Assembly: GCA_025350665.1 (NCBI GenBank)
Contig: JANXXJ010000063.1
Location: forward strand, 1-59,335
DNA: 59,335 nucleotides
Direction of reading: 5' to 3'
From: Gemmatimonadota bacterium
GTDB lineage: Bacteria; Gemmatimonadota; Gemmatimonadetes; Gemmatimonadales; GWC2-71-9
Shown here: positions 1-59,335 of the stretch, in pieces
Layout of the letters: the number at the start of each line of letters is the position of its first letter
Numbering within the stretch: position 1 is the first letter of the stretch
The notes under the pieces: model-generated
Databases searched by the model: none
Told to the model about the DNA's origin: nothing
What the model saw: the letters and a program-made list of their open reading frames with translations, nothing else
Translations under genes and position numbers: made by a program

Positions 1-1910
1 CCGGAGTTCCTCTTGCTGGATCCCCTCGACCACCGTCCCGAGTCGCTGCCCGTCGGGACTGGGCGTAAACCGCAGATGAACGGCTTCGTCCACGAGAAGC
101 GGCGTGATCCGCCCATCGCTCGACCATCGCACCAGGCGTCCCGCCTCGGCGTTGATGCCCGGCACATAGACCAGCGCCCCGGCATCGGTGAGGTCGAACT
201 GCCCCGAACCGGAGTAGGTGCTCCGACGCACTCCCGGCACCATTACCACGGATCGACCGACGGTGAGGGAGTCGATGTTCTCGAAGCGGGTGGCCATCAG
301 CGTACCGTCGAGGGACATGTACACCAAGTACTTATCGTCCACGAGGCGGAAGTCCGCGCCGAGCAGCAGGGGCGGGCCGCCACCGGCCCCTTGGGGCGAC
401 CGGCGAATGAACCGCTTCTCATTCGGCTTCGCCGGGTCTTTGGCATAGGCGTGCTTCATCGATCCGCCGCCGCAGAGCAACAGATCGGTTCCGCCGATCG
501 GCTGCGGCAAGAGACACAGCGCGATATTGGCCACGGTTCGCCCCGGCCCCAGTTCCGGATCGATCCAGCGGAGCGTCCGGCCGTCGTCATCGGCGAAGAA
601 GATCTGGCCGCTCGGGAGCCAACCGCCGCCGAACGGATCCTCGGCGCGAGCCACGGTCGTGATCCGACCGTCGCCAAGGTTCACGATTTTTACATCGGTG
701 CCGGACAGGAAGGCGACGCGCTTGTCGTCGGGAGACATCCGGGGCGTGCCGAAGGCCCCTTCAGTCCCCGCGACAACATGGACCTCGGGCCCGGCGAGAC
801 TGCGGTACCACAGCTCCGACGACTCGCCCCGCTTGGCTTCATACACGATGAAGGAACCATCGTGCGAGGCTGCGAAATCCCGCCGGTTGTCCTCCATCAG
901 AATGGGGGCGGTGGGCGGGAGACCGATGTCGCGGGGCACCGAGTGGGCGCGGATTCGCTCAACCACGGCGCCGCCAATGGCGACGGCCGCCACCAGCCCC
1001 ATCGCGACCGCAGCCATTCGCCACCGGCCCGGTATTGCCGGCCCAACGGCGGGAGCACCACTCGCCGCGCCGACGCTGAACGCCGGGTTGGCCAACGCGT
1101 CCGCAAACGCCTTGGCGCTCTCGAACCGGTCGGGAGCTTTTCCAGGCTCTTCGCGACGGCCGCCGCCACGTTCGGCGGCACCGTCTTCCGAAGGGCCGTC
1201 ACCACCGGCGCCGGCTCGGCGATGATCTTCATGATGATCTGCTGTGCGGAGCCGCCCACATGCGGCGGCTGGCCGGCGAGCATTTCATACAGCACCGACG
1301 CCAGCGAGTACACGTCGCTGCGCGGTGTGATCTCCTTTTCCGCCGTCGCCTGCTCGGGGCTCATGTAGTGCGGCGTGCCAAGGGACAGCCCCGTCTCAGT
1401 CATCCGCCCGCCAGCCGCGGCGCTCACCGCCAGCGCGATCCCGAAGTCGGCCACCATCGGCCGGCCGTTGGCGAGCAGGATGTTTTCCGGCTTGATGTCG
1501 CGATGGATCACGCCCTGGGTGTGGGCGTAGTGCAGAGCATCGGCCACCTCGGAGGCGAGCTTGACCGCTTCGCCAACGCCGAGCTGGGTTTCGCGGTTGA
1601 GCTTGTCGCGGAGGGTCTCGCCGTTGATGAACGGCATGACGTAATACAGGAAGCCGTCGGCGGTGCCCGAATCGAACAGCGGCAGGATATGAGGATGCTG
1701 AAGCGCCGCCGTCGTGGTGATCTCCTGGACGAACCGCTCGGCGCCAAGCACGGCGGCCAGCTCGGGCTTCAAGACCTTGAGGGCGACTTTCCGCTTGTGC
1801 TTGAGGTCTTCGGCGAGGTACACGGTGGCCATGCCGCCGGCCCCGAGTTCGCGCTCGACCCGGTAGCGGTCGGCCAGCGCCGCGGCAAGGCGAGTCAGCG
1901 CGTCAGACAT
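1..1910 (-). pseudogene. Ser/Thr protein kinase with TM helix and TolB/PD40-like beta-propeller C-terminus, frameshifted near 1131; 3' end runs off the window
   Basis: ATG at 1910 (MSDALTRL); GAGGMATVY, VALK, HRDIKPEN, DFG, GTPHYMSPE motifs. After ...LEKLP the family-typical continuation DRFESAKAFADALANP, a hydrophobic helix and SPDDKRVAF-type repeats lie in another frame; the uncorrected frame stops at 897. Confidence 0.8.
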
Positions 1911-2065
1911 GACCACCCCGCCGAGTCGGCATCCACGATTCCCCGAGCGCTTGGTGGCCCTATGGACCGGCGAGATATCCATATACGGAAGGCATGACTG
2001 AAGCAGCCAGATAATACCTTGCCGGAGAGAGGGCCGCCAGCGAGAAATCCTGAGGTTTGGGCCCG

Positions 2066-3988
2066 TCAGGACCCGGGGCCGTTGGGGTCCGCTTGTCGGT
2101 ACACCAGTTCGAATCGCGGATCGGCGTGCAACGCCCGGAAATCGGCGGCGTGCAGATAGAACCAGAGATAGGCACCCCGCGGGCGGGCCCGTTCGATCAT
2201 GGTGACCGCATCCCGGGTCCGGCCGATCGCGATCAGCGCGCTGGCCGCGAATCGGGCGTTGGTGGGCGACGGGTCGGCGGAACCGAGGTCTTTGAGCAAC
2301 CGGGCGAGTTCGGCGCCGGCCCGGGTTCGGTCACCCTCGGCCAGATAGACCTTGACGAGCAGCGTCCGGGCCGGAATCGTATAGTTGGAGTCCATCGCCA
2401 GGGCGAGGTCCGCGTCGTCGTGGGCCGCCCGGACGTCGCCGCCGTCGAGTTCGATCAGCCCGCGAATCACCCGCACGTACGGACTGGTGGCCGTCCGGCT
2501 GGCCGTCACCGCACTGTCGACGACCCGCCTGGCCTCCGGCAATCGGCCCGACTGCCACAGGATGGCCGCCAGCGACATGAGGACGAGCGGCCGATTGTGA
2601 TCGAGCGCGAAGGCCCGCCGGTAGGCGCCGATGGCCCGATCGTCCTGCCCCAGCGCCATCAGGACCTGGCCGAACTGATACCAGCCCTCGGCGCTGGTTG
2701 AGTCGATCGCCAGCGCCCGGGTGAATGCCTCCACCGCACCCTTCATCCGGTACGGGTCGTCCGCGGAGAGGAGGTACGCCCGGGTGAGCCAGGCCTCGCC
2801 GGAGAGCGAATCCGCAGCGAGGGCCCGCTGCGAATAATCGATGGCTCGGGCATGCAGGTCCGCCGAGCTGAGCCGCTGATAGGCCCAACCCCATTCGTTG
2901 AACAGGGCGTAGGTGTACCCGATTTTCGCCAACGCAATCGGATTCGCCGGTTCCCGGGCCAGCACCGCCTCGTACTCCGCGATCGCCTGACCCGCGGCCT
3001 CCGGTGTCCGCGCTGCCAATAGCTGGTTGCCTCGGGCCAGGTGCGAGCCGATCCCCGGGATCGGACCCGGGGTCGACCGAACGATGAGGAACGCCGCGAC
3101 GCTCACCGCCGCGACCGCAATGCCGGCCCCGGCCCATCGGGGCCAGGTCCGGCGGGCGCCGGTGGTCCCTTCCCGGAGCGCCGTGACAAACGCGCCGGCG
3201 CTCGGAAATCGGTCGGCCGGCGCGGGTGAGAGAGCCCGAATGATGGCCCGGTCGGCGTTCACCGGAACAGCCGGCCGAAACCGCCGCGGCGACGGGACCG
3301 GGCCGGCAACCCGTTTGGTCAGGATCGCCAACGCCGTCGGCCCGGAATAGGGCGGTTCGCCCGTCACCATTTCAAAGCCGACCGCGGCCAGGCTGTAGAC
3401 ATCGCTCGCCGCCTCCACCTCGCGGTCGCCGGCCGCCTGCTCCGGACTCATGTACGCGGGGGTCCCGATGGCGAGCCCAGTGGACGTCAACCGGCCCCTG
3501 TCTCCATGGATCGCCCGGGCAATACCGAAATCGGTGATGAGGGCGTGACCCCGTGACAGCAGGATGTTCTCGGGCTTGATGTCCCGGTGGATGACGCCCT
3601 GCCCGTGGGCATAGTCGAGACCGTCGGCGATTTCGCCCAGGAGATGAAGCGCAGCGGGGATGTCGAGCGCCCGCTCCCGGGTCAGCCGGTCCCGCAGGGT
3701 CTCACCCTCCACGAAGGGCATGGTGTACCAGAGGATCTCGTCGACCCCACCGGAGTCGAAAACCGTCAGGATATGAGGGTGCTGGAGCCGCGCCGCAATT
3801 TCGATTTCGCGGCGAAACCGTTCGGGACCCAGCGCGTGGGCCAGTTGGGGATCCAGGACTTTGAGGGCCACGGCGCGCCCGTGCCGGAGGTCCTGCGCGA
3901 GATAGACAGTCGCCATCCCGCCCCGGCCCAGTTCCCGTTCGATGGTGTACCGGCCGGCGAGCGCGGAGACCAAACCGTCCGGAATCAT
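2066..3988 (-). CDS. Ser/Thr protein kinase with TM helix and TPR repeats
   Basis: GRGGMATVY, HRDIKPEN, DFG, GTPAYMSPE; hydrophobic segment WAGAGIAVAAVSVAAFLIV; helical TPR-like repeats. Confidence 0.92.
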   Translation of the reverse strand: MIPDGLVSALAGRYTIERELGRGGMATVYLAQDLRHGRAVALKVLDPQLAHALGPERFRREIEIAARLQHPHILTVFDSGGVDEILWYTMPFVEGETLRDRLTRERALDIPAALHLLGEIADGLDYAHGQGVIHRDIKPENILLSRGHALITDFGIARAIHGDRGRLTSTGLAIGTPAYMSPEQAAGDREVEAASDVYSLAAVGFEMVTGEPPYSGPTALAILTKRVAGPVPSPRRFRPAVPVNADRAIIRALSPAPADRFPSAGAFVTALREGTTGARRTWPRWAGAGIAVAAVSVAAFLIVRSTPGPIPGIGSHLARGNQLLAARTPEAAGQAIAEYEAVLAREPANPIALAKIGYTYALFNEWGWAYQRLSSADLHARAIDYSQRALAADSLSGEAWLTRAYLLSADDPYRMKGAVEAFTRALAIDSTSAEGWYQFGQVLMALGQDDRAIGAYRRAFALDHNRPLVLMSLAAILWQSGRLPEARRVVDSAVTASRTATSPYVRVIRGLIELDGGDVRAAHDDADLALAMDSNYTIPARTLLVKVYLAEGDRTRAGAELARLLKDLGSADPSPTNARFAASALIAIGRTRDAVTMIERARPRGAYLWFYLHAADFRALHADPRFELVYRQADPNGPGS

Positions 3989-4101
3989 TCGCTCGATCGA
4001 TTCATCGCCGCGCCCGGGCTCTGGGCCGCCAACGGCTGCGCGCTCACGGCGGCAATCAGGGCCGCGACGACCAGCGGACAGGTCTTCACGATGTCAACCA
4101 T
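3985..4101 (-). pseudogene. 38-aa signal-peptide-like ORF, probable gene remnant
   Basis: Reads MVDIVKTCPLVVAALIAAVSAQPLAAQSPGAAMNRSSE*; its TGA overlaps the kinase ATG (ATGA). Confidence 0.45.
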
Positions 4102-4227
4102 GGTGATTCGGTGGAAGGTACCCGCCCGGCGGCTTCCCCTCCACCCGTTGCAACAATACCCGCCTCTGGAGCTGGCCGCCTGGTCCCTTTTCGCGTATCC
4201 TCAGGGTGGCCCTCACCCCGAGCCCCA

Positions 4228-5664
4228 TTGCCAGCCCTCCGTCACCTGCTCGCCAGTCTGCTCGTCGCGCCGGTTTCCCTGACCGCGGCTCAAGGGCCGG
4301 CCAATCTGCCGCCCTCGGAACGCCAGTTCGTCGCGATCGATGCGCCGGTCGTCGCGCTGGTCGGTGTGACGCTGATCGACGGCACCGGCGCCGCGCCCAG
4401 GGACGACCAGACCATCATCCTCGAGCAGGGCCGGGTCCGCTGGGTCGGGCCCCGGGCCTCGGCTTCGATCCCCGCCAACGCCACGGTGCTCGATCTCGCC
4501 GGCCACACCGTGATTCCCGGCCTGGTCGGCCTCCACGACCACACGTTTTACGGCGGCGCGGATTGGCCCTACGTCCATCTGCCGGTAAGCGCTCCGCGCC
4601 TCTACCTCGCCTCGGGCGTGACCACCATCCGCACCACTGGCACCAACGCGCCCTACCAGGATCTGATCGTCAAGCACGACATCGACCGCGGGCACCAGGT
4701 CGGGCCGCGGATGTACGTGACCGGCCCCTACCTGAACGGGGCCGGCGGAAACCACGGAATCATGTTCGAGGTCACTACACCCGAGGCGGCCCGTCGGGTG
4801 ACCGCCTACTGGGCTGCGGAGGGCGTCACCTGGATCAAGGTCTACGACCGGATCGCTCGCGCCGAACTCGCGGCGGTGGTGGACGAGGCCCACAAACACG
4901 GGGTCAAGGTCACCGGCCACCTCTGCTCCATCGGCTATCGCGAGGCCGTCGCGGCCGGCATGGACGCGGTCGAACACGGCCTCTACGCCAACCAGGAGTA
5001 CGACCCCGACAAGCAGACCGACAAGTGCCCGGGGGTGAAGATGAGCGTGTTCGAATCCCTCGACCTGAACAGCGAGGCGGTCAAGGCGACGTTCCGCGAC
5101 ATGATCGGGCATCACGTCGGGATGACCTCGACCGTGGCGATCTTCGAGGGGTTGATGGCCGACCGCCCGCCGCTCGAGCAGCGGACCCTGGACGCTCTCT
5201 ATCCCCCGGCCAAGGACGCCTATCTCGCGGCGCGCGCCCATCTGGCGAGCCCCGCGGCCAAAGGCAGGGCCATCAGCGACGCGGCGTTCAAGAAGCTGCT
5301 CGCCTATGAAGTCGCCTTCGTACGGGCGGGCGGCGTGCTCGCGGCCGGCGTCGATCCGACCGGGATCGGCGGCGTGCTGGCCGGCTTCGGCGACCAGCGG
5401 AACTACGAGCTTTTCATCGAAGCCGGCTTCACCCCGGCCGAGGCCGTCAAGATTCTATCGGCCAACGGCGCCCACATCCTCGGCGCGGATCAGGATTTCG
5501 GAACGGTCACCGCCGGCAAGTCCGCCGACCTGGTCGTGATCCACGGCGACATCGTCGCCCGGCCGGCCGAGATTCGCAACGTGACCCTGGTGTTCAAACA
5601 GGGCATCGGCTACGACTCACCGAAACTGATCGCCTCGGTCAAGGGCATGGTAGGGCTCCGATGA
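4228..5664 (+). CDS. Secreted metal-dependent amidohydrolase
   Basis: PGLVGLHDH (HxH), IKVY, GHL, VEHG, GVD metal-ligand motifs, GKSADLV; signal peptide from TTG 4228 (ORF open from 4111). Confidence 0.88.
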   Translation: MPALRHLLASLLVAPVSLTAAQGPANLPPSERQFVAIDAPVVALVGVTLIDGTGAAPRDDQTIILEQGRVRWVGPRASASIPANATVLDLAGHTVIPGLVGLHDHTFYGGADWPYVHLPVSAPRLYLASGVTTIRTTGTNAPYQDLIVKHDIDRGHQVGPRMYVTGPYLNGAGGNHGIMFEVTTPEAARRVTAYWAAEGVTWIKVYDRIARAELAAVVDEAHKHGVKVTGHLCSIGYREAVAAGMDAVEHGLYANQEYDPDKQTDKCPGVKMSVFESLDLNSEAVKATFRDMIGHHVGMTSTVAIFEGLMADRPPLEQRTLDALYPPAKDAYLAARAHLASPAAKGRAISDAAFKKLLAYEVAFVRAGGVLAAGVDPTGIGGVLAGFGDQRNYELFIEAGFTPAEAVKILSANGAHILGADQDFGTVTAGKSADLVVIHGDIVARPAEIRNVTLVFKQGIGYDSPKLIASVKGMVGLR

Positions 5665-6230
5665 CGTCCAAGCTCATCGTCTTCAACAACGTCTCGATCG
5701 ACGGCTGCTTCGCCGACTCGGCCGGAGACATGTCGTGGGCCCACCAGGGCTCCGCCGACCCCGAGTTCGCCGAGTACACCGCGGGCAACGCCAGGGGCGA
5801 CGGCCGGCTCCTCTTTGGCCGAATCACCTATCAGATGATGGCGGGGTACTGGCCCTCGCCGATGGCCGCGAAGAACGATCCAGTCGTCGCCGAGCGGATG
5901 AACCCGCTGACCAAGTACGTCGCCTCCCGCACCCTCACCGAAGCGGCGTGGCGAAACACCACGCTGCTCGCCGGCGACCTCGTCGCCGCGGTCCGGCGGC
6001 TCAAGGCGGACGGCGGCGCCGACATCGCCATCCTCGGCAGCGGCACCCTGGTGTCTCAACTGGCCGAGGCCGGCTTGATCGACGAATTCCAGCTGGTGGT
6101 GAACCCGGTGATCGTTGGCCGGGGCCGGTCGATGTTCGAGGGCGTGATGGCGAAAATCCCGCTTCGCCTCGAGGGAACCCGGGCCTTCAAGAACGGCAAG
6201 GTGGTCCTCAGCTACGCCCCGGCCACGTGA
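5661..6230 (+). CDS. Dihydrofolate reductase / RibD C-terminal domain protein
   Basis: VSIDG, LLFGRITY, GSGTLVSQL, GLIDEFQLVVNPVIVGRG; ATGA overlap with upstream gene. Confidence 0.9.
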   Translation: MTSKLIVFNNVSIDGCFADSAGDMSWAHQGSADPEFAEYTAGNARGDGRLLFGRITYQMMAGYWPSPMAAKNDPVVAERMNPLTKYVASRTLTEAAWRNTTLLAGDLVAAVRRLKADGGADIAILGSGTLVSQLAEAGLIDEFQLVVNPVIVGRGRSMFEGVMAKIPLRLEGTRAFKNGKVVLSYAPAT

Positions 6231-7387
6231 TGCCCGATCCGGCGCGGCAACTGAGGGTCGCAACGTTGATGGCGCTGGCGGTCCTGGCGGCCGGATGCGG
6301 CAACGTCAGTGGCCCCGGCAGCGGACCACCCTCCGGCCTCGCTGCCTGCGGCTCGGCACCCCTGTTCACCGTACCGCCCATCCCGATCGGCTCGATCGCG
6401 GTGCTGGCCCCGCTCGGCAACCTGAACCCTCCGGGCCACACCTTGCCGACCGACCACCTCTATTTCTACCCCGGTGGCGCGGCGGGCACCTCCAATCCGG
6501 TGCCCCTGAGCGCCCCCGGCGACATCACGATCCACTCGGTCACTCGCCAGACCCGGTCCGGCGGCGGCGCGGCCGACCTGGTCGACTACGGCCTGTCCTT
6601 CACTCCCTGCACCGACGTCGACTTCTACTTCGCCCACATCTCATCGATCACCCCCGCACTCGCCTCACAGATCGGAACCTTCACGTCCTGCAACCCCGCC
6701 TACAGTACTGGTGGCTTCACCTACATCCAGTGCTACAAGGAGGTCGGCATCCGGCTGGCCGCCGCCACCGCGATCGGCACGGCCGGCGGCCCCGGAGAAG
6801 GGGCGCTCGACCTCGGCGGGTACGACCGGCGAGTAGCGCCGCTGGCCTTCGTGAACCCGTCGCGCTCCTACGGCAGCGGGACCTCGTTCGGACAGAACCA
6901 GACGATCTGCCCGGTCGACTACTTCACGACGGCGGTTCGGGACTCACTCCGGGCGATCTTCGGCCGGCCGGGCCGACGGCGCACGGTGGAACCTCTTTGC
7001 GGCACCCTGATGCAGGACGTTTCGAACACGGCTCAGGGCCGGTGGTATTTCGGCCAGGCCGGCAACGACGACCCGCACCTGGCCCTGGTCCATGACAACG
7101 TCGATCCGACCGAGGGAGCGTTTTCCGTCGGCGTTTCGATCCCGAGCCTCCCGAGCACCGTCTACCTCTTCACGCCGGCCACGACCGGCCGACTCAACCT
7201 GGATTTCTCCCGGGTCACCGCCGACGGCCAGCTGTACTGCTACGAGCCGATCACCACCGGAACCCGCCACATTCTGCTGCAGCTCACCTCGAGCACCACG
7301 ATCCGGATCGAAGGCGGTACGGGCCCGACCTGCGGACCGTCGTCTGGGTGGGCCCTGAGCGCGGCCGCCGTGACGTTCAGCCGTTAG
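6230..7387 (+). CDS. Hypothetical lipoprotein, possible degenerate M23-like fold
   Basis: TGATG coupling at 6228-6232; lipobox LAAGC; GHTLPTDH, YFAHI, AIGTAG motifs. Confidence 0.75.
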   Translation: MPDPARQLRVATLMALAVLAAGCGNVSGPGSGPPSGLAACGSAPLFTVPPIPIGSIAVLAPLGNLNPPGHTLPTDHLYFYPGGAAGTSNPVPLSAPGDITIHSVTRQTRSGGGAADLVDYGLSFTPCTDVDFYFAHISSITPALASQIGTFTSCNPAYSTGGFTYIQCYKEVGIRLAAATAIGTAGGPGEGALDLGGYDRRVAPLAFVNPSRSYGSGTSFGQNQTICPVDYFTTAVRDSLRAIFGRPGRRRTVEPLCGTLMQDVSNTAQGRWYFGQAGNDDPHLALVHDNVDPTEGAFSVGVSIPSLPSTVYLFTPATTGRLNLDFSRVTADGQLYCYEPITTGTRHILLQLTSSTTIRIEGGTGPTCGPSSGWALSAAAVTFSR

Positions 7388-7484
7388 GAGAGCCATCAAG
7401 GGAAGCCGTCAAGGAGAGCCCCGGCCGTTGGATTCGACTATCTTGGGACTCCCGATCGCCGCACGTAATCTCCGGAGTCGCCCG

Positions 7485-9119
7485 ATGTCCGTCCAACCCG
7501 CCGCTACTCGACCCGAGGGGCTCGATCAGCCCCCGAGCCGACTGGCCGCGGAGGTAGCCCGCCGCCGGACCTTCGCCATCATCAGCCACCCCGACGCCGG
7601 CAAGACCACGCTCACCGAGAAGCTCCTGCTCTACGGCGGCGCGATCCACCTGGCCGGCACCGTCAAGGCCCGCCGCCAGACCCGGCACGCCACCTCCGAC
7701 TGGATGGAACTCGAACGGGAGCGCGGGATCTCGGTCACCTCGAGCGTGATGCAGTTCGACTACGAGGGCATCCGGCTCAACCTGCTCGACACCCCCGGCC
7801 ACCAGGACTTCTCCGAGGACACCTATCGCACGCTGATGGCGGCCGACAGTGCCATCATGCTGCTCGACAATCGGAAAGGCGTCGAAGAGCGGACCCGGCA
7901 GCTGTTCGACGTCTGCCGCCTCCGCCGGGTCCCGATCGTCACCTTCGTCAACAAGTGCGACCGCCCCGGGACCGATCCTCTCACGCTGATCAGCGAGGTC
8001 GAACGGGACCTGGGGCTCCATTGCCACGCCATGACCTGGCCAATCTTCGCCAGCAGCGGCCTGATCGGCGTCTACGATCGGCGAACCGAACGGGTGATGC
8101 TGTTCGACCGCACCAGCGACCACGGCGCCTCCCGGGCCACCTCGACCGACATGGCCCTCGACGACCCGGCCTTCGCGAACCTGGTGGGCTCGGCCACCTT
8201 CGACCAGCTGCTCGACGACATCGCCCTGCTCGACGAAGCTAGCCATCCCTTCGATCTGACCGCGGTCCAGGCCGGTGAGCTGACGCCGGTCTACTTCGGC
8301 AGCGCCCTCACCAACTTTGCCGTCGAGCCGTTCCTCCACGACTTCCTCCGCTTCGCGCCGGCCCCAGGAATCCGGACCTCGTCCGCCGGTCCGATCCCGC
8401 CCGACCGCCCCGATTTCTCCGGGTTCGTCTTCAAGATCCAGGCGAACATGGATCCCAAGCACCGGGACCGGATCGCGTTCGTCCGGATCTGCTCCGGCAA
8501 ATTCGAAGCCGGGCTCGACGTCACCAACACCCGGACCGGCAAGCGGATCCGGCTGGCCGCGCCGCAGCAGTTCCTGGCCCGGGAACGGACCCAGACGGAC
8601 GAAGCCTGGTCGGGTGACGTCGTCGGCGTGCTGGACCGGGGCACGCTCCGGATCGGCGACACGCTGGCCGAGGATCCCGCGATAAAATTCGAGGGCATCC
8701 CCCGCTTTGCCCCTGAGCACTTCGCGCGGGTGGTCCCGGCCGACCCGCTCCGGCGGAAGCAGCTCGACTCCGGCCTCCGCGACCTGTCCGAAGAGGGCGC
8801 GGCCCAGGTCTTCTACGTCGACGGCATGTCCGGCTCCGCCCCGATCCTCGGCGCCATCGGCCGGCTGCAGTTCGACGTGATGGTCCATCGCCTCGAGCGC
8901 GAATACAACGCGCCCTGTCGCCTCGAGCCGATGGTCTACGGACATCCGCGCTGGATGACCGGACCGAGAGACGCCATCGAGCAGGCGGGTAACGGCCGAG
9001 GACGATTGCTGGTGTACGACGCCAAGGGGGCGCCGGTGATTCTGTTCGAGAACTCGTCCAGCCTCTGGGCGGCGCAGCAGCACGAGAAGGGCCTCACCTT
9101 CCACGAAGTCGCGCCCTAG
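7485..9119 (+). CDS. prfC: Peptide chain release factor 3
   Basis: RRRTFAIISHPDAGKTTLTEKLLL, DTPGHQDFSEDTYR, FKIQANMDPKHRDRIAF. Confidence 0.97.
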   Translation: MSVQPAATRPEGLDQPPSRLAAEVARRRTFAIISHPDAGKTTLTEKLLLYGGAIHLAGTVKARRQTRHATSDWMELERERGISVTSSVMQFDYEGIRLNLLDTPGHQDFSEDTYRTLMAADSAIMLLDNRKGVEERTRQLFDVCRLRRVPIVTFVNKCDRPGTDPLTLISEVERDLGLHCHAMTWPIFASSGLIGVYDRRTERVMLFDRTSDHGASRATSTDMALDDPAFANLVGSATFDQLLDDIALLDEASHPFDLTAVQAGELTPVYFGSALTNFAVEPFLHDFLRFAPAPGIRTSSAGPIPPDRPDFSGFVFKIQANMDPKHRDRIAFVRICSGKFEAGLDVTNTRTGKRIRLAAPQQFLARERTQTDEAWSGDVVGVLDRGTLRIGDTLAEDPAIKFEGIPRFAPEHFARVVPADPLRRKQLDSGLRDLSEEGAAQVFYVDGMSGSAPILGAIGRLQFDVMVHRLEREYNAPCRLEPMVYGHPRWMTGPRDAIEQAGNGRGRLLVYDAKGAPVILFENSSSLWAAQQHEKGLTFHEVAP

Positions 9120-9127
9120 CCGGCCCG

Positions 9128-10320
9128 TTGATAATCGGGCCCCTGTTCCACGCGGCGCTCGTCGCCGGCCTGGTCTCCCGGACCCCGGCAACCGACCCAC
9201 CCCGAGGCCTGGCCCGCTGCCTGGAAATCGTTAGGCGCGCCGCCCGGTCGGCCGGCATCGTCGACTCGACCTGGGCCACCGCTACCGCCGGCTTCACCCC
9301 CGACTCGACCGTCCTTCTCGCCGACCGCCACCAACCCGAATTCACGCTGCTGCTCTGGGACTACCTCGCCGCGGTGGTCGATTCCGAGCGGATCGCCGAC
9401 GGCGTGAGCCGGATGGCCGCCTGGGATACCGTTTTGTCCGCCATCGAAACCAAGACCGGCGTCGACCGGGAGGCGGTCGTGGCCGTGTGGGGCGTCGAAT
9501 CGGATTACGGCCGGGCGATGGGAACCCGCCCGCTGGTCCGCTCGCTGCTGACCGGGGCCTGCCAGGGTCGCCGCCACCGGTTCTTCCGGGAACAACTGCT
9601 TGCCGCACTCAAAATCCTCCAGCACGGCGACATTCCCCTCGACCGGCTGGTCGGCTCGTGGGCCGGCGCCTTCGGTCAGACCCAGTTCCTGCCCACCACC
9701 TTTCTCATGAAAGCCGTCGATGGCGACGGCGACGGCCACCGCGACCTGATCGGGTCGGTGCCGGACGCCCTCTGGTCCGCGGCGCGCTACCTCGAGCGGT
9801 CAGGATGGACGAAGGGCGAGCCCTGGGGCTATGAGGTGGCCGTGCCTAACGGCTTCCGCGGCCCAAGCGGCCGGCGGCGGCCCCGATCGCTCGGCCGGTG
9901 GGCGGCCTCGGGCCTGACGCGGATCGACCGCCTGCCCCTCGAGGGTTCCACGCCGGCCGCCCTCATCAGCCCGGCCGGGCCGGACGGCCCTCGTTTCCTT
10001 GTGCTGCGCAACTACCAGGCGGTCTGGAGTTACAACGCGGCCGAAGCGTACACGCTGGCGATCGTCCTCTTGGCGGATCGGCTGGCCGGCCGCGGCGGAT
10101 TCCGGACCCCCTGGCCGACGGATGACCCGGGGCTATCGCGGCAGGAGCGACGAGAACTGAAGGAGCGACTGGCGAAATCGGGATATGACCCCGGCGTCCT
10201 CGACGGCTCGCTCGGCACCAAAGCCCGGGCGGCCGTGGCCGATTACGAGCGCGCCAGCGGAATTCCGGTTACCGGTCGTCCCGGCCAGCGACTGCTGGCG
10301 CGGCTTCGCGCGGCGGCGAC
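9128..10320 (+). CDS. Lytic murein transglycosylase (MltB/SLT_2) with C-terminal peptidoglycan-binding domain; no stop at the expected end, frame open to 11287
   Basis: AVWGVESDYG, GSWAGAFGQTQFLP, DGDGDG, YNAAEAY, DGSLGTKARAAV; end coordinate is the approximate end of family-like sequence. Confidence 0.85.
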
Positions 10321-10411
10321 GATCCCGCCGCGCCCGGAACGCCCCCGCCGCCAGCACCGGCACCCTGAGCCCCTCCGGGTCGGCCGCGAGCCCGGCCACC
10401 GGTCCACTCAT

Positions 10412-11017
10412 CTAACCGACGTCGAGCCTCGGCATCCCGCGAATGGGGCCGTGCCCGGCATGCACCAGCTGAGCACCGAGCTCCGCCAGCAGTCGCCAGC
10501 TGGCCGCCACCGTGGGGACGTCCTCGTCAACGACCATCCCGGGCCAGGTCAGGTCGCCGGTGAACAGGTGGCCGGAATCGAGCAGCAGCGATACGCTGTC
10601 GTGCGAGTGGCCCGGGGTGGGAACGATCTGGCCGGCGATGCCGAGCCCGGCCAGCAGCGACCGCGACTCGGTGCAGCCGATGACCAGGTTGCCGGCGGGA
10701 ACGATCGGGGTGTAGTGGTCGGCCGGCTTGACGTGGCGGGCCATCAGAGGAATCGCCGACTCCTGCTCTTCCGTCACGATGAGGCGCATGCCCCGGTTTT
10801 TGAGATCCTGGGCAGCGCCGGCATGGTCGAGGTGATAGTGAGTGGCGAGGCCGTGGGAAATTTCCCCAAGCGGGATGTCGGCCCGTTTGAGGTTCGCCTC
10901 GAGCTGGTTGAACATGCCGGGCCAGCCCAGGTCCACCAGCAACCGGGACCGGCCGGCGCTCACCACCCAGAAATTGGTGGACCGGTAGCCGACGTTGACG
11001 ATCGTGACGGCGGGCAT
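10412..11017 (-). CDS. MBL-fold metallo-hydrolase
   Basis: LVDLG, THYHLDHAG (HxHxDH), TPGHS, FTGD, HAGHG. Confidence 0.9.
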   Translation of the reverse strand: MPAVTIVNVGYRSTNFWVVSAGRSRLLVDLGWPGMFNQLEANLKRADIPLGEISHGLATHYHLDHAGAAQDLKNRGMRLIVTEEQESAIPLMARHVKPADHYTPIVPAGNLVIGCTESRSLLAGLGIAGQIVPTPGHSHDSVSLLLDSGHLFTGDLTWPGMVVDEDVPTVAASWRLLAELGAQLVHAGHGPIRGMPRLDVG

Positions 11018-11019
11018 GT

Positions 11020-11433
11020 CTACCGGATCCACCGATCGACCGGGAGCCCGGGCACCCGCTCGAATTCCCGCACATTGCCGGTCGCCACCGCGTACCCCGC
11101 CGAGCGGGCAATGCTCGCAATCACCAGATCGCGGTCCGAAATCGGCTTGCTCCGGAGGGCCAGGCGCAATTCGGCGAAATGCGCCGCCGCGGGCCGGTCA
11201 AAAGGAAGCAGGGCCACACCGCTTTCCAGAATCGACTCGACCTGCTCCAGGTTCCCGGCAGGATCCCGGCTCAGGAGCGCGCCATAGCGCAGTTCGGCCT
11301 CAGTCATGGTGGTGATGGCCACGTCCGCCGGCGACAGAGCGCGGAGCCGCTCCCCCACGCCCTTCCGCCGCCTGAGCCACTCGACGCACACATCGGTGTC
11401 GAGCACCCACGGACCGGCCAACTCCGGTTTCAC
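11020..11433 (-). CDS. vapC: VapC-family PIN-domain toxin
   Basis: VLDTD, TEAEL.YG, DRDLVIASIA, TGNVREFERVPGL; GTGA overlap with antitoxin stop. Confidence 0.9.
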   Translation of the reverse strand: MKPELAGPWVLDTDVCVEWLRRRKGVGERLRALSPADVAITTMTEAELRYGALLSRDPAGNLEQVESILESGVALLPFDRPAAAHFAELRLALRSKPISDRDLVIASIARSAGYAVATGNVREFERVPGLPVDRWIR

Positions 11434-11699
11434 TCGTCGAACCCGCCAAGGACGCGGTCCCGGTGAGGCGCGTCCGGGAGCGGCGCCGGCATCCGGAAAT
11501 CGTCGGTGACGCTCGGCGATCCGTCGAACCAACGCCAGAAGGCGCCGGGCCACTTCGGCTTGGACATCGGCTCGAGAATCACCCGACTCCCCTCCTTCCT
11601 TACCCGGACATAGCGCCCTTCGAAACGGCAGGCCGCCGGCAGCCGCACCGCCTGACTCCCACCGGTCATGAACAACCCGGCCCGATATTCTTCGCTCAT
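11430..11699 (-). CDS. vapB: VapB antitoxin, AbrB/MazE-type DNA-binding domain
   Basis: LFMTGGSQAVRLPAACRF...VRVRKEGSRVILEP; directly upstream of the PIN gene. Confidence 0.9.
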   Translation of the reverse strand: MSEEYRAGLFMTGGSQAVRLPAACRFEGRYVRVRKEGSRVILEPMSKPKWPGAFWRWFDGSPSVTDDFRMPAPLPDAPHRDRVLGGFDE

Positions 11700-11717
11700 G
11701 AATCCCAGCCTTTGTTC

Positions 11718-11756
11718 GGACGTACATACAGTAGATACGTCCTGCGGTCTTGGCAA
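11718..11756 (-). promoter_or_regulatory. vapBC promoter with overlapping palindromic operator
   Basis: Minus strand TTGCCA-N17-TACTGT; 25-bp dyad GGACGTA-N11-TACGTCC at 11718-11742 covering the -10. Confidence 0.7.
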
Positions 11757-11819
11757 GGGGTCCGGCATCCCGCCCCACACAGGGGACAACATCACGCTGG
11801 TCATGGGTCCCAAAATGCC

Positions 11820-11839
11820 AACGGCCCCGTGGGGCCGTT
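11820..11839 (-). terminator. Probable terminator hairpin after the beta-oxidation cluster
   Basis: AACGGCCC-CGTG-GGGCCGTT stem followed on the minus strand by GGCATTTT. Confidence 0.5.
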
Positions 11840-11885
11840 AACCAAACGAACGCAGGGCGAATCGAATCGCCGCGAACACCCGCGG

Positions 11886-12914
11886 TCAGATGAGCTTGAC
11901 CAGTTGCTTGCCGAAGTTCCGGCCTTTGAGGAGCCCAATGAACGCCTCCGGCGCCGACGCCAGCCCGTCCGCGACGGTCTCCCGGTACTTGAGCTTGCCC
12001 GTGGCCACCAGCCCGCCAAGCTCCCGGAGCGCCTCGGACCAGAGCTCCATGTGCTCCGACACGATGAACCCTTCCACCTTCATCCGGTTCACCAGAATGA
12101 GTTGTGGCGCCAGCATTGGAATCGGCTGGCCGTTGTACCCCGAGATCATCCCGCACATCGCAATCCGCGAGAACGCATTGGCCCGGAACATCACGGCATC
12201 GAGAATCATTCCGCCCACGTTCTCGAAATAGCCGTCGATGCCGTTCGGACAGGCTTCCTTGAGAGCAGCCGAGAGAGATTTGAGATCGGGATGCTGCTTG
12301 TAATCGATGCAGGCGTCGAACCCCAGTTCCTCGACCACGTAGTGGCATTTGTCGGGGCCGCCGGCCAGACCGACGGCCCGGGCGCCCCGCGCCTTGGCGA
12401 GCTGACCGACCACACCGCCCACCGCCCCGCTCGCGGCACTCACGACCACGGTCTCACCCGCTTGGGGCCCGATGATCTTGATCAGACCATACCACGCCGT
12501 CACACCGGGCATGCCGACCACGCCGAGATAGGCCGAGAGCGGAATCCGGCTCGCATCGACCGTTTGAAGCGCGCCGGCGGCCGCGGGAGCGGCATCAACG
12601 ATCGAGTACTGCTGCCAGCCCCCCCAACCAACGACCTTGTCCCCGGCGAGAAACGCCGGGTTCTTCGACACCACCACTTCGCCCACGGTGCCTCCGATCA
12701 TCACCTGATCGAGCGCCTGGGGCGCCGCGTAACTCTTCCCGTCGTTCATCCGGCCCCGCATATAGGGGTCGAGGCTCAGATAGTGGTGCCGAACGAGGAC
12801 CTGTCCGTCGCCAAGTTCTGGAACCGGAGTCTCCACCAACCGGAAGTTGGTCGGAGTCGGTTCGCCGGCGGGGCGCGAGGCGAGCAGCAGTTGCTGGTTC
12901 ACGAAAGCCGTCAT
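11886..12914 (-). CDS. NADP-dependent oxidoreductase (CurA/YncB, prostaglandin reductase-like MDR)
   Basis: LASRP.GEP, YLSLDPYMRGRM, VSAASGAVG, GRNFGKQLV. Confidence 0.93.
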   Translation of the reverse strand: MTAFVNQQLLLASRPAGEPTPTNFRLVETPVPELGDGQVLVRHHYLSLDPYMRGRMNDGKSYAAPQALDQVMIGGTVGEVVVSKNPAFLAGDKVVGWGGWQQYSIVDAAPAAAGALQTVDASRIPLSAYLGVVGMPGVTAWYGLIKIIGPQAGETVVVSAASGAVGGVVGQLAKARGARAVGLAGGPDKCHYVVEELGFDACIDYKQHPDLKSLSAALKEACPNGIDGYFENVGGMILDAVMFRANAFSRIAMCGMISGYNGQPIPMLAPQLILVNRMKVEGFIVSEHMELWSEALRELGGLVATGKLKYRETVADGLASAPEAFIGLLKGRNFGKQLVKLI

Positions 12915-12929
12915 GTCAGGGTCCGTTGC

Positions 12930-13718
12930 TCAGGCGAAAATGCAGGAAACGCCGCCGTCGACGGCGAGGATCTGGCCGGTGATGTGCTTCCCGGCGTCCG
13001 ATGCGAACAGCAGCGCGGCGCCCTTGAGATCGTCGTCATCACCAAGGCGCCGAAGCGGTACTCGGGCGGTGAGATTCTCGACCCCGATTTTTTCGAGCGT
13101 GCCCTTGGTCATGCGGCTCGGGAAGAAACCGGGTGCCAGCGCGTTCACCGTGATCCCGTATTCGCCCCATTCGCCGGCCAGGGTTCGGGTCAGGTTGACC
13201 ACGCCCCCCTTGCTCGCGTTGTACGCCACGGTCTCGTGCCCGGGCGGATTTCCCGCCAGCCCGGCAATCGACGCAGTCATGATGATCCGTCCCTTCCGGC
13301 GCGGGATCATGCTCTTCTTGGCAATAGTCTGGCTGAAGAGAAAGACGCTCCGCAGATTGAGATTCATGACCTTGTCCCAGGCCTCGAGCGGATGATCCTC
13401 GGCCGGAGCCCCCCAAGCAGCCCCGGCGTTGTTGATCAGGATGTCCACCTGGCCCAGTCGGGCGATCGCCTCGTCGCAGACCTTGCGGACCTGGTCCGGA
13501 TCGCTGGCGTCGGCCGTTATCCAGGTCGCGTCGATCCCGCGGGCTTTGAGGTGCGCCGCCGATTCCTCGAGATCCGCCGCTTTCCGGGAAGTGAGTACCA
13601 GCCTGGCCCCCGCCTCGCCCAGGGCCTCGGCCATCTGGAGCCCCAGACCCCGCGAACCACCGGTGATCAGCGCGGTCCGGCCGGTAAGGTCGAACAATTT
13701 ATTGATGGGCGTGCTCAT
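12930..13718 (-). CDS. Short-chain dehydrogenase/reductase (gluconate 5-dehydrogenase-like)
   Basis: TGGSRGLG, NNAG, YNASK, VDGG. Confidence 0.92.
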   Translation of the reverse strand: MSTPINKLFDLTGRTALITGGSRGLGLQMAEALGEAGARLVLTSRKAADLEESAAHLKARGIDATWITADASDPDQVRKVCDEAIARLGQVDILINNAGAAWGAPAEDHPLEAWDKVMNLNLRSVFLFSQTIAKKSMIPRRKGRIIMTASIAGLAGNPPGHETVAYNASKGGVVNLTRTLAGEWGEYGITVNALAPGFFPSRMTKGTLEKIGVENLTARVPLRRLGDDDDLKGAALLFASDAGKHITGQILAVDGGVSCIFA

Positions 13719-13729
13719 GGACCCTCGTT

Positions 13730-14905
13730 TCAGAGAACTTCGAAAATGCCGGCGGCACCCATGCCGCCGCCGATGCACATCGTGACGCAGACCCGCTTGG
13801 CGCCCCGGCGCCTGCCCTCGAGCAGGGCGTGACCGGTGAGGCGCTGACCGCTCATCCCGTAGGGGTGGCCGATCGCGATCGCGCCGCCATTCACGTTGAG
13901 TCGGTCCATCGGAATGCCCAGCGTGTCGGCACAGTAGAGCACCTGCACGGCAAAGGCTTCATTCAGCTCCCAGAGATCGATGTCGTTCACGGTGAGCCCG
14001 AGGCGCTTGAGCACCTTCGGCACGGCAAAGACCGGCCCGATTCCCATCTCGTCCGGCTCGCACCCCGCCACCGCAAAGCCCAGGAAACGCCCGATCGGCT
14101 TCAGCCCCTTCTGCTCCGCATACTTCTCGCTGGTCACCACGCAGGCCCCGGCGCCGTCGCTGAACTGGCTCGCGTTGCCCGCAGTCACGACTCCGCCAGG
14201 CACCGCGGTCCTGATGTCCTTGATGCCCTCGTAGGTCGTGCCGGCCCGCATTCCCTCGTCCACCGACGAGGTCACTTCCCGGGTCCTCAGGCCCATGACC
14301 GGGTCGGCGGTGCCGGCCGTGACCGTAATCGGCGCGATCTCGTCCTTGAACTTCCCCGCCTCGTGGGCGGCGCAGGCCCTCTGCTGACTCTCGGCGCCGT
14401 AGTGGTCCATCCGCTCCTTCGGGATCGCGTACCGCTTGGCCACCGTCTCGGCAGTCTGGAGCATGGGCCAGTAGAGTTCCGGCTTGTGCTCCTTGATCCA
14501 CGAATCGGCGAGCATGTGCTGGTTGATCTCCTGCTGAACGCAGGAAATGCTCTCGACGCCTCCCGCCACGAACACCTCACCCTCGCCGCTCATGATCCGC
14601 TGCGAGGCGAGCGCGATGGTCTGAAGCCCGCTCGAGCAGAACCGGTTGACCGTCATCCCGCTCACGGTGACCGGGAGCCCGGCGCGAACGGCGCACTGGC
14701 GCGCGATGTTGACGCCGGTGGCGCCTTCGGGATTGGCGCAGCCCATCAGAACGTCTTCGACGTCCGCGGGGTCGATGCCGGCCCGTTCGAGGGCGGCCTT
14801 CACCACGTGGCCACCCAGGGTGGCGCCGTGGGTCATGTTGAACGCGCCCTTCCAGCTCTTGGCGAGCGGCGTCCGGGCGGTCGAAACGATTACTGCGCGG
14901 CTCAT
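13730..14905 (-). CDS. Acetyl-CoA C-acyltransferase (thiolase, PimB/FadA-like)
   Basis: NRFCSSG, NEAFA, GHPYG, CIGGGMG. Confidence 0.95.
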
Positions 14906-14916
14906 CGTGATTCCTT

Positions 14917-17022
14917 TCAGGTAAAGCTCTTGCCCTCGGCGACCAGCCGGGCGAGAAGCGGAGCCGGCTGCCAGAAGCCGGCGTCGTCATGAGGGTTCAG
15001 GCCAAAATGCTGCATCGCCCGGACCACGTTGAAGAGGCCCTGGCTGTCGGCGTAACAAAGCGGGCCACCGCGGAACAGCGGAAAGCCGTACCCGGTGAGA
15101 TACACCATGTCGATGTCGCTCGCCTTGTTGGCGATCCCTTCTTCGAGAATCCGGGCCGCTTCGTTCACCAGCGAGTAGACCAGGCGCTGGACGATCTCCT
15201 CTTCCCCGACCTTCCGGGGGGCCCTCCCGATCGTCTTGCGGTAGTCCACGATCATCTGTTCGACCTCGGCCGAGGCGATCGCGTCACGCTGGCCGGCCTT
15301 GTAGTCGTACCAGCCGGCGCCGGTCTTCTGGCCGAACCGGCCCTTCTCGCAGAGCAGGTCCGCCGTCTTGCTGTACCGGATGTTGGGAAACTCGACCGCC
15401 CGGCGCTTCCGGATCGCCCAGCCGATGTCGTTCCCGGCGAGGTCGCTCATGCGGAAGGGTCCCATGGCGAAGCCGAATTTCTCGATGGCCCGGTCCACCT
15501 GGGACGGCGTGCAGCCCTCGTCGAGCAGGAACCCGGACTGGCGAATGTACTGCTCGACCATCCGATTCCCGATGAAGCCATCGCACACGCCGGAGACCAC
15601 CGCGGTCTTCTTGATGACCTTGGCCATCGCCATCACCGTCGCGAGCACGTCCTTGGCCGTCGCCTTGCCGCGGACCACCTCGAGCAGCTTCATCACATTG
15701 GCCGGGCTGAAGAAGTGGAGCCCGACCACATCGGCCGGCCGCCTCGTGAAGCTCGCGATGGTATCGACATTCAGCGTCGAGGTGTTGGTGGCCAGGATGG
15801 CGCCCGGCTTGGCGGCCTGATCCAGCTTCTTGAAGACCGTCTCCTTGACCCCCATCTCCTCGAACACCGCCTCGATGACCAGATCGGCGTCCTTGATGTC
15901 GTCATAGGAGAGCGTGGGCGTCAGCAGGCTCATCCGCTGCTGGTAGACGTCCGACTTGAGCTTCCCCTTCTTGACCTGGCTCTCGTAGTTCCTGGCGATC
16001 GTGGCCAGCCCGCGGTCGAGCGCGTCCTGCCGGGTCTCGAGGATCACGACCGGAATCCCGGCATTCAGGAAATTCATCGAGATCCCGCCGCCCATCGTGC
16101 CGGCACCGATCACCGCCACCTTGGCGATCTTCCGGACCGGGGTATCCTCGGGCACGTCGGGGATCTTGCTCGCCGCCCGCTCGCCGAAGAAGGCATGGCG
16201 AAGCGCCTTCGACTCGGGCGTGAACATGAGCGCCATGAAGAGTTCCCGCTCGTAGGCCATGCCGTCCTCGAACGACCGCTTGACCGAGGCCTCGACCGCA
16301 TCGACACAGCGCGCCGGAGCCGGGAAATTCTTCGCCATAGCCTTGACGGTGTTCCGGGCAAACTGGAAATAGCCGTCGGGGTTCGGATCGGTGGCCGGCA
16401 GGCTCCGGACTCGTGGCAGCGGGGCGCCACCCGCGTGCCTGGCGCCGACGTCGGCCGCGAACGCGAGGGCGCCGGTCATCAGGTCGCCTTCGATCAGCTG
16501 GTCGAACAGCCGCTGCCCCGGCTGCATCGCGAGCAGTTCGCTCTTCACCGGTTCGCCGCTCACGATCATATTGAGCGCCGTTTCGACGCCGAGCACCCGC
16601 GGCAGCCGCTGGGTGCCACCGGCGCCGGGCAACAGACCGAGCTTGACCTCGGGCAGCGCGATACTCGCGCCGGCGACCGCGACCCGGTAGTGGCAGCCCA
16701 GGGCCAGTTCGAGCCCGCCGCCCATGCAGACGCTGTGAATCGCGGCCACCACCGGCTTGCTGCAGCCGTCGACGACTTTGATCAGGGTGCCAAGGTTGGG
16801 CTCGGCCGCCGCCTTCGGCGAACCGAACTCGCGGATGTCGGCGCCGCCTGAAAATGCTTTGCCGGCCCCGGTCAGCACGACAGCTTTGACCGCGGCGTCC
16901 GCTTCCGCCCTGGCGACGCCCGCCGCGACGTCGCTCCGGGTCGCGTGGCCCAGACCGTTCACCGGTGGATTGTCGAGCGTGATGACGGCGATGCCGTCTC
17001 TGACTTCGTAGCGAGCACTCAT
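14917..17022 (-). CDS. Bifunctional enoyl-CoA hydratase / 3-hydroxyacyl-CoA dehydrogenase (PimF/FadB-like)
   Basis: [41 protein letters not shown]. Confidence 0.95.
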
Positions 17023-17052
17023 GGAGTTCCGTTTCCTTCCGCCTGACCTGGC

Positions 17053-18030
17053 TCAGGCATTGGTCATCACCAGCTTGCCCCGGACCTGGCGGGATGCCAT
17101 CCGCGCATAGGCTTCGGGCAGTCGATTCATCGGTAACACCTGATCAATCACCGGCTTGATCCGGCCCTGACCGTACCAGACGCCGAGCTCCGTCATCACC
17201 CGGCTCCAGTCGGCCGGCTCGCGCCGGACGTAGTCACCCCAGAACACGCCCACCACCGACGCCCCCTTGAGCAGGGCCAGGTTGAGCGGCAGCGAGGGAA
17301 TGGTCCCGCCGGCGAATCCGATCACCAAATACCGCCCCCGCCAGGCGATCGACCGGAAGGCCGGCTCGGTCAGCGCACCACCGACCGGATCGTAGACTAC
17401 GTCCGGGCCCTTGCCCCCGGTCAGCGCCTTGAGCGCGTCCCGGAGGTTCTCCTGCTGGTAGTCGATCGTGGCATCCGCACCGAGCGAGCGGCAGAAGGCG
17501 GCCTTCTCGGGGGTCGAGACCCCGGCGATCACCCGGGCGCCCATCGCCTTGGCAATCTGGATCGCCGCCGTGCCTACTCCGCCGGCGGCGCCCAGCACGA
17601 GCGCGGTTTCCCCGCTCTTGAGGGCAGCCCGGTCAACCAGGGCGTGGTGGGTCGTGCCATACGTCAGGACGAAGGCGGCCGCCTCGTCAAACGGAAGAGC
17701 TGGCGGGAGCGCCACCAGTTGCCCCGCGTCGGCAAGGGCGTGGGTCGCGAAGCCGCCGGTCCCGCCGACCGACGCGACGCGGTCGCCCACCGCGACCTGG
17801 CTGACCCCTGGCCCGACCGCCACCACCGTCCCGGCAAATTCGGACCCCGGCACGAACGGCAGGGCCGGCTTGAATTGGTATTTGCCCTCGATGATGAGCA
17901 GGTCTGGAAAGTTGAGACTGGCCGCGGCGATCGCGACCGATGCCTGCCCCGGCCCCGGTTCAGGCGTAGGGATTTCCCGCCACCGCAAGGCGTCAACGCC
18001 ACTCAGAGCGTCACAGAACCAACCGAACAT
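17053..18030 (-). CDS. NADPH:quinone oxidoreductase (zeta-crystallin MDR)
   Basis: SLNFPD, PFVPGSEFAG, GAAGGVG, DPVGG; start MFGWFCDA at 18030. Confidence 0.92.
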   Translation of the reverse strand: MFGWFCDALSGVDALRWREIPTPEPGPGQASVAIAAASLNFPDLLIIEGKYQFKPALPFVPGSEFAGTVVAVGPGVSQVAVGDRVASVGGTGGFATHALADAGQLVALPPALPFDEAAAFVLTYGTTHHALVDRAALKSGETALVLGAAGGVGTAAIQIAKAMGARVIAGVSTPEKAAFCRSLGADATIDYQQENLRDALKALTGGKGPDVVYDPVGGALTEPAFRSIAWRGRYLVIGFAGGTIPSLPLNLALLKGASVVGVFWGDYVRREPADWSRVMTELGVWYGQGRIKPVIDQVLPMNRLPEAYARMASRQVRGKLVMTNA

Positions 18031-18139
18031 TGCCACCCGATTGACGAGAGCCGCGGCAACGTACGGCGCTTTGCGCCGGAGGTCAAATAACTCGCCGGAC
18101 TGGACGATTTCGGGCGGTTCCACTATCCATTCCTGCATT

Positions 18140-18222
18140 GCCGCCAGGGGTACTCCGCGACAGCGGGGTTGAGAAAGTCTCTTGGAACCTGATCCGGTCA
18201 ACACCGGCGTAGGGAGCGCGGC
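18140..18222 (+). ncRNA. TPP (THI-box) riboswitch aptamer
   Basis: GGGGT..P3 hairpin..TGAGA...GAACCTGATCCGGTCAACACCGGCGTAGGGA core; P1 GCCGC/GCGGC; upstream of a thiamine-type TonB receptor. Confidence 0.88.
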
Positions 18223-18268
18223 GTGTCGCAGACGCGGCCGGCTCCCCGGCCCCTGCGACCGCGACTCC

Positions 18269-18293
18269 GGACGCCGCTTCATGCGAGGCGTCC
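18269..18293 (+). promoter_or_regulatory. RBS-sequestering hairpin (riboswitch expression platform)
   Basis: GGACGCC (18269-75) pairs with GGCGTCC (18287-93), overlapping the GAGG SD, 3 nt before ATG 18297. Confidence 0.7.
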
Positions 18294-18296
18294 ACC

Positions 18297-20306
18297 ATGC
18301 TCAGTCTGTCACTCATCCTGATCATTGCCGTCCAGGACACCACCCGCCTCCACCAGAAGCCGGATACGCTCGAAACCGTCGTGGTTCGGGCGACCCGGGC
18401 CGGTGCCGCCGCTCCCACCTCTCAAAGCGTCGTGGACCGGGCCACGATTGCCCGGACCTACGCCGGCCAGGACGTGCCCCTGGCACTCCAGGGCCTCACC
18501 GCCGTCACGACCTCGTCGGATGCCGGCGGCTTTTCCGGCTACAGCTACCTCCGGCTCCGCGGAATCGACCAGACCCGGCTGACCGTCTCCCTCGACGGCG
18601 TTCCTCTCAACGACCCCGAAGACCAGGTCCTCTATTTCTCCAACATTCCCGACTTCGCCAACTCGATCCAGTCGATCCGGGTCCAGCGCGGCGTGGGCTC
18701 GAGCGGATTCGGCACCGCGTCGTTCGGCGGGTCGCTCAGCTTCGAGTCGATCCCGATTGCCGCGACGCCCCGGTTCGGCGAGGCGCAGGTTACCGCCGGA
18801 TCGTTCGGAACCGGCCGAGTCAGCGTGGCGGGGGCCACGGGGCTCCAGCACGGCTGGGCTGCCTACGGCCGGGTGTCGGGCCAGACGACGGACGGATACC
18901 GGGCCCACTCCGGGAACGATTCCCGGTCCGGGTTCTTCAGCGCCGGCTGGTTTGGCGCCCGCGATGCCCTGAAGCTGACCGGCTTCGTGGGCCGATCGAA
19001 GACCCACCTGGCGTACTACGCGGCGTCGGAAGCGGATCTATCCGTGGATCGCCGCGCCAACCCGATGTCCCCCGCCGAGCGGGACGACTTCCACCAGGAA
19101 ATGGTGAGCCTCCAGTATTCACGGGCGCTCTCGACAACCGGGTTGCTCACCGCGACCGCCTACCGGAACAGCGCCGGTGGCGAGTACGACGTAGCCGTCG
19201 GCAGCGATCTCTGGAACTTCAACCTCGATCACGCCTGGTACGGCCTCCTTACTACTTTCAACTGGCTACTTGGCCCTGTCGCCTTCACTGCCGGAGCCCA
19301 TGCGAGCACCTACCACCGGGAGCACTTCCTGTTCGTCCGGCCGGATCTCCTGAGCCGGATCTACGACAACACCGGCCGGAAACAGGAGCAGAGCGGTTTC
19401 GTGAAAGCCTCCTGGACCCGCAACGCCATCGACATCCACGCCGACCTGGAACTCCGCCGCGCGGCCTTCCAGTACCAGCCCACCGCTGGGACGCCGATCG
19501 GAACGCCGGCGATCGACTGGGTCTTTCTCAACCCGAAGGTCGGGCTCACCTGGCGCGCCGCGCCGGCCACGACCGCCCACCTGTCGCTCGGGCGGACCGG
19601 GCGGGAGCCGACCCGGAGCGACCTGTTCGCCGGCGCCGATGATCTGGACCAGACCCTGGCGGCCGAACTGCTCCCGCTCGGCCAGGTTCGGCCGGAATCG
19701 GTGACCGACCTCGAAGCCGGCATGCGCTGGACCGGCCGCCGGATCGAATTCGGGGCCAACCTGTTCGCGATGCGGTTCCACAATGAGATCGCCCCGATTG
19801 GCACGTTGTCGATCACCGGGAGCCCGCTCCGGAAGAATCTGCCCCGGAGCCAACGCACGGGCCTGGAACTCGAAGCCGGCTGGCACCCGACACCGCACCT
19901 GGCGTTCACCGGCAACGCCATGCTGATGCGGGCCAGGATTGCCGAATACACGGACGACGCGGCCGGGGTGACCTACCGGAACGTGCAGCCCCTGCTCTCC
20001 CCAGCCGTAATCGCGGCCCTGCAGGGCGAATGGCGTCCTGCCGCCCGGACCGCGCTGGTCCTGTCGGCTCGGCACATCGGCCAATCGCAACTGGCCAACG
20101 ACGGGAGTGCCACCATGGTCCTGCCGCGGGCCACACTGGTGGACGCCGGCGTCAGCATCGGCTGGTCGAAGTTCGAACTTCGGACCCAGGTCCAGAACCT
20201 CCTCAATGCCAACGCCTGGATGAGCGGGTATACCGACGGGAGCACCCGGTACCTCTTCCCGGTGGCAACCCGCACGCTACTCATGACCGTCTCGATCCGC
20301 CCTTGA
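18297..20306 (+). CDS. TonB-dependent receptor, probable thiamine/thiamine-precursor uptake
   Basis: TonB-box-like ETVVVRA; plug GQDVP..SDAG..YSYLRLRG..DGVPLND..QRGVGSS resembling TPP-regulated Bacteroidota receptors; TPP riboswitch upstream. Confidence 0.85.
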   Translation: MLSLSLILIIAVQDTTRLHQKPDTLETVVVRATRAGAAAPTSQSVVDRATIARTYAGQDVPLALQGLTAVTTSSDAGGFSGYSYLRLRGIDQTRLTVSLDGVPLNDPEDQVLYFSNIPDFANSIQSIRVQRGVGSSGFGTASFGGSLSFESIPIAATPRFGEAQVTAGSFGTGRVSVAGATGLQHGWAAYGRVSGQTTDGYRAHSGNDSRSGFFSAGWFGARDALKLTGFVGRSKTHLAYYAASEADLSVDRRANPMSPAERDDFHQEMVSLQYSRALSTTGLLTATAYRNSAGGEYDVAVGSDLWNFNLDHAWYGLLTTFNWLLGPVAFTAGAHASTYHREHFLFVRPDLLSRIYDNTGRKQEQSGFVKASWTRNAIDIHADLELRRAAFQYQPTAGTPIGTPAIDWVFLNPKVGLTWRAAPATTAHLSLGRTGREPTRSDLFAGADDLDQTLAAELLPLGQVRPESVTDLEAGMRWTGRRIEFGANLFAMRFHNEIAPIGTLSITGSPLRKNLPRSQRTGLELEAGWHPTPHLAFTGNAMLMRARIAEYTDDAAGVTYRNVQPLLSPAVIAALQGEWRPAARTALVLSARHIGQSQLANDGSATMVLPRATLVDAGVSIGWSKFELRTQVQNLLNANAWMSGYTDGSTRYLFPVATRTLLMTVSIRP

Positions 20307-20400
20307 GGCGGCGGCGGCCTCACCCAAATCGGCCCCCGCAGTATCTTGGTGAGTGGACCATTCGCCGTACTGTGGTTTCCTCTTCTTTCGGGAGTCCTTC

Positions 20401-23376
20401 ATGCCATGGCGTTTGTCGGGGTTGCTGCTCGCCGGCTTCCTGGCCGCATCGCCCCAAACCGCGGCCGCCCAACAGCGCGACCTGAGCGGTTCCATCACCC
20501 GCGCCGATGACGGGCGCCCCATCGCCGACGCGACGATCACGGTCGTTGGCGGCGCGGCAACCACCCGTTCTGGTGCCAACGGCCGATTTTCGCTCGGTAT
20601 TCCCCGGGGCGGCTCCATCCAGATCCTGGTCCGGGCCATCGGCTTCGTTCGCCAGCAGGCGACGGTCGAACCAACCCAGTCCACCCTCGATCTCCAGCTC
20701 ACGGCGGACGTGTTCAAGCTCGAAGACGTGGTGGTGACCGGGCAGCAGACCGGGGTCTCCCGCCGGAACGCCGCGACCTCGAGTTCGGTCGTCGATGGCA
20801 GCGCGGTATCCCGGGTCGCGACACCGGCGCTCGACAAGGCGCTCGCCGGACGGGTGGCCGGCGCCAACATCCAGAGCAACTCCGGCGCACCAGGCAGCGG
20901 GGCCCAGATCATCATCCGCGGCACCAACACCATCAACGCCGCGGCCGACCCGTTGATCGTCGTGGACGGCGTGATCTTCAGTAACGCGACGGTCCCGACC
21001 GGTCTCTACACCGCGACCGGCAGCAGTGGCAATCCGATCAGCGGGGCTGCCCAGGACGACGGCGCCAATCGTCTCGCCGACTTGAATCCGAACGACATCG
21101 AGCGGATCGAAGTCCTCAAGTCCGCCGCGGCGTCGTCGATCTACGGGTCGAAGGCCGCCAACGGCGTGCTGGTGATCACGACCCGTCGCGGCGCCGCGGG
21201 AAAGACCCGGGCCGAATTGACCCAGCGAGTCGGCTTCTCCTCGTTGCTCCGCGGCTTCAAGCCCCGGGCCTTCACGGTCGCCGAAGCCAAAGATGTCTTC
21301 TCCACCGATGACGCCACCCTGGCGCCGTTTCTCGTCAATGGCCAGCTCCCGGTCTACGACCACCTGAAGGAAGTCGCCGGCAACAAGCCGATGGCGTACG
21401 AAACGGTCTTCTCGCTGAGCGGCGGATCGGAAACCACCAGGTTCTACACTTCACTCGAGGTGAAGAGCGAGGGCGGGATCATCGGCCACACCGGATCCCA
21501 GCGCCAGGCGATCCGGATCAATCTCGACCAGAAGCTCACCAACAACCTCAAGCTCAAGCTGTCGAACGGCTTCGCCCGGAGCCAGGCCGACCGCGGATTC
21601 ACCAACAATGACAACCTCGGCGCGAGCATTACCTATGCGCTGGCCTACATCCCGAGCTTCATTCCGCTCACCCAGAACCCGGACGGCTCCTGGCCGGCCC
21701 CCGCATTCACCTACGCCGGGGCCAACCCTCTCCAGACCGCGGCGCTCGCCACCAATGACGAGCAGGTGCTCCGCAACACGTCGGCGGCCACTCTGGACTG
21801 GTTCGCTCACCAGGGGGAGCGGAGTTCCCTCCAGCTGATCGCCGCGGGCGGCGCCGACTTCTTTTCGCAGAATGCCCAGATTTTCTCACCGCCCGAACTG
21901 TTCTTCGAGGCGGCCAAGTCAAATCCCGGCACCGCGACGCGCGCCAACGCCCAAAGCCGCTATCTCAACTGGAACCTGAACGCCATCCACATCTACTCGC
22001 CGGCCTCCGCCGCCTGGCGCGCCAGTACCTCGTTCGGCGCCCAGTACGAGGACCGGCTGCTCGACCGGAACAGCGCCACCGCGCGCGGCCTCCTGCCGGG
22101 CCAGTCCAACATCGACAAGGGCGCCGTCTTCGGCGAACAGATCGAGATCAACACGAAAGAACGGACCTTCGCGCTCTACGGCCAGGAGGAATTCCTGGCG
22201 TTCCGGGAGAAACTCCTCATCACCGGCGGTATCCGGGCCGAACGGAGCAGCGTGTTCGGCAACACCGACCACTACTACCTCTTCCCGAAGTTCGCCGCGT
22301 CCTACCGGTTCCCGGAACTGCTGGGCCAGGGCGCCGATCTCAAGCTGCGGGCCGCCTACGGCCACATCGGCAATCAGCCGCTCTTCGGCCAGAAGTACAC
22401 TGTCCTGAGCGGACGAAACACGATCAGCGGCAACGCCACCACCGTGGTCGGCGGCTCCGCCGGATCGCCCGACATCCGGCCGGAACGGACCAAGGAAATC
22501 GAAGTCGGTCTCGACGGCAGCCTGCTCCACAATCGCGCCAGCTTCGAGATCACCGCCTTCCGCCGGAACACCTACGATTTGCTGCTGTCCCGAACCCCGG
22601 CACCGTCGTCCGGCTACACCACCCAGTTCCTGAACGGCGGCCAGCTCCGCAACTGGGGCCTCGAGGTCGCGCTCGGCGTGACGCCGGTCCAGAGCCGGAA
22701 CTTCCGCTGGGAGAGCCGGAACACTTTCCAGCTGGTCCGGAACAAGGTGGTCGACCTGCCGATCCCCGACTTCCGGCCCTTCGGCGCCGGATTCGGCCTC
22801 GCCTACGGTGAGTTCTTCATTCAGAAGGGCCGGCCGATCAACCAGATCATCGGCACCACCGGTTTCGACGCCAACGGGGATCCGATCGTGAGCTTCCTCG
22901 GCACCTCGACCCCGGACTTCAAGATCGGATTCAGCAACGACGTGAGCTGGAGGGCACTCACGATCGGCATGCTGTGGGACTGGCAGAAGGGCGGTGTCGC
23001 CCAGAACCAGACCCTGTCGCTGTATGACTGCAACCAGCTCTCCGAGGACAGTGGCCGCCCGTCCGGGCAGGCCCGGGCCCAGGCGTGCCTCAACGACGGC
23101 ATCGCCACGCCGTTCGTCGAGTCGACGACCTACCTCCGCCTCCGCGAGGTCAGCATCGAGTACGAAGTGCCGCGCCGCATTGCCCAGAAGCTGTTCCGCG
23201 GGGCTGACGCGGCTCGGCTCTCACTCTCGGGCCGGAACCTGCTGCTGTTCACCAAGTACACCGGCTACGACCCCGAGTCGAGCAACTTCGGCCAGCAGGC
23301 CGTGTCTCGAAACGTGGACTTGGGCCCGTATCCTCCGTCCCGGAGCTTCTACTTCTCGGTCTCGGTGGGGTTCTAA
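20401..23376 (+). CDS. SusC/RagA-family TonB-linked outer membrane protein
   Basis: N-terminal carboxypeptidase-like domain, PLIVVDGV, DLNPNDIERIEVLKSAAASSIYGSKAANGVLVITT, terminal Phe. Confidence 0.93.
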   Translation: MPWRLSGLLLAGFLAASPQTAAAQQRDLSGSITRADDGRPIADATITVVGGAATTRSGANGRFSLGIPRGGSIQILVRAIGFVRQQATVEPTQSTLDLQLTADVFKLEDVVVTGQQTGVSRRNAATSSSVVDGSAVSRVATPALDKALAGRVAGANIQSNSGAPGSGAQIIIRGTNTINAAADPLIVVDGVIFSNATVPTGLYTATGSSGNPISGAAQDDGANRLADLNPNDIERIEVLKSAAASSIYGSKAANGVLVITTRRGAAGKTRAELTQRVGFSSLLRGFKPRAFTVAEAKDVFSTDDATLAPFLVNGQLPVYDHLKEVAGNKPMAYETVFSLSGGSETTRFYTSLEVKSEGGIIGHTGSQRQAIRINLDQKLTNNLKLKLSNGFARSQADRGFTNNDNLGASITYALAYIPSFIPLTQNPDGSWPAPAFTYAGANPLQTAALATNDEQVLRNTSAATLDWFAHQGERSSLQLIAAGGADFFSQNAQIFSPPELFFEAAKSNPGTATRANAQSRYLNWNLNAIHIYSPASAAWRASTSFGAQYEDRLLDRNSATARGLLPGQSNIDKGAVFGEQIEINTKERTFALYGQEEFLAFREKLLITGGIRAERSSVFGNTDHYYLFPKFAASYRFPELLGQGADLKLRAAYGHIGNQPLFGQKYTVLSGRNTISGNATTVVGGSAGSPDIRPERTKEIEVGLDGSLLHNRASFEITAFRRNTYDLLLSRTPAPSSGYTTQFLNGGQLRNWGLEVALGVTPVQSRNFRWESRNTFQLVRNKVVDLPIPDFRPFGAGFGLAYGEFFIQKGRPINQIIGTTGFDANGDPIVSFLGTSTPDFKIGFSNDVSWRALTIGMLWDWQKGGVAQNQTLSLYDCNQLSEDSGRPSGQARAQACLNDGIATPFVESTTYLRLREVSIEYEVPRRIAQKLFRGADAARLSLSGRNLLLFTKYTGYDPESSNFGQQAVSRNVDLGPYPPSRSFYFSVSVGF

Positions 23377-23377
23377 T

Positions 23378-24793
23378 ATGCGACGACTCTCGATGCACAC
23401 CGCCACGACGCTGCTCGCCGGACTCACCCTCGGCTGCGGCAGCTTCGATATTCTGAATTCGAACGACCCGAGCGAGGCCGACCTCCTCACCAACCCGACG
23501 CCCTCGAAGATCAGCGTCGCCGGCACCGGTCTCTTCGTCGGCGCCCGCGCCGGAGTAACCGGAGAGATCTGGATTCTTGGCTCGTATGGGCGTGAAGGCG
23601 TCCGTCTCCTCGGCAACAACCAGCCGGACTATCAGGAGCCGTTCTTCGGCCCGATCCAGCAACAGCGGGCCGTGGCCTGGGGCGCCGAATTCACCAACAT
23701 CCGGAGTGCCAACATCTTCCTCGCGGCCCTCGCCAAGACCACCCAGCTCTCGGCCGCGCAGAAGTCAGCCGGAATCGGGCTGGCCCAAACGCTCAAGGCG
23801 CTGGCGGTGTTCAAGGTGATCGCGGTCCGCGGGAAACTCGGTGCTCCGGTGGACGTCGGCCGGGCGCTGTCGGAGGACCCGGCGCCGTTCCTGACGGAAG
23901 ATGGGGTCTACAACTACATCCGGGCCCTCCTCGACAGCGCCAAGACCAATCTCGGCGCCGGCTCGGCGGCGAACTTCCCGCTCGTGCTGCCCGGTGGATT
24001 TTCGGATTTTGCCACGCCGACCGAGTTCCTGAAATTCACCCGGGGCCTGGCCGCCAAGGCCGAAGTGTTCCATGGATCGGCGGGCTGCGGAATCACGTGC
24101 TACCAGCGGGCGCTGACCGAGTTGAGCGCGAGCTATCTGACGTTCGACCCTGGTGCGTTGGCGTTCGGGCCGTATTACGACTTCTCCTCCGGCCCAGGCG
24201 ACTCACCCAACAACCTTTCCGATCCGCTGAACGGCGCCGATTTCTTTGCCCTCCGGGTGAACCAGACCGACGCTCAGCTCCAGCCCAGCGGCGACATGGA
24301 CCAGCGGGTGCTCGACAAGGTCGCGGATGCCACCCGCGATCCGCCGCAGACAGTGGGCGGCTTCCCGATCACCGGCGAGCTCAAGTTCACCAACTATCTC
24401 GCCGGCGGCCGGCCGAACACCGGGGCGGGAATTCCGATCCTCAAGAACGAGGAACTGATCCTGCTTGGCGCTGAGGCCAACCTCGGAATCGGCAACAAGG
24501 CGGCGGCGATCACGTACCTGGACTTCGTCCGGCAGAATGCTGGCGGTCTGGCGCCAACCACACTTACCGCGGCCAGTTCCACCGCCGCGCTGCTCGACGA
24601 GTTGCTCTACAACCGGCGCTACTCGCTCCTCTGGGAGCAGGGCGCGCGGTGGATCGATGCCCGGCGCTACAACCGGCTCTCTACCATCCCGGTGATCGTG
24701 CCGGATGGCGCTGTGCCGGCCGAGGTCCCGATTCCCGAGGCCGAATGCCAGGCTCGGAATCTCACGGCTCCGTGCCGCCCGGCGGGCAACTAA
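23378..24793 (+). CDS. SusD/RagB-family lipoprotein
   Basis: Lipobox LTLGC; EELILLGAEA, RRYSLLWEQGARWIDARR; 1 nt after susC. Confidence 0.9.
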   Translation: MRRLSMHTATTLLAGLTLGCGSFDILNSNDPSEADLLTNPTPSKISVAGTGLFVGARAGVTGEIWILGSYGREGVRLLGNNQPDYQEPFFGPIQQQRAVAWGAEFTNIRSANIFLAALAKTTQLSAAQKSAGIGLAQTLKALAVFKVIAVRGKLGAPVDVGRALSEDPAPFLTEDGVYNYIRALLDSAKTNLGAGSAANFPLVLPGGFSDFATPTEFLKFTRGLAAKAEVFHGSAGCGITCYQRALTELSASYLTFDPGALAFGPYYDFSSGPGDSPNNLSDPLNGADFFALRVNQTDAQLQPSGDMDQRVLDKVADATRDPPQTVGGFPITGELKFTNYLAGGRPNTGAGIPILKNEELILLGAEANLGIGNKAAAITYLDFVRQNAGGLAPTTLTAASSTAALLDELLYNRRYSLLWEQGARWIDARRYNRLSTIPVIVPDGAVPAEVPIPEAECQARNLTAPCRPAGN

Positions 24794-24814
24794 CGCGACC
24801 CCGCAGCACAAACC

Positions 24815-24853
24815 ACGAGGCCCGGGTCAACACGACCCGGGCCTCGTTGGTTT
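24815..24853. terminator. Bidirectional intrinsic terminator
   Basis: 14-bp perfect stem ACGAGGCCCGGGTC/GACCCGGGCCTCGT between convergent genes, short T runs on both strands. Confidence 0.8.
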
Positions 24854-24866
24854 CCCCGCCCGCCGA

Positions 24867-27041
24867 TTACTGGCCCGGGTGGTACCGGCGCTGCACGTGC
24901 CCCTCGAGCTCGTCGGGATAGAAATAGACGTCGCGCAGTTTGCCCCCCGCGTACCGCTCGGCCTGATCGTTGAAGTGGGGCTCCCTGGGATCGCCGTTCA
25001 GGCCGCCGGCCGTTACCGCTTTGGCTCGAACCCGCTTTCCGAATTCGACCACCGCCACGAAACTGTTGCCGCTGGTGCCGTACATCCGCTTGGTGCCGGG
25101 ATAGGTCCGCGCGCCGAACGACGCCAGCGACCCCCACTGGGCCGAGGCGAACGGCACCGGAATGCTGGGGCCCGCATCGTTGAACGGCTGGATGATGTCT
25201 CCTGTAAGGCGCTGGAATCGGTTGATCTCACCCCAGGGCGTCTTCCACGAGCCGAAATCCGTCGTGAGCCGGTCCACCGCCGCCGTCAGCGCGCCTAGTC
25301 GCTGCGCGACCGTGGTCCGCTTCGCCATGTAGGCGTATACGGACATGGCCTCCGACTCGGCGTCGGCCCGGGTGATCCGCCAGAGCTCCTGACCCCAATA
25401 GACCGCGAGTGAGGTCGGCACCGACTCGGCACCCCAGCGCCGGTCCCAGCCGCGAAGCGCCGCCACCGGCTCGGCCAGCCTGGCCTTGACCGGGTCCCCC
25501 ATGGCCGCGGCGTCGTACGACTCGAACAGCCCGGGGAGCAGGTCGTCGAAGGCGGGAAGATCCCGGTCGAACGCCACGGCGATCAGGGTGTCGAGGGTGT
25601 AGTGGTCGTGACGGCCAAGGGCCCGGAGGGCGTGGATCCCCCGGGGATTCTCGCCAGCCTGGTCGAAGTAGGCCGGATAGTCCGATCCCTTGGGGCTGTT
25701 CGGGCCGGCGGCCGAGTAGGGCCAGTTGTTGGTGTTGAAGACCCAGCCGGTGCCGGGGTTCTTCAGGTTGGGACTCTCGTCGATGGAATGGATGCCGCGG
25801 TACTCGGTGGCCGGATCGCTCCCGTCCACGGGGCGAGTCCAGTCGAACCGCGGGTCCCGGCGCGGGACGCGGTTGGCGTGGAAGTAGGCGATGTTGCCGC
25901 CCGCATCGGCGTACAGGGTGTTGTTCGAGGAGTTGGTGTGGAGCTCCATCGTCTTCCGGAACGAATCGTATCCGGTGGTCTTGATCCTGGTATACGACTG
26001 AGTCAGGGCCTTGACCGGTTCCTCCATCAGCCGGAACGCGATCCACTTGCCGTCGGCCGCGCGGACGATCGGCCCGTGGTGGCTCCGGTAGATGGTGAAG
26101 GTCCGACGGCCCATCCCGTTGGGCGTCTGGAAATTGATGGTCACTTTCCGCGACATCATCCGGCGGGTTGCCGCCCCGTACTTGTACGTCACGACCCGCG
26201 GCCCTGCCGTCACGGTCTCGGCGTATTCGTCGACGGCGTCGGCGCCACTCGAGGTGTGCATCCAGCCGTTCTTCTCATTGAAGCCCTGGTAGACGAAGAA
26301 CTGGCCCCAGGTGATGGCACCATAGGCATTGAGCCCCTCGTCGCTCTGGACCTGGGCTTCCTCGCGGAAGAAGAACGAGGTGTGGGGATTGATGAGCAGC
26401 ATCGCGGCACCCGACTGGGTCCGCGAGGGCCCGATGGCGATGCCGTTCGACCCGCGCGGCTCCGGCATCACGCCCTGGTCGGCGCCCTGGCCCGGCGACG
26501 GCGCTGACGCCGCGGGCCGCTTGTCATAGAAGGCCGCCAGCTGCTCCAGCGGAACCCGCTCGATATCCCAGCCAATGCTGCCCTCGGTGAACGACATCAC
26601 CATCCAGGGCTCGAACCGGGTCAGGACTTTCGGCTTGACCGCCGGATGGGACGCCAAAAAGTAGTTGAGCCCGTCGGCCCAGGCGTTCATCAGCTTCCGA
26701 AGCCAGAGCGGGCTCCGGGCATATTGGCGCTTCATGCTGTCGGGATCGGCGATCAGTCGCATCCGCAGATCCCGGTAGATCGCTGCTTCACCCTCAGCCT
26801 CCGCCACCCGTCCCAGCGCATTGAGATAGTTCATCTCGATCCGATTGAAGTCGTCCTCGGCCTGGGCATAGATCAGGCCGAAGACGGCGTCGGCGTCGGT
26901 GTGTCCCTTGACGTGCGGCACGCCCCAGTCGTCGCGGGTGATCGTGACGGCATCGGCCTGCCGCTTCCAGCGGGCCTGTTCGGGATCCTGCGGCGCAGGG
27001 GACGCCACGGACATGATGACCGCAAGAAGGAACGCTGGCAT
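24867..27041 (-). CDS. Penicillin acylase family (S45 Ntn-hydrolase), secreted
   Basis: ITRDDWGVPHV, YAQAED, GSNGIAI (beta-subunit N-terminal Ser), LINPH, PHFNDQA. Confidence 0.92.
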   Translation of the reverse strand: MPAFLLAVIMSVASPAPQDPEQARWKRQADAVTITRDDWGVPHVKGHTDADAVFGLIYAQAEDDFNRIEMNYLNALGRVAEAEGEAAIYRDLRMRLIADPDSMKRQYARSPLWLRKLMNAWADGLNYFLASHPAVKPKVLTRFEPWMVMSFTEGSIGWDIERVPLEQLAAFYDKRPAASAPSPGQGADQGVMPEPRGSNGIAIGPSRTQSGAAMLLINPHTSFFFREEAQVQSDEGLNAYGAITWGQFFVYQGFNEKNGWMHTSSGADAVDEYAETVTAGPRVVTYKYGAATRRMMSRKVTINFQTPNGMGRRTFTIYRSHHGPIVRAADGKWIAFRLMEEPVKALTQSYTRIKTTGYDSFRKTMELHTNSSNNTLYADAGGNIAYFHANRVPRRDPRFDWTRPVDGSDPATEYRGIHSIDESPNLKNPGTGWVFNTNNWPYSAAGPNSPKGSDYPAYFDQAGENPRGIHALRALGRHDHYTLDTLIAVAFDRDLPAFDDLLPGLFESYDAAAMGDPVKARLAEPVAALRGWDRRWGAESVPTSLAVYWGQELWRITRADAESEAMSVYAYMAKRTTVAQRLGALTAAVDRLTTDFGSWKTPWGEINRFQRLTGDIIQPFNDAGPSIPVPFASAQWGSLASFGARTYPGTKRMYGTSGNSFVAVVEFGKRVRAKAVTAGGLNGDPREPHFNDQAERYAGGKLRDVYFYPDELEGHVQRRYHPGQ

Positions 27042-27152
27042 GGCGAGGCCTGTGATCGGAACGGGGTGGAGCCGGATTGTACCGGCCCCGGATTCTATGC
27101 CACCGGCCGGGGAGCCACTAGGGGCACGCTGATCGAACTAGTGTGCATGTGT

Positions 27153-27190
27153 TTGATTTCATGCGTAGCAATGCTATGATACATGCATGT
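27153..27190 (+). promoter_or_regulatory. Extended -10 promoter and operator palindromes of second TA operon, probably leaderless
   Basis: TTGATT-N16-TATGAT with TGn extension; ATG 6 nt after the -10; dyads TAGCA-A-TGCTA and ACATGCATGT. Confidence 0.65.
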
Positions 27191-27477
27191 CAAAACCTGA
27201 TCCCTCTCGCCCCAAGCTGGTCCGGGAACCGGTGCAGGCCTACCTCGCCGGCGACGACGTCGAGCTGTTGAACCGCATGACGGAAGAGACCGGCCTGTCC
27301 AAGGCGGAAATTCTCCGGCGCGGTCTCCGGAGCTTCGCCGCTGAGCAGGGCGGTGAGAGCCCGATGCTTCGCTTTATGGGGGAGCAGGACAGCCGAGGCT
27401 GGCCCGACCATGCCGCTGCCGGGCACGATGAGTTGCTGGCCGACGCCTACAAGGCACCGAGGAAGCGCCGCAAATGA
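27187..27477 (+). CDS. CopG/ribbon-helix-helix antitoxin
   Basis: PVQAYL...LNRMTEETGLSKAEILRRGL; ATGA overlap with PIN gene. Confidence 0.85.
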   Translation: MSKPDPSRPKLVREPVQAYLAGDDVELLNRMTEETGLSKAEILRRGLRSFAAEQGGESPMLRFMGEQDSRGWPDHAAAGHDELLADAYKAPRKRRK

Positions 27478-27884
27478 AATCGATGTTCCTCGACACCTCG
27501 GGATGGTTTGCCGCCATGAGTCCCAGGGAGGCACACCACAATGCGGCGTTGAGCGCTTACCGGGCCCGGATCGAGGGCCGCGCCCGTCTGGTGACGACCA
27601 ACCTGGTGGTCGCGGAGATGGAGGTTCTGCTGATGCGATTCCGGGGCCCGGGCGAGGGGCTCCGGTTCATGGAGAGCCTCTATCAGGATCCAGGCCATCA
27701 GGTGGTCTTCGTCGACCGTGACCTCGAGCGGGCCGCGATCGACCGGTGGATCCGCCGGTTTCGGGATCAGCGGTTGAGTTTGGCGGACGCCACGAGTTTC
27801 GAGGTGATGCGACAGCGGCAGATTCACGAGGCGCTCGCCCTGGACGAGCACTTCGAAATGGCGGGCTACGAGCTGGTACCCTGA
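27474..27884 (+). CDS. vapC: VapC-family PIN-domain toxin
   Basis: FLDTSGW, TTNLVVAE, SLADATSF, LALDEHF. Confidence 0.9.
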   Translation: MKSMFLDTSGWFAAMSPREAHHNAALSAYRARIEGRARLVTTNLVVAEMEVLLMRFRGPGEGLRFMESLYQDPGHQVVFVDRDLERAAIDRWIRRFRDQRLSLADATSFEVMRQRQIHEALALDEHFEMAGYELVP

Positions 27885-27909
27885 CTCGGCCTGATCGAAT
27901 CCGGGCGCC

Positions 27910-29457
27910 TCACGGCCGGAGCCCGAACCGGCTCGGCCCTGGCGCCCGCAGCGGCGCGGCGAGGTTGGCGAACTCGCACAGGACCCGCCGGGTCTCCCGC
28001 GGATCGATGATCTGCTCGACCAGATACTTCTCGGCGGTCCGAAAGGGCGACCGGACCTTCTCGAGACGCGCCGTGATCTCGGCCATCAGCAGGTCGGGAT
28101 TCTCGGCCTTGGCAAGATCCGATTTGTAGGCAGCCTGGATCCCACCCTCAATCGGCAGCGAGCCCCAGTCCGCCGAAGGCCAGGCGTAGCGGTAGCGGTA
28201 ACGCGCGTGGTTCCCATGTGACGCCCCCGCCACGCCGAACGCCTTTCGGATCACGACCGTGCACCACGGCACCGTAGCCTGGTAGATCGCGGCCAGGGCC
28301 CGGGCGCCCCAACGCATCGTATTCTCGCGCTCGGCCTTGACGCCGATCAGGAAACCGGGGTTGTCCACCAGGTGAACGATCGGCAGATGAAAGGTCTGGG
28401 CCAGATCGAGAAACCGGATCATCTTCTCGGAACTCGCCGCCGTCCAGAGGCCGCCCAGCACGAACGGATCACTCGCGACCACGGCGACCGGCCAACCGTC
28501 GAGCCGGGCGAACGCCGCAATCACCGAGGGTCCGTTGTAGCGCCCGATCTCGAACACTGATCCAAGATCAAAGATGGCCTCGAGAATCGGCCGCATCTTG
28601 TAGACCCGGCGGCGGTCCCGCGGAACCGCGCCGATCAGCCAGTCGTCGGCGCGAGCCGGATCGTCCGTCCGGGGCGCTCGGGGCGGCAGGTCCCACACCG
28701 ACGACGGCAGATACGACAGAAACCGGCGGGTCCGCTCGAACGCTTCCTCCTCGCTCTCCACCTCCTCGTCGATCCCGCCATTCCGGGTGTGGATCGAGCT
28801 GCCACCCAGTTCCTCCTTGGTGACCTTCTCGCCGACCGCGGCGACGACCGGCGGACCGGCCACGAACATCTGGGCCTGCCCCTTCACCAGCATCGAGTAG
28901 TGGGTGGAGACGAGCCGCGCGGCCCCCAGGCCGGCCACCGGGCCCAAGCCCAGGCCCACGACCGGCACGGTGGCCAAATTCGCAACCAGGTGATCCCAGC
29001 CGTGCAGCGTCGGGAGATAGGTGTACCCGCTCGACGCCAGCGTCTTGACCGAGCCGCCCCCGCCGGTGCCCTCGATGAGACGGACCATCGGGAGCCGGTA
29101 TTCGTTGGCGAGCTGCTCGGACGCGGTCTGTTTGTCGTGAATCGCCGCGTCCGCCGCCCCGCCTCGCACCGTGAAGTCATCGCCCGACACGACCACCGGC
29201 CGCCCCTCGATCTGGCCCCGACCATAGATCGTGTTGCTGGCGGAGAACTTGACGAAGTTCCCCTGATCATCGTACTCCCCGAACCCGGCGAGCGCCCCCA
29301 CCTCGTGGAACGAGCCCGGGTCGAGCAGCCGGTCGAGACGCTCCCGAATGGTCAGCCGGCCGGCATCGTGCTGCCGCTTCACTTTGTCCTCGCCGCCCAT
29401 CTCGCGGGCCATGGCCTCACGACGGCGGAGTTCGTCGACTTCCTTCTGCCAGCTCAT
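27910..29457 (-). CDS. Acyl-CoA carboxylase carboxyltransferase subunit
   Basis: GRLTIRER..LLDPGSF, DFTVRGG, AGPPVV, EELGG, DNPGFLIG, IIDPRETR. Confidence 0.92.
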   Translation of the reverse strand: MSWQKEVDELRRREAMAREMGGEDKVKRQHDAGRLTIRERLDRLLDPGSFHEVGALAGFGEYDDQGNFVKFSASNTIYGRGQIEGRPVVVSGDDFTVRGGAADAAIHDKQTASEQLANEYRLPMVRLIEGTGGGGSVKTLASSGYTYLPTLHGWDHLVANLATVPVVGLGLGPVAGLGAARLVSTHYSMLVKGQAQMFVAGPPVVAAVGEKVTKEELGGSSIHTRNGGIDEEVESEEEAFERTRRFLSYLPSSVWDLPPRAPRTDDPARADDWLIGAVPRDRRRVYKMRPILEAIFDLGSVFEIGRYNGPSVIAAFARLDGWPVAVVASDPFVLGGLWTAASSEKMIRFLDLAQTFHLPIVHLVDNPGFLIGVKAERENTMRWGARALAAIYQATVPWCTVVIRKAFGVAGASHGNHARYRYRYAWPSADWGSLPIEGGIQAAYKSDLAKAENPDLLMAEITARLEKVRSPFRTAEKYLVEQIIDPRETRRVLCEFANLAAPLRAPGPSRFGLRP

Positions 29458-30050
29458 GGGCGGGACGGCGCCACGGGGGGCGGCGGCACCGGCATCGTAC
29501 TCTTGGGCTCATTGGTGCCGCGGTGGCACATCACGCAGGAAACCTTCTCGTACTCCGCGTCCAGTTCCTTCACGGCGGTGAGCTCGTTCCGGTTGAGACG
29601 GTCGGTCATCACCTGCATCTGACGGGCAATCCGTTTGTTCTTGCGAGTGTCCGCGTCGAACGATCCGGCCGCGTGGCAGTTGGAGCAGGTCCAGCCGAGC
29701 CCACGGCCGTAGTTGGTATCCATGGTCTTGAGGAACTCGCCGGCCGTCATGGTGGCCAGGAACTTCACATTCTTGAATACCTTGCCGGCCGGCTCGTTCT
29801 CACGGCCCGCGATGGTCTTCAGGATCGAATCCACCGTGGCCCGCCGAATCGAGTCCTGGACGACCGGGTTCGGCGGCACCCTGCGCCGGGGAGCTGCCTG
29901 CGCCGGGGCCTCGGGGGGCGGCGCGGGCGCGGCGCCCGGAGCCGGGGCGCCCGGACGACTGCCCGGCGACGGCTGGCTGGGAGCGGTGTGAGTGCAGGCC
30001 GCAATGACCGCGGCGCTGAGGAAAGCAAGAAGCAGGCGCTGTTTCGACAC
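29454..30050 (-). CDS. Dihaem c-type cytochrome lipoprotein, PufC/CytoC_RC-like domain
   Basis: Lipobox VIAAC, Pro-rich linker, FKNVK, CSNCH and CVMCH, ARQMQVM. Confidence 0.82.
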   Translation of the reverse strand: MSKQRLLLAFLSAAVIAACTHTAPSQPSPGSRPGAPAPGAAPAPPPEAPAQAAPRRRVPPNPVVQDSIRRATVDSILKTIAGRENEPAGKVFKNVKFLATMTAGEFLKTMDTNYGRGLGWTCSNCHAAGSFDADTRKNKRIARQMQVMTDRLNRNELTAVKELDAEYEKVSCVMCHRGTNEPKSTMPVPPPPVAPSRP

Positions 30051-30113
30051 GAAGGACCCGGAAAGCCTTTGGAGGTGACGGAATATATCGCCCGCATCGG
30101 CTAACTTGATGCC

Positions 30114-31715
30114 ATGACGGCCCCCAAGCCTTTCGGTCCGTGGCTCGATCGCTTTTTCCAGTCGTATTTCCGGCACCGCCCCGTGAACGCGACGTTCATC
30201 GGGATTCATGATCACGACCATCGGCTCCCCGATTTTTCACCGTCCGGCGCGGGCGACGCCTTCGCCGATCTGCGCTCGTTGCTCGAAGCATCCCGGGGGA
30301 TCGACCCGGTTGCTCTGACCGGCCCCGAGCAGATCGACCTCCGCCTCGCCACCGGCTTCCTCGAGACCCAGCGCTGGGAGTTCGAGTCCCGGCATTTCCA
30401 CCAAGGGAACCCGAGCCTGTACACCGGTGAGGCGATTTTTGGCGTGATTTCGCTGTTTCTCACCGATTTCGCACCCTTGGCCGAGCGCGTGGCCGCCGCG
30501 ACGGGCCGGCTCGAGGCCTATGACCGGTTCTTCGAACAGGCCCGGGCCAACGTACCCGAGGCACCGGCGGGCTGGACCGCACGGGCGATCCGCGAATGCC
30601 GGGCAGGGCTGGCACTCCTGACGAGTGGCGTTCGTCAGCTCGCCGCTCAGCCGGGGGCAGACTGGAACCCGTTCCTCGCCGCGGCCGAACGGGCGGCCCG
30701 CCTGCTCGAAGCCCACCGGCATCATCTCGAAACCGACACGCTCCGCCGTCCGGTGACCGCAGTCGCGGCCGGCGCCGATGCCCTGGAGCTGTATCTGCGG
30801 CAGGGTCATTTCCTGGCCGAGTCAGGCGACGCCATCGCTGAATACGCCGAGGCCGAACTCGTCCGGGCCAAACAGTACCTCTCGGAGCGCAAAGATGATG
30901 CGGGTGCGGCCGCCGGCACCGCCGGCACCGACCCTCGGTATCAGGCGGTCTGGGACGACGCCCGCGACACGGCGCTCCGCCACCAGCTCCTCGCCTGGCC
31001 CGATTTCCCGATCCGCTATGTGCCCCGGCCCGCCTGGGCGGCGGAGGCGGCCCCGGACTTGTACTTTCTGTTCTATCGCTCACCCGCGGCATTCGGGCGG
31101 CCGCCGGTCCACGAGTACCTGGTCCCGCCGGACGATCCCGGCGAGAGTGCCGTCAAGCTGAACCACGTGGTCCACCACGGGGGGATCGGGCACCACGTCC
31201 AGAACTGGCACGCCTTCCGGGCCCGTTCCCGGATTGGACGGATGGCCGCGGTGGACTGCGCGTCGCGGATCGCGATGTTCTGTGGCGGGACGATGGCCGA
31301 GGGCTGGGCCTGCTACGCGACGGATCTGATGGGCGAGACCGGCTATCTCACCAACGCCGAGCGTTACGACGAACAGCGGACCCGGGCCCGGATGTGCGCT
31401 CGGGCGGTGGTGGACGTCCGGCTGCACCAGGGCCGCTATTCGCTCGCGGATGCGGCGGCCTACTACGAACGGGAAGCCGCCATGCCGGCCGAAGCGGCGA
31501 TGGGCGAAGCGGTCAAGAACAGCATGTTCCCCGGCGGAGCGCTGATGTATGTGATGGGCACCGACAAGATCCATCAACTCCGGCAGACGTTGTCGGCCCG
31601 GCTGGGAGGCCGGTTTTCGCTCAGGGCGTTCCACGACGAGTTTCTCTCCCACGGATCGATTCCGGTGACGCTGATCGCGGAGACGATGATGGAGCAGGCC
31701 AATGGCGCTGAGTGA
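30114..31715 (+). CDS. DUF885-family protein with atypical motif
   Basis: PVNATFIG.H.HD..LPD, HHGGIGHHVQ, EGWACY, RAVVDVRLH, FSLRAFHDEFLSHGSIP. Confidence 0.85.
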   Translation: MTAPKPFGPWLDRFFQSYFRHRPVNATFIGIHDHDHRLPDFSPSGAGDAFADLRSLLEASRGIDPVALTGPEQIDLRLATGFLETQRWEFESRHFHQGNPSLYTGEAIFGVISLFLTDFAPLAERVAAATGRLEAYDRFFEQARANVPEAPAGWTARAIRECRAGLALLTSGVRQLAAQPGADWNPFLAAAERAARLLEAHRHHLETDTLRRPVTAVAAGADALELYLRQGHFLAESGDAIAEYAEAELVRAKQYLSERKDDAGAAAGTAGTDPRYQAVWDDARDTALRHQLLAWPDFPIRYVPRPAWAAEAAPDLYFLFYRSPAAFGRPPVHEYLVPPDDPGESAVKLNHVVHHGGIGHHVQNWHAFRARSRIGRMAAVDCASRIAMFCGGTMAEGWACYATDLMGETGYLTNAERYDEQRTRARMCARAVVDVRLHQGRYSLADAAAYYEREAAMPAEAAMGEAVKNSMFPGGALMYVMGTDKIHQLRQTLSARLGGRFSLRAFHDEFLSHGSIPVTLIAETMMEQANGAE

Positions 31716-32895
31716 CGCGGCCCTGACCTTCGGCCGTGAGGTGATGACGGCCCTCCTCGGCCTCGATCAGCTCTATCGCCGGGAGAGTGGCGACGAGGAC
31801 GGGCTCGCGGTGTTGAATCTCGATCAGGACCACGAGTTCACCGGGGACGCGTTCGAGAGCTATCGAGTGGCCGCTGGACGGTTCGCCGATCTGCGGCTCC
31901 GGGCGGTTCGGCTCCCCGAGCCGGATCGCCGGGTCTACTATGACGACTTGTGCCATTCCACCCTGGCATTCATTGCCTGGCGCGAACAGGGTCTTTCCTT
32001 CGAGCGCCAGCTGGCGGATTTTCTCCACGTCCCCGCGGCGCCGGTGTCGGAGGCCGACCTGGATCGCCTCCGAATCGACCTCCAGGCCCTGCTCGACCGG
32101 AACGGGTATCAGGGCACCCTCGCGGCCCAGTCCGCGGAGTGGGAGCGGCGCAACCGGGTACCCGCGGCCGACGTCGAGGCGGTGCTGACCCGATGGATGG
32201 ACGACGCCTGGACCCGGACTGAAGCAACGTTGCTCCCGATTCCGGCAGACCGGGCCGATGGCATGCGCGTGACGCCGGTCTCCGGCATGGCCTTCAATGC
32301 CCGCTGCAACTATCCCGGCCGCTCGGTCGAGATCAATACCGATCCGGTCCTGACCGGTCCCGGACTCAAGCATCTTGCGGTCCACGAGGGCTGCCCCGGG
32401 CACTACATCCAATTCAAGATGCGGGAGACGTGGTACCGCCGAGGCCTCGCGGCGGCGGATGTCCTGCTCTCGTGCGTGAACACCGCCAGTTCGTGCGTGT
32501 TTGAAGGGATCGCGGACGCGGGCCTGGAGATGACCGACTGGATCGCGAACGACGACGACCGGATCCAGTCGCTCCAGAACCGGTACCGGGCCGCGGTCGG
32601 TACCGTCGCCGCGTGGCGGCTCCATGGGCTCGGCCACAACGCCGGGCCGGTTGGCGATTGGCTCCGGAGTGTCGCCCTCGTCGGCGGTGAAGGCTGGGTG
32701 GCGAATCGGATGGCGTTCATCCGGGCGCCGGCCCGCGCGGCGCTGATCTGGTCCTACTGGTGGGGCGAACCGACGGTGGCGGCCGCATGGCGGACGGTGG
32801 CGCCGCCCGACCGGCCGGCCTTCCTCGAGTTCCTCCACACCCGCATGCACTCGAATCGGAGCGTGGCCATGTTCCAGGCAGATTCCCGACGATGA
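31702..32895 (+). CDS. DUF885-like putative metallopeptidase
   Basis: LAVHEGCPGHY, FEGIA, SYWWG; overlaps upstream gene by 14 nt. Confidence 0.7.
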   Translation: MALSDAALTFGREVMTALLGLDQLYRRESGDEDGLAVLNLDQDHEFTGDAFESYRVAAGRFADLRLRAVRLPEPDRRVYYDDLCHSTLAFIAWREQGLSFERQLADFLHVPAAPVSEADLDRLRIDLQALLDRNGYQGTLAAQSAEWERRNRVPAADVEAVLTRWMDDAWTRTEATLLPIPADRADGMRVTPVSGMAFNARCNYPGRSVEINTDPVLTGPGLKHLAVHEGCPGHYIQFKMRETWYRRGLAAADVLLSCVNTASSCVFEGIADAGLEMTDWIANDDDRIQSLQNRYRAAVGTVAAWRLHGLGHNAGPVGDWLRSVALVGGEGWVANRMAFIRAPARAALIWSYWWGEPTVAAAWRTVAPPDRPAFLEFLHTRMHSNRSVAMFQADSRR

Positions 32896-34484
32896 GACCG
32901 AAGGATGGCCTGGCCCTGCTTCTGCTCCTGGCGGCCTGCGGCGGCGCAGAGGGCGGCGGCGGCAAGACGATTCTCCGGGTGGCCTACGAGCGGGAGATCG
33001 ACGTCCTGAATCCGTTCACCAGCCAGAACCTGGCCGACATCGGTTACACGATGATCGAAGGCCTGGTCACGACCGACGAACACAACCGCTACATCCCGGT
33101 ACTCGCCCGAACGATCCCCACCCGGGCGAACGGTCTCGTCAAAAACACGGCCGGGAGCATGGTCGAAATCACCTGGCCCCTGCAGGACAGCGTCCGCTGG
33201 CACGACGGCGTGCCGTTCACCAGCAAGGACGTCTGCTTCACCTGGAAGTTCGTCACCAGCCCGAACTCCGAAACTTACAATCGCGAACAGTACCTCCACA
33301 TCCAGGACTGCCGGACCCCGGACGACCACACGGTGGTCTTCGTCTGGGATGGGGAATACGCCTATTACGACGGGCTCTTCGAGGCGATTCTCCCTGAGCA
33401 TATCCTCGGCGCCCTCTCCACCGAGGCGATCGTCAAGTACGAGCCCTACAACCGGGGGCCCAAGACGATCGGAACCGGCCCGTTCAAATTCGCCGAGTGG
33501 AAATCGGGCGAGTATATCCGGCTGGTGCGGAACGATCAGTACTGGCGAGGCCGGGCCCTGCCGAAAATCGACGAGATCGTCTGGGCCTTCATCCCCGACG
33601 CCAATACCCGGCTCAACGCCCTCAAATCGGGCCAATATCACTATGGGCGGATCCAGCCTAACCAGGTGAAGGACGTGAAGGATCTGGCCGGCTACCAGAC
33701 CCATCTGGTCAGTCAGAACTCGGTGATGCACCTCGACGTATCCCGACGAACGCCCCACGGGGCTCTGATCTTCGGCGACGAGCGGGTCCGCCGGGCCATT
33801 TTCCAGGCGATCGACCGGACGGCCATCGCGGGCCAATTGATGGAGGGAACCGTCCAGGTGGCCAACTCGCCCATCAATCCGACCAGCCGGTTCCACAAGG
33901 CCGATCTGGCGGTGCCGGCCGTCGACACGGTGATGTCGAAGCAGCTGCTCGATCAGGCCGGGTGGCTCATGGGAGCCGACGGCGTGCGCCACAAGGGCGC
34001 TGACCGCCTCACGTTTCTGATCTCGAACCGGGCCGGGGCCACCGACCGAATCGCGGTAGCGCAGGTGATTCAGGCCCAGCTCAAGGCGATCGGTGTCGAG
34101 GTGACCTTCGAAACACTGGAAAGTGCGGCCTGGACCAACAAGTGGCGGAGCGGCCAGTGGGAGGCGGTCGTCAGCGCCTGGTTCCTGCCGGCCGATCCGA
34201 GCCTGACTGGCCTCTACGCCTGCGACGGCGCCAACAACATGACCGGTTTCTGCGATCCGGAACTCGACGTGCTGCTCAAGCGCTCCGACCGAACCCTGGA
34301 CGATCAGGCCCGGAAGCGCGATCTCGATCTGGCCCAGGAACGTCTCATCGCCACCGCCCGGACGCTGCCGCTCTACTACAACGTGATCCCCGAAGTGGTC
34401 AGCACCCGGATCGGCAACTTCCGGGCGAGCGGCACCAACTTCGGGAGCTTCTGGAACGTCTTCGACTGGACGCTGGCGCCCTGA
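32892..34484 (+). CDS. Peptide ABC transporter substrate-binding lipoprotein (family 5)
   Basis: Lipobox LAAC, VRWHDGVPFTSKDV.FT, IGTGPFKF. Confidence 0.92.
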   Translation: MRPKDGLALLLLLAACGGAEGGGGKTILRVAYEREIDVLNPFTSQNLADIGYTMIEGLVTTDEHNRYIPVLARTIPTRANGLVKNTAGSMVEITWPLQDSVRWHDGVPFTSKDVCFTWKFVTSPNSETYNREQYLHIQDCRTPDDHTVVFVWDGEYAYYDGLFEAILPEHILGALSTEAIVKYEPYNRGPKTIGTGPFKFAEWKSGEYIRLVRNDQYWRGRALPKIDEIVWAFIPDANTRLNALKSGQYHYGRIQPNQVKDVKDLAGYQTHLVSQNSVMHLDVSRRTPHGALIFGDERVRRAIFQAIDRTAIAGQLMEGTVQVANSPINPTSRFHKADLAVPAVDTVMSKQLLDQAGWLMGADGVRHKGADRLTFLISNRAGATDRIAVAQVIQAQLKAIGVEVTFETLESAAWTNKWRSGQWEAVVSAWFLPADPSLTGLYACDGANNMTGFCDPELDVLLKRSDRTLDDQARKRDLDLAQERLIATARTLPLYYNVIPEVVSTRIGNFRASGTNFGSFWNVFDWTLAP

Positions 34485-34485
34485 C

Positions 34486-35431
34486 GTGGGTCGCTATCTC
34501 CGCCGCCGCCTGATTCAGCTGGTGCCGCTGCTGTTTGGCATCTCGATCGTCATTTTCGGCGTGATTCAGGCCGCGCCCGGCGGGCCCGAAGGCAGTCTGC
34601 TCGCGGCGGGCCGGTTCGTGGACCCCAGCGTGATCGAGAGCTACCGCCACCGGCTCGGCGTCGACCAGCCGGTCTGGCGCCAGTATCTCAACTGGCTGGG
34701 CGCCAGCGCACGCGGAGATCTGGGACAAAGCTTCTCGACCAGCCGGCCGGTGACGGCGATGATCGGGGAACGCCTCCCCGCCACACTGGAGCTGATGGGC
34801 GCCGCCTTCCTGTTTGCGGCGCTCGTGGCGCTGCCGTTCGGGCTCTTCTCCGCCCTCAGGCGCTACACCCTGGCCGACATGCTCGGCACCGGATTGTCAT
34901 TTCTCGGGGTGGCCATGCCGGTGTTCTGGTTCGGCCTGCTGCTCCAGCTGATCTTTTCGGTCCGGCTGGGCTGGCTGCCGGTGTCCGGCACCGGTACCAT
35001 CGGCGCCTCGTCGGTCGGCGACCATCTGCGCCACCTGATCCTGCCGGGACTGGTTCTCTCGACTCGGTACATCGCGGGATGGTCGCGATACTTCCGGTCG
35101 AGCCTGATCGGGGTGTCGCGGGCTGGGTTCGTGCGGACCGCGCGCGCCAAGGGGCTCACCGAAACGCGGGTCGTGGGCGTTCACACCGTCCGCAACGCCC
35201 TCGTCCCGGTGATCTCGGTGATGGCGTTGAACGTAGCCGATCTCTTTTCAGGGGCGGTCATCACCGAGACCGTGTTTGCCTGGCCCGGGATCGGGCGGCT
35301 CTTCGTCCAGGGGATGTTCGCGCGGGACTATCCGCTCCTGATGGGGATTCTGCTGATGGGCGCCGTCACGGTGATCCTCTTCAACCTGGTCGCCGATCTG
35401 CTGTACGGCGCGCTCGATCCCAGAATCCGCT

Positions 35432-35439
<8 letters not shown>
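34486..35439 (+). CDS. Peptide ABC transporter permease (OppB/DppB-like)
   Basis: GDLGQSF, FVRTARAKGL, ETVFAWPGIG, LYGALDPRI. Confidence 0.93.
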
Positions 35440-36286
<847 letters not shown>

Positions 36287-36492
36287 TCCAGCTGCATCGG
36301 AACGTTACGCCCCCGCTCACCACGAGACGGACCGGCGCAGGTGCCAGGCCCGCTCGGCGGCGGCAAGGCATTCTCAATCAAGAACTTGACCTGAGCTGAC
36401 CGCGCTGGCCCCGGACCTGCACTTCGGGGCCTCGCGGCGAACGCCCATCAACGTGGCACGCCCGCTGTGAGTCCCCAACCAATGGAGTGCCC

Positions 36493-37032
36493 ATGTACCG
36501 TCGCCTGACTGCAGGTTTCGCCGTCGCCGCCGTAGCCTTCAGCCTCGCATGCAGCAATGCCGCGAGCTCGGATTCGGCGTTTGCGCCGTCCCCGCCGGCC
36601 ACGCCCTTTGCGTCCGGCGGGAGCGGCGGCGGGGGCGGGGGCTCGGTCCGGCCCTGTGCCATTCTGACGTTCGGCATCGTGAACAACACCGTATTGAGCT
36701 CGTCGGTCGCCCCGTACTGGCAGCCCAATACCGCATACGGAGCACAGGCTATCGGTTCCACGGAAAAGAGTTGTGACACGGTGCCTGGCGCCGTGATGAT
36801 CTGGACCGACATCACCGGCACCAACGATGGCTGCGACGCCACGATCCCGCGGTTCGTAGGGGCGACTTACGCCAAGTACGGGCTCAAGCCGATGAGCCGC
36901 TTCGACCAGTACTTCGTCTATAGCACCGGCGACAATTGCATCGGCACCACCCGGACAATCAAGGCCACGCTGATCGACCAGACCACCGGCGCCGTGCTGT
37001 CCACGATGACCACGACCTGGCTGGTCGGGTAG
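36493..37032 (+). CDS. Hypothetical lipoprotein
   Basis: GGAG SD; lipobox SLAC; Ser/Pro/Gly linker; four further Cys; followed by terminator. Confidence 0.75.
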   Translation: MYRRLTAGFAVAAVAFSLACSNAASSDSAFAPSPPATPFASGGSGGGGGGSVRPCAILTFGIVNNTVLSSSVAPYWQPNTAYGAQAIGSTEKSCDTVPGAVMIWTDITGTNDGCDATIPRFVGATYAKYGLKPMSRFDQYFVYSTGDNCIGTTRTIKATLIDQTTGAVLSTMTTTWLVG

Positions 37033-37052
37033 CCCAACCGGCATCGAAGGCA

Positions 37053-37097
37053 GCGGGCCCCGGCCGAGGTTTCCGGCCGGGGCCCGCGTGTTTCGTT
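37053..37097. terminator. Intrinsic terminator between convergent genes
   Basis: 14-bp stem GCGGGCCCCGGCCG/CGGCCGGGGCCCGC then GTGTTTCGTT. Confidence 0.78.
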
Positions 37098-37109
37098 CGG
37101 CACCCTGAG

Positions 37110-38966
37110 TCAGTGTCCGATCACCATCTCCAGGTGGGTCGGGTACCGGACCGACTGGTAGATCCGCTGGGTGGCCGGGCGGTAGTCGCCGCGTTTGGCT
37201 TCGAAGACGCTCGGCGTGAACGTCTGCGGGTTCCGGTCGATCAGCGGGAACCAGCTACTCTGGACCTGGACCATGATCCGGTGTCCCTTGAGGAACCGGT
37301 AGTCGACCGAGTGGAGGTCCACCGTGTAGGGCACGACGGCGTCCGCCGCCAGCGCGACGGGCTTCTCGAACCCCTGATGGAACCGGCCCCGGAGCACATC
37401 GCCCATCACCATGAGCTGGTAGCCGGCCATCTTCGGATCGGCGGGGTCGGGCTCCGGATAGGCGTCGATCAACTTCACGATCCAGTCACTGTCCGTCCCG
37501 GTGGTCGAGGCGAACAGCCTGGCCACGATCGAGCCAGAGACCACCACGTCCTGGTCGAGCGGTGGTGTTGTCCAGGAGAGGACATCCTTCCGGCCGGTGA
37601 GGAACCGCTGATCCTGGACCTGCCAGGTGGTCCAGCCGCCGAAGCCTAACGTCGGATCGACCGGCCGTTTGCGGTACGGCACCGGATCGGCGGGGTCGGA
37701 GAGATATTCCGCGAACGCCGCCCCGGGGGCGGGTGGCGTCCAGGCCAGTTTTCCGCCGGGCTGGAGATAGAGGTTCTTCACGGCGGTGCCGGTTCGCTCC
37801 GGCCAGCTCGTGTGCGAGACCCAGCGGTTGGCCCCGGGCTCGAAGGTGGTGGCTTCGGCGAGATCGATCTTGCCCTGGCCCTTCAAGTAGAAGCGGAACC
37901 AGGGGAGCTGGATCTTTTCCCGGAAATACCGGCCCGTCTCGCTTCCGAAACTCACCCGGCCAAGCGAATCACCCTTGCCGGCCGCCCAGCCGCCGTGGTT
38001 CCACGGGCCGACAACCAGGAAGTTCTGGTTGTGGGTGTCGTGGCGTTCGAGCAGTTCGTAAATCCGGAGCGGTCCGTAGAAGTCTTCCTGGTCCCACCAG
38101 CCGGCTACGTTCAGGGTGGGGACCGTGACCTTCGTGAGGTAGGGTGCAAAGGCCTGGCGCTTCCAGAAGCCGTCGTAGTTCGGATGGGAGACGAAGTCGA
38201 CCCAGGTCGGCAACTTGGCGCCGCCGTACTTCTCCTCGACGTTGATCAGTGGCCCAAGGTCGAGGTACCACTGGTACGTGTCGGGGGTCCCGAACTCGAA
38301 CGGCTTCACTTCGGCGCCCCGCTCCATGGCGAAGGCGTATTCCATGGCGTAACTCAGCCGGAAGGCACCGTTGTGGTGGAAGTCGTCGCCCAGGTACATG
38401 TCGGCCGGGGAGGCCTGGGGCGAGACGGCCTTGAGGGCCGGGTGCGGATCGAGCATGGCCATGACCGTGGTCCAGCCCATGTACGACACTCCCATCATCC
38501 CGGCCTTGCCGTTGTTGTTCGGGACGTTCTTGAGCAGCCAGTCGATCGTGTCGTAGGTGTCGGTGCTCTCGTCGATCGCCTTGGGGTCCTTGGAATTCCG
38601 GGGCGGGCGGAGCATGACGAAGGTGCCTTCCGACCGGGATTTCCCGAGGATGTCCTGGAGGACGATGATGAAGCCATCGTCGATCAACTCCCGGAAGGCG
38701 TAGAGCGAGCCTGGGAACCCCTTGGCGTCAACGCCGGACAGGACCCCGTAGGGCGACCGGTTCAGGATGAAGGGCATCGGCTCGCGCCGGCCGATCGGGG
38801 TGTAGATCGCGGTGTGGAGCTTGACCCCGTCCCGAGTCGGAATCATCACGTCCTGGCGGGTGACCTTGGTGGTCCAGTCGACGCGTTCCTGCGCCGCCGA
38901 TCGGTTGACAAGGATCGCGCCGGCGGCCATGGCGATCAGAAGCGAAGTCTGGACACGACGGGCCAT
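37110..38966 (-). CDS. CocE/NonD-family hydrolase (alpha-amino acid ester hydrolase-like), secreted
   Basis: RDGVKLHT, GVSYMG nucleophile elbow, GWWDQED, GPWNHG, SSWFPLIDRNPQ. Confidence 0.92.
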   Translation of the reverse strand: MARRVQTSLLIAMAAGAILVNRSAAQERVDWTTKVTRQDVMIPTRDGVKLHTAIYTPIGRREPMPFILNRSPYGVLSGVDAKGFPGSLYAFRELIDDGFIIVLQDILGKSRSEGTFVMLRPPRNSKDPKAIDESTDTYDTIDWLLKNVPNNNGKAGMMGVSYMGWTTVMAMLDPHPALKAVSPQASPADMYLGDDFHHNGAFRLSYAMEYAFAMERGAEVKPFEFGTPDTYQWYLDLGPLINVEEKYGGAKLPTWVDFVSHPNYDGFWKRQAFAPYLTKVTVPTLNVAGWWDQEDFYGPLRIYELLERHDTHNQNFLVVGPWNHGGWAAGKGDSLGRVSFGSETGRYFREKIQLPWFRFYLKGQGKIDLAEATTFEPGANRWVSHTSWPERTGTAVKNLYLQPGGKLAWTPPAPGAAFAEYLSDPADPVPYRKRPVDPTLGFGGWTTWQVQDQRFLTGRKDVLSWTTPPLDQDVVVSGSIVARLFASTTGTDSDWIVKLIDAYPEPDPADPKMAGYQLMVMGDVLRGRFHQGFEKPVALAADAVVPYTVDLHSVDYRFLKGHRIMVQVQSSWFPLIDRNPQTFTPSVFEAKRGDYRPATQRIYQSVRYPTHLEMVIGH

Positions 38967-39031
38967 CGGGAGCCTCGACTCATTGGATGGTGACAGGGAC
39001 CGGGATGATAGCGGATCGACCCCCCGAACAG

Positions 39032-40039
39032 TCAGCCCGCGGCTTTCACACCGGTTTCTGCCTGGGCGAGGTGAGCCCGGCGCAACGCCGTCGCCGTCTT
39101 GTGGTCGCCCGTGTGGCTCCAGCCCGGGGGCATCACGACGTAGCGGATCTTGTTGAGAAGACCCGGCGCCCGCCACACGTCCCGCGCCAGCAGCACGATC
39201 TCGCCGAAATAGACGTCGAGGAAATTGCCGGGATTCACCTTGCGGGTGATCCCGTAATCCGGCTGGACCGAGAGCTGTTCGTGCTGCAAGGTGCCGAAGA
39301 CCCGGTCCCAGACGTTGAGCAGGTTGCAAAAGTTGGTGTCGATGTAGAGCGGGTTTCTGGAATGGTGGACCCGGTGGTGGGACGGCGTGAGAATCAGCCG
39401 CTCGAGCGGCCCCAGCCGGGCATCCACCAGGAGGTGTTCGCCGGCATGGATGAACATGCCCCACATGCCGTCGATGAACATGATCAGAAACAGGAGCGGC
39501 GGGCTCAGACCCAGCAGAATGCAGGTCGAGGTCCGGATGACGTCGGCGTACGGGGCTTCGAGGAAGAAGTGGGCGTGGCTGACGAACAGATTCATGCTCT
39601 CGGGCGCATGGTGGGTCGAGTGGAGGCACCACAAGAGCCGGACCTTGTGGGCCAGGTAGTGATAGATGAAGTGACCCAGCTCCCAGACCACGTAGCCGTA
39701 CAGCAGCCCGTACCACGTGATTTTGAGACTGAAGGGGGCGATCGGCGTGAACACGCCGATCGCGAACGCGGTCGCGGCGATCGACACCCAGCCCGATATG
39801 ATCCGGTTGAACACGTAGATCAGAAAGATCAGCCGGTACTCGCGACCGCGGAACGTGCGCGTCCAGAGCGCCCTGACGATCTCGAACACCAACAGCAGAG
39901 GGAGCAGCGGCCCGATCGCTCCCGTGAACCCGCTCCAGGTCCTGAGACTCGAATAGTCGCCGGACTGGACCATCGTGATCCAGGAGCCCAGACCCAGAAA
40001 GCCGGTCAGCTCATGCAGCAGGGTGGTGAGGACGGTCAT
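39032..40039 (-). CDS. Sterol desaturase / fatty-acid hydroxylase family membrane protein
   Basis: His boxes HYLAH, HSTHH, HHRVHH; WDRVFGT. Confidence 0.9.
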   Translation of the reverse strand: MTVLTTLLHELTGFLGLGSWITMVQSGDYSSLRTWSGFTGAIGPLLPLLLVFEIVRALWTRTFRGREYRLIFLIYVFNRIISGWVSIAATAFAIGVFTPIAPFSLKITWYGLLYGYVVWELGHFIYHYLAHKVRLLWCLHSTHHAPESMNLFVSHAHFFLEAPYADVIRTSTCILLGLSPPLLFLIMFIDGMWGMFIHAGEHLLVDARLGPLERLILTPSHHRVHHSRNPLYIDTNFCNLLNVWDRVFGTLQHEQLSVQPDYGITRKVNPGNFLDVYFGEIVLLARDVWRAPGLLNKIRYVVMPPGWSHTGDHKTATALRRAHLAQAETGVKAAG

Positions 40040-40154
40040 CGGATGCCATGCTCGAATGGTGGCCGCGGCAAGATCGCCGAAAAGGTACCGCCGGACCGCC
40101 GACGCGGCCACCAGGTGACCTCCCCGCGACAGCCGCCCAAGCTATCTTCGGGCC

Positions 40155-40751
40155 ATGCTTTCCATCACCTCGGCCGCCGTCCTGCTGTTCTTCGTCATGG
40201 ACCCACTGGGCAACGTGCCGCTGTTCCTCGCGGCGCTCACGCATGTGGCGCCTGCTCGCCACCGGCGGGTGATCATCCGGGAACTGGTCATCGCGCTCGC
40301 GGTCCTGGTGGCTTTTCTGTTCGGCGGGCCGAAACTGCTGGAATTGCTGCGAGTGTCGGGGACGGCGCTCACGGTTGCGGGTGGAGTGGTGATGCTGCTG
40401 ATCGCGCTTCGAATGGTTTTCCCGACCGCCGACAGCAACTTGGTTGAAGCCGTGGAGGCCGAGCCGTTCGTCGTGCCGCTCGCGATCCCTTACGTAGCCG
40501 GCCCAAGCGCCATGGCAACGGTGCTGCTGTTCACGAGCCGCGAGCCGGACCGCTGGCCGGCCTGGCTGCTGGCTCTCCTCCTGGCGTGGCTCGCCACCGG
40601 GGTGGTGCTGTTCTTCGCCTCGGGCTTTGCCCGGCTGCTCGGATCGCGTGGACTGCTCGCCATCGAGCGGCTGATGGGCATGCTGCTCGTGATCGTGTCG
40701 GTCGAGATGATCCTGAGCGGTCTCCGGCAATACCTCGCGGCTCCGCTCTAG
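40155..40751 (+). CDS. MarC-family membrane protein (YhgN-like)
   Basis: MDPLGNVPLF, VPLAIPYVAGP, ERLMGMLL. Confidence 0.92.
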   Translation: MLSITSAAVLLFFVMDPLGNVPLFLAALTHVAPARHRRVIIRELVIALAVLVAFLFGGPKLLELLRVSGTALTVAGGVVMLLIALRMVFPTADSNLVEAVEAEPFVVPLAIPYVAGPSAMATVLLFTSREPDRWPAWLLALLLAWLATGVVLFFASGFARLLGSRGLLAIERLMGMLLVIVSVEMILSGLRQYLAAPL

Positions 40752-40755
40752 CCGA

Positions 40756-42378
40756 TCAGGGCACCGGCCCCTCGCTGAAGAATCGCGGGCCGGCGCCGCG
40801 CCACACCGGCCGGCCCGGCGCATTCGCCACCGCATAACCGATCCGCAGATTGGCCTCGCCGTAGACCACCGCCGCCTGCCAGTCGATGCCCTGGTCAAAC
40901 CGGTCCCGCGGCGTATGATGGACCCGGCCGAACCAAGCCCGCTGAGCCTCGACCCCGGTCTGGGCGCCGTGACCGCTCATCTTCCCCGGGAACAGCATGA
41001 CGCCTGGCACGCCAACCCGCATGAAACTGTAGTGATCACTCCGGGTGAAGATGGTCATCCAGGGCAGAGCATCCTCGCTGAGTTTGAGCCCAAGGCCCCG
41101 GATCGCGCCGCCGACGACGTCATCGAGACTCGAGTACTTCGCTCCATACGCCACCAAGTCCTGCACCGGGTTGGTGAAGACGAAGTTGTCGAGGTTGATG
41201 TCGGCCACAATCCGCCCGATCGGTACCGGAGGATGGTGGGCGAAGTAGTCCGAGCCGAGGATGCCCTTCTCCTCCCCGGTCACCGCCAGAAAAATGATCG
41301 ACCGTCTCGGCCGAGGCCCGGTGGCAAACGCCCGGGCAACGGCCATCATCGTCGCGGTGCCGCCGGCGTTGTCGATCGCGCCGTGGTAGACGCTGTCGCC
41401 GTCCACGGGGTCCCCGATGCCGACATGGTCGAGATGGGCGCTGTAGACGACGTATTCCTGCTTGAGACGAGGGTCGCTGCCCTCGAGGACGGCGGCGGCG
41501 TTGGAAACGGTGACCGGCCGATGCCGGAACCGGGCCTTGAAACGCAGACTGGCATTCATCGGAAAAGAGACCGGCCCTTTGGCAAGGTCCCGGGCGACGT
41601 CTTCGAATTTCCGTCCCGCCGCCTCGAAGAGGGCCGCGGTGCCCCGATCGGCGAATCGGAGCACGGCGCCGGTCTCGAAGAACGGGGAATGAGCCCGCCC
41701 CGCATCGTCGAGCCATCCCAACCCCTCGAGCTGGCCGAGGCTCCGGCTGAGCGCCGGCCCCGGGACCGGCATCAGCGTGACCACGCCGACGGCGCCGTGC
41801 TCGAGCGCATTCCGTTCCTTGGCCGCCAGCGAGGCGAAATGACCCCGTTCGTCCGGTGCCAGTGAGGGCGGGCCGCCGAAGACCATGACCGCGAATTTGC
41901 CGCGCACATCGATGCCCTGGTAGTCGTCGTACGCCAGGGCCGGCGCGGTCACACCCCAGCCGACGAACACGGCCTCCCCCGCCAGATCCACCGAGTCCCG
42001 CCCCTTGTCGGCATGAACCAGGAAGTCCACGTTGAGTTCAAGGACACGCGACCCCGACCGAGTGACGAGCTCGAGCACGACACCGGCCGGATCGAGCTCC
42101 GACCGGCGAAGCGGCACCGGCAGCAGTCGCGACGAATCGGCGCCCAACGGCTTCAAGCCAAGGGCCTCGAACTCGGCCGCTACGTAGCGAGCGGCGATTT
42201 CCGCCCCTCGTTGGCCGGTCTCCCGCCCTTCGAGGTACCGGTCAGCCAGAAATCGGATGTGACTGGCGATCCACTCCGGCCGGATCCGGCTGGCTGGCGG
42301 CGCGGCGCGCTTCGGTCCAGACTGGGCGGAGACCGTCGACGCGACCATCACCGTCACGGTCAGGGCAAGTCGGGTCAT
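40756..42378 (-). CDS. M28-family peptidase with PA domain, secreted
   Basis: SAHLDH, GAIDNAGG, GEEKG, NLD, RSDH, HHTPRD. Confidence 0.92.
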   Translation of the reverse strand: MTRLALTVTVMVASTVSAQSGPKRAAPPASRIRPEWIASHIRFLADRYLEGRETGQRGAEIAARYVAAEFEALGLKPLGADSSRLLPVPLRRSELDPAGVVLELVTRSGSRVLELNVDFLVHADKGRDSVDLAGEAVFVGWGVTAPALAYDDYQGIDVRGKFAVMVFGGPPSLAPDERGHFASLAAKERNALEHGAVGVVTLMPVPGPALSRSLGQLEGLGWLDDAGRAHSPFFETGAVLRFADRGTAALFEAAGRKFEDVARDLAKGPVSFPMNASLRFKARFRHRPVTVSNAAAVLEGSDPRLKQEYVVYSAHLDHVGIGDPVDGDSVYHGAIDNAGGTATMMAVARAFATGPRPRRSIIFLAVTGEEKGILGSDYFAHHPPVPIGRIVADINLDNFVFTNPVQDLVAYGAKYSSLDDVVGGAIRGLGLKLSEDALPWMTIFTRSDHYSFMRVGVPGVMLFPGKMSGHGAQTGVEAQRAWFGRVHHTPRDRFDQGIDWQAAVVYGEANLRIGYAVANAPGRPVWRGAGPRFFSEGPVP

Positions 42379-42440
42379 GGCTGCCTCGGCTCGGATACCA
42401 CGGGTAACAGCAGACGCGAGGCGGTGCCGGGCCGCGGCTC

Positions 42441-45400
42441 CTACTGCGGCGACCCCGGCCGCTTCGAACGGATCGGGAACGGCGGTTCCGGCTTGAGAAT
42501 CACCGGCTTCTCCTTGAGCAGCCGCAGCGCCTCTTCGACCGCACGCTCGAGCTGGGGCTCCCGCCCGGCGGCGACGTCCTTGGGCAGCATGTCGACCGCA
42601 ATGTCGGGCGCCACACCCTCGTTCTCGACCGCCCACTTGCCGTTCACGTCGAAGAACCCGCCCCGCGGCGCCAGCATCGCCCCGCCGTCGATCAGCGGCG
42701 GCGTGTCCCAGATCCCGACCAGCCCGCCCCAGGTCTTGGTGCCGATCAGCGGACCGATCTTCATCTGCTTGAACATGAACGGCAGCATGTCGCCACCGGA
42801 CCCCGAGCTCTCGTTGATCAGCATCACCTTGGGGCCCCAGATCCCGGCCTCCGGAGTCGTGAACGGCTGGCGGTTGCCGACCGGATTGTTGAAGTAGCCC
42901 TGGAGCGGCCGGCTCAGCAATTCCACGATGTAGTCGGCCGCCGACCCGCCGCCGTTGAACCGTTCGTCGATCACCGCGCCCGGCCGGTCCTGCTGGGCGA
43001 AGTAGTACCGGTTGAAGAAGGTGTAGCCGGCGGTCGACGTGTTAGGCAGATAGACGTACGCCAGCTTCCCGCCAGACAACTTGTCGACCAGCCGGCGGTT
43101 CGCCTCGACCCAGTCGAAGGTCCGCAAGCCGGCTTCGCTCGCGACCGGCACCACGGTCACCCGGCGAGCCCCGTCGAGCACGGGCTTGGCGTTGACCGAA
43201 ATCGTGATCTGGCGCTCGGCCGTACCCTCGAGCAGCCGGTCGAGATTGTCCCGGGCCGTCAGTTCGACGCCGTTCACCGCCACCAGGTAGTCCCCCACTT
43301 GGACGTCGATCCCCGGCGCCGACAACGGGGCGTGGAGCCCCGGGTTCCAGCTTTCACCGGTCAGGATCTTCGCGATCCGGTACCGTCCCTCCGCGATCTC
43401 GTAGTCGGCGCCCAGCAGGCCGGCCTTGGCGCTCGCCACCGGAGGCAGGTCACCGGGGAAGACGAAGGAGTGACCGACCGCGACTTCGCCGCCCAGCATG
43501 TCCTGCAGGAACACCAGGTCCGACCGGTGCCGTACGTGGGCCAGCATCGGGGCGTACATCGCCTTGGTCTTGACGTAGTCCGCGCCGTGCATGTTCGGCA
43601 CGTAGAGGAAATCCCGCTGGAACCGCCACCCCTCGTCGAACATCTGCTTGAATTCAGTCTTGGGATCCACCAGCATCCGGACCGACGCGAGGCTGACCGT
43701 CCCGGCTCCGGCCGCGGGTGGTGCGGCGTCCCCGTCCACGATCTGCCAGGCCGGACCCGACTGGACCAACAGCTTCTTCCCGTCCGCCGAGACTCTGAAG
43801 CTGGTGACCCCGGTGGTGAACGGCACGGCCTTCCGGGTCTTGAGCTGGTAACGATGGAGGGTGCTCCCCCCGCGCATCGGGGCGGTCCCGGTTTGCGGGA
43901 TCGACTCGAGGAAGAAAAACGTGCCCGCCGACCCGGACCGGAGCATCTGGTAGTCCCGCGCCGCGGCGTCGGTCGCCACGATCCGGCCGGAGAGGCCGTC
44001 AAAATCGATCACCACCGGCTTGACCGTGGAGGTGTCCTTCTTTTCGGCAGGCTTCGCGGGGTCGATCACCGGCTCGTCGTCGCTCTCCGGCAGCAGCGGA
44101 GACGGGTCGCCTTTCTTGAGCACGGCGAGATAGAGCGATCGCGTCACCTCGCGGCCCATTGACTGCATCTCGAGCCACCCGGTGTTGAGACCCAGGTCGG
44201 TCGAGGCGAGGAAGGCGAGATACTTGCCAGACTGGTCCCATGCCGGCCAGACCGCGTCCGCCATGCCGTCCGTCGCCTGATGGACCTTCCCGAGCGCCAC
44301 ATCATAGACGTAGATCGCGTGCAGCTGGGTCGGCAGACGCTTGGCGTACGCGATCCACTTCGAGTCCGGACTCCAGACCGGGTTCATCGACCGCTGCGGC
44401 ACCATCCACTGGTCGGTGTCGGCCTGGGTGGCCTTGCCCGTCGCCACGTCGACGATCCACAGGTTGAGCCCCGTGTCGGTAAACAGGATCTTCTTCGAAT
44501 CCGGCGACCAGGCCGGCGTATAGTAGAACGTCGGCTTCGGCAGCTCGATCTCGCGGGGCGCGGTAGCCCCGTCCGCGGGCGCGATGACCAGGCGGTATTC
44601 CCCGCTCTGATCGCTGAACCACGAGATCGACTTCCCGTCCGGCGACCAGACCGGGTTCCGGTCCGCCGCCCCGGGTGAGTTGGTCAGATTCCGCCAATCG
44701 CCCTTCTCGGCGGGAACGGAGAAGATCTCACCCCGGGCCTCGAATAGCGCCCGCTTGCCCGTCGGCGAGAGCGCCGCGTTGAACACCAGGTCCGCCACCG
44801 GCTTCCACGAGGGCTCCATCCAGGGGAAGTCGCCCCGCACAGTGACGTTGACGGCCTGCGCCTTGCCCGCCTTGGGATCGAACAGGTGGATCCGGCCGCC
44901 CTGCTCGTACACCAGCACGCCGCCCCCGGCCGATAGCGACTTGATATCGTAGTCGGTGAACCGGGTGACCTGGGTGGTCTGCTTCGTTCTGGTGTCGTAG
45001 GCCCAGATGTTCATCAGGAAATCGCGGTCCGACAGGAAGTAGACGGTCTCGCCGATCCACGATGGCGACAGGTCCCGGCTCCCCGACCACGACGGGCTCT
45101 CCACCTCCAGATTGTCCATCCGGGCAATCCAGATTGGCCGGCTCTGCCCGCCACGGTAGTTCCGCCATTCCGGATCCCAGAAATTGGGCATGACGTAGGC
45201 GAACTTCTTTCCGTCGGCACTGTACTGGCCATCCGATCCCCTCGGAATCGCCAGAGGGACTTCGGCCCCGCCCTCGACGGACACGGTCCAGAACTTGGTG
45301 ATGTTGCCGGGTCCGGAGGTCCGCGACGAGGTGAACACCACTGAGCGGCCGTCCGGCGTCCAGCCGGTCACGTCGCCGCCGGCCGGGTGCCAGGTCAGGC

Positions 45401-45695
45401 GGCGCGCCTCGCCGCCCTCGACCGGCACCACATACACCGAGCCATGCCCCCCGTACTGACCCGTAAAGGCGACCCACGTCCCGTCGGGCGAGAGTTTCGG
45501 ATCCGAGGTCTGCCCCCCGTAGCTGGTGATCCGGCGAGCATCGCCGCCGGCCCGGTCCACGACCCAGATGTTGTTGGCGTAGGCAAACGCGATGTTCTTC
45601 TCGCTCACCGACGGCTGCCGGAGCAGCAACGTCTGGCCGGACACGGTCGCGGTGGCCGTCGCGAGAAGGGCGAGCGCAACGTACTGGATTCGCAT
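42441..45695 (-). CDS. Tricorn protease homologue (S41), secreted
   Basis: Signal peptide, WSPD propeller repeats, PDZ-like region, DERFNGGG, SGSGGD, TWGG. Confidence 0.95.
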   Translation of the reverse strand: MRIQYVALALLATATATVSGQTLLLRQPSVSEKNIAFAYANNIWVVDRAGGDARRITSYGGQTSDPKLSPDGTWVAFTGQYGGHGSVYVVPVEGGEARRLTWHPAGGDVTGWTPDGRSVVFTSSRTSGPGNITKFWTVSVEGGAEVPLAIPRGSDGQYSADGKKFAYVMPNFWDPEWRNYRGGQSRPIWIARMDNLEVESPSWSGSRDLSPSWIGETVYFLSDRDFLMNIWAYDTRTKQTTQVTRFTDYDIKSLSAGGGVLVYEQGGRIHLFDPKAGKAQAVNVTVRGDFPWMEPSWKPVADLVFNAALSPTGKRALFEARGEIFSVPAEKGDWRNLTNSPGAADRNPVWSPDGKSISWFSDQSGEYRLVIAPADGATAPREIELPKPTFYYTPAWSPDSKKILFTDTGLNLWIVDVATGKATQADTDQWMVPQRSMNPVWSPDSKWIAYAKRLPTQLHAIYVYDVALGKVHQATDGMADAVWPAWDQSGKYLAFLASTDLGLNTGWLEMQSMGREVTRSLYLAVLKKGDPSPLLPESDDEPVIDPAKPAEKKDTSTVKPVVIDFDGLSGRIVATDAAARDYQMLRSGSAGTFFFLESIPQTGTAPMRGGSTLHRYQLKTRKAVPFTTGVTSFRVSADGKKLLVQSGPAWQIVDGDAAPPAAGAGTVSLASVRMLVDPKTEFKQMFDEGWRFQRDFLYVPNMHGADYVKTKAMYAPMLAHVRHRSDLVFLQDMLGGEVAVGHSFVFPGDLPPVASAKAGLLGADYEIAEGRYRIAKILTGESWNPGLHAPLSAPGIDVQVGDYLVAVNGVELTARDNLDRLLEGTAERQITISVNAKPVLDGARRVTVVPVASEAGLRTFDWVEANRRLVDKLSGGKLAYVYLPNTSTAGYTFFNRYYFAQQDRPGAVIDERFNGGGSAADYIVELLSRPLQGYFNNPVGNRQPFTTPEAGIWGPKVMLINESSGSGGDMLPFMFKQMKIGPLIGTKTWGGLVGIWDTPPLIDGGAMLAPRGGFFDVNGKWAVENEGVAPDIAVDMLPKDVAAGREPQLERAVEEALRLLKEKPVILKPEPPFPIRSKRPGSPQ

Positions 45696-45698
45696 GGG

Positions 45699-46811
45699 TC
45701 AGTCCTGGCTGAACTTGATGAGGGTGTCGTTGTCCGCGTGCCGGCGCATCAGGCCGAGCAGCATTTCCATCGCGGCGGCCGGAGGCTGCCGGTCAATCTG
45801 GCGTCGGAGCTTCTGGGTGGCGGCCAGCGCCCCTGGACTCAGGAGCAGCTCCTCCTTCCTGGTCCCACTGCCCACCAGGTCGATCGCCGGAAAGATCCGG
45901 CGGTCGGCGAGGTCGCGGTTCAGCACCAGTTCGCTGTTGCCCGTTCCCTTGAACTCTTCGTAGATCAGCTGATCCATCTTGCTGCCGGTGTCGATCAGCG
46001 CCGTGGCGATGATGGTGAGCGACCCGCCGCCCATCTTGGGGTCGACTTTCCGGGCGCTCCCGAAGAACCGCTTCGGATGCTCCAGGGATTCCGCCCCCAC
46101 GCCACCCGACAGCGTGCGGCCACTCCCCTTCACCACCGAATTGTAGGCCCGGGCCAGCCGGGTGAGCGAATCGACGATCAGGACCACGTCCTCGCCCTGC
46201 TCCACCCGCCGGCGGGCTCGTTCCAGCAGGAGTTCGGCGCAGGCCACATGGCGGGCCGGCGGATGATCGAACGTGGAAGCGATCACCTCGCCGAATCCCG
46301 CGGCCTCGATCTCGAAGACCTCCTCGGGCCGCTCGTCGACCAGCAGGATGAACAGGGCCGCGGCCGGCTGGTTGACGCTGATCCCCTCGGCAATGGCCTG
46401 GAGCACCATCGTCTTGCCGGCCTTGGCCGGGGCCACGATCAACGCGCGCTGTCCCTTGCCGAACGGGCACATGAGGTCGATGACCCGCGTGGTGTAGTCC
46501 GGTTGTCCTCGCCGGACCAGACGACATTCCAGTTTGAGCGCTTCGTTCGGATGGATCGCGGTCAGGCGGTCGAACGCGGGACGCTCCCGGATCGACTCCA
46601 GCGCGCGGCCGTTCACCTTGAGGATCCGGCCCAGCGAAGGCCGGCCCCCCGGCTTGGGCTCGGCCTCAATCTCATCTCCCGGCCGAAGGCCCAGCTGGCC
46701 AATCAGGTTGCCAGGCACCTGGATGTCGCGCTGATCCGGCTGGTACGCGTTCTCACGCCGACGGAGCACTCCGTTGTTGCGGCCGGTCAGCTCGAGAATC
46801 CCTTGAATCAT
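45699..46811 (-). CDS. rho: Short atypical transcription termination factor Rho homologue (370 aa)
   Basis: [44 protein letters not shown]; begins at the OB fold; GAGGA SD upstream. Confidence 0.9.
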
Positions 46812-46973
46812 GCATCCTCATTCGACACGAGAACGGCGCGGCCCTGCCGCCGAACGGCGGCCAGGGAGCGCCTGAACCTGAAGATTACTGGTCCGATAAT
46901 ACCCGGACTGGGCGAAAAGGCCCATGCGGCGGGGCTTTACCCTCGTCCCGGCGGGCACTACCCTTGGCTCGCC

Positions 46974-48161
46974 ATGCCCACTCCACTTCGCGTTGCCGTC
47001 ATCGGCGCCGGCCGCTGGTCCGCCTCGGCCCACCTCCCCGGATTCTACCGGTCCCAGCTCTCGGAAATCGCGGTCATCTGCGACCTCGATCGCGAACTGG
47101 CCCTGAAACGAGCCGCCCAGTTCGGCGATCCCGAGGTGACGACCGATTACCGGACCATTCTGGCCCGGCCCGACATCGACATCATCGACATCGTCACCCG
47201 TGGCGATCACCAGGACCTGGTCTTCGAAGTCCTCGAGGCCGGCAAGCACTGTCTGGTCGAAAAACCGGTCTGTCACGACTATCGCGACGTCTGGCGAGCC
47301 CATCGACTGGCGGAATCCAAAGGCCTCAAGACCAAAGTCGGGCTCACCTTCCGGTATGCCCCGGCGATGATGTACGCCTTCGACCTGATCCGGCAGGGCT
47401 TCATCGGGGAGCCGTTCATTTTCAACGGCTACGAGCAGAACTCCCAGTGGCTCGACCCCGACAATCCAATGGACAAACGGATTCACAAGGCCAAACCGGT
47501 CAACGAGAAGCCCTGGGGGGTCGATCCGTCCCGCGAGGGGATCACGGTGTCCTCGCTCGAGGGTTATGGCGCCCCCACCATCGACATCGGCCTCGAAATG
47601 GTCGGCAGCGACCTCTCCCGCGTGATCGGCATCCTCGCCAACATGGTCAAGCACCGCCGCCGCACCAACCTCGACACCGCGCGGGAACGAATCAACATCG
47701 ACGACGCCGACATGTTCATGGGCGAGGCGGCCAATGGGGCCCTCTACTCGATGCAGTCGAGCTACGTGGCGGTGGGAAACTATCCGGGCATCGAAGCCAG
47801 GATCTCCGGATCGAAGGGCGCCATCAAAGTCCGGCTGGTCGAGGAGTTCGGCGTGATCCAGACGATCCACACCGCCACCGCCGAGAAGGTGGAGTTTGTT
47901 CAGCAGGAAATCCCGGCCCACTATTTTCCCCCGGGTTTCCGGACCGACGACCCGTGGAGCACGGCGTTCTACGGCAACCTGGTTCACAATTTCTGCCAGG
48001 AGATCGTGGCCGGCGGAGCCGAGAACCAGGGCAACTTCGCCCAGAGCGCCCGGGTTCAGGAGATCATCAACGGCGTCGCACTGTCCCACCGCGAACGCCG
48101 CTGGATCGACCTCCCGCTCGACACCACGCGGGACATTACCATTCAATCGAGCCCGTTCTGA
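46974..48161 (+). CDS. Gfo/Idh/MocA-family oxidoreductase
   Basis: VAVIGAG, AGKHCLVEKP, FRYAP. Confidence 0.88.
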   Translation: MPTPLRVAVIGAGRWSASAHLPGFYRSQLSEIAVICDLDRELALKRAAQFGDPEVTTDYRTILARPDIDIIDIVTRGDHQDLVFEVLEAGKHCLVEKPVCHDYRDVWRAHRLAESKGLKTKVGLTFRYAPAMMYAFDLIRQGFIGEPFIFNGYEQNSQWLDPDNPMDKRIHKAKPVNEKPWGVDPSREGITVSSLEGYGAPTIDIGLEMVGSDLSRVIGILANMVKHRRRTNLDTARERINIDDADMFMGEAANGALYSMQSSYVAVGNYPGIEARISGSKGAIKVRLVEEFGVIQTIHTATAEKVEFVQQEIPAHYFPPGFRTDDPWSTAFYGNLVHNFCQEIVAGGAENQGNFAQSARVQEIINGVALSHRERRWIDLPLDTTRDITIQSSPF

Positions 48162-48199
48162 CTATCCGGGGAGCGAGCCCCCATGACTGTTGATGGAAG

Positions 48200-49606
48200 G
48201 TGAGCCCTGACAACGGCATGACCCCGCCAGCCCGACCGATCGATCGGCCCCTCGCCGAAGCGCTCGCCTCCCAGGCGATCGACCTGGGTGAATGGATCGG
48301 TGAAGGAGCGACCGCGATCGTCTATCGGGCCTCCGACCGGAAGCACGACCGGTCGCTGGCCGTCAAGGTCCTGCGGGATGCGGTCCCCACGGAGTTCGGG
48401 GCGGCCCGGTTCGCCAACGAAATCAAAATCAGCGCCCGCCTGCGGCACCCCGGCATCCTCCCCCTGATCGATTCGGGCCAGACCGCCGACGGCCGGGTCT
48501 ACTACCTGATGCCCTTCGCGGAAGGCGAGACCCTGGGGGCCCGGCTCGCCCGCGGGCCGCTGCCACTCAATGAGGCGATCCGGATGGCGGGGGAGCTGGC
48601 CGAGGCGCTCGCGTTTGCCCATCAGGCCGGGTATGTCCACCGGGACGTCAAGCCCGATAACATCATGATCGAGGCCGGCCGGGCCGTGCTGGCCGATTTC
48701 GGGCTGGCCCGCCGGATCGTGGCGACCAGCGTCGGACCCGGCTACCGGACGGAGCCCGGAATCGCGGTCGGCACGCCCGCGTACATGAGCCCCGAACAGC
48801 TGGCCGGCGAGGAACCGCTCGACGGTCGTTCGGATGTCTACGCGCTCGGCGTGGTTCTGTGCGAAATGATCACCGGGCGGTCGCCGTTCGCGGCCACCAA
48901 TACCCTCCGCATGATGACGGCCCGGTTCGATCCCAACAACTCGCTCAGCGAGATCCTCGCGCCGATCCCCGACCCCCTGAAACCCATCCTCCGAAGTGCC
49001 CTCGCCGTCGATCCCGCCCGGCGACCGACCGCCGACGAGTTCGTGGCGGCGCTGCGCCAGGTCGAATCGGGCGCCCGGCCCGGTGTTCCCACCCGGCCGG
49101 GTCGGCGCTGGCTCGGCGTCGGCATGGTGGCCCTGGCCCTCGGCGCCGGAGCCTGGTGGTCGCTCCGAGGCGTCACGACCCTCGATCCCCGGCGCGTTCT
49201 CGTGGCCGACTTCGCCAACGAAACCAATGACCCGTCCCTCGATCGGATCGGGCCGATCGCCGGCGACTGGATTTCGGCGGCCCTGGCCCCGATGTCGCGG
49301 CTCTCGATCCTGAACGGGGCCTTCATCCTCGGCGCCCCGCGGCGAACGGTGGGTCAGAACGAAGCCGCCACGTCGATCAGCCGGCTCCGGGTCGTGGCAG
49401 ACTCGAGCGGGGCCGGCACGGTCATCACGGGTTCCATTTACGGCACGCCGAGCCGTCTGGAACTGTTCGCCGAGGTCCTCGACGCCCGGAACGGACGCCT
49501 GCTTGGCGCCATGGGGCCGTTGACCGGCCGGGTGGGCGCACTCGACTCGCTGATGACCGAGCTGCGAAACCGGATCACCCCGATCGTCGCGTCACGGATC
49601 CCATGA
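48200..49606 (+). CDS. Ser/Thr protein kinase with TM helix and short extracytoplasmic domain
   Basis: GEGATAIVY, HRDVKPDN, DFG, GTPAYMSPE; RVLVADFANET; alternative start ATG 48218. Confidence 0.9.
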   Translation: MSPDNGMTPPARPIDRPLAEALASQAIDLGEWIGEGATAIVYRASDRKHDRSLAVKVLRDAVPTEFGAARFANEIKISARLRHPGILPLIDSGQTADGRVYYLMPFAEGETLGARLARGPLPLNEAIRMAGELAEALAFAHQAGYVHRDVKPDNIMIEAGRAVLADFGLARRIVATSVGPGYRTEPGIAVGTPAYMSPEQLAGEEPLDGRSDVYALGVVLCEMITGRSPFAATNTLRMMTARFDPNNSLSEILAPIPDPLKPILRSALAVDPARRPTADEFVAALRQVESGARPGVPTRPGRRWLGVGMVALALGAGAWWSLRGVTTLDPRRVLVADFANETNDPSLDRIGPIAGDWISAALAPMSRLSILNGAFILGAPRRTVGQNEAATSISRLRVVADSSGAGTVITGSIYGTPSRLELFAEVLDARNGRLLGAMGPLTGRVGALDSLMTELRNRITPIVASRIP

Positions 49607-51432
49607 TGACCGGCCAGGCCCGCCCGATGATCGCATGGACCGTCATGGCACTGGCGGCCGCCGGCAGTGCCGCCGCCCAGTCGGTCCGGGTCCACGTCGT
49701 CGAGGCCGAGACCAGGCAACCAGTCCCCGGCGCGATCGTCAGCGTCGTGGACGGGACCAATCGGCGGCTCGTCCAGGGCCTCACCGGTGAGTCGGGCCGG
49801 CTGGTCCTTCGCGCACCAACGCCCGGATCCTTCCGGCTCCGCGCCGACCGGATCGGCCACCCCGGGATCTGGAGCGAACCGTTCGATCTCGGCGACTCGA
49901 TCTCGATCGAATTGGTGATGCCCGTCGATCGCGTGACCCTGCCCGAGCTCACCGTCCGCGCCACGTCGAATTGCGAGCCCCGCGCCGACGGGGAACAGAC
50001 CGCAACGCTGTGGGAGGAAATTCGGAAGGCCCTCTCCGCCGGGCAGATCACGTCGGTCACGCAGAGCGTCGAGTTGGACGTGCAGCGGTTCCGACGCTAC
50101 CGGACCTGGTCGGGCAGCCTGCGGGCCGACAGCACGATCGAGGAGTACAGCACGCGGAGCTCACCCTTCGTCAGCCCCGCTCCGTCCGCGCTGCGGGCGG
50201 AGGGCTACATCCGGCAGTCTGGTGACCAGTATCAGTTTCGAGGGCCCGATGCGACGGTCCTGCTGTCACCGGAGTTCCTCGAAACCCACTGCTTCGAGCG
50301 GAAGGCGTCTCGGAATACCCCGGGACTCGTAGGGCTGGGATTTCGCCCGACCCGGGAGGTCGAGCTCCCCGACATCCAGGGAACATTGTGGGTCGATCGT
50401 GGCACGCTCGAGCTCCACCACCTCGACTTCGAATTTCAGAACGCGCCCCCTGCGGTCCGCGCCCCCGGCATCGGCGGACGGGTGGAGTTCGAGCGGCTCG
50501 CCACCGGGAGCTGGATCATCCGGGACTGGTACATCCGGAGCCCCGACCGAGTCGTCATCGCTCGCCGCGGGGCCTCGCCGCTGGATGCCGTTCGGGACAG
50601 CATCGTCGGCTATGTCGACGAGGGAGGCACTGCGCGCCCGGTAGGGGATGTCCGGACGGCGCTCCGGGAGACCGCAGCCAACGTGCGCGAGGCCACTCGG
50701 ACGTCAGGAGACCTGCGAGGGCGGCTGGTCTCCCCCGAAGGCACGCCGATCGCCGGGGCCCTGATTGCCGTCGCGGAGACGGATTCCGTCTACACCAGCG
50801 GGGGCGACGGGCGTTTCGAGGTGCGCGACCTGCCGTCCGGCCGGCTCCAGGTCCGAATCCGTGCCATCGGGTTCCGGCCGTTCGGCGCCGAATTCGCCCT
50901 GTCGAGCGGGCGGCGGTTGATCGACACGACCCTGATCCTGCAGCACTCGGCCCAGATCCTCGATTCGGTCGTCGTGACCGCCAGGGCGACGACGTTCGAA
51001 GCCGGGAAGATGGCTGACGTCGAGCGCCGGATGAAATCAGGCTTCGGGCGGTTCATCACCCGGACCGCGCTGCACGACCCGCTCCAGGGCGGCCTGGACA
51101 CTCAGCTCCGCCGATTCGCCCGGATGCGGCTGGCGCCGTTGTGTCACGGGATCGGCCTGGGCGCGATGTCCGCCACGCGCGGCGACTCGCCGATCGGTGT
51201 GAACTGTCACCCCCAGGTTCTCACCGGGTGTTTCATGGCGGTGTTCATCGACGGGGCCTTGTACTGGTCACCGGACATGGGCGCGGTGGCCGAGCCGCCG
51301 GATCTGACCAAGTTCAACCCGCTCGACCTGGAAGCAGTCGAGGTCTACCGGAGCGACGCCGAGCTGCCGATCGAGTTCGGCGGTACCAACGCGTCATGCG
51401 GCGTTTTGCTGCTCTGGACTCGGGTCGGATGA
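49603..51432 (+). CDS. Secreted protein with two carboxypeptidase-regulatory-like domains and a C-terminal plug-like domain
   Basis: Signal peptide; PVPGAIV..G..RADRIG and PIAGALI..RAIGF repeats; VFIDG, DLEAVEVY, CGVLLLWT. Confidence 0.8.
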   Translation: MMTGQARPMIAWTVMALAAAGSAAAQSVRVHVVEAETRQPVPGAIVSVVDGTNRRLVQGLTGESGRLVLRAPTPGSFRLRADRIGHPGIWSEPFDLGDSISIELVMPVDRVTLPELTVRATSNCEPRADGEQTATLWEEIRKALSAGQITSVTQSVELDVQRFRRYRTWSGSLRADSTIEEYSTRSSPFVSPAPSALRAEGYIRQSGDQYQFRGPDATVLLSPEFLETHCFERKASRNTPGLVGLGFRPTREVELPDIQGTLWVDRGTLELHHLDFEFQNAPPAVRAPGIGGRVEFERLATGSWIIRDWYIRSPDRVVIARRGASPLDAVRDSIVGYVDEGGTARPVGDVRTALRETAANVREATRTSGDLRGRLVSPEGTPIAGALIAVAETDSVYTSGGDGRFEVRDLPSGRLQVRIRAIGFRPFGAEFALSSGRRLIDTTLILQHSAQILDSVVVTARATTFEAGKMADVERRMKSGFGRFITRTALHDPLQGGLDTQLRRFARMRLAPLCHGIGLGAMSATRGDSPIGVNCHPQVLTGCFMAVFIDGALYWSPDMGAVAEPPDLTKFNPLDLEAVEVYRSDAELPIEFGGTNASCGVLLLWTRVG

Positions 51433-51520
51433 CGGGGCGGACACTGTGAAGACAACCTCACACCGGGTTGCAGGCCCGGATATGCCTCTCCGGGTAGGTT
51501 GAATCTCCCCCGGAGGTTCC

Positions 51521-52105
51521 ATGCGTCGCATTCTGCTCGCCTATGGCACGACGGACGGTCACACCGCCAGGATCGCGGCCACGGTTGCCAACAAACTCAA
51601 GGCCATGGGAGCGCAGGTCGATGTGCGCACCGGCCAGGACGCCCTGACCAACTGGCTGCTGCCCGAGGACTACGAGGGCGTGGTCGTGGCGTCCTCGATC
51701 CACGCTGGCGGCTTCCAGCGATCCGTGAAAACCTGGGTGACCCACCACCATCAGGCCCTGAACGCCCGCCCGACCCTGTTTCTGCCGGTGTGCCTCGCGG
51801 TGCTCCAGAAAGACCCGAAGGTCGAAGCCGAGTTGCGGGGAATCGTGGACGGGTTCCTGAAGCATGCAGGCTGGAGTCCGACGGTCACCCGTCCGGTGGC
51901 CGGCGCCCTGCTGTACACCCGGTACGGCTGGTTTAAGCGAATGATCATGAAACGGATCGCGCGCAAGGCGGGCGGGGATACCGACACGACGAAAGACTGG
52001 GTGTACACCGACTGGAAGGATCTCGATCGGACCGTGGGCGCGTTCTATCAGGCCGTGGCGCCGCCGGCCGAGAGCCGCACCCTGGCCGGAGCCGGGAGCC
52101 GTTAG
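51521..52105 (+). CDS. Flavodoxin-domain protein, HemG-like protoporphyrinogen oxidase
   Basis: ILLAYGTTDGHT.RIA, SIHAG, AGALLYTRYGWFKRMIMKRIA, YTDW; GGAGG SD. Confidence 0.8.
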   Translation: MRRILLAYGTTDGHTARIAATVANKLKAMGAQVDVRTGQDALTNWLLPEDYEGVVVASSIHAGGFQRSVKTWVTHHHQALNARPTLFLPVCLAVLQKDPKVEAELRGIVDGFLKHAGWSPTVTRPVAGALLYTRYGWFKRMIMKRIARKAGGDTDTTKDWVYTDWKDLDRTVGAFYQAVAPPAESRTLAGAGSR

Positions 52106-53325
52106 CGGCGTCCGGTCCAGCGGTAGACCACGCCGCCTTTCATCACGAACACCACCCGCCGAACCGCCGAGAGGTCCTCCCGGGGATCGCCGTCGAGCGC
52201 AATCAGGTCCGCCTGATACCCGGCCCCGATCGACCCGATCTCCGACCCCAGACCTAACGACTCCGCCGCGAGCGATTCCGCCGACACCAGCGCGTCCATC
52301 ACCGGCTGCCCGCACGTCACCACCCGCCCGAAGAACTCCTCGGCGTTCCGGCCGTGGGCGCCGGCCGTCGCGTCGGTGCTGAAGACCATCTTCGTCCCCG
52401 GTGTAGTCATTGCATGGCGGCAGATCACCGAATCGAGCGGGAGATCGCGCGCCATGATCGCGAAGCCCTCCTCGGTGTAGTTGCCGATGCCGAGGTAATG
52501 GGCCTTGTTCTCGAGATAGTTCTGGGTCACCAGCCCCAGCTGCGGACTGAAGTACACCCCCGCCTTCGCCACTGCCGCCACGTCATCGGCCGAACCATAG
52601 GTGGCGTGCTCGACCTGGGTACATCCGGCCAAGGCCGCCTCCCTGATTTGCGATCGGTAGGCGTGCACCATCGAACGGAGGCCCAGGCGCTTCGCCTCGC
52701 CGCACAGGATGGCTAACTGTTCGCGGGTGAGCGTCGGACCCGCCCCGACCCGCATGCTCTTTGAGGAGAAGATCTTGATCAGATCGGCGCCCTGCCGCGC
52801 CCGCTCCTGGACCATGGCGCGAAGCTGGTCCGGCGTGCCGGTCGAATCGCCGCGGCCGAAGATCGGCTCGAGCGAGGTCAGGAGGCGGGGACCGGGCAGC
52901 CCGCGCGTGATGGCTTCCCGGAGCGGAAGGTCCAAAGCCTCGCCGACACTCTGGACGGTCGTGAAGCCGCCCATCAGCGTGCGCCACGCATTGGCGGCCG
53001 CGCCAAGAGTTTGATCGGCGGGGCTCTCGCTCTCGGTCGCCAGGCGCCCGTCCCGACCGAAGTGGGAGCCAATGTGAACGTGGGTGTCGATCCAGCCCGG
53101 CAGCACGGTGAGCCCGCGAAGATCGTAGGTCACGCCGCCGGCCTTGGGATCCAGCCCGGCGATCTTGCCCTGCTCGATCACGATCCGGGTCGGCGCCAGC
53201 ACGCCGCCGCGGCCGTCGAAAATCCGATCGGCCTCGATCACGGTCCTCGCGACCGGTGCCTGCGCCCCAACCGCGGCCGGCATCAATCCCAGGACCAGGA
53301 CGGCGCGAACGATCGACACGGTCAC
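52102..53325 (-). CDS. Secreted amidohydrolase (prolidase/imidazolonepropionase-like)
   Basis: PGWIDTHVH, IKIF, VHAY, VEHA, STDA, ADLIALDGDP. Confidence 0.88.
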   Translation of the reverse strand: MTVSIVRAVLVLGLMPAAVGAQAPVARTVIEADRIFDGRGGVLAPTRIVIEQGKIAGLDPKAGGVTYDLRGLTVLPGWIDTHVHIGSHFGRDGRLATESESPADQTLGAAANAWRTLMGGFTTVQSVGEALDLPLREAITRGLPGPRLLTSLEPIFGRGDSTGTPDQLRAMVQERARQGADLIKIFSSKSMRVGAGPTLTREQLAILCGEAKRLGLRSMVHAYRSQIREAALAGCTQVEHATYGSADDVAAVAKAGVYFSPQLGLVTQNYLENKAHYLGIGNYTEEGFAIMARDLPLDSVICRHAMTTPGTKMVFSTDATAGAHGRNAEEFFGRVVTCGQPVMDALVSAESLAAESLGLGSEIGSIGAGYQADLIALDGDPREDLSAVRRVVFVMKGGVVYRWTGRR

Positions 53326-53326
53326 C

Positions 53327-55087
53327 TCAGGTGGGCCGCCGGGTGGCCTGGTCGCGCCGGACCGTGAGGCGTTTGCCCTTGACCTTGGTGGCCCGGAGCG
53401 CGGTGACCACGGCGTCCACCGACTCATCGGGCAACTCCACCAGCGAAAAGTTGTCGGTGATTTCAATGCCGCCGATGGCGGCGGCCGCGATCCCGGCCTC
53501 GTTCACGATCGCGCCGACCAGGTCGGCCGGGCGCATGTTGGCCTTGCGGCCCGCGCCGACGTAGATCCGCGACATCCCCGCCGTCCGGCGCTTGGCGCGG
53601 GACGGGGCCACGGGCCGCTCGCCCGCCCGGGGCGCGGAAGCCTTCGGCGCGGAAGCCCTCGGTCCGGAAACCAAAGGCGCAGACGCATGAACGGTGTACG
53701 CCCCGGGGGCCGAGGCCCGGACAGCCCGCTCCGGCGGCGGCGACATGTCCACGATGGGCGGCCCGCTCTCTTCCTCCGCCGGTCCCGCCGTCGCCTCGTG
53801 GGCCAGCTGCACCGCCGCCGCCGCGATGTCCATCACGTCGAACTCGCCCGCCAGCGATTCCACCACGACCCGGTAGCTCTCCAGCCCCTCCCCGATGATC
53901 GCCTCGCGGAGCGATGCTCGCGTCACCTCGAGGCGCTTGGCCCGGACGTCGAACACCGTCGGGAGCCGGGCGATTTCGATCTTCTGCCCGGTCACCTGCT
54001 CGATGTTGCGGAGCATCCGGTGTTCGCGGGGCTCCGCCAGCGTGATGGCCACACCTTCGCGGCCTGCCCGCCCCGTGCGCCCGATCCGGTGCACGTACGC
54101 GCCCGGAGACTCGGGAACATCGAAGTTCACCACATGGCTCAACTGCTCGATGTCGAGCCCGCGGGCGGCGACGTCGGTCGCGATCAGCAGATCGAGCACG
54201 CCCGTCCGGGTCCGCTTCATCACCCGATCGCGCTGCATCTGGGTCATGCCGCCATGCAGCGCCTCGGCCTGATAACCCCGGCCGCCGAGACTTTCCACCA
54301 GACCGTCCACCTCGGTCCGGGTCCGGCAGAACACCAGCGCCAGGGTCGGCATCTCGAGATCGAGGACCCGGCCCAGCGCCGCCACCTTCTGCGCCCGGGT
54401 CACCATGTACGCCGTCTGACGGGTCTTGGGCAGCTTGCCGGCCGCGACCTTCTTCTGCTCGAGCAGCACCCGGACCGGGTTCTTGAGGTGCCGGTTGGCG
54501 ATGGTGATGATCCGGGCCGGCAGCGTCGCGGAAAAGAGCGCGGTCTGCCGCTCCGCCGGCGCCGCCGCGAGAATCGCCTCGAGGTCCTCGGCGAATCCCA
54601 TGTCGAGCATCTCGTCGGCTTCGTCCAGCGCCAGCGACACCAGGCCGCTCAGGTCGAGCGTGCCGCGGCGGATGTGGTCGAGGGCCCGGCCAGGCGTGGC
54701 AATCACCACATGCACGCCACGCCGGAGGGCCCGGATTTGCTGGTCGAAGGCCTGCCCGCCGTAGATCGGCACGGTCTGCGCCCCAAACGCCCGTCCGTAC
54801 CGGTGGAATGCCTCCGCCACCTGCATGGCCAGCTCGCGGGTCGGCACCAGCACCAGCACGGCCGGCCGTGACGAGGGTGGTGCCCCGGGCGGCAGCCGTT
54901 GCAGCAGCGGCAGCGCGAAGGCCGCCGTCTTGCCAGTGCCGGTCGCCGCCTGCCCGAGCAGGTCGCGTCCCGCCAGAAGAGGCGGAATCGCCTCGCGCTG
55001 AATCGGCGTGGGCTCCTCGTAACCGAGGGCCGTGAGCGCTTCGCCCAGTGCGGGAGCGATACCGAGGTCTGCGAATGTGGTGGTCAT
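53327..55087 (-). CDS. deaD: DEAD-box RNA helicase with DbpA-type RNA-binding domain (DeaD/CsdA-like)
   Basis: ATGTGKT, PTRELA, DEAD, SAT, HRIGRTGRAG, C-terminal RPADLVGAI. Confidence 0.92.
   Translation of the reverse strand: MTTTFADLGIAPALGEALTALGYEEPTPIQREAIPPLLAGRDLLGQAATGTGKTAAFALPLLQRLPPGAPPSSRPAVLVLVPTRELAMQVAEAFHRYGRAFGAQTVPIYGGQAFDQQIRALRRGVHVVIATPGRALDHIRRGTLDLSGLVSLALDEADEMLDMGFAEDLEAILAAAPAERQTALFSATLPARIITIANRHLKNPVRVLLEQKKVAAGKLPKTRQTAYMVTRAQKVAALGRVLDLEMPTLALVFCRTRTEVDGLVESLGGRGYQAEALHGGMTQMQRDRVMKRTRTGVLDLLIATDVAARGLDIEQLSHVVNFDVPESPGAYVHRIGRTGRAGREGVAITLAEPREHRMLRNIEQVTGQKIEIARLPTVFDVRAKRLEVTRASLREAIIGEGLESYRVVVESLAGEFDVMDIAAAAVQLAHEATAGPAEEESGPPIVDMSPPPERAVRASAPGAYTVHASAPLVSGPRASAPKASAPRAGERPVAPSRAKRRTAGMSRIYVGAGRKANMRPADLVGAIVNEAGIAAAAIGGIEITDNFSLVELPDESVDAVVTALRATKVKGKRLTVRRDQATRRPT
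53631..53672. repeat. 15-bp tandem repeat (about 3 copies) in deaD linker
   Basis: GGCGCGGAAGCCTTC GGCGCGGAAGCCCTC GGTCCGGAAACC; encodes PRASAPKASAP. Confidence 0.7.
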
Positions 55088-55200
55088 TGTCTGGCCAATC
55101 TAACGGATGGGGGCGATTCGGCCCCATTCCACGGCTTCACCGCCCCTTCACTCATTGGGCGCTACCATGCAGGGTGAAGCGGCAGCCCTGGGAGGGCCCC

Positions 55201-55434
55201 ATGTCGAAGCTGATGGACAAACTCACCGGCGCGCCGAGGACGGCGCTCAAGAAGGCCTACAAGAAGGTGGAAACCGAGGTACTGGCCGCGGAAGGACGTC
55301 GTTCTCTGGAACGAAAGAAGGCGGTCGCCAAGGCGGTCACGAAGCGAGCGGCAAAAGCCGCCCTGATGGCCGGGGCCATGGCAGCCGCCTCCGTGGTGGT
55401 TCGGGAGATCCGGAAGCGCCGCGCCCCGGGCTAG
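55201..55434 (+). CDS. Small basic Lys/Ala-rich hypothetical protein (77 aa)
   Basis: GGAGG SD, high GC3, stop overlaps the convergent gene stop. Confidence 0.7.
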   Translation: MSKLMDKLTGAPRTALKKAYKKVETEVLAAEGRRSLERKKAVAKAVTKRAAKAALMAGAMAAASVVVREIRKRRAPG

Positions 55435-56744
55435 AGCATACCCTCGTCCACCATGGCGCCGACCGAGGCCGTCAGCGCCTCGACCGTCAGGGCGATGTCG
55501 GCGCTGGAATGGGCCGCTGACAAGGTGAACACCTCACCGCGGGTGGTGGCGATCCCGCGGGTCAGGAGTTGGAGTTCCAATCGCTGATACCGCGCGGCAG
55601 CTCCCGGATCGACCAGCCGGGCGGTGTCCGACACCGGCGGATCGGCGTCCGTTTCGCGCTCGATCGCCCCGAGATAGATATGGCAGATCGATCGCCCGTA
55701 CAGTCGGGCCGGCAGCCCGGCCCGCCGGAGCGACGTGTTGGCCTGCTGCCGCAACTGGGCGGCGGCGGCGTTCGCGGCCCGCTGGGGCGCTCCGTCTTGG
55801 TACAGACCACAGGCTGCCACGCCCGCCGCGCAGGTCACCGGCACCGCGTTCCAGGTGCCCCCATGAAGCACCCCTCGCCCGGGCGGCGCATCGGGTGACA
55901 GCGCGGCCAGCAGATCGGCTCTGCCTAACAGTGCGCCGCAGCCCATCCCGCCACCGGCCGCCTTGCCCACCGAAGTGAGATCAGGCCGGATCCCAACCAC
56001 CGACTGCCAACCGCCCGCGGCCTCCCGAAAACCGGTCACCACTTCATCGAGCAGAAGCAGTGTGCCGTACCGTTCGCACAGCCCGGGCATGGCCCGGAAG
56101 AAATCGGGATCGGTGGGAACCCGCCCGGACAGCCGTCCGCCGCCGCCCTCGATCAGCGCACAGGCATATGTCCCGCTCGCGAGTTCCCGTTCGAGCAACT
56201 CCAGGTCGTTGGCCCCGATCGTGGTGATGTGGTCTTCGAGCGCGCCGGCCGTCCCCGCCCCCGCCAACTCGTCGGCCCAGCCGTGGTAGTTGTATTTGAA
56301 CTTGAGGAGCCGCTTCCGCCCCGTGGCCACCCTGGCCAGGCGGATCCCCATCTGATTGGCTTCCTGCCCCGAGGCAAAGAACTCGATCCGTTCGGCCGCC
56401 GGCATCAGCGCCCGAATCAGTTCGGCCCATTCCACCTCGAGCGGATGGCTGTCCCCGTAATGGAGCCCCAATCGGCTTTGCGCTCCGATCGCCTCGATCA
56501 CCGCCGGATGACTGTGCCCCAGGATCAGCGCCCCGTGGCCCATCACGTAGTCGACATATTCGTGTCCGTCGGCATCCCACTTTCGGGCACCCTGGGCCCG
56601 GACGATGTAGGGACGGAACGGCGCCATCACACGCGAGAAGTGAGTCGCGCCCCGGGCCGCAAAGAACCCCCGGGCCCGGCCCGCCAGCGCCGCCGATCGC
56701 GGCCGGGCCCCGATATAGGCCCGGGTCAGGTCATCCGATTCCAT
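55431..56744 (-). CDS. Class III PLP aminotransferase (glutamate-1-semialdehyde aminomutase-like)
   Basis: WDADGHEYVDY, YHGW, DEVVTGFR, GKAAGGG, HGGTWN. Confidence 0.9.
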   Translation of the reverse strand: MESDDLTRAYIGARPRSAALAGRARGFFAARGATHFSRVMAPFRPYIVRAQGARKWDADGHEYVDYVMGHGALILGHSHPAVIEAIGAQSRLGLHYGDSHPLEVEWAELIRALMPAAERIEFFASGQEANQMGIRLARVATGRKRLLKFKYNYHGWADELAGAGTAGALEDHITTIGANDLELLERELASGTYACALIEGGGGRLSGRVPTDPDFFRAMPGLCERYGTLLLLDEVVTGFREAAGGWQSVVGIRPDLTSVGKAAGGGMGCGALLGRADLLAALSPDAPPGRGVLHGGTWNAVPVTCAAGVAACGLYQDGAPQRAANAAAAQLRQQANTSLRRAGLPARLYGRSICHIYLGAIERETDADPPVSDTARLVDPGAAARYQRLELQLLTRGIATTRGEVFTLSAAHSSADIALTVEALTASVGAMVDEGML

Positions 56745-56755
56745 GGGAAAGCGGC

Positions 56756-57496
56756 CTATGGCTTGAGCATGCGGTCGACCTGCTGCTGAATCATCGGCTT
56801 CATGTTGTCGGGCGCGATCGCCAGGGCCTTGTCGAAGCTCGCCTTGGCTCCGTCCTTGTCGCCGGACTGGACCTGGGCGCCGCCTAACGCCAGCAACGTC
56901 CGCACATCCTCGCCGTTGTTGGCGATTTCGAGCTGCAGGAACTTGACCGCCTCGGCGAACTTCTGTTTCTGGGCCATCCGCTCACCCAGGCCGGTCAGCG
57001 GACCCCGGGCAAAGTTGTAGGCAAATCCGCCGTAGTAGCGCTTCCGCAACTCATCGTACTTCGCGGTGGCCGCGTCCATGCCGGCCGAGTCGAGAGCGGC
57101 TTCGAGGACGTCCTCGATCGGCACCGGACGGGCCAGCCCGCGATGGCAGGTGGTGCAGGTGACCGTCAGGCGCTTTTCCCCCAGCTCGGCCAGGTGGGTT
57201 CCGTTGATCGCCTGCAGCATCTTGAGCATGACCCGCGCCTTCTGCTTCGCCGGCTTGTCGTCGGACGCGAAATCGAAGGTATTGAGGTCGCCCTGGCCGA
57301 CGTGGCAGTGGTCGCAGCGGACGCCGAGTGCGCCGGTGAAGCCGCGCATCACCTGACCCAGCCGCTGACCCCGGATGCTGTCCGGCAGCACTTTGATGTT
57401 CTTGGGATTGTCGGGCCAGCGGAAGCCGCCCTGGGCCAGCGCGAGAGACGGGATCGAGCCGAGCAGAACGGCAGCCAGCAGCAGCGAGCGGCGCAT
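56756..57496 (-). CDS. Dihaem c-type cytochrome (PufC/CytoC_RC-like) with C-terminal TPR
   Basis: Signal peptide, KNIKVL, CDHCH, KARVMLKM, CTTCHRG, TPR-like helices. Confidence 0.85.
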   Translation of the reverse strand: MRRSLLLAAVLLGSIPSLALAQGGFRWPDNPKNIKVLPDSIRGQRLGQVMRGFTGALGVRCDHCHVGQGDLNTFDFASDDKPAKQKARVMLKMLQAINGTHLAELGEKRLTVTCTTCHRGLARPVPIEDVLEAALDSAGMDAATAKYDELRKRYYGGFAYNFARGPLTGLGERMAQKQKFAEAVKFLQLEIANNGEDVRTLLALGGAQVQSGDKDGAKASFDKALAIAPDNMKPMIQQQVDRMLKP

Positions 57497-57608
57497 CGAA
57501 ACTCCGAGCCAAAAGGGGAGCGCTAAAGGTCGCCCGATCCCGCCACCGCGCAAGCGGCCAGACCCGCGGACTTGGCAGCCGGACCGGCCTCAGGCCACAT
57601 TGCTTCCT

Positions 57609-58622
57609 ATGACCGAACCGATGCTGCGATGGGGCATCCTCAGTACCGCCAATATCGGCCGGGGGGCGGTGATCCCCGCGATCCAGGCGTCGCGGAACGG
57701 TCAGGTCGTGGCCGTCGCCAGTCGCGATGCGGCCCGGGCCGCCGCCTTCGCCGCCCACGCCGGCATCCCCGTGTCACTCGGCAGCTACGAAGCCCTGCTC
57801 GCCGATTCGGCCATCGACGCCATCTACATCCCGCTCCCCAACAGCCTGCACCACCCCTGGACCATCCGCGCCGCGGAACACGGCAAGCACATCCTTTGCG
57901 AAAAACCGCTGGCGCTCACGACTTCGGAATGCCTTGAGATGGAGGCGGCCGCCCGGGCCAACGGCGTCCAGCTGATGGAAGCGTTCATGTACCGGTTCCA
58001 TCCCCGAACCACCCGGGTGGTCGACCTGATCCGCGCCGGCGCGATCGGCCAGCTCAAATCAATCCGCAGCGCCTTCACCTTCCGCCTCAGCCGGCCCGAC
58101 AACATCCGGCTCCGGCCGGACCTGGGCGGCGGAGCGCTGATGGATGTGGGCTGCTACTGCGTCAACGTCAGCCGCACCATCGCCGGCACCGAACCAACTC
58201 GCGTGCAGGCCTGGGCCGAGTGGACCTCGGGCGGGGTCGACGGCCGACTGGCGGGGACACTGTTCTTCCCCGACGACATCACCGCCCAGTTTGACTGCGC
58301 GATGAGCATGGAACGCCGGGAATGGGTCGAGGCAGCCGGCACCGACGGCGCCCTCCGAGTTACCTCAGCGTTCGTCCCCGGAACCGGCCCCGTCCCGATC
58401 GAGCACCACCGCGGCCGCGACCTGACCACCGAGTCAATCCTCGGCGCCGACGAGTATCAGGCCATGGTCGAACACTTTGCCGACTGCGTTCTGACCGGGA
58501 CGACGCCGCGATATCCTGCGAAGGAAGCGGCGGCCAACCTGGCCGTGATCGCCGCCTTGTACGCATCGGTGCGGTCAGGTGGAGGCCCGACGGATGTTGC
58601 GGATTCGGGATTTGTTCGGTAA
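57609..58622 (+). CDS. Gfo/Idh/MocA-family oxidoreductase
   Basis: RWGILSTANI, GKHILCEKP, EAFMYRFHP, GGALMDVGCY. Confidence 0.92.
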   Translation: MTEPMLRWGILSTANIGRGAVIPAIQASRNGQVVAVASRDAARAAAFAAHAGIPVSLGSYEALLADSAIDAIYIPLPNSLHHPWTIRAAEHGKHILCEKPLALTTSECLEMEAAARANGVQLMEAFMYRFHPRTTRVVDLIRAGAIGQLKSIRSAFTFRLSRPDNIRLRPDLGGGALMDVGCYCVNVSRTIAGTEPTRVQAWAEWTSGGVDGRLAGTLFFPDDITAQFDCAMSMERREWVEAAGTDGALRVTSAFVPGTGPVPIEHHRGRDLTTESILGADEYQAMVEHFADCVLTGTTPRYPAKEAAANLAVIAALYASVRSGGGPTDVADSGFVR

Positions 58623-58694
58623 CATGGATCTGGTCGGTACCTCAACCAGCCGGTGACCCAATCGCCGGCGTTCCGCTACCCGGATGACGCCATC

Positions 58695-59096
58695 ATGACT
58701 TCAGACATCGGTTTCAAAAAACTCACCCCGGTTATGGTGGTCGATACCGTCGAACCCTGCCTTGCCTTCTGGAGCGAGCGGTTCGGATTCGAGACCGGGG
58801 CCACCGTCCCCGGCCCGGACGGGAAGATTCTCTTTGCGATCACGGCCAAGGGCGGGATCGAGTTGATGTACCAGACCCGGGCCAGCGTTCTGGCGGAGGA
58901 CCCCGCCGCGGCCAAGGACCTCGACGGCCATTCGATCGCATTGTTCTTCGAGGTCGAGAGCATCGACGCCGCGGAGCGGGCATTGGCCGGAGCCACCATC
59001 GTCAAGCCGCGGCACCAGACCTTCTACGGCAGCACCGAGATCTACGCCCTCGAGCCCGGTGGCAATTCCGTCGGCTTCGCCCAGATGGGCGGCTGA
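58695..59096 (+). CDS. VOC/glyoxalase-family protein
   Basis: LTPVMVV, LFFEVESID, TFYGSTEI..LEPGGN.VGF. Confidence 0.85.
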   Translation: MTSDIGFKKLTPVMVVDTVEPCLAFWSERFGFETGATVPGPDGKILFAITAKGGIELMYQTRASVLAEDPAAAKDLDGHSIALFFEVESIDAAERALAGATIVKPRHQTFYGSTEIYALEPGGNSVGFAQMGG

Positions 59097-59103
59097 ACAA
59101 CGA

Positions 59104-59335
59104 TCAGGGCGTCCTGGTGATATCCTCGACCCGGGTGGAATAGGTCCCGTCGGCGGCCCGAATGATCGCCACCGTCTTGGCTTGGCCGGCCGCCACCGGG
59201 AAGACCCCGAAGGACGCGACCACCGTCTTGGTATTCCGCAGGGTGAACGTCACCCCCACGAGGCCCGGGGTGGTGTAGAAGAAGGTCGAGTACGATGGCG
59301 CCTGGGCCTCCATCCGCACCACCGGCGTCGCGGCC
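59104..59335 (-). CDS. Hypothetical protein, C-terminal part only (5' end outside window)
   Basis: Open frame to the window edge, beta-strand-rich sequence, stop at 59104. Confidence 0.55.
   Translation of the reverse strand, partial: AATPVVRMEAQAPSYSTFFYTTPGLVGVTFTLRNTKTVVASFGVFPVAAGQAKTVAIIRAADGTYSTRVEDITRTP

Follow-up and report, generated by a model that had tools for sequence, protein, structure and literature searches.

The window considered here, the whole stretch of 59,335 nucleotides that was analysed, comes from a high-GC Gemmatimonadales MAG and carries a gene for a short second Rho, which I will call rho2. Its features and those of its neighbours are collected in Table 1. The first-pass annotation, made from the sequence by eye, had described a 370-residue Rho beginning near residue 50 of the E. 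coli protein, and both the open reading frame and the alignment to E. coli Rho (1pv4_A) agree with that description. It had also held that the N-terminal helical bundle is absent. This is borne out: the protein has no match to Pfam Rho_N (PF07498), the bundle of three helices at the N-terminus, and the upstream translation (...E*GCMIQG) places an in-frame TGA two codons 5' of the ATG, so that an N-terminal extension is impossible. The Shine-Dalgarno sequence attributed to the gene (GAGGA) does occur, separated from the ATG by only 3 nt, but it is not kept in relatives. The position of the start codon (M/V-I-x-G) is kept among genus orthologues.

Table 1. Features in and around rho2 (coordinates of the window; residue numbers of the rho2 protein unless E. 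coli is named)
Feature	Position	Strand	Basis
rho2, short second Rho coding sequence, 370 aa plus stop	45699..46811	-	ORF list, NCBIfam, AlphaFold2, Foldseek
rho2 start region: ATG 46809-46811, GAGGA 46815-46819, in-frame TGA 46818-46820	46809..46820	-	
OB-fold RNA-binding domain, residues 1-70, from E. coli position 50-52	46602..46811	-	Pfam, alignment, model
RNP1-equivalent stretch, residues 10-19: F62 to N13, F64 to V15, R66 = R17, then R18, R19	46755..46784	-	
Q31 codon, at E. coli Y80 position	46719..46721	-	Alignment
Connector between OB fold and motor, residues 71-104	46500..46601	-	Alignment to E. coli Rho
RecA-type Rho motor, residues 105-370	45702..46499	-	Pfam ATP-synt_ab and motifs
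Tricorn-like S41 peptidase, 1084 aa, 3 nt past rho2 stop	42441..45695	-	PD40, Tricorn_C1, PDZ_Tricorn, Peptidase_S41 (Pfam)
GFO/IDH/MocA oxidoreductase, divergent from rho2, start approximate	46974..48161	+	Pfam GFO_IDH_MocA

Four sequence runs were compared with the locus, all of them as DNA contigs and all from one study. A search for RNA runs covering the locus listed none. Contigs from two further runs of that study match positions 45993-47000, the start of rho2 included, with 0 differences and 0 gaps. A joint at 46016/46099 and a spike in depth at 45976-46022 fall in the part of rho2 that encodes the R-loop, and I read both as cross-matching from rho genes of other organisms.

The peptidase gene is probably co-transcribed with rho2 here. 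A conserved operon with the peptidase or the oxidoreductase was considered and rejected, as the two occur together in only one (G002) of 32 related loci and the oxidoreductase alone in one other (G018). Some peptidase adjoins rho2 in six of the 11 lineages sampled first; at 75 named loci, seven of 135 flanking ORFs are peptidases, and these belong to three different families, so the idea of a link to peptidases was likewise dropped. The synteny of rho2 is specific to lineages, with Aminotran_4, Aminotran_5 plus a GDSL lipase, or a HAD-type ATPase plus DUF5916 as neighbours. Scanning turned up 0 promoter-like sites; terminator-like sites numbered 2, as compared to 2.2 expected by chance.

Fold, motor and primary RNA-binding site

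The protein scores 435.1 bits against NF006886 (PRK09376, Rho), with a cut-off of 315, and 433.5 bits against TIGR00767 (Rho), below the cut-off of 509.45. A third family, NF041509 (Rho, short form), has a profile some 360 positions long which, like rho2 in outline, begins at the OB fold. Membership in this family ('paralog_Rho2') was nonetheless rejected: the score of 407.7 bits (407.2 in the genome search), over profile positions 2-356, falls short of 628, the cut-off, and the genome's canonical Rho scores higher (463.7). Within the protein, Pfam Rho_RNA_bind (PF07497) matches residues 3-70 with 34.7 bits (cut-off 27) and ATP-synt_ab residues 108-315 with 88.4 bits, and the connector residue R77 (E. 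coli R128) is nearly invariant in one alignment (A1).

An AlphaFold2 model of the protein has a pLDDT of 93.6 and a pTM of 0.92. The predicted strands of the OB fold (E2-9, E13-17, E30-32, E47-52, and E59-66) lie in blocks with pLDDT values of 86-95. Foldseek pairs the model best with 5jji_D, an E. coli Rho (TMq 0.94, rmsd 1.7, 366 columns). The protein is intact, and its predicted fold is that of E. coli Rho all the way from OB fold to C-terminus.

Walker A and B, the catalytic Glu, the Arg valve, the Arg finger, the Q-loop, and the R-loop are all found in rho2, and the intact motor noted at first sight stands with every motif retained in the alignment. In E. coli numbering, the protein keeps K184/T185 (Walker A), D210, E211, R212, D265, S266, R269, L320, T323, K326, G337, and R366, with K283R and P180A as replacements. 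The same positions were examined in 155 paralogues. K184, T185, D210, E211, R212, D265, S266, R269, L320, T323, and G337 are invariant in all of them; R366 occurs in 154; K or R stands at position 326; K283 is replaced by R in all 155 and P180 by A in 148; and the other catalytic and bicyclomycin-pocket residues checked are invariant or conservatively replaced. Judged by alignment, rho2 retains the residues for ATP hydrolysis, an arginine finger that would complete the site of the neighbouring subunit, and the Q and R loops of the central channel.

The primary RNA-binding site is a different matter. A phmmer alignment to 1pv4_A pairs residues 3-364 of rho2 with E. coli 52-412 and gives the substitutions L58T, F62N, F64V, Y80Q, E108G, and Y110P, with R66 and R109 unchanged; all the primary-site substitutions that had been assigned by eye prove correct. 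PMC10491184 describes F64 and Y80 of E. coli Rho as holding the core site's two 3' nucleotides, the extended site as lined by F62, R88, and K115, and the helix bundle of the open ring as touching the connector of the neighbouring protomer. The OB fold of rho2 (E. coli 52-120) has a net charge of +2, 8 Arg, and 1 aromatic residue, whereas the genome's canonical Rho has, at these positions, a charge of -3 with 8 aromatics and 5 Arg. Canonical OB folds have medians of -3, 5 Arg, and 8 aromatics; for the paralogue the charge is +1 to +2, with 3 aromatics and 8-10 Arg.

Among 120 close homologues, R66 and D78 are present in all and R67 and R68 in 116 each. Positions 62 and 110 are aromatic in none of 75 named relatives, 69 of which keep F64, and at position 80 these relatives have Y in 51 cases, H in 7, Q in 6, R in 4, A in 3, and K in 1; indels make the RNP3 loop (positions 105-111) difficult to align with certainty. 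The 28 canonical Gemmatimonadales Rhos have Y62 (26/28), F64 (27/28), Y80 (28/28), and always an aromatic residue at position 110 (27 Y and 1 F). Within the clade, loss of all four aromatics is confined to the rho2 sublineage of this DNA. The term 'eroded', which the first-pass annotation had applied to the site, is overstated for the clade as a whole, which keeps R66, D78, and mostly F64 and Y80; this sublineage is the extreme case, with 0/4 aromatics. Across the clade the primary site looks remodelled rather than lost, with a basic R-R-R run gained at positions 66-68. With R66 and D78 and commonly F64 or Y80 kept, recognition of cytosine could persist in the clade, in which case any relaxed specificity would be limited to the rho2 sublineage.

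Relatives of rho2

The proposal that rho2 is a second Rho survives a check of the genome: a canonical full-length rho lies on another contig (C226; TIGR00767 678.8 bits, Rho_N 62 bits, the only Rho_N match in the genome), so rho2 is not the sole rho. The two proteins are about 51% identical. Of 41 related genomes, 35 have a match of the B type, 40 one of the A type, and 34 both. One MAG (G010), estimated to be 73% complete, has a B-type match and no A-type copy listed.

In a quick IQ-TREE phylogeny, all 33 paralogues derived from genomes and two database representatives form one clade (SH-aLRT 99, stem 0.62), apart from the 28 canonical Gemmatimonadales Rhos (support 99), E. coli Rho, and 33 other representatives. 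A FastTree of 190 rows gives the clade the same support (99), with copies labelled Longimicrobiales inside it and 139 of 143 database representatives outside. These 143, which carry no taxonomic labels, include no well-supported sister of the clade. The paralogue clade sits on a long branch. The label Gemmatimonadota is carried by 75 of the 80 named loci, and 75 named assemblies of the phylum have a copy. The 120 close homologues are 361-437 residues long, and in 116 of them at most 8 residues precede the OB fold.

For 11 pairs of paralogues, dN/dS is 0.047-0.257 over the whole gene, 0.065-0.334 in the OB fold, and 0.016-0.232 in the rest, as compared to 0-0.061 for eight canonical pairs; some of the pairs further apart have dS values above 1. 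For the same genome pairs, where canonical dN is measurable, dN in the paralogue is at least about 6-fold that of the canonical copy. The rho2 gene belongs to a phylum-wide Gemmatimonadota clade of paralogues under purifying selection, and the check proposed at the outset, whether short copies with a degenerate pocket form a conserved clade, comes out in favour (support 99, dN/dS 0.05-0.26). The paralogue of G010 is broken into three, and two of the pieces contain internal TGA stops, which is due either to decay or to assembly error.

Relatives differ from one another in Arg-rich disordered segments, which vary in place: some form an extended N-terminal region, others a short tail at that end or an insertion into the RNP3 loop. 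The rho2 protein of this DNA has none of these and is the minimal form. Three relatives of the same genus (L023-L025) have Arg/Gly-rich insertions in the RNP3 loop together with a degenerate RNP1. In a family of the same clade as rho2 (f2), the OB fold is preceded by a lengthy N-terminal region rich in Arg and Gly; F64 is found in 8/8 and an aromatic residue at position 80 in 7/8. The OB regions of another type (f3) fall outside the Rho models; in one case (L039) the match begins at model position 115.

Possible functions of rho2

I consider it fairly probable that rho2 is a working accessory Rho, an RNA translocase and terminator that loads by means of a basic, less pyrimidine-specific site. 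The protein would form a ring of the Rho type and travel 5' to 3' on RNA. Its loading would differ from that of E. coli Rho, there being no helix bundle and no F62/F64/Y80/Y110 platforms, with R66, D78, and the run R17-R18-R19 present. The OB surface appears to have shifted from acidic and aromatic to basic. Given this changed loading surface, RNA would most likely be captured electrostatically in the main, with weak pyrimidine specificity, or else loading would be helped by RNA polymerase or NusG. In that case its targets would be those transcripts or sites for which the rut-reading canonical Rho is poorly suited in this high-GC genome. The shifting Arg-rich segments of the relatives fit selection for non-specific RNA capture.

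Two results with E. coli Rho bear on such loading. According to PMC12360218, the Y80C protein still supports H-NS-linked silencing, for which its authors invoke a 'stand-by' route less dependent on RNA binding. PMC11347177, citing earlier work, states that removal of the first 27 residues abolishes RNA binding, so a bare rho2 homohexamer might bind RNA too weakly alone.

There is a modest chance that rho2 is a modulatory subunit, which enters mixed hexamers with canonical Rho and has little or no function as a homohexamer. Each mixed ring would have fewer rut-reading primary sites and helix bundles, and the strength or specificity of termination would be tuned in this way. The rho2 type has not been seen as the sole Rho (the one exception to an A-type copy among the 41 genomes is the incomplete G010), the arginine finger and the P-loop, both of which work across the interface between subunits, show no variation, the rho2 protein has none of the accessory RNA-binding elements that its relatives carry, and mixed hexamers of Group A and Group B have been proposed in print (PMC11347177). 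Against this, the two Rho copies share only about half of their residues, and the motor of the paralogue outpaces the canonical one (for the pair G000-G021, dN outside the OB fold is 0.142 for the paralogue and 0.031 for the canonical copy), which strict compatibility of interfaces would not obviously predict. The appearance of Arg-rich segments at varying places round the OB fold also suggests that the paralogue is selected for an RNA capture of its own. A quite improbable reading is that of a translocase with a task other than termination, such as removal of R-loops or RNA-protein complexes or decay-linked remodelling of RNA, recruited by a protein partner and not by RNA sequence. It would account for a motor retained where the helix bundle and sequence-reading aromatics are gone, for an OB fold that is the fastest-evolving part (dN/dS up to 0.33), and for the f3-type OB regions that escape the Rho models. 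However, a conserved neighbour hinting at a partner or pathway is absent, synteny being lineage-specific, and in its channel loops and bicyclomycin pocket the protein is a termination Rho.

That rho2 is a decaying duplicate, or that faulty assembly or gene calling trimmed its N-terminus, is scarcely credible. The missing N-terminal domain, the four replaced aromatics, and the internal stops of the G010 copy might be taken that way, but the frame of rho2 is intact, dN/dS is low, the start position is genus-wide and near the OB fold in almost all homologues, independent contigs show 0 differences across the start, and the model is of high confidence. Decay had been named as a ground for dismissing the original proposal; the helix bundle is present in none of the relatives examined, and rho2 is not a decaying copy.

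The favoured reading of a working accessory Rho can be carried further, though what follows is unlikely as a whole and I offer it tentatively. The clade may represent a motor for termination that has ceased to read rut sequences, in which capture has moved to interchangeable Arg-rich segments, and the rho2 lineage may be a bare ring loaded by a partner. Candidate partners would be RNA polymerase or NusG, an adaptor, or the canonical Rho subunits of a mixed ring. If this were true, its members would form a natural series for learning how the ring loads and closes without recognition at the primary site. The Gemmatimonadota clade suits experimental study of second Rhos, having a canonical Rho as companion, a conserved motor, and a loading surface that varies with lineage, with rho2 at the minimal end. 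Cultured relatives (Gemmatimonas, Gemmatirosa) would allow direct tests of whether the protein loads by itself, whether it mixes with canonical Rho, and which transcripts it ends.

Comparison with known Rho proteins

rho2 is a further Gemmatimonadota example of a published kind of protein, Group B/Type 4, and no new system. The idea of a repurposed second Rho, put forward by the first-pass annotation, is not novel: second Rhos lacking an N-terminal domain, as well as the proposal of mixed hexamers for Group A/B pairs, are already in the literature (Moreira 2024, PMC11347177). As cited there, such Rhos have been catalogued since 2013, when D'Heygere, Rabhi & Boudvillain defined Group B, later refined to 'Type 4' and 'subtype 2d' by Moreira 2024. 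Literature searches found no experimental study of a second Rho that lacks this domain.

Like rho2, Group B/Type 4 proteins are encoded by a second rho beside a full-length Group A copy, are found in high-GC genomes, and lack the N-terminal domain while keeping the RNA-binding and ATPase domains and the catalytic residues. Type 4 is defined by an RNA-binding domain that begins in the first 25 residues (Moreira 2024, PMC11347177), and the OB fold of rho2 begins at residue 2-3. Most of the Type 4 set (46/58) comes from Actinomycetota, and the supplement describes its RNP residues as conserved (PMC11347177), a described property and no formal criterion, whereas rho2 has 0/4 of the aromatics. With regard to the clustering of Group B (cluster #3 in Figure S6 of Moreira), the Gemmatimonadota copies form a clade of their own (support 99) among database representatives without taxonomic labels.

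Three cultured Gemmatimonadota appear with a second Rho in Moreira's supplement: Gemmatimonas aurantiaca (614 aa), G. phototrophica (688 aa), and Gemmatirosa kalamazoonensis (566 aa), each typed 'T2, 2d' and found beside a T1 Rho (PMC11347177). Compared through these entries of the supplementary table, they share with rho2 the phylum and the two-copy arrangement; rho2 lacks the '2d' region. The f2-type paralogues resemble these listed proteins in architecture. As compared to the f2-type paralogues, rho2 additionally lacks F64 and Y80. Insertions in a loop of Rho have been read as extra RNA-binding surfaces (Moreira 2024, PMC11347177). The loop that has insertions in L023-L025 is the same one that has them in the Type 2 Rhos of Actinomycetota (Micrococcus luteus), which are not short second copies; in contrast to these, the RNP3 loop of rho2 is shortened and free of insertions. 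Finally, set against E. coli Rho itself (TIGR00767/PRK09376; PDB 1PV4, 5JJI), rho2 is 49% identical over 366 aligned columns and differs in lacking the three-helix bundle and all of the four primary-site aromatics and in the substitutions E108G, R88Q, and P180A, while all motor motifs are common to the two proteins.

The second rho gene and its surroundings

In a phmmer search of solved structures, the rho2 product matches E. coli Rho (1pv4_A, E = 7.5e-99), its residues 3-364 corresponding to 52-412 there; the E. coli numbering is used throughout. Every substitution that the first-pass annotation had read by eye is correct: the alignment gives F62N, F64V, Y80Q, E108G, Y110P and L58T, with R66 and R109 retained. 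In the protein Pfam detects the ATPase domain and, at 34.7 bits against a threshold of 27 that it narrowly exceeds, Rho_RNA_bind; Rho_N gives no match. Upstream in the same frame, translation runs into a TGA that lies two codons from the ATG, so no longer N-terminus is possible, and the helix bundle is absent, as had been claimed. The start site is kept, since genus orthologues open M/V-I-x-G at the same place and the sequence 5' of it diverges. The proposed Shine-Dalgarno motif, GAGGA, does stand 3 nt upstream of the ATG, but relatives do not conserve it.

Contigs assembled in two other runs of the same study span positions 45993-47000 and agree there at every base, with no gaps; the runs containing this DNA are sediment metagenomes. 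Over the R-loop-coding stretch (45976-46022), contig depth rises from about 6-9 to 450-650, and 46016-46099 is bypassed by one short joint in the run contigs; I attribute both to cross-matches with rho genes of other organisms in the metagenome.

The window's assembly (4.59 Mb in 366 contigs, estimated 94% complete) also holds, on contig C226, a full-length rho that matches TIGR00767 over model positions 2-413 at 678.8 bits and Rho_N at 62 bits, so the gene is indeed a second rho; its own TIGR00767 score in the genome search is 434.6 bits.

Features of the window around rho2
Feature	Position	Strand	Basis or remark
S15 X-Pro dipeptidyl-peptidase	37113-39716	-	domain match
M28 peptidase	40759-42636	-	domain match
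tricorn-like S41 peptidase, 1084 aa	42441-45695	-	3 nt downstream of rho2
rho2 CDS, 370 aa	45699..46811	-	ORF list
GFO/IDH/MocA oxidoreductase	upstream of rho2, divergent	+	ORF and domain match
Ser/Thr protein kinase	48200-49606	+	domain match
609-aa CarboxypepD_reg-domain protein	49603-51432	+	4-nt overlap with upstream kinase gene

Three large peptidase genes (S15, M28 and S41) stand in a row downstream of rho2 (37110-45695, minus strand); because the M28 and S41 frames overlap, translation of M28 probably begins further in than its open frame does. The S41 and oxidoreductase neighbours are common to the closest relatives only. The first impression of a recurrent peptidase beside rho2 was rejected, as only 7 of 135 flanking ORFs at 75 loci are peptidases, and no conserved partner gene emerged across these loci. 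Ku, a LigD 3'-phosphoesterase domain, ATP-dependent DNA ligase and topoisomerase IB adjoin rho2 in several unrelated lineages (loci L014, L131, L111, L103, L106 and L133), cases of DNA-end repair and topology neighbours too few for a pattern.

Distribution, phylogeny and selection

The paralogue co-occurs with canonical Rho well beyond this genome. Among the matches listed for 41 genomes of the order, the window's own included, a paralogue-type match is found in 35 and a canonical-type match in 40 (36 further, weaker matches fall outside those listed); none of the paralogue type is among the matches listed in G022, G028, G030, G036, G038 and G040. The paralogue of G010 (73% complete; C29:5161-6101) lies in three overlapping pieces, two with internal TGA stops, which could reflect either a broken copy or a fault of assembly. 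When one genome per species was scanned, 80 loci came up; 75 of these, with 58-89% identity, bear the label Gemmatimonadota, Gemmatimonadales, Gemmatimonadaceae or Longimicrobiales. One locus titled "Bacillota bacterium MAG294" (L078) has a rho2 of Gemmatimonadota type (69% identity) whose neighbours, a Vgb_lyase-like protein and a fatty-acid desaturase, are also those of Gemmatimonadales locus L077; the contig is probably mis-binned or mislabelled. At 65% identity or above, no fewer than 120 clusters of 361-437 aa are present in the protein database, and in 116 of those 120 no more than 8 residues precede the OB fold.

In a quick IQ-TREE search of 97 rows, a single clade (SH-aLRT 99, stem 0.62) unites all 33 genome-derived paralogues with two database representatives and stands apart from 28 canonical Gemmatimonadales Rhos (99), E. 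coli Rho and 33 other representatives. FastTree on 190 rows recovers the same clade (99); copies labelled Longimicrobiales fall inside it, and 139 of 143 representatives do not. Both trees are unrooted and the branch leading to the clade is long, so that the paralogues may stem either from an ancient duplication or from an accelerated one within the phylum.

The paralogues are under purifying selection. Nei-Gojobori dN/dS over 11 pairs is 0.047-0.257 for the whole gene, 0.065-0.334 for the OB fold and 0.016-0.232 for the rest, against 0-0.061, 0-0.072 and 0-0.059 for eight canonical pairs. In the same genome pairs, paralogue dN is at least about 6-fold canonical dN (0.184 vs. 0.031 for G000, the window's genome, and G021; 0.034 vs. 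0.002 for G006 and G005). These ratios describe a gene that is constrained yet fast-evolving, the OB fold fastest. The tree test that had been proposed thus returns a conserved clade of short copies, of which rho2 is a member and not a decaying copy.

Motor domain and primary RNA site

The motor is intact and the fold is that of Rho. AlphaFold2, given an 86-row alignment, models the protein at a mean pLDDT of 93.6 and a pTM of 0.92, with the OB strands confidently placed, and Foldseek ranks E. coli Rho chains at the top (5jji_D, TMq 0.94, rmsd 1.7 over 366 columns). The 155 paralogue sequences all share K184, T185, D210, E211, R212, D265, S266, R269, L320, T323 and G337; 154 of them keep R366, either K or R occupies position 326, and R replaces K283 throughout. 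Sharp differences from other Rhos are confined to seven positions (138, 180, 217, 218, 263, 308 and 412). P180A occurs in 148 of the 155; P180 is among the predicted bicyclomycin-pocket contacts in the excerpts of Moreira et al. 2024 (PMC11347177), which give P180A for a few Actinomycetes.

The primary RNA site, judged by its residues, is remodelled across the clade.

Residues of the primary RNA site in named paralogue relatives and canonical Gemmatimonadales Rhos
Position	Paralogue relatives (75)	Canonical Rhos (28)
62	F/Y/W in 0	Y in 26
64	F in 69	F in 27
66	R in 73	R in 27
67	R in 72	S in 26
68	R in 69	Q in 22
80	Y in 51	Y in 28
110	aromatic in 0	aromatic in 28 (Y 27, F 1)

R66 and D78 are invariant in 120 close homologues, and R67 and R68 are each present in 116. 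Over positions 52-120, the canonical OB fold has a median charge of -3, 5 Arg and 8 aromatics, as against +1 to +2, 8-10 Arg and 3 aromatics in paralogues; that of rho2 has +2, 8 Arg and one aromatic. Among the 33 genome-derived paralogues, V at position 64 is found only in rho2 and its nearest relative, G002.

Some relatives carry accessory basic segments. Gemmatimonadaceae-type (f2) and Longimicrobiales-type copies have long Arg/Gly-rich N-terminal regions ending in an acidic stretch, one within-genus group bears a tail of some 35 residues that is rich in Arg, and in three genus orthologues (L023, L024 and L025, from G015, G008 and G016) the RNP3 loop, whose alignment is uncertain because its length varies, is expanded by Arg/Gly-rich insertions of tens of residues. 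In L023, low-complexity Arg/Gly sequence also replaces the RNP1 region. The OB region of L036, L038 and L039 (f3 family) and of L037 (G024) is much reduced, starting M-P-x-(I/V)-T-G-W-(F/Y), with the position-80 stretch deleted; Rho family models do not match the f3-type region, and L039 matches only from model position 115 on. The rho2 lineage has none of the N-terminal region, Arg-rich tail or RNP3 insertion.

Probable role and relation to published second Rhos

The data above establish the motor, the Rho fold, the selection and the pairing with a canonical Rho; the role of rho2 beyond these is inferred. In E. coli Rho, as excerpted from PMC10491184, F64 and Y80 grip the two 3' nucleotides at the core primary site, an extended site is lined with F62, R88 and K115 (R88E abolishes RNA binding), and in the open ring the helix bundle touches the neighbouring protomer's connector. 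According to excerpts of PMC12360218, Y80C Rho still supports H-NS-linked silencing, for which the authors invoke a "stand-by" route. Taken together, these facts suggest that rho2 is most likely an accessory translocase and terminator, which would load through basic, weakly specific RNA contacts or by a polymerase-bound route. The main rival, which is plausible for the window's minimal form in particular, is that rho2 is a subunit mixing with canonical Rho; hetero-hexamers are proposed for duplicated Rhos in the excerpts of PMC11347177. The first-pass interpretation of a repurposed Rho, whether rut-independent terminator, modulating subunit or translocase with another substrate, is partly supported, its general form, hetero-hexamers included, being already in print there.

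In the excerpts of the literature searched, a 2025 review among them, I found no experimental work on any second Rho. The excerpts of Moreira et al. report a duplicated rho in 116 of 2730 genomes, the second copy most often without an N-terminal domain ("Group B" of D'Heygere 2013, refined to Type 4 or subtype 2d), with catalytic and bicyclomycin-pocket residues conserved in these copies. They also describe basic RNP3 insertions paired with non-conserved RNP1. Rho matches to the rho2 query in Acutalibacteraceae and Coriobacteriaceae (L145, L147-L150) begin at the OB fold, with non-aromatic residues at 62 (T/S) and 64 (V/I) and F at 80; they score 546-552 bits, over the TIGR00767 cut-off, and their place in the tree is distant from the Gemmatimonadota clade.

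The general type of rho2 is already known, and the excerpts of Moreira et al. tabulate a second Rho of subtype 2d beside a T1 Rho in Gemmatimonas aurantiaca, G. phototrophica and Gemmatirosa kalamazoonensis. What is added is modest: the clade spans the phylum, the mode of RNA capture appears to vary within it, and rho2 is its most stripped-down member. Neither rho2 nor any relative tested reaches the cut-off of NF041509 ("Rho, short form", NCBIfam), and whereas the RNP residues of the Type 4 set are stated to be conserved in the excerpts of PMC11347177, those of rho2 are not.
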